From Mustelus asterias (Eukaryota), in contig NW_027590204.1 of the NCBI RefSeq assembly GCF_964213995.1, forward strand, positions 434,001 to 498,000: a stretch of DNA of 64,000 bases. The letters run 5' to 3'. Below the pieces are notes generated by a model, which ran no database searches, was not told the DNA's origin, and saw only the letters and a program-made list of their open reading frames with translations. Positions 1-64,000 of this stretch are shown here, one piece after another; position 1 is the first letter of the stretch, and the number at the start of each line of letters is the position of its first letter. The translations under genes and the position numbers were made by a program.

Positions 1-490
1 TGTTGGTCAGTTAAAGGAACTGTGGTGCACGAAAGCTGTGCGGGACCGAGTCGAGAAGAAAAGGAAAGCGTACAAAAGACTCAGAGCTTGGCAAAGATAG
101 GGATTTAGAAGAGTATACGACTTGTCGGAAGGGACTAAAGAAGGAAATTAGGAGAGCCAGAAGGGGTCACGAGAAGGCCCTGGCAGGTAGGATTAAGGAG
201 AACCCCAAGGCATTCTATAAATATGTGAAGAGTAAAAGGATGAGACGTGATGGAATAGGGCCTATAAAAGGTGAAGGCGGGAAAGTCTGTACGGAACCAG
301 TAGAAATGGCAGAGGTGCTCTGAGTATTTTGCCTGTTTTCACAGAGGAGAAGGACCTGGGTGGATGTACTGCGGGCTTGTGGTGGACTGAAAAGATTGAG
401 TAGGTGGACTTTAAGAAAGAGGTTGTGCTGGAATCTTTGAATGGCATCAAGATAGATAAGTCGCCGGGTCCGGATGGGATGGACCCCAGG
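1..490 (+). mobile_element. CR1/HER1-type LINE ORF2 fragment (region between endonuclease and RT)
   Basis: Translates to IRRARRGHEKALAGRIKENPKAFYKYV and IKIDKSPGPDG, same motifs as the other CR1 copies here; frameshifted. Confidence 0.9.
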
Positions 491-494
491 TTAC

Positions 495-3400
495 TCGGCC
501 TGGGGAGGTTTGTTGCTGGCTTTAAAAAGGGATTGCCTTGGAGGTTTCAGCCTCACTGTTCCACAGAGAGAGCTGAGGGTAAGAGAGTGTTTTTTAGTGG
601 AGATTTATTATTTTTTTCAGTTAATTTTGTGCGTAAAATCAGAGGTTTTTTTTTTCAAAACCGGAAGTAGGCCTGGGGAGGTTTGTTGCTGGCTTTAAAA
701 GGCAGGCAGCACTTACGAGCGGGCAGTGGAGCAAGTGAAGCAGAGTGGGAGCTGGCAGGGCTTTGGCTCACAGGGCTTGTGGGAAGCAGAGTGAGAGCTG
801 TCAGGGCTTTGGCTCAGAGGCTTAGGCGGTAAGGGCGAGGCAGGGCAAGTTATTTTTATCCAAACCTATATAGGAAAAGGGTAACTATGAATGATAGGCC
901 AGTTCTGTGCTTCCGGTGTGGGATGTGGGAGTTCCTGGAAACACCTAGCCTCCCGGAGGACCACATTTGCGCCAGGTGCGTGGAACTGCAGCTCCTGAGG
1001 GACCGCGTCACGGAACTGGAGCTGCAGATTGCTGACCTTGGTCGAGTCAGGGAGAATGAGAATAATTGACACGAGTTATAGGGAACTAGTTACACCGGGG
1101 CATCGGGAGGAAGACACGTGGGTCACAGTCAGGAGGAGTAAAGGTCAGAAGGATAACGTACCAGAGAGTACTCCAGTGGCTGTCTCTCATAAGAGGAAGG
1201 GCTCGGCGATAGGTGTGAGAGGGGAGGGGAGTGAGCAAGTATATTGTTTTGGATAGTGTGGAGGAGGATGACTCTCCAGGGGTAAGCCACAGTGACCAGG
1301 TCACTGGCACAGAGTCAGGCTCTGTGGCCCGGAAAGGAAAGAGAGGGGTTAGGAGAGAAATAGTGGTGGGGGATGCGTCGGTTAGAGGCACGGACAGGCG
1401 ATTCTGTGGGTGCGAAAAGGACTCCAGGATGGTAGTCTGCCTACCTGGTGCTGGGGTAATGGATGTCACCAAGTGGATAGGAGGCATCTTAAAAAGGGGA
1501 AGATAAAGAAACAGATGTCATTGTACACACTGGTGCAAATGACGTAGATAGGAAGCGCAGGGGGATCCTACGAGAGCAATTCAGGGAGTTGGGAAATAGA
1601 CTAAAAAGTAGGGCCTCCAGGGTGGCCATCTCTGGGCTGCTCCCAATGCCTCGTGCCAGTGAGGCTAAGAATAGGGAGTCAGTACAATTGAATGCTTGGC
1701 TAAAGGACTGGCCCAGGAGGGAGGGCTTCATTTTCCTAGATCAATGGGAAGTTCAGGAGAGGATGGCACCTGTACAAGGAGGACAGGTCACAACTAAGTT
1801 GGAAAGGCACGAATATCCTGGCTGGGAGTTTTGCGAGTGCAGTTCGGGGGGGGGGGGGTTTAAACTAGTATGGCAGGGGGGTGGGGATCAAAATATTAGG
1901 TCTACAAGTGTCGAGGCTGGGGACGAGCTTGGGGCTGGGACAAGGCTGGCAAAGAAGTGCACTCTGGGGGAGGATGACCTCACTGGGCCTGGAGGTCTGG
2001 AGTGCTTATACTTCAATGCAAGGAGCGTAGCAGGTAAGACAGACAAACTTAGGGCCTTAATGCTCACAAGGAATTTGGATGTGGTTGCAGTGACAGAGAC
2101 TTGGTTGAAAGAGGGACAGGACTGGCAGCTGAACATTCCGGGGTACAAGTGTTTTCGGTGAGACAGAGGAGGGGCCAAAAGAGGTGGGGGAGTAGCAGTA
2201 TTAGTTGGAGAGCATATTACAGCAGTGCAGAAGGAGGACAATTCAGAGGGGTTGTGTAACAAGTCACTCTGGGTGGAGCTTAGAAACAGGAAGGGTGCAG
2301 TCACTATGTTGGGGGTATACTACAGGCCCCCCAACAGCCCAAGGGAAGTGGAAGAACGGATATGTCAGGAGATACTGGATAGGTGCAGGAAAAATAGGGT
2401 TGTTGTAGTGGGAGACTTCAATTTCCCTGGTATAGACTGGAAATCGCTGAGAGCAGGGACTCTGAATGGGGAGGAATTTGTAAAATGCGTCCAGGAGAGT
2501 TCTTTGGAACAATATGTAGATAGCCCGACTAGAGAGGGGGCTATACTGGACCTAGTACTGGGGAATGAGCCCGGTCAGGTCTTCAAAGTTTCGGTAGGGG
2601 AACATGTGACAAATAGTGACCACAATTGTTAGCTTTAGGATAGCGATGGAAAAGGATGAGTGGTGTCCCAAGGGTAAGGTGTTGGATTGGGGGAAGGCTA
2701 ACTTTAGTGGGATTAGGCAGAAATTGGCAGCTCTTGATTGGGAGAGGCTGTTTGAGGATAAATCCACATCTGGCATATGGGAGTCTTTTAAGGAACAGTT
2801 GTTAGGGCTACAGGACAGGCATGTGCCCGTAAAAAAGGATAGGATTCAAGAACCGTGGATAACCAGGGAAATTGAGGGACTGGTCAAAAAGAAAAGAGGC
2901 GTATGTTAGGTCCAGGCAGCTAAAAACGGAGGGAGCTCTGGAGGAGTACAAAGAAAGTAGGAAAGAACTCAAACGGGGAATTAGAAGGGCAAAAAGGGGT
3001 CACGAAATGTCCTTGGCAGACAGGATTAAGGAGAATCCCAAGGCATTTTATTCATACGTTAGGAACAAAAGGGTTGTCAGGGGAAAAAAAAATGGGACCT
3101 CTCAGGGACAAAAGTGGGGAATTATGCTTGGAGCCCAAAGAAGTCGGGGAGATCCGAAATGAATACTTTGTGTCGGTATTCACAAAGGAGAGGGATGTGT
3201 TGACTGGGAGTGTCTCGGAGGGGAGTGTTGAACCGTTGGAGAAAATCTCCATTACAAGGGAGGAACTGTTAGGTTTGTTAGAGAATATAAAGACTGACAA
3301 ATCCCCAGGGCCTGATGGAATCTATCCAAGGCTGCTCAGGGAGACGAGAGATGAAATCGCTGGGTCTCTGACGCAAATCTTTGTCTCGTCACTGGACACA

Positions 3401-4580
3401 GGTGAGGTCCCAGAGGATAGCTAATGTGGTCCCGTTATTTAACCCGGGTAATTATAGGCCGGTGAGCTTGACATCCGTGGTGGGGAAGTTGTTGAAGAAG
3501 TGACTGGAATGGTTGACGGGGGAAGGGCCGTGGATGTCATCTATATGGACTTCAGTAAAGCGTTTGACAAAGTCCCTCATGGTAGGCTGGTGAAAAAGAT
3601 TGGATCTCATGGGATAAAGGGGGAGGTGGCTAGATGGGTGGAGAACTGGCTTGGTCACAGAAGACAGAGGGTGGTAGTGGAAGGGTCTTTTTCCGGCTGG
3701 ATGCCTGTGACTAGTGGTGTTCCGCAGGGCTCTGTATTGGGACCTCTGCTGTTTGTGATTTATATAAACGATCTGGAAGAAGGTGTAACTGGGGTGATCA
3801 TTAAGTTTGCGGACGACACAAAATTGGCAGGACTTGCAGATAGTGAGGAGCATTGTCAGAGGCTACAGAAGGATATAGATAGGCTGGAAATTTGGGCAAA
3901 GAAATGGCAGATGGAGTTCAATCCTGATGAATGCGAAGTGATGCATTTTGGTAGAAATAATGTAGGGAGGAGCTATACGATAAATGGCAGAACCATAAAG
4001 GGTGTAGATACGCAGAGGGATCTGGGTGTGCAAGTCCACAGATCCTTGAAGGTGACGTCACAGGTGGAGAAGGTGGTGAAGGCAGCATACGGCATGCTTG
4101 CCTTTATAGGACGGGGCATAGAGTATAAAGGTTGGGGTCTGATGTTGCAGATGTATAGAACATTGGTTCGGCCGCATTTGGAATACTGCGTCCAGTTCTG
4201 GTCGCCACACTACCAGAAGGACGTGGAGGCTTTGGAGAGAGTCCAGAGGAGGTTTACCAGGATGTTGCCTGGTATGGAGCGGCTTAGTTATGAGGAGAGA
4301 TTGGATAAACTGGGGTTGTTCTCCCTGGAAAGACGGAGGATGTGGGGAGACTTAATAGAGGTGTCTAAAAGGCATAGATAGGGTGAACGGTGGGAAACTT
4401 TTCCCCCCCGAGGGGTCATAGATTCAAGGTGAAGGGGGGGGGGGCGGGGGGAGGAGGTTTAACACAGATATCAGAAGGACATATTTTACACAGAGGGTGG
4501 TGGGGGCCTGGAATGCGCTGCCAGGCAAGGTGGTGGAGGTGGACACACTGGGAACGTTTAAGACTTATCTAGATAGCCAT
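495..4580 (+). mobile_element. Near-full-length degenerate CR1 LINE (5'UTR, ORF1 zinc-finger/coiled-coil + esterase, ORF2 APE endonuclease + RT)
   Basis: ORF1 from 887: CxxC..CxxC then leucine heptads; esterase-like VGDxS.R, CLPGA, HTGAND, ISGLLP. ORF2 from ~1995: YFNARS, VTETWL, YYRPP, VVGDFNFP, ILDLVL, SDH, then RT DFSKAFDKVPH, GVPQGSVLGP, FADDTK. Several frameshifts and stops. Confidence 0.92.
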
Positions 4581-4581
4581 T

Positions 4582-5455
4582 CAGACGGAATTCCACATTG
4601 GCCCAAAAACCTCAACCCCCCTCCCTGGGTGAGGTGCCCCACAGCCTGAGCCGCCTCGCGGAAATGTCCTCCATGCCTTTTTCTACCGCGCAGAGGCATT
4701 TCCTGTGCGGGCTGCTGCTGCACACCTTCCACTACTGCCTCCTCGCCTGTCGCCCGGATACACCTTGGCGGGCCTTGTTGCCATGGGCAGCGGAGGTCCC
4801 CAGTGGAGGTCCTTCTACGGAGGGATCTCCCCCAATTACATCGGGGACCTGGGGTGGAGGGTGATGCATGCAGTAGTTCCGCACAACCGTAGGATTCACT
4901 GGTTCACAGGCTCCAAAGACTGCCCTTTCTGCGGCCTTGTGGAGTCCGTGGACCATGTCTATGTTGTGTGTCTTAGGCTGCACTCCCTTTATGTTTTCCT
5001 GAAGAACCTTTTGTTGATGTTCTGTTTGCACTTCAGTCCCATGCTCCTGATCTACGGACACCCGGTGTGGAGAGGAGAGGGTCGGGATGGCGACCTCCTC
5101 ACGAACCTGCTCCTGGGCCTGGCGAAACACGCCATTTACCGGTCCAGGCTGCGGGCGATCGAGAGGGCCGTCCGTCCTGACTGTCTTCCCCTCTACCGCG
5201 GCTACGTTCGCGGCCAGGTGTCCCTGGAGAGGGAGCATGCGGTGTCCACGGGCGCGGTTGAAGCTTTCCGCACCCGTTGAGCACCGCAGAGGTTGGGGTG
5301 CATTATTGACCCTAATAATCACATTTTAAATTGATCTTTAAGTTTCCTTTGTACTTTGATTTCTGTTCAGGCTGTTCCCCCTCCTTTTGGGGAGCTGCCC
5401 CGTTTACTTTGTCCTGACTTAACCTGAGTTTGTTTATTTGGTTTGACCTTAAAAG
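4582..5455 (+). mobile_element. Tx1/L1-clade LINE 3' end (ORF2 C-terminal CCHC region and 3'UTR)
   Basis: DLGWRVMH...CPFCGLVESVDHVYVVC knuckle and NLLLGLAKHAIY in ORF 4705-5280; T-rich 3'UTR. Confidence 0.8.
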
Positions 5456-6809
5456 AGGGCAACATCTGTGAGTAACACACTTTCTTGGAGCTTGCTTGCT
5501 GGAGACGCCCGTTTTCTATCGTTTCTGCCGAATTGTTGGCTTCCTGCAAGGAAGGGAGGAGGGAAGGGGGAGGAAGGTGAGCTATCGCCTGCCTGCGGTC
5601 CGCTGGAGGGTGCTCTCTCCCTGGAGGGAGAGAGGGAAAGAGGACACGGAGACACTCTCTTTACTTTTTTCCACCTACGGGAGGGAAGACTGCACCGGGG
5701 GGGGAGGGGGGGGGGGGGGGGAAGACACCCTGGACTTAGTTTGCGCCCAAGAGAGCTGGAAGAGTAAAGTCCCCCTCCCCACTGCTGCTGCCCCCAACAC
5801 CGGCACTCCCTCCCTCCTGACTGGGGCACCAGCCCTCCTCAGTGCCCTCTCCCTCGGGTACGATCTGCACCTGCGTCCGTGCAGATTGCCACTTTACCGA
5901 AACCCGGGAATGGCGGTGATCCACTTTGCGCCCAAAACAGGTACAATGGCGATTTAAATTGAATGAATGAACTCCCCTTCACCACCACGTTTGCCAATCC
6001 GGAACTGCACCGTAATGGACCTGCCTGTACTGTACTATGTTCTGTGTGTTCCATGTAATCCAAGGTTGTCCTCCTCACTATTTACCACACCACCAATGAC
6101 AATCTGTTCAATTCTATCACATACCCATCCCTGCTTTCCTGTACCTACATTGTCCTTCCACACAGTGAACACAGATGCAAAATACTCATTTAGTGCCTCA
6201 AATACATCTTCCGGCTCCACACCAAAGTTGTCTAATGGGCAATTGGTTCCTAACCAACCTACTCTTTTCCCGATTACCCTCTTGCCCTTAAAATATAAAT
6301 AAAAGATCTTGTGATTTTTTCTTTAGTTCTAACCTTCTGTGGCAACGCACTGCCTCAATAAGACATTGGGACTCAGTATTGATGCAGTTTGATGGACAAG
6401 TTGTCTCCATTCTGAACAATGGGGAACAAGCCCCTCCCATTCACTGACAATTTGCCCCTTACAAAGATGGTGATCACCCATCCACACATCGCCATCTTTA
6501 TTGGGGGCAGTCATTAAGATCTCAGGGATCTTTGACCCACTTGATGCAAATGAGGGAACTGGTAAATTTTCTTTCTGCACTGTAAAGAAGCGGTGATGTG
6601 AGTTCCTGACTGATGGGGAAAGATCACAGACAGCAGTTCTTAAAGGGAAATGGCAATCCTGAAAACACAATCAGCTCTAGATCCAGAATATTAAACTCCA
6701 GCCCAGTTGCAGGGATTATTATCAGCAGAAACAAACCTCAAATGTCAGAATGAATGTGGCTCACTCCTGGATGTGATTAACAGCAGCAGCTACAGCAGAA
6801 TCCACTCCC

Positions 6810-7615
<806 letters not shown>

Positions 7616-7760
7616 GCAGAAGGAGTTTACAAAACTACTGTCAGTCCAGGATAGAAATTCTGATCAGACAAGTCTAATTTCAAAGGGAACAACTTTTCTG
7701 TTCTTGTTCCCCAAAACAGTAAATCTATGTCCCACACACTCTCCCTCCTCCCTGAGTTGA

Positions 7761-8075
7761 GGGCAGCACGGTGGCACAGTGGTTAGCACTGCTGCCTCAC
7801 AGCACCAAGGACCCAAGTTTGATTCCCAGCTTGGGTCACTGTCTGTTTGCACATTCTCCCCATGTCTGCATGGGTTTTCGCCAAGTGCTCTGGTTTCCTC
7901 CCACAGTCCAAACAGGTGTAGGTTAGGTGAATTGGCTATGCTAAATTACCCCTAGTGTCAGGGGGACTAGCTCGGGTAAATGCATTGGCTAATGGGGATA
8001 GGGCGTGGATGGGATTGTGGTCAGTGCAGACTCGATGGGCCGAATGGCCTCCTTCTGCACTGTCGGATTCTATGA
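7761..8075 (+). mobile_element. HE1-like V-SINE
   Basis: tRNA-like head GGTGGCACAGTGGTTAGCACTGCTGCCTCACAG, V-domain core, CR1-like tail GGGCCGAATGGCCTCCTTCTGCACTG. Confidence 0.9.
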
Positions 8076-8267
8076 GATCGAAATGAAATGTTGCATATTT
8101 TTCATGCATCCTCACAACTAATTTTTCCAAATCACTCCAAGGCCTTTTCTTCCCTATCTCTGGAATCACCTCCAGCATTGCTCCAATTCTGGCTTCCTGC
8201 ACATTCCCTATTTTAATCACTCCACCATTAGTGACTAGACCTTCAGTGCACAGGGATGACTTCTCAA

Positions 8268-8575
8268 AGAATTCCTACAGTGCAGAAGGAAAGCATTTGG
8301 CCCATCAAGTCTGCAGCAACTCTGAATATTTTACCCCTGATCTATACCTGTAACCCACGTTTTTACCCCACTAATCCACCTTACCTGTACACGAAGGGGC
8401 AATATAGCATGGCCAATCCCCCTAAGCATCACATCTTTGGACAGTGGGGGGAAACCGGAGCATCCAGAGGAAACCCACAGTCACAAGGATAATGTGCAAA
8501 CTCCGCACAGACAGTGACCCAAGGCTGGAATCGAACCTGGGTCCCTGGCGCTGTGAGGCAGCAGTGTTAACCACC
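8268..8575 (-). mobile_element. HE1-like V-SINE
   Basis: Reverse complement of the same head, core and tail. Confidence 0.85.
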
Positions 8576-8699
8576 CTGGTATTAATGGTGTTTTATCAAT
8601 AGAAGTTGTTGTTGGCTGTAACCCTAAATTCCGGTTTTCAACAACACAGTTTGTTATTAAATCAATCTGATTTTTTTTGTCCCCTGTGGGTTATTCATT

Positions 8700-8960
8700 T
8701 GGTTTCACCCCCAAGAAATACGGTGGCTGCGCATGAGTTGTTCCAAATTATGCTCAATAAAGATGGCAGACGCGCATGCACTTTGCAGTACGTGGATCCC
8801 TATAAAGATGGCGGATATTAACTCGGTCCTGAAGCCTTCGGAAGGCCCAAGGAATTGGCTTGGCAAATTGAGGGACTGTGGCCGACACTGGGTGTTTATA
8901 AAGCCTCACCACCCGCCAACTCCATTTATGTTTCCGGTTTTATTTCGGGCTCTGGATCCA
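8700..8960. promoter_or_regulatory. CpG-rich promoter/exon-1 region (probably of the ZNF pseudogene at 6.8-7.6k)
   Basis: YY1-like AAGATGGC twice, NRF1-like GCGCATG twice; similar to 34715-34780. Confidence 0.5.
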
Positions 8961-8984
8961 CACTCGGTCTTTGTAAACACATTC

Positions 8985-10750
8985 CTCTTAGAGTGAAGGG
9001 CAAGGCTGGCAGAAGTCAGGAAGCCCGGATGACTCGGGATACTGAGGCCCTGGTCAAGAAGAAGAAAGAGGCACATGACATGCATAGGGAGCTGGGATCA
9101 AGTGAATCCCTTGGCGTATAGGGGGTGTAGGAGTAGAGTTAAAAGAGAAATCAGGAGGGCAAAAAGGGGACACGAGATTGTTTTGGCAGATAAGGCAAAG
9201 GAGAATCCAAAGAGCTTCTACAAATACATAAAGTGCAAAAGAGTAACAAGGGAGAGAGAGTAGGGCCTCTTAAGGATCAACAAGGTCACCTATATGAGGA
9301 TCCACAAGAGATGGGTGAGATCCTATATGAATATTTCTCATCAGTATTTACTGTTGAGAAAAGCATGGAACTTGGGGAAATAAATAGTGATGTCTGGAGG
9401 AGTACATATTACAGAGAAGGAGGTGCTGGAAGTTTTAAAGTGCATCAAGGTAGATAAATCCCTGGGACCTGATGAAGTGTATCCCAGGACACCGTGGGAG
9501 GCTAGGGGGGGAAATTGCGGGTCCCCTAGCAGAGATATTTGAATCATCGATAGTCACAGGTGAGGTGCCTGAAGATTGGAGAGTGGCAAATGTTGTGCCT
9601 TTGTTTAAAAAGGGCTGCAGGGAAAAGCCTGGGAACTAGAGGCCAGCGAGCCTCACATCTGTGGTGGGTAAATTGTTCGAAGGTATTTTGATCTACAGGC
9701 ATTTAGAGACACAAGGACTGATTAGGGACAGTCAGCATAGCTTTGCGAGTGGAAAATCATGTCTCACAAACTTGATTTGAGTTTTTTGAAGGGGTAACCA
9801 AAAAGGTAGATGAGGGCAGTGCAGTTAATGTTATCTACATGGACTTTAGCAAGGCCTTTGACAAGGTACCACATGGTAGGTTGTTACACAAGGTTAAATC
9901 TCACAGGATCCAGGGCGAGGTATCTAAATGGATACAAAATTGGCTTCTGTCGGATGGTTGTAGTGAATTGTTTTTCAAACTGGAGGCCTGTGACCAGCGG
10001 TGGGCCTCAGGGATCAGTGATTTGGATGAGAATATAGGCGGCATGGTTAGTAAGTTTGCAGATGACACCAAGATTGGTGGCATAGTGGAAAGTGAAGAGA
10101 GTTATCTCCAATTGCAACAGGATCTTGATCACCACACAGAGGTGGTGGGGGCCTGGAATGCGCTGCCAAGTAGGGTGGTGGAGGCAGCCACACTGACATC
10201 GTTTAAGACTTACCTGGATAGTCACATAAGCAGTCTGGGAATGGAGGGATACAAACGATTGGTCTAGTTGGACCAAGGAGCGGCACAGGCTTGGAGGGCC
10301 AAAGGGCCTGTTTCCTGTGCTGTACTGTTCTTTGTTCTAATTGGACCAGTGGGCTGACAAATGGCAGATGGAGTTTAATTTGGATAAATGCAAGGTGATG
10401 CATCTTGGTAGATCGAACCAGGGCAGGACTTACTCAGTTCGGGAGAGTTATAGAACAAAGAGATCGAGGGGTACAGGTTCATAGCTCCTTGAAAGTAGAG
10501 TCACAGATGGACAGAGTGGTGAAGACGACATTTGGCATGCTTGGTTTCATTGGTCAGAACATTGAATGCAGAAGTTGGTACAATTTGTTGAAGTTGTACA
10601 AGACATTGGTAAAACCACATTTGGAACACTGCAGTTCTGGTCACCCTATTATAGGAAGGATAATATTAAACTAGAAAGTGTGCAGAGAAGTTTTACTAGG
10701 ATGCTACCAGGACCTGATGGTGTGAAGTATAAGGAGAGGCTGGATAGAGG
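8985..10750 (+). mobile_element. Degenerate CR1 ORF2 with a nested CR1 3' tail at ~10132-10338
   Basis: KENPKSFYKYIK, DFSKAFDKVPHG, FADDTK, QFWSP motifs; nested tail ends TGTTCTTTGTTCT. Confidence 0.88.
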
Positions 10751-11469
10751 GAGGGGAGGCAGGCCCCAGCTCCCCCGCTCTCAGGGCACTGAGCTGTGCC
10801 TGCCTCCCCACAGGCAGTGCTAACTCCAGGCCCAGGCCCTAGCAGGCAGGAGGGGGTGAAGCAGATACTTACCTGGGAGGCACTGACACATTTCCCCCAG
10901 GGCTGTGCAGGGCAGGGTATCTCAGCGCAGGGGGCCCCACTCTCTCTGGGCCACAGCCTGAGGCACTGACCAGTCCTTCCAGACCAACCTAACCTGCTGG
11001 CACTGGAGGACCTACAATTTTCTCCCTAGCCTCCCACTCCTGGGATACACTTCATCAGGTCCTGGGGATTTATCTACCTTGATGCACTTGAAGACTTCCA
11101 GCACCTCCTTCTCTGCAGCACTATTTTAACCTCAAACAATGAATATAAAACAACATCATTAGCTATGGAAATAAATTAATTTTTAAAAAACAAATTATTG
11201 CAAGCTGATCTGCTATGTTAAATTTCTCAAAGTTCTCCTTTGAGACTACAGAGATTTGGAAGCTTTTACATTGTCTCCTCTCTCTCCCCTTCCTCAACTC
11301 TGGCTGGATTCAATCACAGTCATTGGTTCCTCTCGTTCTGTCTCTTCCTGATTCTGAATATTCATTGTTTTACAGAATGATACAGCACAGATGGAAACCA
11401 TTCAGCTCAGTATGCCTGGAAGATCTATCCAATAAATTCAATAGCCCTGTTGGAAAAGTCAGAACAATA

Positions 11470-12024
11470 AGGCCACACTTGGAATACTGTGTGCAGTTCT
11501 GGTCACCCTATTATAGAAAGGGTATTATTAAACTAGAGAGTGTGCAGAAGAGATTGACTGGGATGCTACCGGACTTGATGGTTTGCGTTATAAGGAGAGG
11601 CTGGATAGACTGAGACTTTTTTCCTCTGGAGCGCAGGAGGCTGAGGGGTGATCTTATAGAGATCTATAAAATAATGAGGGGCACAGATCAGCTAGATAGT
11701 CAATATCTTTTCCCAAAGGTAGGGGAGTCTAAAACTAGAGGGCATAGGTTTAAGGTGAGAGGGGAGAGATACAGAAGTGTCCAGAGGGGCAGTTTGTTCA
11801 CACAGAGGGTGGTGAGTGTCTGGAACAAGCTGCCAGAGGTAGTAGTAGAGGCCGGTACAATTTTATCTTTTAAAAAGCATTGAGACAGTGACATGGGTAC
11901 GATGGGTACAGAGGGATATGGGCCAAACACGAGCAATTGGGACGAGCTGAGCGGTTTTAAAAAGTGCAGCATGGACAAGTTGGGCCGAAGGGCCTGTTTC
12001 CAGGCTGTAAACCTCTGACTCTAT
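11470..12024 (+). mobile_element. CR1 3' end
   Basis: RPHLEYCVQFWSP, TRGHRFK, FTQRVV.VWN.LP; short-repeat tail CTCTGACTCTA. Confidence 0.9.
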
Positions 12025-12029
12025 AAAAA

Positions 12030-12720
12030 TCCCCATTTAAAACCCGCTCGCTCGAGCTCCTTACCGTCTGCCGCAGGCACTGCGCATGCTCCAGCTCCCA
12101 AACCAGGATGGGGCCGTTAACCTGGGCCTGTTCCCGGGAGGGAGGGAGGGAGAAGCCCCGCAGCTGCAAACCAGGGAGCTGACAATGATTCTGAAGGGTT
12201 TGCGGATCCTCCCCAATCTCCAACCGCCGGCTCCGCCGCTGCGATATTGACTCCGCCCCCACCAGGTTTTATCTGAGTGTTGGTCCTCCAGCCCCGCCCC
12301 TCATTCACTCTGATTGGTTGGAGGACCAGCCGCACCCGCTCGGTCCCCCAGCCCCGCCCCTCATTCACTCCGATTGGTTGAAGGACCAGCCGCTCCTGCT
12401 CGGTCCTCCAGCCCCGCCCCTTCTTCCGATTGGTCCGGAGCTGCCGTCAATCAGTCCCCGGGCATTGTGATGTGGAGCATGCGCAGTGTCATTGCTGTCC
12501 TTGGCGCTTGTTTGTCCCGGAGAAGCGGAGTCAGCGTTAGGCGGTGGCTGGGAGGATTTGGAAACACTTTGTGGATCCGCAAACCCTTCAGAATCATTGT
12601 CAGCTCCCTGGTTTGCAGCTGCGGGTCTTCTCCCTCCCTCCCGGGAACAGGCCCAGGTTAACGGCCCCATCCTGGCTCAGCCACTGGAGGATGGTTCACA
12701 TCAGAGGATGGGGGAGGGGG
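12030..12720. promoter_or_regulatory. Bidirectional ZNF promoter/exon-1 cassette with ~105-bp inverted arms
   Basis: Arms 12103-12209 and 12573-12675; core of ~60-bp units each with CCCCGCCCC and ATTGG; NRF1-like GCGCATGC; minus-strand donor G|GTAAGG near 12064. Confidence 0.7.
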
Positions 12721-12959
12721 ACAATAAATAAGAGGTTACACTTTGGCCTCAAATCAATGAGGACTCTGATCTCTGGGAAGGAAGGAAACCCTGGGAGGTG
12801 GGCGGGGAGGATTCACAAACACCCGCTGGAGGTCCCAACACCTCCAATAAGACCCATTGGTTTTATTGTCAGTCTGCAGACAGGAGCTGGAGAACTGAAC
12901 CCAGACAGAGGAGAGGGAGGGAGAAAACTGGGAGTGGAGGAAAGAAATGATGCTGAATG

Positions 12960-13272
12960 CAAGCAGACTTTTTCCGCTGAGGCTAGGGGAGAAAAAAACC
13001 AGAGGGCATGGGTTAAGGGTGAAAGGAGAAAAGTTTAAAGGGAATATTAGGGGGGGCTTCTTCACGCAGAGAGTGGTGGGAGTGTGGAATGAGCTGCCGG
13101 ATAAAGTAAATGTGGGGTCACTTTTAACATTTAAGAAAAACTTGGACGGGTTCATGGATGAGAGGGGTGTGGAGGGATATGGTCCAAGTGCAGGTCAGTG
13201 GGACTAGGCATAAAATGGTTCGGCACAGACAAGAAGGGCCAAAAGACCTGTTTCTGAGCTGTAATTTTCTAT
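12960..13272 (+). mobile_element. CR1 3' tail inserted in ZNF intron
   Basis: TRGHGLRVKG..FFTQRVVGVWNELP followed by CR1 3'UTR hairpin. Confidence 0.85.
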
Positions 13273-13439
13273 GGTGAGATGGGTTTGGATTTCAGCCCAG
13301 GGAGGAGGGAGAGTGTGTGGGATGGGGATTTACAGATTTGGGGGAACAAGAGAGGAAAAAATATTCCAGAGAAACAAGAATTGTCTTCACAATTTCTATC
13401 CTGGACTGGCAGTGATGACTTTTCTAAACTGTTTTACAG

Positions 13440-14380
13440 GCTATTGGAAATGGAGGATTTACAGACTGCAACCAACTAAACATCATCTCAATATCTCACA
13501 GACTCATTCAATTCATCAGGGTCTGAATATCATCGGCCTCTGAATGTGGAAGGAGAAATGTTTCTCTGTTCTCTCTGTGGGAAAAGATTTTAAACATCAG
13601 TGTGACTGGAAAAACACCGAGACACACACACACACACAGTGAGAGTGTTCCAGTGAACTGACTGGAAAGTGCTTTAACCAGTTACACAGCCCGGAAAAAC
13701 ATCACACCATTCACAGCGAGGAGAAACTGTACATGTTCTGTATGTGGATGAAACTTCAACTGATCATCCAACCTGGAGAGACACAAGGACACTGACAACG
13801 TGGGGAAACTATGGAAATGTGAGGAATGTGGTAAAGGATTCAAGTATCCATCCCTGTTGGAAAACCATCGACACATTCACACTGAGGAGAAGCCATTCAT
13901 CTGCTTTGTGCGTGGGAAGGGATTTACTCAGTTGTCCTGTTTCCAGTCACACCAACAAACTCACACTGAGGAGAAGCCATTCAGCTGCACTTCCTGTGGA
14001 AAGAGATTCAGGTCTTAATCCAACCTCAAAGCACACCAGCGAGTTCACACCGGGGAGAGACCATTCAGCTGCTCCGAGTGTGGGAAGGGATTCACTCGAT
14101 CCTCCCATCTGCTGGAACAGCAGCAAACCCACAGCGAGGAGAGGCCGTTCAGCTGCACCAATTGTAGAAAGAGGTCTTCATCCAATCTCATTGCCCACCA
14201 GATTCATTCAGGGAAGACACCGTTCACCTGTTGTGTGTGTGGGAAGGAATACACTCACCCATCCAACCTGCTGATGTCCCAGCAAACTCACACAGGGGAG
14301 AGGCCATTCACCTGCTCCGTGTGTGGGAAAGGATTCACTCAGCCATCTAACCTGTTGACACCAGCAAATTCATAAGTAAC
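13440..14380 (+). pseudogene. C2H2 ZNF pseudogene (main exon)
   Basis: Acceptor TTTTACAG|G at 13439; WKCEECGKGFKYPSLLENHRHIH; in-frame TAA at ~14016 and later frameshifts. Confidence 0.88.
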
Positions 14381-15039
14381 CGCATGGTTGGATTCAGTTA
14401 TTTTTGCTGTTGTTAATCACATTTAATACGGATAACCTGATAATATTTGGCTTGCTACTGCTGACATTAACAAACTGGCCGGCTCTTAAATATCTTGGCT
14501 ATGTCACAGATTTTCAGAGCTGTAAAGTCCCTGTTTGAAAGCACCATCTGTGATGTTTTCCCTTGATTCAAGAACACCGTCTCCTGGAGGTTCATCTCCA
14601 ATTCTTCACCATCCTGACTTGGAAATATTTTTGACCATCCTTCATGGTCGCTGGCTCAAAATCCGAGAATTTCATCCCAAATAGCATTGTGGATGCACCT
14701 ACACCCCAGGGACTGCAGCGGTTCAAGAAAGTAGCTCACCACCTCCATTCTTTAGAACCTGAATATCATCAGCTTTTGAATGTGAAAGGAGAAATATTTG
14801 TCTGTTGTGTCTGTGGGAAAAGATTTTAAACGTCAGTATGAGTGGAAAAGCACAGACACACACACACAACTCGAGTGACAGTGTTCCACTGAAGTGACTG
14901 TGGAACGAGCTTTAACCAGTTACACAGTCTGAAAAAAATCACACCATTCACAGCGGGGAGAAACCGTACACAGGTTCTGTGTGTGGACAAGTCTTCAACT
15001 GATTGTCCAACCTGGAGAGACACCAAGGACACCGGCACC

Positions 15040-15819
15040 ATGGAGAAACTGTGGAAATGTGGGGATTGTGGGAAAGGATACAGTTACCCTTCTGAACTGG
15101 AAATGCATCGACGCGCTCACACTGGGGAGAGGCCGTTCACCTGCTCCACCTGTGGGAAGGGATTCACTCAGTCATCCAGCCTGCTGACACACCAGTATGT
15201 TCACACTGATCAGACTCCTTTCAAATGTTCTGACTGTGAGAAGACATTTAAAAGCAAAAAGTATCTGCTGAGGGACCAACACATTCACAGTGAGGAGAAG
15301 CCGTTCACCTGCTCCTTGTGTGGGAAGCGATTCACTGCTACATCCAACCTGCAGAAACACCAGCGAGTTCACACTGACAAGAGACCCTTTAAATGTCCAG
15401 ACTGCGGGAAGTGCTTTAAAACCTCCGGTGAAGTGACGTGTCATCAATGTGTTCATACTGACGAGAGACCATTCAGATGCTCTCACTGTGGGACTGGCTT
15501 CAGGCGATCATCTGAACTCACTGTACACCAGCGAATTCACACTGGAGAGAGACCGTACACCTGCTCTGTGTGTGGGAAGAGCTTCATTCAATCATACCAC
15601 CTGCTGAAACACCAGCAAATTCATTCCGATATAAAACCTTTTAAATGTTTTGACTGTGAGCAGAACTTTAAAAGCAGCAATGGTCTCATGATGCACCAAC
15701 GAGTTCACACTGGGGAGAGACCGTTCACCTGCTGTGTGTGTGGGAAGGGATTCACTCAGTCATCCCACCTGCAGTCACATCAGCAAATTCACTCTGATAT
15801 TAAACGTTTTATGCTTTGA
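15040..15819 (+). CDS. C2H2 ZNF, ~9 fingers, truncated by a frameshift near 15810 (finger remnants continue to 16018); possibly a pseudogene
   Basis: ACCATGG start in TMEKLWKC; TGERP/TDERP linkers; its family acceptor appears replaced by LINE-tail sequence at ~14600-14745. Confidence 0.6.
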   Translation: MEKLWKCGDCGKGYSYPSELEMHRRAHTGERPFTCSTCGKGFTQSSSLLTHQYVHTDQTPFKCSDCEKTFKSKKYLLRDQHIHSEEKPFTCSLCGKRFTATSNLQKHQRVHTDKRPFKCPDCGKCFKTSGEVTCHQCVHTDERPFRCSHCGTGFRRSSELTVHQRIHTGERPYTCSVCGKSFIQSYHLLKHQQIHSDIKPFKCFDCEQNFKSSNGLMMHQRVHTGERPFTCCVCGKGFTQSSHLQSHQQIHSDIKRFML

Positions 15820-16244
15820 TTACGAGCAGAATTTTAAAGGCTGCAATGGTCTAGTGATACACCAGCAAGTTCATACTGGGGAGAAACTGTTCACCTGTTC
15901 CGAGTGCGGGACTGGATCCACTGACTTACAGCAAATGCTGAGACACCAGCAACTTCACGAGTGTCTGCAGGGGTTGGATTCAGCTGCTTTTGCTGCTGTT
16001 AATCATAATGAGGACTAAATGTATGGGTTAATCCTAAAGTGTGTAAGAAATGTGTTCCAGCCACTCTCTTCCACAGTTCAGAGCTCCTAGACATGGAACA
16101 GAAGCTCCTTTACAACTGGGTTTAGAGTCAGGAAAAACAACGGTGAATGCTGGAAACTAGGATTTTAGTCCGGGAGTCAGAGATTACCCAAAAAGGGGGT
16201 CGGTGTCATTGGTGATTTTGAAACATTTTGTTCAGAAGCAACAG

Positions 16245-16958
16245 TTATGAAAGCTTCAAGTTTTTGTGCCCAGATCACCAACAACCCGTCCTGGTCCCTC
16301 CAAACTGACGCTACAGTTAAGAAAGCCCACCAACGCCTCTACTTTCTCAGGAGGCTAAGGAAATTCGGCATGTCTGCTCCGACTCTCACCAACGTTTACA
16401 GATGCACCATAGAAAGCATCCTCTGTGAATGTATGACAGCTTGATATGGCTCCTGCTCTGACCAAGACCACAATAAACTACAAAGGGTTGTGTCTGAAAC
16501 CCAGTCCATCACGCAAACCAGCCTCCTATCCATCGACTCTGTCTACACTTCCCTCTGCCTCAGCAAAGCAGCCAGCATAATCAAGGACCCCACACACCCC
16601 AGATATACTCTTTTCCTCCTTCTTCAGTCAGGGAAAAAAATACAAAAATCTGAGGTCATCTTCCAACCGATTCAAGAGCAGCTTCTTCCCTGCTGCTGTC
16701 AGACTTTTGAATGGACCTAACTTATGTTAAGTCTCTGCACCCCAGCTATGACTGTAAGACTACATTCGATACCCTCTCTTTCCCTTCTCTATTAACGTCA
16801 TGCTTTGTCTGTATAGCGCAAGAAAAAGTACTTTTCACTGTATACTAATAAACCTGTTGGACTTTAACCTGGTGTTGTTAAACTTCTTACTGTGTTTACC
16901 CCAGTCCAACGCCGACATCTCCACATCAGTACTAATACATGTGACAGTAATAAATCAA
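16245..16958 (+). mobile_element. Rex1/Babar-like LINE 3' end
   Basis: VKKAHQRLYFLRRLRKFGMS...YRCTIESIL and KAASIIKDPTHP are typical Rex1 C-terminal motifs; ends GTGACAGTAATAAATC. Confidence 0.85.
16848..16929 (+). mobile_element. Penelope-like terminal fragment nested in the Rex1 tail
   Basis: AATAAACCTGTTGGACTTTAACCTGGTGTTGT matches 23371-23402; flanked by TACTAATA at 16843-16850 and 16930-16937. Confidence 0.75.
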
Positions 16959-18326
16959 TTTTTTTAAAAAATGGTACATTAGTTAAATAGGCAGAAAAGA
17001 CAAATGAGCCATAACAAGTGAGAACAGTTTACTGATCCCGGATCAGCGGGATGCTGAGCTCTGTGTTTGGAGGTGACAGTCTCCCCGGAATGGTTTCCTG
17101 GTCCCGGATCAGACACTCGGACGGATGAAGCTGATCTCTGCAGCTGGAGATGACGGTCTCTTCGGATCTCACTCCTCTGGATCCAGTCAAAGTGTTTGGT
17201 GTCAGTCTGAATCCAGCACGGATCACTTTGAAAATCTCTTTCCTGTCTAAAGTGATTTTCCCCCTCGAGCCTGTTTAACCTTCACTCAGACATTTGGTTA
17301 AAGTCCAGGTCATAAGATCCAACCTTATCCGGTTTAGAAATGTCTTGTGTCAGGGTTTATGACAGAGACATGTCCTGGATAGAGAGAACAAGTCTGTCCT
17401 GTGTTTGTCACCCAGCAAGCTGCTATGGAAGCTTTCTTCATAAGAGAGTGAGCTGTTCCTATTAATATTCAATAAATGTCTTGACATTTTATGAAGACTT
17501 TATTAGATGGTGATGTTTTACAAAACAAGCCCTGAAATCAGAGATTGGTGTAAAACTGCAATCTGTTCCTGACTGAAAGTGAAGTTTCCAGTCTGAAAAT
17601 GTCTTTGATTTGAAGTTTCCGAGTGTTTATGTGATATTCCTGAGTTTTCCCATGTCAGGCAGTGACAACAACAACTGGCATTGACCCATTAACAGATTAA
17701 AATGACCGAGACTTCACAGAGGCTCAGAAAGGTCAGGAGAGGGATGATGGAGAAATTGTCATTCACCAAAGGCGTGGGAAGTTTGTCAAAATATTAATTT
17801 CCTTTTTAACTCATAATAAATCCAATGTACTGTTTGGAACCACATCCAGGGTTAGGGTGAGGTATTAGTTAAGGTGAGATATTAGGGAGGGTGAGGTGTT
17901 GGTTCGAGTGAGGTGTTAGGGTTCGGCTTCGGGGTGTAGGTTGGGATCTTGCTGTTTGGAGCTGATCATGCAGATAAAGATTGGGATCTTGCTGTGTCTG
18001 TGTGTGATTTCAGTAAGGTTTATATTGTCTGTTTCAGGACCATATTCTTGTTTCCCAAACGTTAAGTAACAGATATTTGTTTGTGGGGTTGTTTGATTTG
18101 GAACAGTACACTTGGCTGTTCAGGTTTATACAATATCATGGTTGTTCTTTTTTGTAATTGATAAAAATTATGCAAATTTTCTTGTTATATGTTAACTGTG
18201 TTCTTAAATAAGATTTGACATTGTTTATAATTGGATTGTGAAAATCACATTGTGTTGTTCCCATGTGATTCTGTGGTTTCTGAGAGCAGGTCTTCCTGTG
18301 TTAGGATATTCTGTTGGTTTCAGGAT

Positions 18327-18671
18327 CATAGAATCATAGAATCCCTACAGTACAGAAAGAGGCCATTCGGCCCATCGAGTCTGCACCGACCACAATCCCA
18401 CCCAGGCCCTACCCCCATATCCCTACATATTTACCCACTAATCCCTCTAACCTACATATCTAAGGACACTAAGGGCAATTTTAGCATGGCCAATCAACCT
18501 AACCCGCACATCTTTGGACTGTGGGAGGAAACCGGAGCACCCGGAGAAAACCCACGCAGACACGAGGAGAATGTGCAGACTCCACACAGACAGTGACCCA
18601 AGCCGGGAATCGAACCCAGGTCCCTGGAGCTGTGAAGCAGCAGTGCTAACCACTCTGCTACCGTGCCGCCC
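18327..18671 (-). mobile_element. HE1-like V-SINE, full length
   Basis: Tail CATAGAATCATAGAATCC through head CCGTGCCGCCC. Confidence 0.92.
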
Positions 18672-18917
18672 AAATAGATGTTTCAGTGTTTACATGTCCT
18701 ACAATTTCCTTGAATTCAATGCTGTTTTTCATCAGTCCCTGATGTGGAAATCAAATTATGGCTTCAACCCTCAGTAAATGGGTGCACTATGTTTGTGTGT
18801 GTGGCTGTGTGAGAGTGTCAGGTTGTGTGTGTCGTTGTGGGGGGTTGTCTGTCCCTATCTCGCTCTGTCTGTGTTGGTTTGAAGGAACCTTCGCTAACTG
18901 GTGTCTGGTGTTTTCTT

Positions 18918-19233
18918 CATAGAATCCCGACAGTACAGGAGGAGGCCATTCGGCCCATCGAGCCTGCACTGACAACAATCCCACCCTATCCCCGTAACCT
19001 CACATCTATTTACCCAACCATTCTCCCTGAAATTAGGGTCAATTTAGCATGGCCCAATCAACCTAACCAGCACATCTTTGGACTGTGGGAGGAGACCGGA
19101 GCATCCAGAGGAAACCCACACAGACACGGGGAGAATGCACAAACTCCACACAGACAGTGATCAAGCCAGGAATCGAACCCGGGTCCCTGGCGCTGTGATG
19201 CAGCAGTGCTAACTACTGTGCCACCGTGCTGCC
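18918..19233 (-). mobile_element. HE1-like V-SINE
   Basis: Same head, core and tail. Confidence 0.9.
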
Positions 19234-19239
19234 CTTGTG

Positions 19240-20000
19240 TTAGTATGTCTTGTGTTAGTTTAAACACTGCAGTTTGGAGAGGGAGGGGAGACTGGAGATG
19301 GGGAGTAGATTGTAAGGATGGTGGGGTCAAGACATTGTTTTTTGACAAGGGTGTGCTCATGGCAAATTCGAAAGAGGGACAGTACCTGAGAGAATCATTG
19401 ACAATGTCCGGGGACACAGGGAAGTAGGAGATCAGTAGTTTAGTGGGAGATTTAGTGGGAATAGAGTCAATGGAGCAGGAGGTGGGGCTCATGGGCAAAA
19501 TGAGTCCTAAGAAGCCATGAGGGGAGACGGGAGGGAAACGAGAGAAAGATGTTGATTCAGGGCTCAGGAAAGGTTGAAATTTAGACAGAGTTTGGCCTTG
19601 TGGAAGGGAGTGAAGCAGCAGAGGCAGCTGATCAGATTGTCTCAATCTTAGTGACAAAGAAGCTCCATGAAATCCTCATACTCCACCTGTCTGCGTGGGT
19701 TTCCCCGGGTGATCTAGTTTCCTCCCACAGTCCAAAGATGTGTGGGTTAAGTGGATTGGCCAGGTTAAATTGCCTCTTAATGTCCAAAATGTGTATCTTA
19801 GAGGGATTAGCCATGATAGACTTGCGGGGTTATGGGTATTGGGCAGGGGTGGGTGTGGACTTGGGTAAGAAGCTCTTTTGGAGAGTTGGTGCAGACTCCA
19901 AGGGCCAAATGGCCTCCTTCTGCACTGTAGGGATTCTTACATATGTTCTAACAGTCTAACTTGTTGGAGATGAGGATTGAGGAGACAGGGGAGTGGGAGA
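19240..20000 (-). mobile_element. Old L2-like LINE fragment with a nested 5'-truncated HE1 SINE (~19680-19937, +)
   Basis: FVTKIETI and PTSCSIDSIPTK motifs; same fragment recurs at ~28.0-28.8k, 30.7k and 46.2k. Confidence 0.7.
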
Positions 20001-20203
20001 GCTCTTCAAAAGGATCTGAATTGCGAGAGAGATATCAAAAAGATTCAACACCATGCGTATATTCAACACAAAACTGATTTATTTGACTTTTAGTGAGAAT
20101 ATTAGCCCCTGTAAGTGGCTGGGGTCTATTACCAGTGTAAACAGACCCTAATGAACATGGTTTAGTCCTGAATGTCACTGACAGCAAAGTTCAATCACTA
20201 TAG

Positions 20204-21325
20204 TTACTTGTGAAGTCTCTGGTGTCTGAGCAGGTGCGATGAAGTCATGAATCTCTTCCCACATTCAGAGCAGGTGAACGGTCTCTCCCCGGTGTGAATT
20301 CTCTGGTGTACAGTGAGTTGAGAAGATTGCCTGAACCCAGTCCCACAGTGAGAGCACCTGAACAGTCTCTCCTCAGTGTGAACACGTTGATGGAACATCA
20401 GTTCCCCAGAACTTTTATAGCACTTCCCACAGTCTGGGCATTTAAAAGGTCTGTCGTCATTGTGAACTCGCTGGTGTGTCAGCAGAATGGTTGATGTAGT
20501 AAATCCCTTCCCACACTCACAGCAGGTGAATGGCCTCACCGCAGAGTGAACTCTCTGATGTTTTAGCAGGCCAGATGACTGAGTGAATCCTTTCCCACAC
20601 ACAGAGCAGGTAAACAGCCTTTCCCCAGAGTGGATTCGCTGGTGTTTCAGCAGGTCTGATGACTGGGTGAATCCCTTCCCACAGTTGGAGCAGGTGAACG
20701 GCCTCTCCCCAGTGTGAATTCGCTGATGTACAGTGAGCACAGATGATCGCCTGAACCCAGTCCCACAGTGAGAGCACCTGAATGGTCTCTCCCCTGTGTG
20801 AACTCGCTGATGTACAATGAGTTGAGATGATCGTCTGAACCCAGTCCCACAGTGAGGGCACATGAACGGTTTCTCATCAGTGTGAAGATGTTGATGGGAC
20901 ATCAGTACGCCAGAACTTTTAAAACACCTCCCACAGGCTGGACATTTAAAAGGTCTTTCGTCAGTGTGAACTCGCTGGTGACTCAACAGTTCGGCTGAAA
21001 TACTGAATCCTTTCCCACACTCAGAGCAGGTGAATGGTCTCTCGCTGGAGTGAACTCGCTGGTGTTTGGAAAGTTCGGATGACTGAATGAATCCCTTCCC
21101 ACACACAGAACAGGTGAAAGGCCTCTCCCCAGTGTGGCTGCGCCGATGCGTTTCCAGCTTGGACGGGGAAATGAATCCTTTCCCACAGTCCTCACATTTC
21201 CATAGTTTCTCCATAGTTTGACTGCACTTGTGGTTTGACAGGCCAGGTGATTGGCTGAAGCCTTGTGCACACACACAACATGTGTACGGCTTCTCTCCAC
21301 TGTGAACGGTGCTTTTTCCTTCCAT
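20204..21325 (-). CDS. C2H2 ZNF protein, 373 aa, 12 canonical fingers plus 1 atypical N-terminal finger; no KRAB/SCAN/BTB
   Basis: Open frame from [16 protein letters not shown] to HQRLHK*, regular 28-aa repeats. Confidence 0.9.
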
Positions 21326-21529
21326 GTTTAAAATCTGATGATATTCAGTTCAGAATAAATTGAGTGACTCTGTCCAAGACTGATGTTATCTTTTGTTCGA
21401 GCTTCTGGACTGCAATTCCCCTGTGAAATTGAATTAAAACACAAAAAAAGGGAGTGAGAGAAAACCATTAAAACACAAAGGCAGATTGTGAAATTGAGCT
21501 GAATGAATCTGGTAATTTGTGGGTCCGGC

Positions 21530-21960
21530 TCTTGGAAAAAGTGGTTGAGGCAGAGTCCTTGAATAAGTTTAAGGCAGAACTGGATAGATTCTTGATAAGC
21601 AAGGGGGTGGAAGGTTATCGGGAGTAGACAGGAATGTGAAGTTGAGGGGAAACTTAGATCAGCCACAGGGTGGAGCAGATTCGAGGGACCAAGTGGCCTA
21701 TTCCTGCTCCTAATTTGTATGTAAAAAGTACAGGAGATGTGAGGAAGAATGCTTTTACACAGCAAGTGGCAATGACCTGAAACTTGCTGCCTACGAGTTG
21801 GGTGGAAATGGACACGATGAATAATTTCAAAATGAAATTGGATAGACACTCGAGGGAAATAAAGCTGCAATGAGGATAGAGCAGAGGAATGGGACTGACT
21901 GGCTTGCTGTCGACAGCTTGCATGGATCCAATGGGCTGAATGGCCTCTGCACCAGAATGG
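21530..21960 (+). mobile_element. Two CR1 3' tail fragments
   Basis: GTGGTTGAGGCAGAG..TTTAAGGCAGAACTGGATAGATT and TGGCCTATTCCTGCTCC 3'UTR motifs. Confidence 0.7.
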
Positions 21961-22075
21961 CACTTTCTTGTAATCTCACCTAATTTAACCCTGGGAGTTC
22001 AGATATCACTCAGGTACATCAGTTCTACGCTCTTTCCAGGGCCATTATGTCCTGTTGCCCGGAACTGAGCACAGT

Positions 22076-23416
22076 TCTGAAACAACTATATGATGACATC
22101 AACAAGTTCCATCCCACCATCAGACTCACCATGGACTACTCTCCGGAATCGGTTGCATTCTTGGACACACGCATCTCCATTAAGGACGGTCACCTCAGCA
22201 CCTCACTGTACCGCAAGCCCACGGATAACCTCATGATGCTCCACTTCTCCAGCTTCCACCCTAAACACGTAAAAGAAGCCATCCCCTACGGACAAGCCCT
22301 CCGAATACACAGGATCTGCTCAGATGAGGAGGATCGCAACAGACACCTCCAGACGCTGAAAGATGCCCTCATAAGAACAGGATATGGCGCTCGACTCATC
22401 GATCAACAGTTCCGACGTGCCACAGCGAAAAACCGCACCAACCTCCTCAGAAGACAAACACGGGACACGGTGGACAGAGTACCCTTCGTCGTCCAGTACT
22501 TCCCCGGAGCGGAGAAGCTACGGCATCTCCTCCGGAGCCTTCAACATGTCATTGATGAAGACGAACATCTCGCCAAGGCCATCCCCACACCCCCACTTCT
22601 TGCCTTCAAACAACCACGCAACCTCAAACAGACCATTGTCCGCAGCAAACTACCCAGCCTTCAGGAGAACAGTGACCACGACACCACACAACCCTGTCAC
22701 AGCAACCTCTGCAAGACGTGCCGGATCATCAACATGGATGCCATCATCTCACGTGAGAACACCATCTACCAGGTACACGGTACCTACTCTTGCAACTCGG
22801 CCAACGTTGTCTACCTGATACGCTGCAAGAAAGGATGTCCCGAGGCATGGTACATTGGGGAAACCATGCAGACACTACGACAACGGATGAATGAACACCG
22901 CTCGACAATCACCAGGCAAGAGTGTTCTCTTCCTGTGGGGGAGCACTTCAGCAGTCACGGGCATTCAGCCTTGGATCTTCAGGTAAGCGTTCTCCAAGGC
23001 GGCCTTCACGACACACGACAGCGCAGAGTCACTGAGCAGAAACTGATAGCCAAGTTCCGCACACATGAGGACGGTCTAAACCGGGATGTTGGATTTATGT
23101 CACATTATCAGTAACCCCCACAGCTTGACTCCTGGACTTGCACAATTTCACAAGCTGTACTGTCTGGAGACAATACACATCTCTTTAACCTGTGTTGAAT
23201 GCTCCCTCCACCCACATTGTCTGTGCATTTAAGACCTGGCTGGCTGTAGAGATTTGCATTCTAATCAGTATTCTGTAATTTGATTTCTGTGTCTGTGCCC
23301 TGTTTGAGAACAGAGACCACTCCATCTGACGAAGGAGCATTGCTCCGAAAGCTTATGGTATTTGCTACCAAATAAACCTGTTGGACTTTAACCTGGTGTT
23401 GTGAGACTTCTTACTG
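22076..23416 (+). mobile_element. Penelope-like retroelement, 5'-truncated (end of RT, linker, GIY-YIG endonuclease, 3' pLTR region)
   Basis: ORF to 23114: FLDTRI..LYRKPTD..HFSSFHPKHVK, CxxxxCKTC, CNSANVVYLIRC..WYIGET..LRQRMNEH..VGEHF..E; uninterrupted frame suggests a young copy. Confidence 0.93.
23322..23358 (+). ncRNA. Minimal hammerhead ribozyme motif in the Penelope-like pLTR
   Basis: CCAT-CTGACGA-A-GGAGC(ATT)GCTCC-GAA-AGCT-T-ATGG: stem I, conserved core, stem II, palindromic AGCT in place of stem III. Confidence 0.8.
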
Positions 23417-23417
23417 T

Positions 23418-24150
23418 TCTGTTAGATAGCCAGTTACCTATCCAATCGGCCAAACTTCCCTCTATCCCACACATCCTTACTTTCTTCATAAGCCGACCGT
23501 GGGGGACTTTATCAAACGCCTTACTAAAATCCATGTATATGACATCAACTGCACTACCTTCATCTACACACTTAGTTACCTCCTCAAAAAATTCTATCAA
23601 ATTTGTGAGGCAAGACTTGTCCTTCACAAATCCGTGCTGACTATCCCGGATTAAGCTGCATCTTTCTAAATGGTCGTAAATCCTATCCCTAAGGACCTTT
23701 TCCATCAACTTACCAACCACCGAAGTAAGACTAACCGGCCTATAATTACCAGGGTCATTTCTATTCCCTTTCTTAAACAGAGGAACCACATTCGCCACTC
23801 TCCAGTCCTCTGGCACCACCCCCGTGGACAGTGGGGACGCAAAGATCAATGCCAAAGGCTCTGCTATCTCATCCCTTGCCTCCCAAAGAATCCTAGGATA
23901 TATTTCATCAGGCCCAGGGGACTTATCAACTTTCAGTTTATTCAAAATTGCTAGTACATCTTCCCTCCGAACATCTACTTCCTCCAGCCTATCAGCCTGT
24001 GACACCATCTCTTCCTCAAAAACATGGCCCCTCTCCTTGGTGAACACCGAAGAAAAGTATTCATTCATCACCTCCTATCTCTTATGACTCCATGCACAAA
24101 TTCCCACTGCCGTCCTTGACCGGCCCCAGCCTCACCCTGGTCATTCTTTT
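23418..24150 (-). mobile_element. CR1 ORF2 (RT) fragment
   Basis: KSPGPDEIYPR, PEDWRVANVVPLFKKG, NYRPVSLTS, QHGF, DFSKAFDKVPH in one open frame. Confidence 0.92.
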
Positions 24151-24559
24151 ATGGAGTGACTCCATCAGATCACAATGTGATGTTTGATTTGAGATTCCCG
24201 TCTGGCAATTTTCCACTTCCAGCACTCTGTATATTTACAGAAACCATCACAGTTAGTCCAGGATAGAAATTCACAACATTCTCTCCTCCAAGTTGCCAAT
24301 TGTGATTAAATGTTTCCTGGAGGTTTTATCACGTCTTTTCTATTGTGCCCATCCTCCAACCACGAATCAGTCAACACATCCTTCCCCACTGCCTTCCTGG
24401 GCCAATTGGAAAGCAAAAAAGACTCCTTACCTTACAGCATAATGATTGACAGTCAGACAAACATCTTTTATCCATTTTCAATATTTTTATATCCGGTGAA
24501 GAGAAATGTTCAAAGGAAAATGACAACAAAAGATATATTTTTAAATGTCCTGAATGTTT

Positions 24560-25045
24560 TAGAGACTGAGGTTTGAATCCCACTACAGCAGGTGGTGAAA
24601 TTTGAATTCAATAAAAATCTGGAATTGAAAGTCTAATGATGACCATGAAACCATTGTCAATTGTTGTAAAAAGCCAACTGGTTCACTAATGTCCTTGAGC
24701 CAAGGAAATCTGCTGCCTTACCTGGTCAGGTCTATGTGTGATTCCAGATCCACAGCAGTGTGGTTGGTTGACTCTTAAAATGCCCTCTGAAGTTCAAGGG
24801 CAAATAAAGATGGGCAATAGATGCTGGCCCAGCCAGTGGCAGCCACATTCCCTGAATGCATTGGGAAACAAATCTCCCATCCTTATCTGGTGTGGCCTAA
24901 ATATGACTCCAAACTACAGAGATGTGGTTGATTCTTAAAATGCTCTGTGACATGGTCTAGCAAGCTACTCAGTTGAAGTACAATTAGGGATGGACAATAA
25001 ATGTTGGTCCAGCCAGCGACTCCCACATCCCATGGACAAATAAAA
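24560..25045 (+). mobile_element. Second shark SINE family; 3' tail shared with the LINE at 29975-30725
   Basis: Core AATGATGACCATGAAACCATTGTC..CTGGTTCACTAATGTCC; tail GGGATGG.CAATAAATG.TGG.CCAGCCAGCGAC.CCCACATCCC, internally duplicated; other copies ~37580-37893 (-), ~47955-48200 (-). Confidence 0.7.
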
Positions 25046-25089
25046 AATTCCTGGAGACTCCAGTCCAATCCGGGAGAGTTGGTAACTGG

Positions 25090-25460
25090 GCCAGGCTCAC
25101 AGCGCATGCGCCCTGCTGTCCTGTAAAGATGGCGGCCGTTAACCTGGGCCTGGAGCCGCTCAGCTCCGACTCTATTCAGTACCAACTGAAGCGGGACCAG
25201 GAACATTTTATTCTGGATTGAAGACTCTACGGGGTAATTATGAAACCTCCCAGTCCACTCCGCTGCTTCTATCCCTCCCCGGTCACCCAGCGGCTCCATT
25301 ACTGAACCTCACTCCATTGTTTCTTTCCGGCTCCTCACAGCGCCAGATACAGTCCGGACTGCGCATGCTCCGGTCAGAGCCAGGTACCGCGTTTGCGCAA
25401 GGCTGTAATGTGGATAGGGCACATTCTCACCCGCAGAGAATGTTGGGTAATCACCCCGCC
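25090..25460. promoter_or_regulatory. CpG-rich promoter cassette (probably for ZNF at 20.2-21.3k, with an opposite-strand exon 1)
   Basis: GCGCATGCGC, AAGATGGCGGC, CTGCGCATGCTCC; plus-strand donor GG|GTAATC near 25446; homologous to 48380-48525. Confidence 0.6.
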
Positions 25461-25589
25461 ATTCACACTGGTTTTGTTAAATAGAAAATATGGTTTGCGA
25501 TCTGAATATGATTGGTACCATTGGGCCACAATAACAAATGTATTAAATCGATTGATGTGGAACTAAGGACTGATATAGTAACTAAGGAC

Positions 25590-25900
25590 TGGGGTGGCAC
25601 AGTGGCAAGCGCTGCTGTCTCACAGCGCCAGGGACTCAGGTTCAATTCTGGCCTCGGGTCACTGTCTGTGTGGACTTTGCATGTTCTCCCCATGTCTATG
25701 TGGGTTTCCTCCAGGTGCTCTGGTTTCCTCCCACAGTCCAAAGATGTGCGGGTTAGGTTAATTGGCTATGCTAAAATGCCCCTTAGTGTCAGGGTGAATA
25801 GTTGGGGTTATGGGGATAGTGCATGGGTCGGATTGTTGTTCGCGTAGGCTTAATGGGCTGAATGGCCTCCTTCCACACCGTAGGAATTCTACGAATCTAT
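25590..25900 (+). mobile_element. HE1-like V-SINE
   Basis: Head, core and tail present. Confidence 0.88.
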
Positions 25901-26521
25901 GAGCATAGGCTCTCCACCACAGTTCGGTCCTGGGTCTGATTGACAACAGAACAAACATCTACAGTTAGAAGTGAATGCATCAGGGTCTCAGCAGGCTTTA
26001 CCCATAGACAGAACAGTTAAACTGCCCCTCACCAATAAGAATGCTGACATTGATTTTAAAAGTTCAAAGCATTTGATCCAGAGTGTTAGCCACTGAGGAA
26101 AACTAAGGAAATCCCTTTGCACATGTGAAGTGTCTGAGTGTTGTCCCTCTAGTCTAACTGTGCTGTTCTATCAGTAAATGAGATAACTGAGTGAATCCAT
26201 GTGAAGGACAGTGTGTGTCAGAGTGCAGCAGTCCCTCAATGTCAGACTGCAGTGTCAGCCTAGATAATGTGCTCAGCTTGATGAGTATTTCCTGTTGTTA
26301 TTGATGTGAATCATTCAGAAACAATGGACTCTGATGATGTCATCCAGGCCTGCTGCAATGATGTCATAGAGACTATTACATCACAGCGGAGCCTTAGTGC
26401 TGAAAACAGTTTTGTTCCAGACGGCAGCAAGTCCATTACTGATAGATCTGGAAATGAAAATAGTGGGGATGAAAGCACCCCAAGTTATTTCAGAGAAGTT
26501 TCACAGTGAAAAAAGTAGCAT

Positions 26522-26857
26522 TAGTGGTTCGCATTGTTTCCTCACAGCACCAGGGCCCTGGTTTCAATTTTGGCCTCGGGTGACTATCTGTCTGGAGTTT
26601 GCATGTTATCCCCATGTCTGCATGGGTTTCCTCCGGGTGCTCCGGTCTACTCCCACAGTCCGAAGATGTGCAGGTTAGGTGGATTGGCCACGCTAAATTG
26701 ACCCGTAGTGTCCCAAGTTGTGCAGGTTAGATGGATTAGAAATGGTAAATGTGTTACAGGTATAGGGTGGGGGAGAGGGCCTGGGTAAGATTCTCTGTCA
26801 GAATGTTGGTACAGACTCTTTAGGACAAATGGCCTCTTCTGCACTGTAGGGATTCTG
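26522..26857 (+). mobile_element. HE1-like V-SINE
   Basis: Head, core and tail present. Confidence 0.85.
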
Positions 26858-26889
26858 AGTGACAGAGCATAATATTAGGATAGATGGGA

Positions 26890-28810
26890 AAAGCCTGATT
26901 GGAGAGGCAGATCTTGAATCAGGAGAGATGGACAGTTCAGCGAGAGAATTTCATAGTTTCACACCCAGGTCCTGCCACTAATGATGGAGTATTAAAATCA
27001 AGGATGCTCAAGAGGCCAGAATGAGAAGAGTGCAGATATCTCAGAGAATAGTGAAACTGGAGATTACTGAGATAGGGAGGTATAAGGTCATGGAGGAATT
27101 TGAAATCAAGGATGTGAATTTTAAAGTTGATGCACTACTTGACTTGAAGGTGATGTAGGTCAGTGAGCTCAGGGGGAATGGGTGAATTCACAATTCCGGG
27201 TGGGGTGAACGTGAGAGGCTGGTCAGGAATGTATTGGAATTGTCAAGTCTAAAGCTAACACGGGCATGGATGAGGGTTTCAGCAGCAGATGAGCTGAGGT
27301 GGGTGAAGACAGGTGACATTATGGAGATTGAAATATCTGGTATTGGTGATGGGGTGGATATGTGGTCAGAAACTCATCTTGGGGTCAAATCTGACACCGA
27401 GATTGTGAAGTGTGTGGTTCAGCCTCAGACAGTTCCCAGGGAGAGAGATGGACTATAAGATGTAGGAGCAGAAGGAGGCCATTTGGCCCATCAAGTTTGC
27501 TCTGCCATTCAATGAAATCATGACTGATCGCTTGTGATTATCCACAACTCCACTTTCTTGCCTTATCCCCATAACCCCTGATTCCCTTACTGATTAAGAA
27601 AAAAAAAATCGATCTCAGCCTTAGGCATACTTAATGACCCATTAAGCCCTCTGTGGTAAAGAATTCCACATATTCACGACATTCTGAGAAGAAATTCCTT
27701 CTCATTGCTGTCTTAATTGGATGACCCGTTACTCTGAGTAGTGAGGGAACAGAATTTTTAGTGATGACTGAAGACAGTGGCTTTGGTCTTTCCAATGTTT
27801 AACTGGAGGAAATTTCTGCTCATCCAGAACTGGATGTGGGATGAGCAGTTTGATAATTTAGTAACGGTGGAGGAATGGAGAGGGATGGGGGTGAGGTCGA
27901 GCTGGGTGTTGTCAGTGTACAGGTGAAAACCAACATGGTGCTTTTGGATGATGTCACCCAGTGGCAGCATGTGGATGGGAAATAGGAGGGGCCAAGGATA
28001 GATCCTCGGGGGACACCGAGTTCAGGGGTTTTGGAGAGGAAAAGGAGGTTGGAGATGGGGCAATAATTTGCAAAGATAGTGGGGTTTAGTGTTTTTTTAG
28101 GATGGGTGATGACGGTACATTTAAAGTGAGAGAAACAGTAAGAAATGGGAGAGAATTGTGAACAGTGTCAGCTAACATGGGGAAGTTGGATGGACAGCAG
28201 TTTTGTGAGAATGGAGTCCAGGGAGTTGAAGGCAGGTCTCATGGACAACATGAGCTCAGAGGGAGATAGGAGAGAAACTGGAGGAAGATAGAGCTCAGAC
28301 AAGGAGGAACTTCACAGACACTTTGGTCCGGTGGTCTGTGGAAGGGAAAGAAGCAGCAAAGGCAGCTGATTGGATTGGCTCAATCTTAGTCACAAGGAAC
28401 CATAGAATCTGCACAGTGCAGAAAGAGGCCTTTTGGCCCATCGTGTCTGCACTGACTCTGAAAAAGCATCCCACCCAAGCCTTCCCCTCCACTCCATCCC
28501 TGTAACCCCACATATTTACCATGGCTAATCCACCCAAATTACACATCTTTGGACACTTGGGTGCAATTTAGCATGGCTAATTCACCTAACCTGCACGTCT
28601 TCGGAGTGTGGGAGGAAACTCGAGAACCCGGAGGAAACCCACACAAACACGGGGAGAACGTGCAACCTCCACATGGTCACACAAGGCCAGAATCAAACCT
28701 GGGTCCCTGGCACTGAGGGAGCAGTGCTAAATACTGTGTCGCCTTATATGCCATGAGCTCCTCACACTTGTTGGAGGTGAGGATGGAGGTAACAGGGAGA
28801 GCCCTTTAAA
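26890..28810 (-). mobile_element. Old L2-like LINE, fragmented, with nested CR1 tail (~27453-27740) and HE1 SINE (~28401-28743)
   Basis: MLPLGDIIQKH..FHLYTDNTQL..WMSRNFLQLNIGKT is a decayed L2 YADDTQLY region. Confidence 0.75.
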
Positions 28811-29974
28811 AGGAAATAATTTGTGATAGAGATATTAAAAAAGATTTGATACACCTTGTTGAATACAAAGCTGATTTATTTGACTTTTATCTCGAATATT
28901 AACTCCTATAACTAAGCTGGCGTTTACTTAATGTTAAGGGCCCGGTTTATGCTCAATATTGTGCTGTCTGTGGTTGGGGAGGATGCAGAGATGGGAACAA
29001 TTCAAGAGGTCCACACAAGATTGAATAAAAACAGCATTGAGACTGGTTTATTTTTCGGTGTGCATTCTGCAGGCTTAAATTCCCCAACTACTGGCAGTCT
29101 GCAGAGACCTGATGATGTCACAGAGTGATCACATGACTGTCATCTTAAAGGGGCCATGCCACACACAGCAATACCCCAAATACACAACAGCAAATCTGAG
29201 TTTGCAATTTATATTGCATGAGGAGAGGTTGTGAAATCTGGAAATTATGTCCCAGACTTCTTGTGATGGTTTTATAGCAATCAAAATGTTAATTAAGAAA
29301 TGGGGGAAAAAAAACAAATGAAATAGAATTACACTTAAAATAATACAATGGCTTCACACAATATCAATACTTTAAACAGTTCAATCTGTCCAGCAACACC
29401 TTATAGATTTTAAGATCTATAAAAATCCAGTAACTTTTTATTTTAACCACTCAGTGCCTTTACTCCTGTTGGTATTGCTTCTGAGGTTAACAGCAGTTGG
29501 CTTTTCAAATCCGGCCTCCTTCACACTGCTTTCTGGGAGTTAACCAACTATTACTGCTGTTGACCGAGACCTGAAACAACTCCCTTCATAGGTTTCAGTT
29601 TCCCATTAACTCTGTTCTTTCCTTTCATCTCTCTATTCGCACCCAATTTCCTCACAACTAATCTCTCCCAGAATTGATAAACATCATCTCTTTATTTTAA
29701 CATCGATAATATAAAAGGAAAGTAAATTCACTTTAATCATACTTTACTCATGACAGCTTTGTGGCACAGCATGCATCTATTATATTTTGATCACTAAGCG
29801 CCCATTCAGATCTATTTCTGTTCTGTACCCACCCCTACTAAACTGTTTTGGGTAAGCACCTGTTTGAGGTCTTGCTGGGCTCATTAACACATCAAACTCT
29901 CAGTTTAAATTCACACGGCCACTCTGTTTCCTGCTGTAATTACCACTCTGACACTTCATCAGTTTAAAAAAATG

Positions 29975-30725
29975 AGCAATGCCAGGCAATGGCCATCACC
30001 AATAAGAGACACTGTAACCACCGCCCCATGACATCCAATGGTGTTACCATCACTGAATCCCCCACTGTCAACATCCTTGGGGTTACCATTGACCAAAACC
30101 TCAACTGGACTCACCACATAAACACAGTGGCTACAAGAGCAGGTCAGAAGCTTGGAATACTGCGGCAAGTAACTCACCTCCTGACTCCCCAGAACCTACC
30201 CACAAGGCACAAGTCAGGAGTGTGATGGAATACTCCCCATTTGCCTGGATGGGTGCAGCTCCAACAACACTCAAGAAGCTTGACACCATCCAGGGCAAAG
30301 CAGCCTGCTTGGTTGGCATCACATCCACAAACATTCACTCCCTCCACCACTGATGCTCTGTAGCAGCAGTGTGTACTATCTACAAGATGCACTGCAACAA
30401 TTCACCAAAGATCCTTAGACAGCACCTTCCAAACACACGACCACTTCCATCTAGAAGGATAAGGGCAGCAGATAAATGGGAACACAAACACATGCAAGTT
30501 CCCCTCCAAGCCACTCACCATCCTGACTTGGAGATTTATCGCCGTTCCTTCACAGTCACTGGGTCAAAATCCTGGAATTCCCTCCCTAACGGCATTGTGG
30601 GTCAACCTATAGAACATGAACTGCAGCGATTCAAGAGGCAGCTCACCAGCACCTTCTCAAGGGCAATGGGGGATGGGCAATACATGCCGGCCAGCCAGCG
30701 ACGCCCATGTCCCAGGAATGAATAA
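29975..30725 (+). mobile_element. Distinct CR1/L2-superclade LINE 3' end
   Basis: ILGVTIDQNLNWTHHI..RAGQKLGILR, SWNSLP; 3'UTR GGGGATGGGCAATA..GCCAGCGACGCCCA; related pieces at ~14600-14745 and ~48770-48950. Confidence 0.75.
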
Positions 30726-30921
30726 ATTTGGAGACAGTTTTATCCGGTGAGCTCGAGGAAGGGAGAGAAGCAGCAGCTGATTAGATTGTTTCAATCTTAG
30801 TGACAAAGAAACTCCATGAGCTCCTCACACCTTATAACTGGGTTGGAGTTTATGAACATCAGTAGCAACAGACCTCAATGAAGCTGGTTCAGTCCACGAT
30901 GTGACGAACAGCAACATCCAA

Positions 30922-31740
30922 TCACTGAGATTTCTTGTGAATTTGCTGGTGCATTAGCAGGTTGGATAACTGAGTGAATCCCTTTCCACACACGGAGCAG
31001 GGGAATGGCTTCTCCCCAGTGTGAATTCGCAGGTGTACAGTAAGGTCAGATGATCGTCTGAACCCAGTCCCACACTGAGAGCACCTGAACGGTCTCACGT
31101 CAGTGTGAACACGTTGATGGGACAGTAGTTCCCCAGAACTTTTATAGCACTTCCCACAGTCTGGACACCTGAAAGGTCTCTCACCAGTGTGAACTCGTTG
31201 GTGTACAGTGAGGTCAGATGATCGTCTGAATCCAGTCCCACAGTGAGAACACCTAAAGGGTCTCTCATCAGTGTGAATGCGTTGATGGGATATCAGTTCC
31301 CCAGAACTTTTATAACACTTTTCGCAGTCTGAACATTGGAACGGTCTCTCCCCAGTGTGAACTCGCTGGTGTCTCAGCAGATTGGAGGAGTGAGCAAATC
31401 CCTTCCCACACTGGGAGCAAGTGAACGGCCTCTCACCTGCATGAATGTGTTGGTGTGTCTGCAAGTGGTATGAGTGTGTGAATCCCTTCCCACACTGGGA
31501 GCAGGTGAACGGTCTCTCCCCAATGTGAGTTCGTTGATGAATTTCCAACTTAGATGGGTAATCGAACCCTTTCCCACAGTCCCCACATTTCCATGGTTTC
31601 TCCCCATTGCGACGGCATTTATGTTCTGACAGGCCAGATGATCGACTGAAGCCGCGTCCACACACAGAACATGTGTACGGTTTCTCCCCAGTGTGAACAG
31701 TGTTTTTTCCTTCCATCTTCAAAATCTGATGATATTCCAT
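30922..31740 (-). CDS. C2H2 ZNF protein, 272 aa, 8 canonical fingers plus 1 atypical
   Basis: Open frame with [16 protein letters not shown]; family acceptor near 31825. Confidence 0.88.
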
Positions 31741-32024
31741 TTACGATAAAATCTGTCTGTCTTAGATCCTGATGCGATGTTTGGTTTCAATTTCCCAATT
31801 CCAAATCCTCTCCTTCTAACATCCTGTGAAATAGATTTAAAACAGCAAAATAGGAGTGAGAGAGAACCCACAAAAACTCAAAGGCAGATTGTGAAAGTGA
31901 GCTGAATGAATCAATCTGAGGTTGATTGGCCATTTGTGGGGCCGGAATGAGGAACAAGTGACCATGGAAAACTGCTGGATTGTCATAAAAACCCAACTGG
32001 TTCACCTTTATGGGAGGAGCAAAG

Positions 32025-32545
32025 AGGGAGGGAGAGAGTTTGTGTTTGAGGGAGAGCGGGTGTGAGAGGGAGAGCGCGCATGTGAGAGAGCGGGAGAGTG
32101 TGTGTGAGAGAGCGGGAGAGTGCGTCTGAGAGAGGGGGAGAGTGCGTCTGAGAGAGGGGGAGAGTGCGTCTGAGAGAGGGGGAGAGTGCGTGTGAGAGAG
32201 GGGGGGAGTGCGTGTGAGAGAGGGAAGGTGTGTGTGTGAGGGAAGGTGTGTGTGAGAGGGAAGGTGTGTGAGAAAGGGAAGGTGTGTGTGAGAGGGAAGG
32301 TGTGTGAGAGAGGGAAGGTGTGTGAGAGAGGGAAGGTGTGTGTGTGAGGGAAGGTGTGTGTGAGAGGGAAGGTGTGTGAGAAAGGGAAGGTGTGTGAGAG
32401 AGGGAAGGTGTGTGAGAGAGAGGGAAGGTGTGTGAGAGAGAGGGAAGGTGTGTGTGAGAGGGAAGGTATGTGTGAGAGTGTGTGATAATGTTTGTGTGAG
32501 GGAGAGAGAATGTGAGAGAGAGAGTGTGGGTGTGTGTGAGACAGA
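32025..32545. repeat. Compound GA/GT-rich minisatellite (GAGAGGGAAGGTGTGT-type and 22-bp GAGTGCGTCTGAGAGAGGGGGA units)
   Basis: Tandem units visible directly. Confidence 0.95.
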
Positions 32546-32825
32546 CAATAGATAGGCGGTGATAGAAAGGGATTGAATACATGCACAGCTGGGGTTTTCG
32601 CCCCTCCCCCATGGGCATTTTGCATTGATCGCTGGCCGTGCTGCTGGGAAACTGCCTCGGGCGGTCACCATCAGCTGGAATGGAAGATCCCACTCGTGGA
32701 AGGGCTGCAAATTCAGTCTCGCAACTAAACCACAACATTAACAGAATCTCCCAACAGACAGAGAAAAATCTCCTCGTTGAGGAAATCCCCAGGGAGCGGG
32801 GATGATGTCACCACACAATGTGAGC

Positions 32826-33197
32826 GTGGTACTGTGGTTAGCATTGCTACCTTACAGCGCCAGGGACCCGGGTTCGATTCTGGCCTTGGGTGGCAGTCTG
32901 TACGGAATTTGCACATTGTCACCATGTCTGCCTGGGTTTCCTCCAGGTGCTCTGGTTTCATCCCACAGTCCAAAGATGTGCAGGTTAGGGGGATTGGCCA
33001 TGCTAAACTGCCCCTTAGTTTCCAAAGATGTGTAGGTTAGGTGGAGCGGCCATGGTAAAATTGTCCCCATGTCCCAAGATCTGCAGGTTAGGCAGATTAG
33101 CGGGGTAAATATGTGTAGTTAGGAGGGTTGCGCCTGGGGAAGATGCTCTGTCAGAGAGTCAGTGCAGACTTCATGGGCCAAATGGCCTCCTACTGCA
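32826..33197 (+). mobile_element. HE1-like V-SINE with internal duplication
   Basis: Head and core, repeated AAGATGTG.AGGTTAGG segment, tail. Confidence 0.85.
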
Positions 33198-33452
33198 CAG
33201 ACAGGAACACAGAACATCTGGATCTGTGCAAAGCAGTGATCACCGCACATTATGGAGGATGTGAGGCTCCTCGACAGGGTGCCGAGGAGATTTACCAGAA
33301 TGGTTCCAGGGATGAGGGATTATAGTTACGATGTTAGGCTGGAGAAACTGGGGTTATTGTCCTTGGAGCAAAAGAGATTGATAGAGCTGTACAAGTTTAT
33401 GATTGGTCTAAGATAAGGTAGCTAAAGAAAAGCTGTTCCTATCAGCTGATTT

Positions 33453-33982
33453 GGGTGGCACAGTGGTACAAGTAAAGTGAAGTTTATTTATTAGTCACAA
33501 GTAAGGCTTACATTAACAATGCAGTGAAGTTACAGTTAAATTCCTCTAGTCATCACACTCCAGCACCTGTTCAGGTCAATGCACCTAACCAGCACGTCTT
33601 TCAGACTGTGGGAGGAAACCGGAGCACCCGGGTCTCTGGCGCCGTGAGGCAGTAGTGCTAACCACCGTGCCACTAACAGTGGTTAGCACTGATGTCTCAC
33701 AGCTCCAGGGACCGGGGTTCGATTCCCGGCTTGGGTCACTGTCTGTGTGGAGTTTGCACATTCTCCTTGTGTCTGCATGGGTTTCCTCCGGGTGCTCCGG
33801 TTTCCTCCCACAGTCCAAAGATGTGTGGGTTAAGTTGATTGGCCCTTGGTGTCCCCGGATGCGTAGGTTAGAGGGATTAGCAGGGTAAATAGGTGGGGTT
33901 GCAAGGATGGGGCCTGGGTGGAATTGTTGTCGGCGCAGACTCAATGGGCCGAATGTACTCCTTCTGCACTGGAGGATTTCTG
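33453..33982 (+). mobile_element. HE1-like SINE interrupted in its head by an antisense V-SINE with a different tail (~33470-33672)
   Basis: GGGTGGCACAGTGGT, then insert, then ACAGTGGTTAGCAC resumes (ACAGTGGT repeated on both sides). Confidence 0.75.
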
Positions 33983-34479
33983 TGATTGCAAAAGAATTAA
34001 GGGGCACAGATTTAAGATTTTGAGCAAAATCTACAGGGCAATATGAGGAAGAAATTTTACACCATGAGGGGTAATGACTTGGAACTCAATGCTTACGTTC
34101 AAATGATGACTACATCCAGGTCCTGATGAGTTGAGTAACAATGTCAGTTTTTGATGTGACGTTTCATTTGAGATTTGTGTCTGCAAATCCTCTTCTAATA
34201 CCTGAAAATGAAATGTACAAAGGGCATCACTGTCAGTCGAAAAATGAAATTCAATAAGAAGTTGTCCAGGACAACGACTCAGGCTCCCTGCTGCACTTTT
34301 CCCTTTGTCATTGTCAGCAGTCCCTCGATTCGACGACGATGTCTCCTCAGGGTCGCGAGTTTCTGCCATGGATCTTCATGTGACTGAACTGAGCCCACAG
34401 ATCTTCGGGCCAATGGGAAAGACATCCCATGATATTGTGGGATCTGGAAAGCAGAATGTATTTCCCTTTCCAAAAGAGG

Positions 34480-34567
34480 AAATGCTGGAAAATCTCTGCA
34501 GGTCTGGCAGCATCTGTAAGGAGAGAAAAGAGCTGACGTTGAGGCCAGATGACCCTTTGTCAAAGCT
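34480..34567 (-). mobile_element. Short non-autonomous element with degenerate hammerhead-like motif (family B)
   Basis: AATGCTGGAAAATCTC.GCAGGTCTGGCAGCATCTG..GATGACCCTTTGTCAAAGCT; copies at 35515-35607 and 54543-54728. Confidence 0.65.
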
Positions 34568-34714
34568 ATTTCCCTTTCTTTCCTTCTCTGCCACCGCTCT
34601 GCCTCATCAATAAGACATTGGGACTCAGAGGGTTGATGCAGTTTGATGGACAAGTTGTCTCCATTCTGAACAATGGGGAACAAGCTCCTCCCACTCATTG
34701 ACAATATTACCCCC

Positions 34715-35130
34715 GAAAACGATGGCGGCTGCGCATGCGCCTTGTTGCATATTGCCCCCAATAAAGATGGCGGCCTTGAACGCGGCCCGAACATGAGGTG
34801 CTGCGGTACCGCTCGGTACAAACTGGGTCCGCGAAGCTCTTTACCGAGGTTCACGGCTGACACAACCTGCTTACGCAGCGTTTCCGTCCACCCGCGAGAT
34901 CCCTCGCCCCCTCCGTACCGTCAATCACCGCTAACCGATCTCCGAGCCGAAAAAACAGCCCGTCTCCGTCGCCATTACCCACAATGCGCATGCTCCAGTC
35001 AGAGCGGGCTCCGCCCCTCATTCACTGTGATTGGTTGGAGGACCAGCCTCTCCCGCTCGGACCTCCAACCGTGCCCCTCCTCTTCCCATTGGTCCGCGCT
35101 GCCGTCAATCAGCCGGGCATTGTGACGGTG
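34715..35130. promoter_or_regulatory. CpG-island promoter/exon 1 (probably for ZNF at 30.9-31.7k)
   Basis: GATGGCGGC twice, GCGCATGCGC, GC-box/ATTGG unit shared with 12.3k; minus-strand donor C|GTAAGC near 34874. Confidence 0.65.
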
Positions 35131-35741
35131 ACTTGCTGCTTGTCCAATAATAAGTGAGAGCGTCTCAGTGTGACAATGACACACAGACTCTTTTTTTTAA
35201 TACTTTTCCAATTCAATCAAATCAAATCCAATTCAGAGTCTCAACAAGTTGAGACATTTCAGATCCAGGCTGACAAGACAGGACGGGAGACCAAAACCAC
35301 CCTGTCCTGGGCCTGATCTACATGAGTCAAGCTGATTGGAGAAGGGGGAGGATCCTCCTCCAAGACTTGAGCTCATAATCAGAGTGGGGAATGGAGCACA
35401 GAGACAACACAGCAAAGCACTGACTTACTCTGAGTGTAACAATGACACACACAGGCTCCAATACAATCAGAGTGGGGATGGAGCACAGAGACAACACAGC
35501 AAGGCACTGACTTCAAAACAGAAAATGCTGCAAAACCTCAGCAAGTCTGTCAGCAACTGTGGAGAGAGATTCCAGCCAACGTTTCGAGTCTGGATGACCC
35601 TTTGTCATGGATTGGCTTGACTTATTTTGGGTTGACTGACTCTGAGTGTAACAAACACAGTGTTTATTCCAATAATAAGAGTCAGGCTGCAGTGTGTAGT
35701 GAACACAGTATTGGATCCAATGTAATGATAGTACAGAGGGT

Positions 35742-36018
35742 ATAGAATCCCTACAGTGCAGAAGGAGGTCATTGAGCCTATACCAACAATGATCCCACCC
35801 AGTCCTGTACCCGTAACCATGTAGTTATCCTGCTAATCCCCGATACTAAGGGCCAATCAATCTAATCTGCACATTTTTGGAGTGTGGGAGGAAACAAGAG
35901 CACCCAGAGGAAACCCACACAGACACAGGGGGAATGTGCAGACTCCACACAGTCAGCTGAGGCACGAATTGAACCCGGGTTCCTGGCGCTGTGAGGCAGC
36001 AATGCTGACCACTGTGCT
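35742..36018 (-). mobile_element. HE1-like V-SINE
   Basis: Reverse-complement head, core and tail. Confidence 0.85.
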
Positions 36019-37957
36019 GCCAGGCTGCCTGTGTTTTAAGAAATCTCATTAAAATCTGTAACTCAGATGGGGATATGGGTTGGTGTTTGGTGGGAATCAG
36101 ATTTACAGAATTTCAGAATGGATTCCTGTAATAGCAGCAATCCAATTGCTATATGTTGGTAAGACTGAGGGAAGTATTTAAAGTGGAGACCATAGATGTG
36201 TTATCAAGGGTAATGTACTGATGGACTTTATGAACTGAGAAAATATTGAGAGCAAAGAAATCAATCTCGAAAATTGTAGTCACTTCACGTTGTTCCAGGA
36301 GAAGTGGCGTCTGGTTGTGGAGATGTCAGGTTTTACACAGCACATGGTCATTCTGAATGGAGAATCTCTGAGTTGTACAATTCACATCATTCAGGGGCCA
36401 GATTGTCTGCTCAGAAAGAGGAAGGTTTCTGTGACACCAATGAAAAGCAACACACACACTCACAGACACCCTCACACACAGAGTCTCACACCCTGCAAAT
36501 TATCTCCTGTCACTTTATTGTTTTTAGTCGTTTTGAAATAAATCCTGAATGAACTATAAAATCATTCATAAGTACTTGTTGAGATTCCCCTGAAAGACAT
36601 CTGTACTGTTCATTTCACTCCCTGTAGTTGTGATTTACATATTCTCGCCACTCTTTGTGTAGAGAAATTTATCCTGGATTTCCGATTGGATTTCTTAGTG
36701 ACTGTTTCATATTGATTGTCTCCAGTTTCCCAGTAACTTCATTGCAGTGTTAATCTAAGCCTACTTGTGACTAATAAATAAACTTTACTTTTTGCTCTTC
36801 CCCACAAGAGGAAACACTATTTCTGTATCTAAACCTTTTATAATTTTAGGACCTCTGCTCAGGTTACCCCTCAGCCTTCATTTCTCAAGAAAGAAGAACT
36901 AGCCTGTCAATCCTTTCCTGATAAAAAAACCACACACGATTTGAAAATCATTTCTGGGATGTGGGCATTGCTGGCTTGGCCAGCATTTATGGCTAATCCC
37001 TGATTGCCCTTGAGAAGGTGGTGGTGAGCTGCCTTCTACATTAAAATCTCATCATTAAAATCTTCTCTGCACGCTTTCCAGTGCCTGGATATTTTTTTAA
37101 TAATACGGTGACCAGAATGGTATGCAGTGGTCAGTAAGATTCTTGATCAGAGAGTCACAGATTTTCCAAAAGTGGTTTGAGCTTATCCATGGTTTTAAAT
37201 TAGATTATTAGGAAGCAACAATTAAAAAATGATGCATAATAAACAGGGGAAAAAAAACAAGACCCATGGCAGGTGAGTAACCGAGGCCCCAGCACTGATC
37301 CTGCGTTACCCAAATAGTCACTGCCTGCCAGTTGGAAAAAGACCCGTTTAATCCGACTCTTTGTCTCCTGTCTGCCAATCAGTTTTCTACCCATCTCAGT
37401 ACAATAGCCCCAATCCCATGTGCTTTACTTTTTGTGAAGAAGTTGCCAAGTTGGCGGATGACGGGAATTGGGTTCACGTTATCTATCTCAGGACATAATC
37501 ATCAACAACTTGTATTTACACAGAGTGTTGTGGGGCTGGAGGAGGTTACTGAGATACTGAGGAACTTTGTTGTATTCATTTTTACGGGATGTAGACGTCA
37601 CTTGCTGGGCCAGAATTTCTTGCCCATCCCTAACTGCCCTCCATTTCAGAGGGCATTTGAGAGTCACATGTAGGCCTGACCAAGTAAGGACGGCAGGTTT
37701 CCTTTTCTAAAGGACGTTACTGAACCAAATGGGTTTTTACGACAATTGATTAAAGGTTAAGGTTTGTCATTAGACTTTTAATCCAAGATTTTAATTGAAT
37801 ACAAATTTCACCATCGACTGTGGTGGGATTCGAACCTGGGTCCCCAGAGCCTTACCCTGAGTCCAGTGATAATTCCACTGTGCCACTGCCTCCCCTATTC
37901 ATCCAATTGTTATTGTTTATCTCAGGGCGCAGAAACAACAGAATCCAACTTTGCCGG

Positions 37958-40490
37958 TCACACATGAAGTCGTCTATGTTTCAGCAGGCTGTAATACTGA
38001 GTAAATCCCTTCCCACACATGGAGCAGTTGAACGGTTTTGCCCCAGTGTGAACTCGCTGGTGTCTCTGCAGGCGGGATGGATCAGTGAATCCCTTCCCAC
38101 ACAGGGAGCAGGTGAACGGTTCTGTCGCAGTGTGAGCTCGCTGGTGTTTCAGCATATAGGATGAATCAGTGAATCCCTTCCCACACACAGAGCAGGTGAA
38201 CGGCTTCTCCCCGGTGTGAATGCGTTTGTGTTTCAGCAGATCATCACTTCTTTTAAAGGTCTTATTGCATTCTGAGCATTGAAAAGGTCTCTTATCAGAG
38301 TGAATGTGTTGGTGTTGTTTGCAGGAGGAAACTGAACAAATCTTTTGCCGCAAATGGAGCAGGAGAACGGCTTCTCCCCAGTGTGAGTGCCCTGGTGTCT
38401 CAGCAGACTAATCCTTCTTTTGAAGGTCTTCTCACATTTAAAGCATTTAAAATGTCTCTTCTGAAAATGAACCAGTTGGTGAACGGTGCAGTGGGAGGAC
38501 TGAGTGAATCTCTTCCCACACTGGGAGCAGCTGAATGGCCTGTCCTTGGTGTGAACTTGTTGGTGCTCAGTGAGATGCACTGAGTTGCTGAATGACTCCC
38601 ACAATGAGAGCAGCTGAATGGTCTCTCGTGTGTGTGAAGGAGCTGGTGCTCTGCAAGGCGGGAGGACTGGCTGAACCTCTTCCCGCAGTGGGAGCAGCTG
38701 AACGGTCTCTCGTGTGTGTGAAGGAGCTGGTGTGGGGCCTGTTCCTCAGAGGTTTCAATGCTTTGCCCAGAGTCAGAGCTTTGAAGAGGCTTCTGAATAA
38801 TGTGATCGAGTTGGTGAGCCAGCAGGTTGGACGAACACATGAATTTCTTCCCACACACGGAGCAGGTGAATGAACTCTCACTATTGCGAGTTCGCTGTCG
38901 TGTCAGCATGTTTTCCAGCTGTATCAATCCCTCCCCACAGGAGGAGCAAGGAAACAGATTCTCACCAGTTTCCAACTGAGATGGTCAATTAAATCCCTTC
39001 AGATGCACAAATCTTCAGATCCCGATGAATTACTACGTCTGTAGTAGGGAAAATGCTGGAATCCATTATTAAAGAGGAGATAGCAGGGCATCTGGATAGA
39101 AATGGTTCGATCAATCAGACGCAGCATGGATTCATGAGGGGAAAGTCGTGCTTGACGAACATGTTGGATTTTTATGAAGATGTGACGAGGGCGGTTGATG
39201 GAGGAGAACCGGTGGATGCGGTGTTTTTGGATTTCCAAAAGGCGTTTGATAAGGTGCCCCATAAAAGGCTGCTGAAGAAGATTAGGGCACACGGAGTTGG
39301 GGGTAGTGTGTTAAAGTGGATTGGGGACTGGCTATCCGACAGGAAGCAAAGAGTCGGAATAAATGGGTGTTTTTCCGGTTGGAGGAAGGTAACTAGTGGC
39401 GTGCCGCAGGGATCGGTACTCGGGCCGCAACTGTTTACCATTTATATAGATGATCTGGAGGAGGGGACGGAGTGTAGGGTAACGAAGTTTGCAGGCGACA
39501 CAAAGATAAGTGGAAAAGTGAATCGTGTGGAGGACGGAGAAGATCTGCAGAGAGATTTGGACAGGCTGAGTGAGTGGGCGAGGATATGGCAAATGGAGTA
39601 TAACGTTGAGAAATGCGAGGTTATACACTTTGGAGGAAATAATAACAAATGGGATTACTATCTCAATGGAAACAAATTAAAACATGCTACCGTGCAAAGG
39701 GACCTGGGGGTCCTTGTGCATGAGACGCAAAAGCCCAGTCTGCAGGTACAACAGGTGATCAAGAAGGCAAATGGGATGTTGGCCTATATTGCGAGGGGGA
39801 TAGAATATAAAAGCAGGGATGTCTTGATGCACCTGTACAGGGCATTGGCGAGGCCGCAGCTGGAATACTGTGTGCAGTATTGGTCCCCTTATATGAGGAA
39901 GGATATATTGGCATTGGAGGGAGTGCAGAGAAGGTTCACCAGGTTGATACTGGAGATGAGGGGTTTGGATTATGAGGAGAGGCTGAGGAGATTGGGTTTG
40001 TACTCGTTGGAGTTTAGAAGGATGAGGGGGGATCTTATGGAGACTTATAAGATAATGTGGGGGCTGGATAGGGTGGAGGCGGAGAGATTCTTTCCACTTA
40101 GTAAGGAAGTTAAAACTAGAGGACACAGCCTCAAAATAAAGGGGGGTCGGTTTAAGACAGAGTTGAGGAGGAACTTCTTCTCCCAGAGGGTGGTGAATCT
40201 CTGGAATTCTCTGCCCACTGAGGTGGTGGAGGCTACCTCGCTGAATATGTTTAAAGTGCGGATGGATGGATTCCTGAGCGGTAAGGGAATTAAGGGTTAT
40301 GGGGATCAGGCGGGTAAGTGGTACTGATCCACGTCAGATCAGCCATGATCTTATTGAATGGCGGGGCAGGCTCGAGGGGCTAGATGGCCTACTCCTGCTC
40401 CTATTTCTTATGTTCTTATAATTGATTGACTCTGTCTGACGTGAGATTTGTTTGTCCAGACTGCAAATCCTCCTCTTCTATTTCCTAAAA
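37958..40490 (-). pseudogene. Divergent C2H2 ZNF pseudogene; main exon split by a CR1 insertion (39032-40419)
   Basis: Fingers spread over three frames (37958-38975) with shifts near 38330 and 38590; exon 5' part and acceptor at 40420-40490. Confidence 0.85.
39032..40419 (+). mobile_element. Young 5'-truncated CR1 with intact RT and C-terminal frame (39053-40327)
   Basis: 424-codon open frame (catalytic motif reads FAGD instead of FADD); 3' end TTCTTATGTTCTTAT; AATT on both flanks. Confidence 0.93.
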
Positions 40491-40516
40491 AATAAGTTTA
40501 CAAAGAATTACGTAGC

Positions 40517-40853
40517 TGGCACGGTGGCACAGTGGTTAGTCCTCCTGCCTCACAGCACCAGGGACCTGGGTTCGATTCCGGCCGTGGTTACCTGTCTGTG
40601 TGGAGTTTGCACATTCTCCACTTGTCTGCGTGGGTTTCCTCCGGGTGCTCTGGTTTTCTCCCACAGTCCAAAGATATTCAGGTTAGGTGGATTGGCCATG
40701 CTAAATTATCCATTTTTCCCCCAGGATGTGTACGTGAGGGAGATTAGTGGGGTAAATAAGTTGGGTTATGTTGTTGGGGCCTTGGTGGGATGCTCTGTCG
40801 GAGAGTCAATTTGATGGGCCAGATAGCCTCCTTCCGAGCTGTGGAATTCTATG
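40517..40853 (+). mobile_element. HE1-like V-SINE
   Basis: Head, core and tail present. Confidence 0.88.
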
Positions 40854-40855
40854 AA

Positions 40856-41040
40856 TATATCTGTCCTGGACTGACAGTGATGACTTTTGTAAACTCCCTT
40901 TACAGGATATTGGAAAGGAGGATTTACAGCAAGAAAACACAAACCAAACATCACGTTGAGATCTGACAGTCACTCGGATCATTAGGAGCTGATTGTTATT
41001 GTCTTTGAACAGGGAAGGAGAATTGTTTGTTCTGTCTGTG
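40856..41040 (+). pseudogene. Orphan ZNF acceptor and exon-start remnant
   Basis: TGATGACTTTTGTAAACTCCCTTTACAG|GATATTGG..AAACCAAACATCAC as in 13440, 54864 and 60154; no fingers follow. Confidence 0.7.
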
Positions 41041-41811
41041 ACAATACACAAACAGGCCATTCGGTTTATCGAGTCTGTCCTGGAGTTTATCCTCCACATG
41101 AGTCTCCTCTCATTCTGATCACCACATCTCAGCTTTTCAGTTGATTTTTCCAATCCCTTTTCTCTCAGAGGCTCATATATTTTCCTTTTGAAAGCATCTA
41201 AAGTATTTGTGTCAACCACTTCCAGTCACAGTGAGTTCCAAATTCTAACAACTGTCTGAAGAAAGAAACATCTCCTATTTTCCTGTTTGATTTATTTGTT
41301 GTCTGTTCATGGTTCCCAGTAATGGAAAAACCAACAAGTGGAAACATTCCATTCACATCTCCCTACTTATCCCATTCAGAAAGCCCGTATCAGAAGAGAC
41401 AACAGTTTTCTCTTGGTTTGAGCTTGTTGTGTGCAAATCCTCCCTTTCTAACCCCCTGTAACAAAAAATATCCAAAATTCATCACGATGGAAAATCCAGG
41501 TACAAGTAATTCAGAAAGCTATTATTTGTTATGAGGGGAATGGAGTGAAAGCAGGGAAGTTATGTTTCAGTTGCACAGTGAGTCTGTATCTGGAGCAATG
41601 TCTACATTTCGATTGCCTTATTTAAGGAAAAATATAAGTGCATTAGAAGAAGTTCATAGTAGGTTTAGTAGACTAACACCTGGAATAGGTGGATTGTCTG
41701 ATGAGGAGCAGTGAGACAGTCTCTGCTCGAGTTTAGCTTCTGCTCGAGTTTAAAAGAGTAAGAGGCAACTTAATTTAAACCGTTCACATCCTGAAAGGTC
41801 TTGGATGCAGA

Positions 41812-43260
41812 GATTCATAGAGTCATAGAGGTTTACAGCATGGAAACAGGCCCTTCAGTCCAACTTGTGCATGCCGCCCCTTTTTTTAACCCCGAAGCTA
41901 GTCCCAATTGCCCGCATTTGGCCCATATCTCTCTCTAACCATCTTACCCCTGTAACTGTCTAAACGCTTTTCAAAAGACAAAATTATACCTGCCTCTACT
42001 ACTACCTCTGGCAGTTTGTTCAAGACACTCCCCACCCTCTGTATGAAAATATTGCCCCTCTCGACTCTTTTTATCTCTCCCCTTAAACCTATGACCTCTA
42101 GTTTTAGACTCCCCTACCTTTGGAAAAGATATTGACTATCTAGCTGATCTATGCCCCTCATTATTTTATAGACCGCTATAAGGTCACCCCTCAGCCTCCT
42201 GCGCTCCAGAAAACAAAGTCCCAGTCGATCCAGTCTCACCTTATAACCATCAAGTCCCGGTAGCATCCCAGTAAATCTTTTCTGCACTCTTTCTCGTTTA
42301 ATACTATCCTTTCCATAATAGGGTGACCAGAACTGCACACAGTATTCCAAGTATGGCCTTACCAATGTTTTGTAAAACTTCAACAAGACGTACCAACTCC
42401 TGTATTCAATGTTCTGACCAATGAAACCAAGCATGCCAAATGCCTTCTTCACCACTCTGTCCACCTGTGACTCCACTTTCAAGGAGCTGTGAATCTGTTC
42501 CCCTAGATCTCTTTGTTCTATAACTCTCCCCAATGCCCTACTATTAACTGAGTAAGTCCTGCCCTGGTTTGATCTACCAAAATGCATCACTTCGCATTTA
42601 TCTAAATTAAACTCCATCTGGCATTTTTCAGCCCACTGGCCCAATTGATCAAGATTCCGTTGCAATCAGAGATAATCTTCTTCACTGTCCACTATGCCAC
42701 AATCCTGGTGTCTGCAAACTTACTAACCATGCCTCCTAAATTCTCATCCACATCATTAATATAAATGATAAATAACAGTGGACGCAACACCAATCCCGGA
42801 GGCACACCGCTGGTCACAGGCCTCCAGTTTGAAAAACAATCCTCCACAACCATCCTCTGTCTTCAGTCATGAAGGGGCAGTGTTCTGAAAGCTTGTCGCT
42901 TGTGCTACCAAATAAACCTGTTGGACTTTAACTTGGTGTTGTGAGACTTTTTCTGTCATCAAGCCAATTTTGTACCTATTTGGCTACCTTACCCTGGATC
43001 CCGAGAGATTTAACCTTATGCAACAACTTACCATGTGGTATCTTGTCAAAGGCCTTGCGAAAGGTCATGTAGAGAACATCAACTGCACTGCCCTCATCTA
43101 CCTTCTTGGTTACTCCTTCAAAAAACTCAATCAAATTTGTGAGATATGATTTTCCTCTCCAAAGCCATGCTGTCTCTAAATGTCACTCACATGACTGTCT
43201 CTAATCAGTCCTTGTGTCTCTAAATGCCTGTAGATCCTGTCTCTCAAAATACCTTCTAAA
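41812..43260 (-). mobile_element. CR1 RT and 3' end with a nested Penelope-like terminal fragment (42870-42949, +)
   Basis: WAEKCQMEFNLDKCEVMHFG, LEYCVQFWSP; tail (CATAGAGT)n; insert flanked by TTCAGTCAT / TTCTGTCAT. Confidence 0.9.
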
Positions 43261-43599
43261 AACTTGTTAGAACTGTTGTTTACTCTTATGGGAGAATCTT
43301 GCGGTCACTATTTAAAAAACAGTGCTGCCCATAGAGACAGAGATGAGATGTTTTTCTCTCAGTGGGTCATGAATCTTTGGATCTCCGTTCCTCAAAAGTG
43401 GAAGTAGAGCCTGATTTCAATTAGATATATCTCTTGGGGCTAAAGGGATATTATGGGGTGGGGGGTGGGATTAGGGTATTGAATTTGAGGATCAGCCATG
43501 ACTATAATGAATGGCAGGGAATGCTCAAAGAGCTGAATGGTCTACTTCCGCTTCTATGTAAACATGAGGAGCCTGGGGCTGAAGTGTAACGAAAAGGCT

Positions 43600-44000
43600 A
43601 TAAGACATAGGAGCAGAATTGGGCCACTCGGCCCATTGAATCTGCTCCACCATTCAATCATGGCTGATATTTTTCTCATCCCCATTCTCCTACCTTTTCC
43701 CCATAACCTCTGATCTGCTTATTAATCAACAACCTATTTATCTCTATCTTGAAGACACTCAATGACCCGGCCTCCACAGCCTTCTGTGACAAAGAGTTCC
43801 ACAGATTGACCACTCTCTGGCTGAAGAAATTCCTCCTCATCTCTGTTTTAAAGGATCATCCCTTTAGTCTGAACTTGTGCCCTCTGGTTCTAGTTTTTCC
43901 TACTAGTGGAAACATCCTCTCCACATCCGCTCTGTCCAGGCCTCGCCGTATCCTGTAAGATTCAATAAATTCCTCCTCAACCTTCTAAACTCCAACGAGT
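43600..44000 (-). mobile_element. CR1 3' end
   Basis: ATAAGACATAGGAGCAGAA tail; GAGTTCCACAGATT.ACCACTCTCTGG. Confidence 0.85.
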
Positions 44001-44154
44001 ACAAAAGCCGTGTAACCGCTTCATGTAAGTACTCTGGGATGCAACCTCTCATACTGAATATGTACATGACCCATAAACTTCTCTCGGCTGCAAACGTCAG
44101 GTGCAGCCTGGGAGTGGGTGAAGCTGTTTGAAAATCTATTGTTCATTGTTGGTA

Positions 44155-44211
44155 TGCATTAGGACCCGATGGGTGCATTAGGACCCGATGGGTGCATTAG
44201 GACCCGGTGGG
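44155..44211. repeat. 19-bp tandem repeat x3 (TGCATTAGGACCCGATGGG)
   Basis: Visible directly. Confidence 0.9.
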
Positions 44212-44219
44212 AGCAGAAA

Positions 44220-45590
44220 CACAAAGACCCGCCCACTCACGGTTGCGTCACCAAGACACCAACGCGTGCGCTCTGCTCCCCGCTGAATCAAGATGGCGGC
44301 TGTTAACCTGAGCTTCGTCTCGGGAAAAAGATCCGAAGCAGCAAACACGGGACCTACGGGCTCATATTCGAGGTTTGAGGCCTTCACCAGATATTTAGAC
44401 ACCCTCTCCGTCCATCCGCCGCTTCCATTGCTCCCTCTATGTTTCTGCATCCTTACCGGCTGCTGATGAGACACAGGAACTTCTCTCCAGTTGCTGTCAC
44501 CCACACTGCGAACGCCGTTGCTTACTGCGCATGTGCATCTCTCACATGCAAAGAATAGGGAACTCTTCCTATTGGTCCGGGCCCTCATTCAGTGCGATTG
44601 GTTGGAGGACCAGCCGCTCCCGCTCGGTCCTCCAGTCCCGCCCCTCATTCACTCCGATCGGTTGGGTGACCAGCCCCGCCCCCTCTTCCTATTGGTCCGG
44701 AGCTGCCGTCAATCAATCCCCGGGCATTGTGATGTGGAGCATGCGCTGTGTCATTGCTGGCCTTGGCGCTTGTTTGTCCCGGAGAAGCGGAGTCCATAAG
44801 ACCATAAGACATAGGAGCTGAAGTAAGGCCATTCGGCCCATCGAGTCCACTCCACCATTCAATCATGGTTGATTTCAACTCCATTTACCCGCTCTCTCCC
44901 CATAGCCCTTAATTCCTCGAGAATTCAAGAATTTATCAATCTCTGTCTTGAAGACGCGTTAGGCGGTGGCTGGGAGGATTTGGAAACACTTTGTGGATCC
45001 GCAAACCCTTCAGAATCATTGTCAGCTCCCTGGTTTGCAGCTGCGGGGCTTCTCCCTCCCTCCCTCCCTCCCTCCTGGGAACAGGCCCAGGTTAACGGCC
45101 CCATCCTGGCTCAGCCACTGGAGGATGGTTCACATCAGAGGATGGGGGAGGGGGACAATAAGAAATCTTAGAAACCCTACAGCACAGAAAGAGGCCATTC
45201 AGCCCATCGAGTCTGCACCGACGACAATCCCACCCAGGCCCTACCCCCATATCCCTACATGTTTACCCACTAATCCCTCTAACCTACGCATCCCAGGACA
45301 CTAAGGGGCAATTTTAGCATGGCCAATCAACCTAACCCGCACATCTTTGGACTGTGGGAGGAAACCGGAGCACCCGGAGGAAACCCACACAGACACGAGG
45401 AGAATGTGCAAAATAAATAAGAGGTTACACTTTGGCCTCAAATCAATGAGGACTCTGATCTCTGGGAAGGAAGGAAACCCTGGGAGGTGGGCGGGGAGGA
45501 TTCACAAACACCCGCTGGAGGCCCTAACACCCCCAATAAGAGCCATTGGTTTTATTGTCAGTCTGCAGAGAGGAGCTGGAGAACTGAATC
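44220..45590. promoter_or_regulatory. Paralog of the 12k promoter/exon-1/intron cassette, interrupted by a CR1 tail (44796-44955) and a partial HE1 SINE (45162-45411)
   Basis: 44585-45590 nearly colinear with 12300-12900 once the inserts are removed; minus-strand donor G|GTAAGG near 44456. Confidence 0.75.
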
Positions 45591-45915
45591 CATGATGTGG
45601 AGATGCCGGCGTTGACTGGGGTAAAGACAGTAAGAGGTTTAACAACACCAGGTTAAAGTCCAACAGGTTTATTTGGTCACAAATGCCACTAGCTTTTGGA
45701 GCGCTGCCCCTTCGTCAGGTGGAGTGGAGAAATGCTCACAAACAGGGCATACAGAGACACAAACTCAATTTACAGAATAATGATTGGAATGCAGTCTTTA
45801 CAGATAATCAAGTCTTAAAGGTACAAACAATGTGAATGGAGGGAGCATTAAGCACAGGCTAAAGAGATGTGTATTGTCTCCAGACAGGACAGCCAGTGAG
45901 ATTCTGCAAGTCCAG
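45591..45915 (-). mobile_element. Penelope-like pLTR fragment with hammerhead motif (45686-45722; GAAA mutated to AAAA)
   Basis: Reverse complement aligns to 23150-23416 plus the CCAGTC.AACGCCGGCATCTCCACATC extension. Confidence 0.85.
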
Positions 45916-45919
45916 ACAA

Positions 45920-46107
45920 GCTGTTCGGGTCAATGCGCCTAACCAGCACGTCTTTCAGAATGTGGGAGGAAACCGGAGCACCCGGAGGAAACCCACGCAG
46001 ACATGGGGAGAATGTGCAAACTCCACACAGACAGTGACCCAAGCCGGGAATCAAATCTGGGTCCCTGGCGCTGTGAAGCAGCAGTGCTAACCACTGTGCT
46101 ACCGTGC
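45920..46107 (-). mobile_element. V-SINE (alternative-tail type)
   Basis: HE1-type head and core followed by GCTGGTTAGG.GCATTGACC as at 33570. Confidence 0.8.
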
Positions 46108-46561
46108 CTCCCAAAACATTAAATCTGTTTCTCTCGCCAGAGGTGCTGTCAGACTCGCTGTGTTTTTACAGCACTTCCTGTTTGTATTTATGAGTTCAAG
46201 AGTCAGGCCAGAAAGAAATTTAAAGACAGTTTGGCCCGGTGGGCGAATGGAAGAGAGGGAAGGAGCAGAGGCAGCTGATCAGATTGTCTCAATCTTGGTG
46301 ACAAAGAAGCTCCATCAGCTCCTCACACTTGTTGGAGGTGAGGATGGAGGAGACGGGAGAGGGGGAAGCCCTTCAAATGGAACTAACATGTTTGAGGTAT
46401 TAAAAGCATTCATCACACTGTGTTGAACATAAAGCTTGTGTATTTGAGTTCCACCCAAAATATAAACCTTCCAACTGGGCTAGGATTTATCAGCAGAAAC
46501 AGGCACCAATGAAAATAGTCAGGACCTTGATGTGATTAAGAACAAACTCCAGTCCTTGCAG

Positions 46562-47599
46562 TCACTCGTGAACACGCTGGTGTTTCAGCAGGTGAGGTGA
46601 CTGAGTGAATCCCTTCCCACACACGGAGCAGGTGAATGGCCTGTCCCCAGTGTGAATTCGCTGGTGCTTTACCAGGTTGGATGATTGACTGAATCTCTTA
46701 CCACAACCAGAGCAGGTGAATGGTCTCTCCCCGGTGTGAACTCGCTGGTGTCTCTGCAGGGTGGATGAATCAATAAATCCCTTCCCACAACTGGAGCAAG
46801 TGAATGGCCTCTCCCCAGTGTGAACTCGCTGGTGTTTCAACAAGATGAATGACTGACTGAAGCCCCTCCCACACTCAGAGCAGGTGAACGGCCTCTCTCC
46901 GGTGTGACCTCGCTGGTGTTTTAGGAGGTTGAATGATTGAGTGAATCTCTTCCCACACTCGGAGCAGATAAATGGCCTCTCCCCGTTATGAATTCTCTGG
47001 TGTTTCAGCAGGTCGGATGAATCAGTGAATCCCTTCCCACAATCAGAGCAGGTGAACGGCCTCTCTCCAGTGTGAACTCGCTGGTGTTTCAGCAGGATAG
47101 AAGAGGTAGGGAATCCCTTCCCACAATCAGAGCATCTGAATGGTCTCTCTCTAGTGTGAACTCTCTGGTGTGTCAGCAGGATTGATGAGGTAGTGAATCC
47201 CTTCCCACACTCATGACAGTTGAATGGCCTCTCCCCAGTGTGAACCCACCGGTGTTTCAGCAGATGGGATGAACAAATGAATCCCATCCCACACTTGGAG
47301 CAGGTGAACGGTCTCTCCCCAGTGTGAACTCGCCGGTGTGTCAGCAAGATGGATGAGGTAGTGAATCCCTTCCCACACTCAGAGCAGGTGAATGGTCTCT
47401 CTCCAGTGTGATTGTGTCGATGAGTTTTCAGTTCAGATGGGAATCTGAATCTCTTCCCACAGTCTCCACATTTCCATTGTTTCTCCCTGTTGTGACTGCA
47501 TTTATGTTTCAACAGGCCAGATGATCGGCTGAATGTTCGTCCACACACAGAACAGGTGTACGGTTTCTCTCCACTGTTAACCGTGCTTTCCCCTTCCAT
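46562..47599 (-). CDS. C2H2 ZNF protein, ~345 aa, 12 fingers
   Basis: ATG at 47599 ([16 protein letters not shown]) open to HQRVHE*. Confidence 0.9.
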
Positions 47600-48259
47600 G
47601 TTCAAAACCCAATGATATTCAGATTACACTAATTTAGGCGATAGTGTCAGATCCTGATGCGATGTTTGGTTTGAGTTTTCTCCCTTCCACTCCTGCACTT
47701 CTAATATCCTGTAAAAAAAAAGTCCAAAGTTAAAAATTGAAGCAAATATTTCTCTTGGTTTGAGTTTACTGTGTGTAAATCCTCCCCTTCTCACCCTCTG
47801 GAAAAGGAGACTCCAAAATCTATCAATGTCAGTCCAGGATAGAAATTCACATTTTCTCACAGGGACAGTGATAACCGTGCCTGTGTCCTGCCCCCGAGAA
47901 AGATGACAGCCATTAACCCAAGTCTATCAGTGTTTCTCCTTCACTATTTCATGTGATGTGGGTTTCATTGCCAAGACCAGCATTTATTTCCTGCCCCTGA
48001 GGAGGGCAGTTAGAGACTGAATCGCATGTTGACAAGTCTATGGAGAGACAGCAGATGCCCATGAATAAACAGGATGGGTTTTTTAAATTGTTCACAGCTG
48101 TAATGGTTACTCAAGTGAAATTATATTCCAGATTTTCCAGCGTTTTATGAATTCTAATTAAATCCCCCCCAGCTCCATGATGGGATTTGAACCCGTCCCC
48201 AGAACATTAGGCTGTGTCACTGATGTCACCACCACCTCCCCGATTTTAGAGCTGCTGCA

Positions 48260-48530
48260 ATTACCCCCCGGGTCGGTGCAAACTCGGGCCCGGGGGGGTT
48301 TCTTATTCTGGGTTTTGAGGCCTCCTCCACTGGCTGTTTCTGAAGCCTCTGCACCTACTTCCCCGCCTCCCTGCAGCTCCAGCACCCACACTGCGCATGG
48401 GCCAGTCCGAATCCGCACAGCGCATGCTCCACGCGGAATCAGGTACTGCGCCTGCGCAAGCGGCTGATATTGTGACAATACGGCACATTCTCTCTCGCTG
48501 CGAATGCTGGGTAAGAGCACCGCCATAGGA
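48260..48530. promoter_or_regulatory. CpG-rich promoter cassette homologous to 25.3-25.46k
   Basis: GCGCATG twice, TGCGCCTGCGCA; plus-strand donor GG|GTAAGA near 48511. Confidence 0.6.
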
Positions 48531-48959
48531 AGGAGACAATGTTCATCACAAAATTGTATTTTATCATCCAATGACAATCAGAACTATAGGGTTACTATAT
48601 AAAATTATTACACCAATTGATACATCTACCAATGTGCGTGGTGGGATTGTCACTGGACGAGCATTCCAGAGACCCAGGGTCCTTTTAGAGTCTACCCCAT
48701 TCTGCCGTAGGTTGCAGCACGACATAGTTGGGTTGGTCACATGGGCAGAACAGTGGTAGATTTCAAAATATATCACCATTCCTTCACAGTCACTGGGTCA
48801 AAATCCTGGAATTCCCTCCCTAACCACATTGTAGGTAAACCCACAGCATACGAGCTGCAGCGATGCAAGAAGGTAGCTCACCACCACCTTCTTAAGGGCA
48901 ACTCGGGATGGCCAACTAGCGACGCCCATGTCCCACAAATTAATAAAAAAATATGGTAT

Positions 48960-49740
48960 TTAATCTTGATAAGTGCGAAGTGATGCACTTTGGAAGAAGT
49001 AACAAGACAAAGAAATAATGAATGAATGGAAGGACACGAGGTAAAATCAGAGGAGCAGATGGATCTTGGGGTACTTATTCACTTAAGGTAACAGAGCAGG
49101 TGAATAGAATAGATAAGAAGGCATATGAGACACTTGCTTTTATCAGTCGTGGCATACAGTATAAGAACAAGGAGATAATGTTGGAGGTGTACAGAATGTT
49201 GGTTAGGCCACAGCTGGAGTACCGTGTGCAGTTCTAGTCACCTCACTCCAGGAAGGATGTGATTGCACTGGAGGGGGTACAGAGGAGATTCACCAGGATG
49301 TTGCCTGGGATGGAACATTTGAGCTATAAGGAGACTGGATAGGTTTGGAGTGTTTAGAGCAGAGAAGGCTGAGGGGGACATGACTGGTGAATAAGATTAT
49401 GAAGGATATGGACCGGGTGAGTAGAACCCTTGGTTGAGGGGTCAATCATGAGGGGACATAGTTTTAGGGTGCCTGGCAAGAGAGTCAGAGGAGAGTTGAG
49501 AAAAAAAAATCAGAGGGTGGTGGGAATCTGTAATAAACTGCCTGGGAAGGTAGTGGAGGCTGGAAACTTAACAACCTTTAAAAAGTATTTGGATGAGCAC
49601 TTGAAATATTATAGCATTCAGGTAAGGATATGGGACAAGTGCTGGAAAATAGGATTAGCATGGGGTTTAGTGGTAGCTATTGTTGGTGCAGACTCTGTGG
49701 GTCGAAGGGTGTTTTCTGCACTGTATGACTATGACTGTAA
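48960..49740 (+). mobile_element. Degenerate CR1 3' end
   Basis: LVRPQLEYRVQF; tail (ATGACT)n. Confidence 0.85.
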
Positions 49741-50219
49741 CTCTCGCTCAGTCTCTTTCACTCGAACAGTCTCTGTGTCTCTATCTATTTCCCTCTTTTG
49801 GTCTTTGTTCTATCTGCTCACTGTCTTTGTGCAACTAAATTTCACTGGATTGATTCCTGAGATGAGGCGGTTGTCCTTGGAGGACATTCAGTGGGATGAG
49901 TCTGTCCTCTCTGAAATTCAGAATCATGAGAAGTGATATAATTGAGAAGGGAGGGAAAAGGAAGGATCAGGAAAGCAGCAAACACTTGATGTTGTTCCAG
50001 GAAAAGTGGGGTCTGGTGGTGTGGATGTCAGGTTTTACACAGCACATGGTCAGCCTGTGGATTCACCCAGGATGAAGAATCTCTGAATGATTCTATTCAA
50101 ATCACCCGGAGAGGAAGCTTTGAGAGGAACCATCTAAGACGGAGCAGCACATAAAGATATCCAAACACAGAGATCCAAACACACTGTCTCTCCCTGTCTC
50201 TTACACAGACATGGGCAAA

Positions 50220-50584
50220 CATAGAGACACACCCACAACCAGACAGACGTCTTCATTCATAGACACACACCCACACCCAGACAGACATCTTCATTCATAG
50301 ACACACACCCACACCCAGACAGACATCTTCATTCATAGACACACACCCACACCCAGACAGACATCTTCATTCATAGACACACACCCACACCCAGACAGAC
50401 ATCTTCATTCATAGACACACACCCACACCCAGACAGACATCTTCATTCATAGACACACACCCACACCCAGACAGACATCTTCATTCATAGACACACACCC
50501 ACACCCAGACAGATATCTTCATTCATAGACACACACCCACACCCAGACAGACATCTTCATTCATAGACACAGACCCACACAGAT
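50220..50584. repeat. 38-bp minisatellite, ~9 near-identical copies (CTTCATTCATAGACACACACCCACACCCAGACAGACAT)
   Basis: Unit starts at 50251, 50289, 50327, 50365, 50403, 50441, 50479, 50517, 50555. Confidence 0.95.
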
Positions 50585-51194
50585 AATTCCAGCCGGATCA
50601 TGTGGAGAATACAGCCCATTCTGACTAATACTGGAGATGAAATAACAGTGTCTTTACAAACCACAATGTTTGAGAAATTCAAGTAACCATTACCCTCCAG
50701 GGACAGTGAGCAGTTCTGAGGACCCATTTCCACTCCTTTCTCTAAACTTGAGTCTATATTGAACAACATTTGGAACAGCAGCAATGACAAATCACTAACA
50801 CGGAGCTGCCTCTTGTCAGCCTGGGTGAAGAGCCCTGCTGGGGGATAGTGTAAATTACAGAACAACATCCCTGGGTAATCAGTGTCTCTTGGTTCTGGAA
50901 TTACAGAAGATGCTAATTCCCCTCACATTGATGGTCCAGTTAATGAAGAGAATTCTGAGACAGGTTTCAAGCATTCAAGTCATTCAAAAATTAAAGCAAA
51001 GTTGATTTTAAAAATTTTTTATAATCTGCTCTGGATATGGTTAACATCAGAGCCCAATAAATATAGTTCAGTTCTGGATGTGATTAACAGCAAACTCCAA
51101 TCTGGCTGGTGTGTCAGCACGTTGGATGACTGATTGAATCCTTTCCCACACTTGAAGCAGATGAATGGTTTGTCCCCAGTGTGAACTCGCTGGT

Positions 51195-52040
51195 TTACAG
51201 TGAGAGGAGATGATTGTCTGAACTCAGTCCCACAGTGAAAGCATCTGAACGGACTCGAGTGTGAGCCCGTTGATGGGTCATCAAGTTCCCAAAACTTTTA
51301 AAGCACTTTCCACAGTCTGGGCATTTAAAAGGTCTCTCGTCAGTGTGAATCCGTTGATGGCAGATCAGGTTCGAAGAGTTAGCGAATTCCTTCCCACATT
51401 TGGAGCAGGTGAACGGGTTATCCTCAGTGTGAATCCGTTGGTGTGTCAACAGTTCTGTTGATGTAATGAAAGCCTTCTCACACTCAGAGCAGGTGAATGG
51501 TCTCTCTCCAGAGTGAATTCGCTGATGAATCAGGAGGTGAAACGACCGGCTGAATTTCTTCCCACACTCGGAGCAGGTGAATGGTCTCTCCCCAGTGTGA
51601 ACTCGCTGGTGTGTCACCAGGTGGGTTGACTGAGTGAATCCCATTTTGCACTCGGAGCAGGTGAACGGTCTCTCTCCCGTATGAACTCGCTGGTGTGACA
51701 CCAGGTGGGCTGACTGAGTGAATCCCACCTTGCACACAGAGCAGGTGAATGGTCTCTCTCCAGTGTGAATTCGCTGGTGTCTCACCAGGTGGGACAACTG
51801 AGTGAATCCTTTCCCACACTCGGAGCAGGTGAACGGTCTCTCCCCAGTGTGACACCGTCGATGAATTTCCAGCTCTGATGGGGAACTGAATCCCTTGCCA
51901 CAATACTCACATTTCCACAATTTCTCTCCGTTGTGACTGCATTTATGTTTTGACAGGCCAGATAAATGGCTGAATCCTCGTCCACACACGGAACACGTGT
52001 ACAGTTTCTCCCCACTGTGAGCGGTGCTTTTTCCTTCCAT
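51195..52040 (-). CDS. C2H2 ZNF, 9 fingers, then a frameshift near 51260 (remnant fingers to ~51105)
   Basis: [16 protein letters not shown] start; tail goes out of frame after KCPDC..HQRAH. Confidence 0.7.
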
Positions 52041-52854
52041 GTTCAAAATCCAATGATACGCATATTACGATAAATTGGGCGACTCTGTCAGATCCTGATG
52101 TGATGTTTGGTTTCAGTTTTCCGACTGCAAATCCTCACCTTTGAATATGCTGTGAAATTGATTTAAAAAAGAAAAAAGGGAGTGAGAGAGAACCCACAAA
52201 AACACAAAGGCAGGTTGTGAAATGGAGCTGAATGAATCTGGTAATTTGTGGGGCCGGCACTGGGAAAAAGAGACCAAGAAAACTGATGGATTGTCATAAA
52301 AACTCAACTGGTTCACTAATGTCCTTCAGGGAAGGGAACCTTTGAGCCAGTCTGAACCTATACAAGACCAGAGCTTCAAGGTGAAGAGGCAGCGGATGGG
52401 CGGGATTAAGAGATGTGGGAGGAGAAGAGGTGAAGGAAAGGATACATCTACAACCAGACAGAAACCCCCAAACCCTCAACTTCCACCATTTAGAAAGACC
52501 AGGTTCACAGGTGAATGTGAACATCATCACCTCAAAGTCACACAGCATCGCGACTGGACTGAGATCCTGTCCTGGATTAGGAGAAGTTTCCTCCATTTAA
52601 AGAGTGAGAAACATGAAACGATTGTCTTCAGTTCACGATACAAACTCCACCCCGTGGACACTGACACCATCCCACTCTGGTGCTGAAGCAGGCTGTTTAC
52701 AACCAGGTTCAAATATTTATTTTCTAAATCTGACTTTGCAGGGTCGACAAGGCCGTTTCCCGTGTCAAGGCCTATGCCTGGTCTGTGGGAGGAGAAGTAC
52801 TAGTTGGGTACAACTGAGTGGCTTGCTGTGCCACATCAGAGGGAATTTAAGATT

Positions 52855-53200
52855 CAACCAGGGAGCTGACAATGATTCTGAAGGGTTTGCGGATCCACAA
52901 AGTGTTTCCAAATCCTCCCAGCCACCGCCTAACGCTGACTCCGCTTCTCCGGGACAAACAAGCGCCAAGGACAGCAATGACACTGCGCATGCTCCACATC
53001 ACAATGCCCGGGCACTGATTGACGGCAGCTCCGGACCAATAGGAAGAGGAGCGGCTGGTCCTCCAACCAATCTGAGTGAATGAGGGGCGGGACCTGAAGC
53101 ATGCGCAGTGCGGGGAATGGCGACGGACGGTTTCCTTTATCCAATTCCCGATGGGGAACTTTAGAAAATTGAACAACATCAACATCTGTGAGTAAAACAC
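52855..53200. promoter_or_regulatory. Bidirectional promoter cassette between divergent ZNF genes (52.0k minus, 55.2k plus)
   Basis: 52857-53092 is the reverse complement of ~12350-12612; plus-strand donor CATCT|GTGAGT at 53187. Confidence 0.7.
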
Positions 53201-53819
53201 TTCCTTTTCTCCCCCTTTCCATTTCTTTTCTCATTCTGGGGGAAATTGGGGACCTGCAGCAACTGAAGATAAAGGAAGTGAATCCAGGGAGGTTGCAGAC
53301 TCTGGAAAGATTGGCCCAGGTCTCTCTCTCTCTTAAACCAGAAAATGATCCATTTCTGCCCACTGTTTGCTGTTAGCCAATCTTCTATCCACGCCAATAT
53401 GTTATCCCCACAGCATGAATTTTTATTTGCTGCAATAACCTTTCATGTGGCACCTCATCAAATGTCTTCTGGAAATCTAAGTACAGCGCATCCACCGGTT
53501 TCCCTTTATCCAATTCCCGATGGGGAATTTTAGAAAATTGAACTACACATCAACTATCTCACTCTGTTAAGACCCGAGAATGAAGCCCAGCAGGACCCGA
53601 GGACTCATCAGCCCACAGCTCCAACAGTTTGCTGAGGACTACTTCCCTGGGAATTGTGCTTTTTCAGAGTTCATCCCACACTTCTGTTTTCTGATTTCCA
53701 GCTGTTTCTGAGTTTTAACTGTGTCCTCTATTGTGAACACCGAGGCAAAATACTTGTTCAATTCATCTCCCAGCTCCTTATTTTTCATCATCAATTCCTG
53801 GACTCACTTTCTATTAGAC

Positions 53820-54540
53820 AGTTAAGAAATGAGGTCGAGCAAGTGACTGAAATGTCAGTCAGGGAGCACTATTGGGAGCACCAATAGTTTCAAAATAGTT
53901 CTGGAAAAAGATGGGACAGGTCCACAGGTCAAGGCCCTAAACAGGAGCAGGGCCACTTTTGTGGGCATTAGGCAGGATCGAGCAGATGTCGATTCGGTGA
54001 GTTTGTTTGAAGGGAAAGGAATGACTGGCAAATGGGAGGTTTTAAAAGTGTGATATCAAGAGTCCAGGGGCAGTATATTCCTGTTAAGATGAAGGCAAAG
54101 AATGGTAAATTTAGGGATCTCTGGCAGACAAGGGACATTGAGGCTCTGGTCAGGTAAAAGAAGGAAGCAGACATTGGGTTTAGGCAATTGGGGACAAGTG
54201 AATCACTCTGACTATAAAAAGTGTAAGAAAATACTGAAGAGGGAAATCAGGAGGACAAAAAGAGGGTATGATATGGACCTGGCAGGTAAGATTACAGAAA
54301 ATTCCAAGAGGTTCCATAGCTATATTAAGAGTAAAAGGGTGGCTAGAGAGAGAATAGATCACCTTAAAAATCAGTATGGCCATCTGTGTGTGGAGCCACA
54401 GGAGATGGGTGAGATTTTTAATGAATACTTCTCCTCTGTGTTTACTGCGGAGAGCACCATGGGTGCTAAAGAAATAAGGGAAACAAGTGGTGATGTCTTG
54501 GGCACACGCATGTTACTTGGGAGGAGGTATCTGCAGCCTT
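53820..54540 (+). mobile_element. CR1 ORF2 fragment
   Basis: KREIRRTKRGY..ENSKRFHSYIKSKR..NEYFSSVFT. Confidence 0.85.
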
Positions 54541-54542
54541 AT

Positions 54543-54728
54543 AAAAGCAAATTACTGCGGATGCTGGAATCTGAAACCAAGAGAGAAAATGCTGGAAAAT
54601 CTCAGCAGGTCTGGCAGCATCTGTAAGGAGAGAAAAGAGCTGATGTTTCTTGTCTAGATGACCCTTTGTCAAAGCTCTGAAACATCAGTTCTTTTCTCTC
54701 CATACAGATGCTGCCAGACCTGCTGAGA
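54543..54728. mobile_element. Family-B short element with ~49-bp inverted arms around a degenerate hammerhead-like motif
   Basis: 54601-54649 pairs with ~54679-54727; GATGACCCTTTGTCAAAGCT between them. Confidence 0.7.
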
Positions 54729-55214
54729 ATGGGGAGAGAGTGTGTGGGATGGAGATTTCCAGCTTTTGGGGAATGAGAGAGGAAAGAATGTTCCATAGAA
54801 ATTGTCTGTTCTGAATTTCTATCCTGTATTGACACTGATGACTTTTGGAAACTCATTTTACAGGATATTGAAAGAGGAATCACAGGCCGAAATCTCAAAC
54901 GTCACGTCTAGATCTGACAGAGTCATATTCCTTGGGACCTCAATATCATCGGATTTTGAATCCAGAAGGAGAAATGATTGTCCAGTCTGTCGATTTGAAA
55001 AGATTTGAAATGTCAGTGTGAGTGAAAAAGCATCAACACACTGCCACACTCGAGTGAGAGTGTTCCAGTGCACTGACTAAAGAGCTTTAACCAATTACAC
55101 AGTCTGAATAAATATCACACCATTCACAGCGGGGAGAGACTGTAATCTTGTTCTGTGTGTGGACGAAGTTTCAACGAATTGTCCACTCAAGAGAGACGTA
55201 AGGACACCTGCACC

Positions 55215-56168
55215 ATGGAGAAACCATGGAAATGTGTGGACTGTGGGAAGGGATACAGAGCCCCATCTAAGCTGGAAGCTCATCGGCGCAGCCACACTGG
55301 GGAGAGGCCATTCATCTGCTCTCAGTGTGAGAAGGGATTTAATCATTTACCCAGTTTACAGATACACCAGCGAGTTCACATTGGGGAGAGGCCATTCACC
55401 TGCTCTCAATGTGGGAAGGGATTCAGTCAGTTATCTGACCTGCAGAGACACCAGCGAGTTCACACTGGGGAGAGGCCATTCACCTGCTCTCAGTGTGGGA
55501 AGGGATTCACTCGGTCATCGCACCTGCAGAGACACCAACGCATTCACACTGGAGAGAGGCCATTCAACTGTTGTCAGTGTGGGAAGGGATTCACTCAGTC
55601 ATCCACCCTGCGGACACACGAACGACTTCACACTGGGGAGAGACCGTTCACCTGCTCTCAGTGTGGGCAAGAATTCACTCAGTCAGCCGACCTGCAGAGA
55701 CACCAGCTACGTCACACAGGGGAGAGGCCGTTCACCTGCTCTCAGTGTGGGAAGGGATTCACTCTGTTAACCCACCTGCAGAGACATCAGCGAGTTCACA
55801 CTGGGGAGAAACCATTCATCTGCTCTCAGTGTGGAAAGGGATTCGCTCAGTCATCTGACTTGCAGACTCACCAGCGAGTCCACACTGGGGAGAGGCCGTT
55901 CACCTGCTCTCAGTGTGGGAAGGGTTTCAGAGTTTCATCCCGGCTGCTGAGACACCAGCAAGTGCACGAGGGGTTGGATTCTGCTGTTATTGTTTCTGCT
56001 GTCAATTACATCCAGGACTGCATTTTGTTCATTCTCACAGTTGGTCAATGGGGAGGGTCAGAGGGTTTCTTTGTGCTGGACTGGCCGGTCTCAGCCTCCA
56101 GTGGGCTGATGCTCTTTGAGTCTTTTTGCGAATACCTGGTTTCAAATGTCACAAGGATCACAGAGTGA
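55215..56168 (+). CDS. C2H2 ZNF protein, 9 fingers, with read-through C-terminal extension
   Basis: Acceptor at 54863; ACCATGG start (MEKPWKC); family stop codon after HE is missing at ~55970. Confidence 0.82.
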
Positions 56169-56214
56169 CAGGGTGTTAGGAAGTTTAGAGATATTTAGTC
56201 AGAAGAAAACAGAG

Positions 56215-57870
56215 GTTGGCAGTGCAAAGGTACATTTCTGAATGGAGGGCTGTGACAAGTGACATTCCTCAGCGATCAGTGCTGGGACTTTTGCTGTTTG
56301 TGATATATATAAATGATTTGGAGGAAAATGTAACTGGTTTGATTGGTAAGTTTGTGGACGACACAAAGGTTGGTGGAATTGCGGATAATGATGGGGACCG
56401 GCAGAGGATACAGCAGGATATAGATCAGTTGGAGACTTGGGCGGAGAGATGGCCGATGAAGTTTAATCCGGACAAATGTGAGGTAATGCATTTTGGAAGG
56501 TCTAATACAGATGGGAAATATACAGTAAATGGCAGAACCCTTAAGAGTATTCATAGGCAGAGGGATCTAGGTGTACAGGTACACAGGTCATTGAAAGTGG
56601 CAATGCAGGTGGAGAAGATAGTCAAGAAGGCATATGGCATGCTTGCCTTCATCGGCCGGGGCATTGAGTTTAAAAATTGGTAAGTCATGTTGCAGCTTTA
56701 TAGAACCTTAGTTGGACCGCACTTGGAATCTAGTGTTCAATTCTGGTCACCACACTACCAGAAGGATGTGGAGGCTTTGGAGAGGGTACGGAAAATATTT
56801 ATCAGGATGTTGCCTGGTGTGGAGGGCATTAGCTATGAGGAGAGGTTGGAGAAACTTGGTTTGTTCTCACTGGAACAACAGAGGTTGAGGGGGGGGGGGG
56901 CGACCTGAAAGAAGTCCACAAGATTATGAGGGGCATGGACAGAGTGGATAATCAGAAGCTTTTTCCCGGGGTGGAAGAGTCAATTACTAGGGGCATTGGT
57001 TTAAGGTGCGCGGGGCAAGGTTTAAAGGAGATGTACAAGGCAGGTTTTTTACACAGAGGGTGGTGAGTGCCTGGAACCCGTTGCCGGGGAAGATAGTGTA
57101 AACAGATACGATAGTGACTTTTAAGATGTATCTTGACAAATATATGAATAGCATAGGAATAGTAGAACAGTACAGCACAGAACAGGCCCTTCGGCCCACA
57201 ATGTTGTGCCGAGCTTTATCTGAAACCAAGATCAAGCTATCCCACTCCCTATCATCCTGGTGTGCTCCATGTGCCTATCCAATAACCGCTTAAATGTTCC
57301 TAAAGTGTCTGACTCCACTATCACTGCAGGCAGTCCATTCCACAGCCCAACCACTCTCTGCGTAAAGAACCTACCTCTGATATCCTTCCTATATCTCGCA
57401 CCATGAACCCTATAGTTATGCCCCCTTGTAATAGCTCCATCCACCCGAGGAAATAGTCTTTGAACGTTCACTCTATCTATCCCCTTCATCATTTTATAAA
57501 CCTCTATTAAGTCTCCCCTCAGCCTCCTCCGCTCCAGAGAGAACAGCCCTAGCTCGCTCAACCTTTCCTCATAAGACCTACCCTCCAAACCAGGCAGCAT
57601 CCTGGTAAATCTCCCCTGCACTCTTTCCAGCGCTTCCACATCCTTCTTATAGTGAGTTGACCAGAACTGCACACAATATTCCAAATGTGGTCTCACCAAG
57701 GTCCTGTACAGTTGCAGCATAACCCCACGGCTCTTAAACTCCAACCCCCTGTTAATAGAGGGATATGGTCCCCGGAAGGGTAGGGGGTTTTAGTTCAGAC
57801 GGGCAGCATGGTTGCTCCAGGCTTGGAGGGCCAAAGGGCTTGTTTCTGTGCTGTAATTTTCTTTGTTCTT
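56215..57870 (+). mobile_element. CR1 RT and 3' end with a nested antisense CR1 3' end (~57163-57753)
   Basis: Both carry QFWS and FFTQRVV motifs; AATAG on both sides of the nested copy. Confidence 0.9.
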
Positions 57871-58149
57871 CGTTCTGTTTGGAACATCCCAAATGCCCAT
57901 CCAATTTCCTTTTTAATTGTTTATTGTCTCCACTTCCTCCACCCTCATAGGCAGCGAGTTCCAGGTCATTAACATTCGCTGCATCAGAATATTCTTCCTC
58001 ACATCTCCCCCCCCATACCCCTCCATCACCCCCTTGCATCCCTGACCCAAAACAAGAAATCTGTGTCCCCCCTCGTCCTTGTCCCATCAGCTAATGGGAA
58101 CAGCTTTTCTTTGTCCACCTTATCTAAACCATTGTAAACATGTTGTTCA

Positions 58150-58290
58150 AACCCAAACCCCGGAAATGAACTTCCCGGTTCCCCCCTTTGTACCCAATGG
58201 AGCGGCAGCTTGTAGTGTTAGACCCGGGCTGACTGCCGCCATTGAGGCTGCATGTGGGAGGCCGGCAGGGATTGTGATCGGAGAGTGAAG
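58150..58290 (+). promoter_or_regulatory. Candidate promoter/exon 1 for the ZNF at 60.2-61.1k
   Basis: ETS-like CCGGAAAT..ACTTCC pair, YY1-like GCCGCCATT, local CpG enrichment. Confidence 0.45.
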
Positions 58291-58293
58291 CCC

Positions 58294-58404
58294 TGACGTC
58301 ACAATGGAATGGGTGAGCGTGTGACGTCACAATGGAATGGGTGAGAGTGTGATGTCACAATGGAATGGGTGAGGGTGTGACGTCACAATGGAATGGGTGA
58401 GGGT
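58294..58404. repeat. 28-bp tandem repeat x4, each unit with a CRE palindrome
   Basis: TGACGTCA at 58294, 58322, 58378; TGATGTCA at 58350. Confidence 0.92.
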
Positions 58405-58457
58405 TCCTGATGAGCTGAGACAGGGCTGGAGTCGGGCGATGGCACTGACATGTGACC

Positions 58458-58750
58458 CGGTGGCACAGTGGTTAGTGCAGCTGCCTAACAGCGCCAGGGA
58501 CCCGGGTTCGATTCCAGCCTCGGGTCGCTGTCTGTGCAGAGTTTCTACATTCTCCCCGTGTCTGTGTGGGTTTCCTCTGGGTGTTCCGGTTTCCTCCCAC
58601 AGTCCAAAGATGTGCCGGTTAGACGGATTGGCCATGATAAATTGCCACTTGGTATCAGGGGGAATTAACAGGTAAATATGTGGATAGGGCTTGGATAGGG
58701 ATTGTTGTCGGTGCAGGCTCGATGGGCTGAATGGCCTCCTTCTACACTGT
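58458..58750 (+). mobile_element. HE1-like V-SINE
   Basis: Head, core and tail present. Confidence 0.9.
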
Positions 58751-59182
58751 ATTTTATTATTCATTACTTTAAATTAATTACTATTAATGCTTCTATGAAT
58801 GAAGGTGGTCTTGATGATGATGTGGACATGTGGCTGGAAGCTCATCTTGAGATGAACTATTTCACCCTGGTTGTGAACAGCCTGGTTCAGCCTCAGACAG
58901 TTGCCAGGAGGAGAGATAAAGTTGTTGGTGAGGGAGTGGAGTTTGTAGCGGGGACTGAACACAATGGGTTCAGTCTTCCCAGTATTTAAATGAAATAAAT
59001 TTCTGTTGTTTCAGTACTGGATGTCAGACAAGTCAGGATGGTGTGTGGGTTGGAGAGGAACTTGGAGCTGATGGTGTTCACAGGGTTTGGAAATTCTGTC
59101 AAAGTTCCTGTTGAGTTGTTGGTGAATAAAATCTCTCTCCTCACCTCCGGCCTCTCCTACTTCTCTCTGTTTCCACTCAGAG

Positions 59183-59238
59183 TGTGGAGATGCCGGCGTT
59201 GGACTGGGTAAGCACAGTAAGAAGTCTCACAACACCAG
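59183..59238 (-). mobile_element. Penelope-like terminal fragment
   Basis: TGTGGAGATGCCGGCGTTGGACTGGG..GTAAGAAGTCTCACAACACCAG. Confidence 0.75.
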
Positions 59239-59244
59239 ATGAGA

Positions 59245-59460
59245 ATCCATTGATATGGATGGAGATTTACAACTTTTTGGGAATGAAATAGGAAAGAATG
59301 TTCCATAGAAACTAGAATTGTCTGCTCTGAATTTCTATCCTATATTAACTGTGATGACTTTTGCAAACTCATTTCACAAGATTTTGAACGAGGAATCACA
59401 GGCAAAAATCTCAACCGTCACATCGAGACAGAGTCATATTCCTTGGGATCTGAATATCTT
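59245..59460 (+). pseudogene. Orphan ZNF intron-end and exon-start remnant
   Basis: Aligns to 54750-54945 and 60030-60235. Confidence 0.75.
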
Positions 59461-60153
59461 GTAATATGGAACTGTAGCTACGTTATATCTTTCCAGACAT
59501 CTCTTCCCTCAGAGGACTGTTAGTCTTTTGGATTTCTCTTCCACAGGGACCAGTGGAGGCTGAGGATCATTGAATATATTCCAGTTAGACAGATTTTTGA
59601 CTGACAAGAGTGTCAAAGGTTATGGGGAACAGACAAGAAGATGGAGCAAAAGCTAAGATGTGGGGGGATTTCTTCACTCAAGGATGTGGTAAAGATTTGG
59701 AATTCTCAACCCCTGAGGACAGTGAAGCCTCAGTCATCAACTATTTTCAAGAGTTTGATTGATTGGTTTCTCGATATTGAGGAGATCAAGGGATATGGGT
59801 TTAGTGTGGGGAGAATGATGCTGAGGTAGATGAACGAATTATCTCATTGAATAGTTTAAAAGGCTCGATGGGCCAAATGGCCGACTGCAGCTCCTATTTG
59901 TTATGGTCTCTGTGTCCAGGACAGGAAGCAGTGAGCATGGATCTGTCAATCAGCCTCAATCAACACCTTCAGGAGAATTGGGAGGGTGAATATTAGATAC
60001 AGCAGAGTGAGAATGGAGGGAGAGTGTGTGGGATGGAGATTTACAGCTTTTGAGGAATGGGAGAGGAAAGAATGTTCCATAGAAACTAGAATTGTCTGTT
60101 CTGAATTTCTATCCTGTACTGACACTGATGACTTTTGTAAACTTGTTTTACAG

Positions 60154-61093
60154 GATATTGAAAGAGGAATCACAGGCCGAAATCTCAAACATCACGTCAG
60201 ATCTGACAGAGTCATATTCCTTGGGAGCTGAATATCATCGGACTTTGAATCTAGAAGGAGAAATGATTGTCCAGTCTGTTGATTTGAAAAGATTTCAAAC
60301 ATCAGTGTGACTGGAAAAGCACCAACACACTGCCACACTCGAGTGAGAGTGTTCTAGTGCTCGGACTAAAGAGCTTTAACCAGTTACACAGCCTGAATAA
60401 ATACCACACCATTCACAGCGGGTAGAGACGGTACCCGTGTTCTGTGTGTGGACGAGGCTTCAACTGATTGTCCACCCAAGAGAGAGGCAAGGACACCTGC
60501 ACCATGGAGAAACCATGGAAATGTGGGGACTGTGGGAAGAGATACAGAGCCCCATCACAGCTGGAAGCACATCGGCGCAACCACACTGGGGAGAGGCCAT
60601 TCACCTGCTCTCAGTGTGGGAAGGGATTCACTCGGTCATCCAGCCTGCAGACACACCAGCGAGTTCACACTGGGGAGAGGCCATTCACCTGCTCTCGTGT
60701 GGGAAGGGATTCACTCGGTCATCCAGCCTGCGGGCACACGAGCGCATTCATACTGGGGAGAGACCGTTCACCTGCTCTCAGTGTGGGAAGGGATTCGGTG
60801 ATTCATCCAGCCTGCTGAGACACCAGCCAGTTCACACTGGGGAGAGGCCATTCACCTGCTCTCAGTGTGGAAAGGGATTCTGTGATCCATCCAGCCTGCT
60901 GAGACACCAACGAGTTCACACTGGGGAGAGGCCGTTCACCTGCTCTCAGTGTGGGAAGGGATTCGCTCAGTCATCCAACTTGCAGGCACACCAGCGAATT
61001 CACACTGGGGACAGGCCATTCACCTGCTCCGTGTGTGGGAAGGGATTCACTCAGTCACCTCACCTGCTGAAACACCATCAGGTTCACGAGTGA
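60154..61093 (+). pseudogene. C2H2 ZNF with a 1-bp deletion at ~60697 (7 fingers if corrected; ATG at 60504)
   Basis: TGCTCTC-GTGTGGG versus TGCTCTCAGTGTGGG in neighbouring fingers; otherwise open. A sequencing error cannot be excluded. Confidence 0.75.
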
Positions 61094-61239
61094 CTGCAAG
61101 GACTGGATTTTGCTGTTAATCACATCGAGGTCCCAACCATTTTCATTGGTGTCTGTTTCTGCTGATGTTAATAAACCCGAGCCCAGTTGTAAGATTTGTA
61201 TTGTGGATTGTCTTGTCTGAGTCCTGAACTCGTAAATAA

Positions 61240-61410
61240 AAACAAGAAGTGCTGTAAAAACTCAGCAGGTCTGACAGCATCTCTGGAGAGAGAAACAGAT
61301 CTAATGTTTTGACACTGAAGAAGAGTCACATTCAACTGGAAACATTAATTGTTCCTGACTTTACAGATTCTGTCAGACTTACTGAGATTTTGCAGCAACT
61401 TCTGTTTTTA
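61240..61410. mobile_element. Degenerate inverted-repeat short element with hammerhead-like centre
   Basis: Arms CTCAGCAGGTCTGACAGCATCT / AGATTCTGTCAGACTTACTGAG; centre CTGAAGA-A-GAGTC..GAAACAT at 61315-61346. Confidence 0.55.
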
Positions 61411-61773
61411 GAATGACGGTGAATGCTGGATACATGAATCAGAGATTGGTGTAAAACTGGGATCTGCTCCTAAATCAAAGTGAAACAGCAGGTTAAAGTT
61501 TCCAGTCTGAAAAGTACTATGGTTATTATACTATATCTACCATTTTAAGGCTGGTTTTAACTTATTTAAAATAAACCTATTTAATATATATTTGTTAAAG
61601 TCAGTATTAAAATACGAGTTGGATGAGTTCACAGGAGCCTGTTAACCGCTGGGACAATTATTCAACAAACATTGGATCTCCAGATAGAGAAGAAGCTGCA
61701 GTTTGTTTGCAGGAATTCCCTGTTTTATTGATGTGTGTGTGTTAGACATCAGGATAACTAAAAATACACAAAC

Positions 61774-62092
61774 CTGGACATCAATGGTGAGCTGATTGAC
61801 AGTTACTCTGGGAATCACTCCCACTGTGAAACTTCAGCACTGACACTGCTGAATGTTGTCGGCTCAGGGAGTGGGACCTCCAGGAGTGGACTGTAAAAAA
61901 GCTGGGTTTCAGTATCCTGACTAATATACGGTGAGGAACCAGAAAAACCCTTACTGAGGAACTGTCTGGGGTTTTACCAGTGTAGGTTCAGGGGCGAATG
62001 ATTCCTGACTCCCTGAAATGTCTGATATTGAACCCAGTTTGGAACAAGATTCATTCAGTTTCCAGGAGAATAGAGACAAATATCACCCACAA
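61774..62092 (-). pseudogene. Probable decayed immunoglobulin-like (C2-set-like) exon
   Basis: Polypyrimidine acceptor TTTTTCTCTCTCTCAG, 319-bp exon, donor CAG|GTTTGT; mosaic translation SPLNLHW..TVHS.LEV.TP*ADNIQQCQC*..QLTIDVQ. Confidence 0.4.
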
Positions 62093-62989
62093 CTGAGAGA
62101 GAGAAAAACAGCCACCTTGATCAATGACTTGGATGAAGCCAGAATTGATGATACAAAGATAGGTAGAAAAGCAAGCTGTGAGGTTATTACAAAAAATCTG
62201 TAAGGGACACAGATAAGTTACCTGAATGGACAGAAAAATGGCAGATGGAGTATAGTGCGGGAAAGTGGGAGCTTTTCCACTTTGGCAGGAAGAATAGAGA
62301 AGCAAACAATTTATAAATGTACAGAAACTGAAGAATACTGCCGTAGAGAGGAATCTGGGTGTCCTTGTACATGAATCGTGATAAAATAGGATGAAGGTAC
62401 AGCAAGTAAAGAAGGTGGCAAATGGAGTGTTGGACTTTACTGCAAGGGGGTGGAGTTTGAAAAAGGGAACTTGCTACACCTACACAGGACATTGCTGAGA
62501 TAGCAGCTGGAATACTGTGTGCGGTTTTGGTCTCCCTACTTATGGAATGACATGCTTTCATTGGAATGAGTTCAGAGAAAGTTCACCAGGCCCATTCCTA
62601 AGATGAAGGTGTTGGCTTTTGAGGAAAGGTTGTGAAGGTGTAGGGGAGAATTCTCCCATCCCACCCACCACAGGAATCGTAGCAGGCCGGGGGGTCCTCT
62701 GACCTCAGGGGGGGATTCTCCAGTTTTGGGGAAGTGATCCCACAGAATCCAACTCGTTGTCTTTTGGGGAAAGGTTGCACCTATACTCATTAGGTCTGGA
62801 AGAATGAGCAGTGAACATTCTGAAACCTATAAGATTCTCATTGACAGGCAAGAGGCCAAGAGGATGATTCATGAAGGAGTCTTGAACTTGGTGCCACAGA
62901 TCTGCAAGGAAGCCAAGGGTATTGTTTTAGCCCTTACAGACACCAATACTTTATCCTCAGTTTTACTCAGGTTAGTCAGAGGTTTAGTC

Positions 62990-63082
62990 AGGTGTGGTGA
63001 AAGCTTCAACCAATCATCTGGCCTTTTGGAACATAATTGCAGTCACAGGGAGATGCCATGGAAATGTGGGAATTGTGGGAAG
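62990..63082 (+). pseudogene. ZNF remnant truncated by CR1
   Basis: CGESFNQSSGLLEHNCSH..PWKCGNCGK then an antisense CR1 tail. Confidence 0.7.
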
Positions 63083-63785
63083 AACATAAGAACTAGGAGC
63101 AGGAGTAGGCCATCTGGCCCCTCGAGCCTCGTGGCTGATCTTTTTGTGGACTCAGCTCCACTTACACGCCCGCTCACCATCGCCCTTAACTCCTTTACTG
63201 TTCAATAATTTATCTATCCTTGCCTAAAAACATTCAGTAAGGTCACCCCAACTGCTTCACTGGGCAAGGAATTTCAAAGATTCACAACCCTTTGTGTGAA
63301 GAAGTTCCTCCTCAACTCAGTCCTAAATCTGCTTCCCCTTATTTTTAGGCTATGCCCCCGAGTTCTAGTTTCACCCGCCAGTGGAAACAACTTCCCTGCT
63401 TGTATCGTATCTATTCCCTTAATCTTATATGTTTCTATAAGATCTCCCCTCATTCTTCTGAATTCCAATGAGTATAGCCCCAATTTACTCAGTCTCTCCT
63501 CATAAGCCAACCCTCTCAACTCCAGAATCAACCTCGTGAATCTCCTCTGCACCCCCTCCAGTGCCAGTATATCATTTCTCAAGTAAGGAGACCAAAACTG
63601 TACACAGTACTCCAGGTGTGGCCTCACCAGCACCTTATACAGCTGCAACATAATCTCGCTGTTTTTAAACTCTATCCCTCTTACAATGAAGGACAAAATT
63701 CCATTTGCCTTCTTAATTACCTGTTGCACCTGCAAACCAACTCTTTGAGATTCCTGCACAAGGACACCCCTGTCCCTCTGCACAG
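63081..63785 (-). mobile_element. CR1 3' end
   Basis: LVRPHLEYCVQFWSP, TRGHSLKI, FFTQRVVNL; tail AGAACATAAGAAC. Confidence 0.92.
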
Positions 63786-64000
63786 CGTAAGAAGTCTCAC
63801 AACACCAGGTTAAAGTCCAACAGGTTTATTTGGTAGCAAATACCATAAGCTTTCGGAGCACTGCTCCTTCGTCAGATGGAGTGGAAGTGTGCTCTCAAAC
63901 AGTGCAAACAGACAAAATCAAGTTGCAGAATACTGATTAGAATGCGAATCCTCCAGCCAGCCAGGTCTTAAAGGTACAGACAATGTGGGTGGAGGGAACA
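63786..64000 (-). mobile_element. Penelope-like pLTR running off the window, with intact hammerhead motif at 63843-63879
   Basis: Reverse complement: CCAT-CTGACGA-A-GGAGC(AGT)GCTCC-GAA-AGCT-T-ATGG; aligns to 23200-23414. Confidence 0.88.

Follow-up and report, generated by a model that had tools for sequence, protein, structure and literature searches.

In assays, a U3-A8 pair rescues the activity of the hammerhead ribozyme. The tertiary pair at these positions is otherwise C3-G8 (PMC3884650). The minimal hammerhead of Penelope-like elements (PLEs) was defined by Cervera and De la Pena (2014), who describe no activity for the monomer and low activity for the dimer, and the same paper lists ~1,300 hits to U3-A8 minimal hammerheads in the Cercyon PLEs of Schistosoma mansoni (PMC4209133).

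Here we analyse a hammerhead family in a 64,000-nt stretch of the Mustelus asterias genome (the window) and in the genome around it. Its closest described relatives are the Cercyon PLEs as presented in PMC4209133. In both, a type I minimal hammerhead lies in the pseudo-LTR and has U3-A8 in place of C3-G8, with an extra unpaired base after A9, G10.1-C11.1, and a palindromic 15.1-16.1 segment without a loop 3. Most copies are single and truncated in both cases, and some lie close together in opposite orientation. The present case differs from Cercyon in that the host is a vertebrate, and in that the subfamily is homogeneous (~4% non-CpG divergence) and has a close C3-G8 sister in the same genome. 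Among the rows of the Figure S3 alignment of PMC4209133 that we compared, the vertebrate ones are all C3-G8 and none is from a shark, and our literature search found no report on hammerheads of Penelope elements in sharks or other elasmobranchs. Contrary to what an earlier note on this DNA had implied, the swap itself is not new, because U3-A8 minimal hammerheads have already been published for Schistosoma PLEs (PMC4209133). The new point is the position at which many copies start, the first base of this predicted self-cutting RNA, which is likely where the RNA of the element starts.

Our preferred explanation, which we consider probable, is that these copies are decayed, 5'-short insertions of a PLE subfamily whose pseudo-LTR minimal hammerhead has fixed U3-A8 and is predicted to be a weak ribozyme, likely situated at the 5' end of the RNA.

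Copies in the window

The window is a C2H2 zinc-finger cluster on contig C172 of the 3.68-Gb genome. Within elements, we number positions from the first base of stem I (position 0), which places the predicted cut at +35. The features that concern the hammerheads are as follows.

34470-34567, minus strand: 98-bp short insertion of the U3-A8 PLE subfamily, with the U3-A8 state at 11/11 diagnostic columns
34531-34567, minus strand: damaged minimal type I hammerhead of this insertion, with U3 at 34563 and A8 at 34558
34460-34469, strand unassigned: target-site duplication (TSD) at the 3' end of the 34.5-kb element, part of identical 12-mers
34568-34577, strand unassigned: TSD abutting the first hammerhead base of the 34.5-kb element
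35514-35607, minus strand: 5'-truncated copy of the C3-G8 sister subfamily, starting at U4, with the sister state at 7/11 diagnostic columns
54542-54676, minus strand: sense arm of a U3-A8 fold-back insertion with a long 3' tail, with the U3-A8 state at 10/11 diagnostic columns
54679-54728, plus strand: inverted, 5'-truncated second arm of the 54.6-kb insertion, starting at G12 (50 nt, 96% complementary)
61237-61410, plus strand: older fold-back insertion of a related PLE family, with a decayed hammerhead that has C3 at 61315 and G8

The earlier note had quoted three minus-strand hammerhead strings as carriers of the swap and a copy at 61,315 as keeping C3-G8. When the window letters were re-read, all three strings were found where the note had placed them, and the plus-strand copy at 61,315 indeed retains C3-G8. 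As witnesses to the swap, two of the three strings stand: the copies at 34,531 and 54,638 are true members of the U3-A8 subfamily, but the copy at 35,575 belongs to the C3-G8 sister. In addition to its seven sister-state columns, the 35,575 copy shows the U3-A8 state at two of the 11, one of which is A8 itself. This copy stops short of position 3, and its A8 (35603) falls in the C7pG8 CpG of the sister; CpG decay is the likely origin of this A8.

Both true members are structurally broken. In the 34531-34567 hammerhead, one stem II pair is broken and 2 nt are missing from the G12-A13-A14 box, and we therefore predict that it is dead. In the 54638-54676 hammerhead (U3 at 54672, A8 at 54667), the base of stem II is broken. 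The 34.5-kb insertion extends from the first hammerhead base to the frequent short 3' end (~+99), and many genomic copies have the same two ends. Its TSD is formed by identical 12-mers at 34459-34470 and 34567-34578, each of which overlaps one base of the element.

All four window copies have a 3' region of ~65-100 nt in common. The 54.6- and 61.3-kb copies are fold-backs with the hammerhead at the centre; the latter comes from an older, more decayed family and shares 73% identity with the former. One further truncated arm of this older family (89% identical) lies at 46112-46193, where it is interrupted before the hammerhead by another repeat. An Rfam search of the window gave no hammerhead match at E <= 1, and its matches of the microRNA hairpin type were dismissed as far below the gathering score.

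The 54,638 copy sits inside a duplicated C2H2 zinc-finger unit. We scored 40 loci of 1,674 first-look candidates, and all 40 match a 181-nt query plus flank at 99-100%. The shared flanks identify this copy as one insertion multiplied as a passenger of the zinc-finger unit, not as many insertions. At 53060-56249, a C2H2 zinc-finger exon and ~2-3 kb of flank that includes the 54.6-kb fold-back are repeated on many contigs at 92-99% identity (loci L001-L030), and parts of this unit also match the window at 12353-12904, 44956-45592 and 58152-61118. The unit seems to have been amplified recently. The interval 34700-35150, which separates the 34.5- and 35.6-kb copies, is GC- and CpG-rich with CCAAT- and GC-box-like words, and is likely the promoter of a zinc-finger gene. 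Elsewhere, at 12140-12642, a 70-nt inverted repeat with 99% complementarity and 363 nt spacing is likely a young non-autonomous DNA transposon.

The U3-A8 subfamily and its C3-G8 sister

An exact 30-nt U3-A8 core has 3,200 matches in the 3.68-Gb genome, far more than expected by chance, against 0 for the reversed-pattern control. A diagnostic 20-nt piece of the 3' tail has 14,317 exact matches genome-wide, with fold-backs counted twice. The first 100 of these tail matches, all in the first 9.5 Mb of contig C1, served as a core-blind sample. Positions 3 and 8 are covered in 82 of these arms, which comprise 75 U3-A8, 2 U3-G8, 2 C3-A8 and 3 other combinations, with no C3-G8. The proposal that U3-A8 is the state of the family and not decay is thus borne out. 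The consensus put forward earlier is also correct: it equals the majority of the 100 tail-picked arms (loop ATCTG), its GAAACGT is intact, and some real copies, L172 among them, carry it without a single change.

The core boxes (C/U)UGAN(G/A)A and GAAA, together with U16.1-H17, are present in the family majority and in real copies, and the 3-8 pair of the subfamily is Watson-Crick compatible. The extra base after A9, G10.1-C11.1, a 4-bp stem I and the ACGU palindrome without loop 3 are all present, and folding gives the 5-bp stem II a pair probability of 0.99. Non-CpG divergence averages 4.0% over 77 long copies, so the subfamily is no longer young. Both the older and the younger upstream haplotypes retain U3-A8.

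Across the genome, positions 3 and 8 co-occur as the note had supposed, with an odds ratio of 69 from exact core counts of 3,200 for U3-A8, 134 for U3-G8, 526 for C3-A8 and 1,518 for C3-G8; the U3-A8 pattern fixed C7, and the other three patterns left position 7 free. Since the two diagonal classes go back to a single lineage split, this covariation represents one fixed event and not thousands of independent ones. Read in this way, the sequences identify U3-A8 as a genuine compensatory variant at the level of the family, in an element of a known kind. CUGANGA searches overlook this subfamily, one of the large hammerhead subfamilies in the M. asterias genome.

The off-diagonal classes fit mutation after insertion. 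The sister has C7, so its C7pG8 is a CpG. The mirror-image T7 product of this CpG is seen in 35 of the first 100 C3-G8 matches (counted by eye), which extrapolates to a genome-wide number about as large as that of the C3-A8 class, and 11 of the 15 C3-A8 loci examined have the sister tail. Because C7pG8 decays to A8, an A8 in a single copy is untrustworthy as a mark of the subfamily. In the mechanism that we propose, the same change would have supplied half of the swap, G8 to A being the expected product of CpG deamination at C7pG8. A single source element would have acquired the swap, with the 3-8 pair preserved, and later source elements would have passed it on.

Compared to the sister majority, the U3-A8 subfamily has five differences in the hammerhead, and all remaining core and stem bases are identical. 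Two of the five make up the 3-8 pair, one retains the 2.1-1.1 pair, one lies in loop II and one is within the allowed N17. About half of the 23 bases just upstream of the hammerhead differ between the subfamilies.

We considered an intermediate lineage that led from C3-G8 through a U3.G8 wobble to U3-A8. The 13 long U3-G8 copies cluster on the tree (8 changes vs 12.4 when shuffled, 1/500) and carry a sister-like upstream haplotype. This lineage was rejected by a core-blind reading of arms with the older upstream haplotype, which numbers 548 in the genome. Of 90 such arms, 82 were readable; 78 are U3-A8 (one by a doubtful alignment) and 3 have G8, two of them already known, so there was no major wobble-intermediate lineage. 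An association of the U3-G8 copies with an 11-bp indel proved to be a selection artefact, as 9 of 14 unbiased long copies have the indel. A supported small clade contains four U3-G8 copies and one U3-A8 copy (L100, L102, L107, L362 and L171), and may mark a minor U3.G8 wobble source element.

The parent Penelope-like element

In the upstream direction, longer copies cross a pyrimidine-rich stretch before they reach the end of an ORF. The short copies are continuous in sequence with the 3' region of this PLE, so they are the ends of a PLE and have no family of their own, contrary to the separate short-element family that the earlier note had envisaged. The autonomous-type Penelope-like partner for which the note had suggested a search was found, as a PLE that bears the U3-A8 terminus and an ORF with reverse transcriptase (RT) and GIY-YIG motifs. 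The U3-A8 hammerhead belongs to the pseudo-LTR of this PLE.

All of the 30 loci that best match the 765-nt ORF end are U3-A8, in a set selected by resemblance to a U3-A8 copy. In 30 loci chosen by their RT region, 24 sense hammerheads are in reach, 23 of them U3-A8 and 1 U3-G8. In Pfam, RVT_1 scores above the cut-off (E 1.2e-8) and GIY-YIG weakly, below it (E 0.014); a Pfam search of P0001 gave no match. Between two hammerheads there follow, in order, the RT motifs, a linker CxxxxCxxC, a CxxC cysteine pair and YIGET, and the linker and GIY-YIG cysteine motifs are both found in P0001, L171 and L172. Direct U3-A8 hammerhead pairs flank the RT/EN ORF in 3 of 10 long loci.

L171: direct hammerhead spacing of 3,312 nt
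L175: direct hammerhead spacing of 3,699 nt
L176: direct hammerhead spacing of 3,427 nt

This architecture corresponds to that of the C-terminal EN+ PLEs of the Neptune/Nematis type as described in PMC8557442, which likewise have an RT, a linker of the form CX2-5CxxC and a GIY-YIG domain with two internal cysteines. Pseudo-LTRs in partial tandems, an inverted 5'-truncated copy and a 30-40-bp tail at one end are also common to both. Inverted 5'-truncated arms are indeed frequent in the present element, and its 3' ends cluster near +99-105 and +135. Unlike those PLEs, however, it has no intact ORF in the 70 long loci searched, where the longest open stretch is 544 aa. The passages of PMC8557442 compared here do not mention two further traits of the present element, its TATA box at -30 and the copies that start on the first hammerhead base.

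The short copies could instead belong to a separate, self-propagating non-autonomous family, SINE- or retrozyme-like, given that most are 100-135 bp long with recurring ends and some TSDs. In particular, animal non-LTR retrozymes are also hammerhead-bearing non-coding sequences related to PLE pseudo-LTRs, but they are described as tandem monomer arrays, whereas the present copies are dispersed stubs and fold-backs (bioRxiv 10.64898/2026.07.22.740005). Among the loci examined we found no retrozyme-type tandem monomer arrays, only one partial duplication (L055). In addition, the sequence of the stubs does not differ from that of the PLE pseudo-LTR, 15 of the 100 core-blind arms continue more than 140 nt farther upstream into it, and the stubs themselves are without the TATA box. 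These observations largely refute a separate family, which we regard as highly improbable.

Start positions, cleavage and folding

The core-blind arms start preferentially at the hammerhead: 30 of the 100 at position 0 and 50 at 0 to +3, compared to 3 at +35. Of 29 sister-tail arms, ~8 by eye likewise begin at 0 or beside it. A TATAAAT begins at -30 both in the U3-A8 subfamily and in five sister copies (L084, L099, L272, L280 and L284), and its spacing is the same across both subfamilies even though about half of the intervening bases differ. With half of the sampled copies starting within 4 nt of the first hammerhead base, 30 nt past the TATA box, the templates were likely mostly uncleaved RNAs that start there. 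We infer that transcription starts at position 0 and that the RT runs off uncleaved RNA. In this mechanism, the TATA box would direct initiation to the first base of stem I, and the RT of the element would prime from one cut DNA strand, or from both, at ~+99 or +135 of a pseudo-LTR. Usually it would run off the uncleaved 5' end, leaving 100-135-bp stubs and fold-backs with a complete hammerhead at their start. Our literature search found no account of a TATA-driven start at the hammerhead in Penelope-like elements.

The pile-up of 5' ends could also have come from insertion chemistry, such as RT stalling or annealing of AGCT cDNA ends, or from splicing at an acceptor-like site, an origin that we find doubtful but still worth weighing. 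Among the 58 arms that start at -3 to +4, 39 are in fold-backs, whose paired arms are not independent; many of these are centred on the AGCT palindrome, which can itself favour a junction at position 0. The bases before +2 also read as a splice acceptor, with a pyrimidine tract and an AG that ends at +1 in both subfamilies, and the Drosophila Penelope intron ends at helix I (PMC4209133). However, 19 arms outside fold-backs start at the same site. A TSD was found in 7 of the 19, five of them within 2 nt of the start, compared to 0/342 for mismatched pairs; in the other 12 none was found at threshold. A TSD that mostly abuts the start leaves no room for an upstream exon, and no upstream sequence is shared by the copies that start at 0 among the 100 core-blind arms. 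The 3.8-kb insertion L175 and the 34.5-kb window copy both begin at exactly position 0, directly next to a TSD, and the conserved TATA spacing also argues against an origin by chemistry or splicing.

Among loci L241-L359, several fold-backs form perfect palindromes about the position-0 AGCT. Both of their arms begin there, which resembles the outcome of two cDNA ends annealing through the self-complementary strand of stem I.

The one Penelope promoter studied is that of Drosophila virilis Penelope (PMC2377424). As in that element, transcription in ours would start inside the pseudo-LTR and upstream of the ORF. The D. virilis promoter is described as TATA-less and internal, whereas an upstream TATA box would be used here. 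A 75-bp intron lies 46 bp downstream in D. virilis Penelope, whereas in the present element the hammerhead would occupy the first 39 nt (PMC2377424). In L172 (1000-1135), a possible 74-nt intron would run from a GT at +32 to a pyrimidine tract whose AG ends at +105, and would be similar in length to the 75-bp 5' intron described for Drosophila Penelope. The donor of this candidate is weak and not kept in the sister, and its joint is absent from the listed alignments to RNA contigs of four runs that cover the region.

A transcription start at position 0 would, if correct, put the ribozyme at the capped RNA 5' end and mean that most of the templates copied were uncut, which narrows the models of what PLE hammerheads do.

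Across the 100 arms and the junctions, we found no clear cleavage footprint at +35 in the U3-A8 subfamily beyond microhomology. The 3 arms that start at the predicted cut are all inside fold-backs. Homology is lost just upstream of the cut in 304 of the 14,317 arms. By eye, 17 of the first 100 of these junctions end at +35 and join the start of the other arm via a 4-nt AGCT microhomology, 8 and 10 others use neighbouring microhomologies, and just 1 runs clearly into unrelated flank. The same test in the sister gave 436 matches, blurred by older families with the common tail.

These results could mean that the ribozyme is dead or dispensable, with U3-A8 having hitch-hiked in one successful source lineage and its pairing being a coincidence of two common transitions. 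All copies come from one lineage, so that the covariation counts as one event, and most templates were evidently uncut. In fact, PLE clades without canonical hammerheads proliferate well (PMC8557442), and minimal PLE hammerheads cut poorly in vitro (PMC4209133). Nevertheless, we judge this unlikely. The five differences from the sister are confined to structure-keeping sites, next to an upstream segment in which about half of 23 bases changed; U3-A8 persists in older and younger haplotypes; and the same swap was independently fixed in Schistosoma PLEs (PMC4209133). This case for function is indirect. We favour a motif that is predicted to be a weak self-cleaving ribozyme, in which cleavage, if any, would require dimers formed through the ACGU palindrome and would be inefficient.

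More tentatively, an LTR-like TATA promoter may place the hammerhead in the first 39 bases of the RNA as a 5' switch whose cut removes the capped leader, with tens of thousands of stubs recording the uncut 5' end. In this extended model, which we think possible but somewhat less probable than not being so, U3-A8, U17C and G1.1A would be co-adapted against a 6-bp misfold and would make a matched ribozyme pair in one vertebrate genome.

Nearest-neighbour folding provides a potential reason for the swap. An alternative trap arises when the core pairs with the 15-17-1.1 strand. In combination with the C17 and A1.1 of this subfamily, a core with C3-G8 would, by this prediction, be held in an inactive 6-bp helix, and the swap may have been kept for this reason. 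The trap lies below the hammerhead frame by 1.5 kcal/mol in U3-A8 and by 5.1 when C3-G8 is put into the U3-A8 context; the gap in three sister copies is 2.4-2.6. In a real U3-G8 copy it is 4.2 kcal/mol, but in a real C3-A8 copy only 2.4. Because of this last value, and because the energies ignore tertiary contacts and leave the hammerhead frame a minority fold in every variant, we offer misfold avoidance as a hypothesis. Together with the start-site reading, it is the part most worth testing, and the two closely related sisters, U3-A8 and C3-G8, lend themselves to a measurement of compensation.
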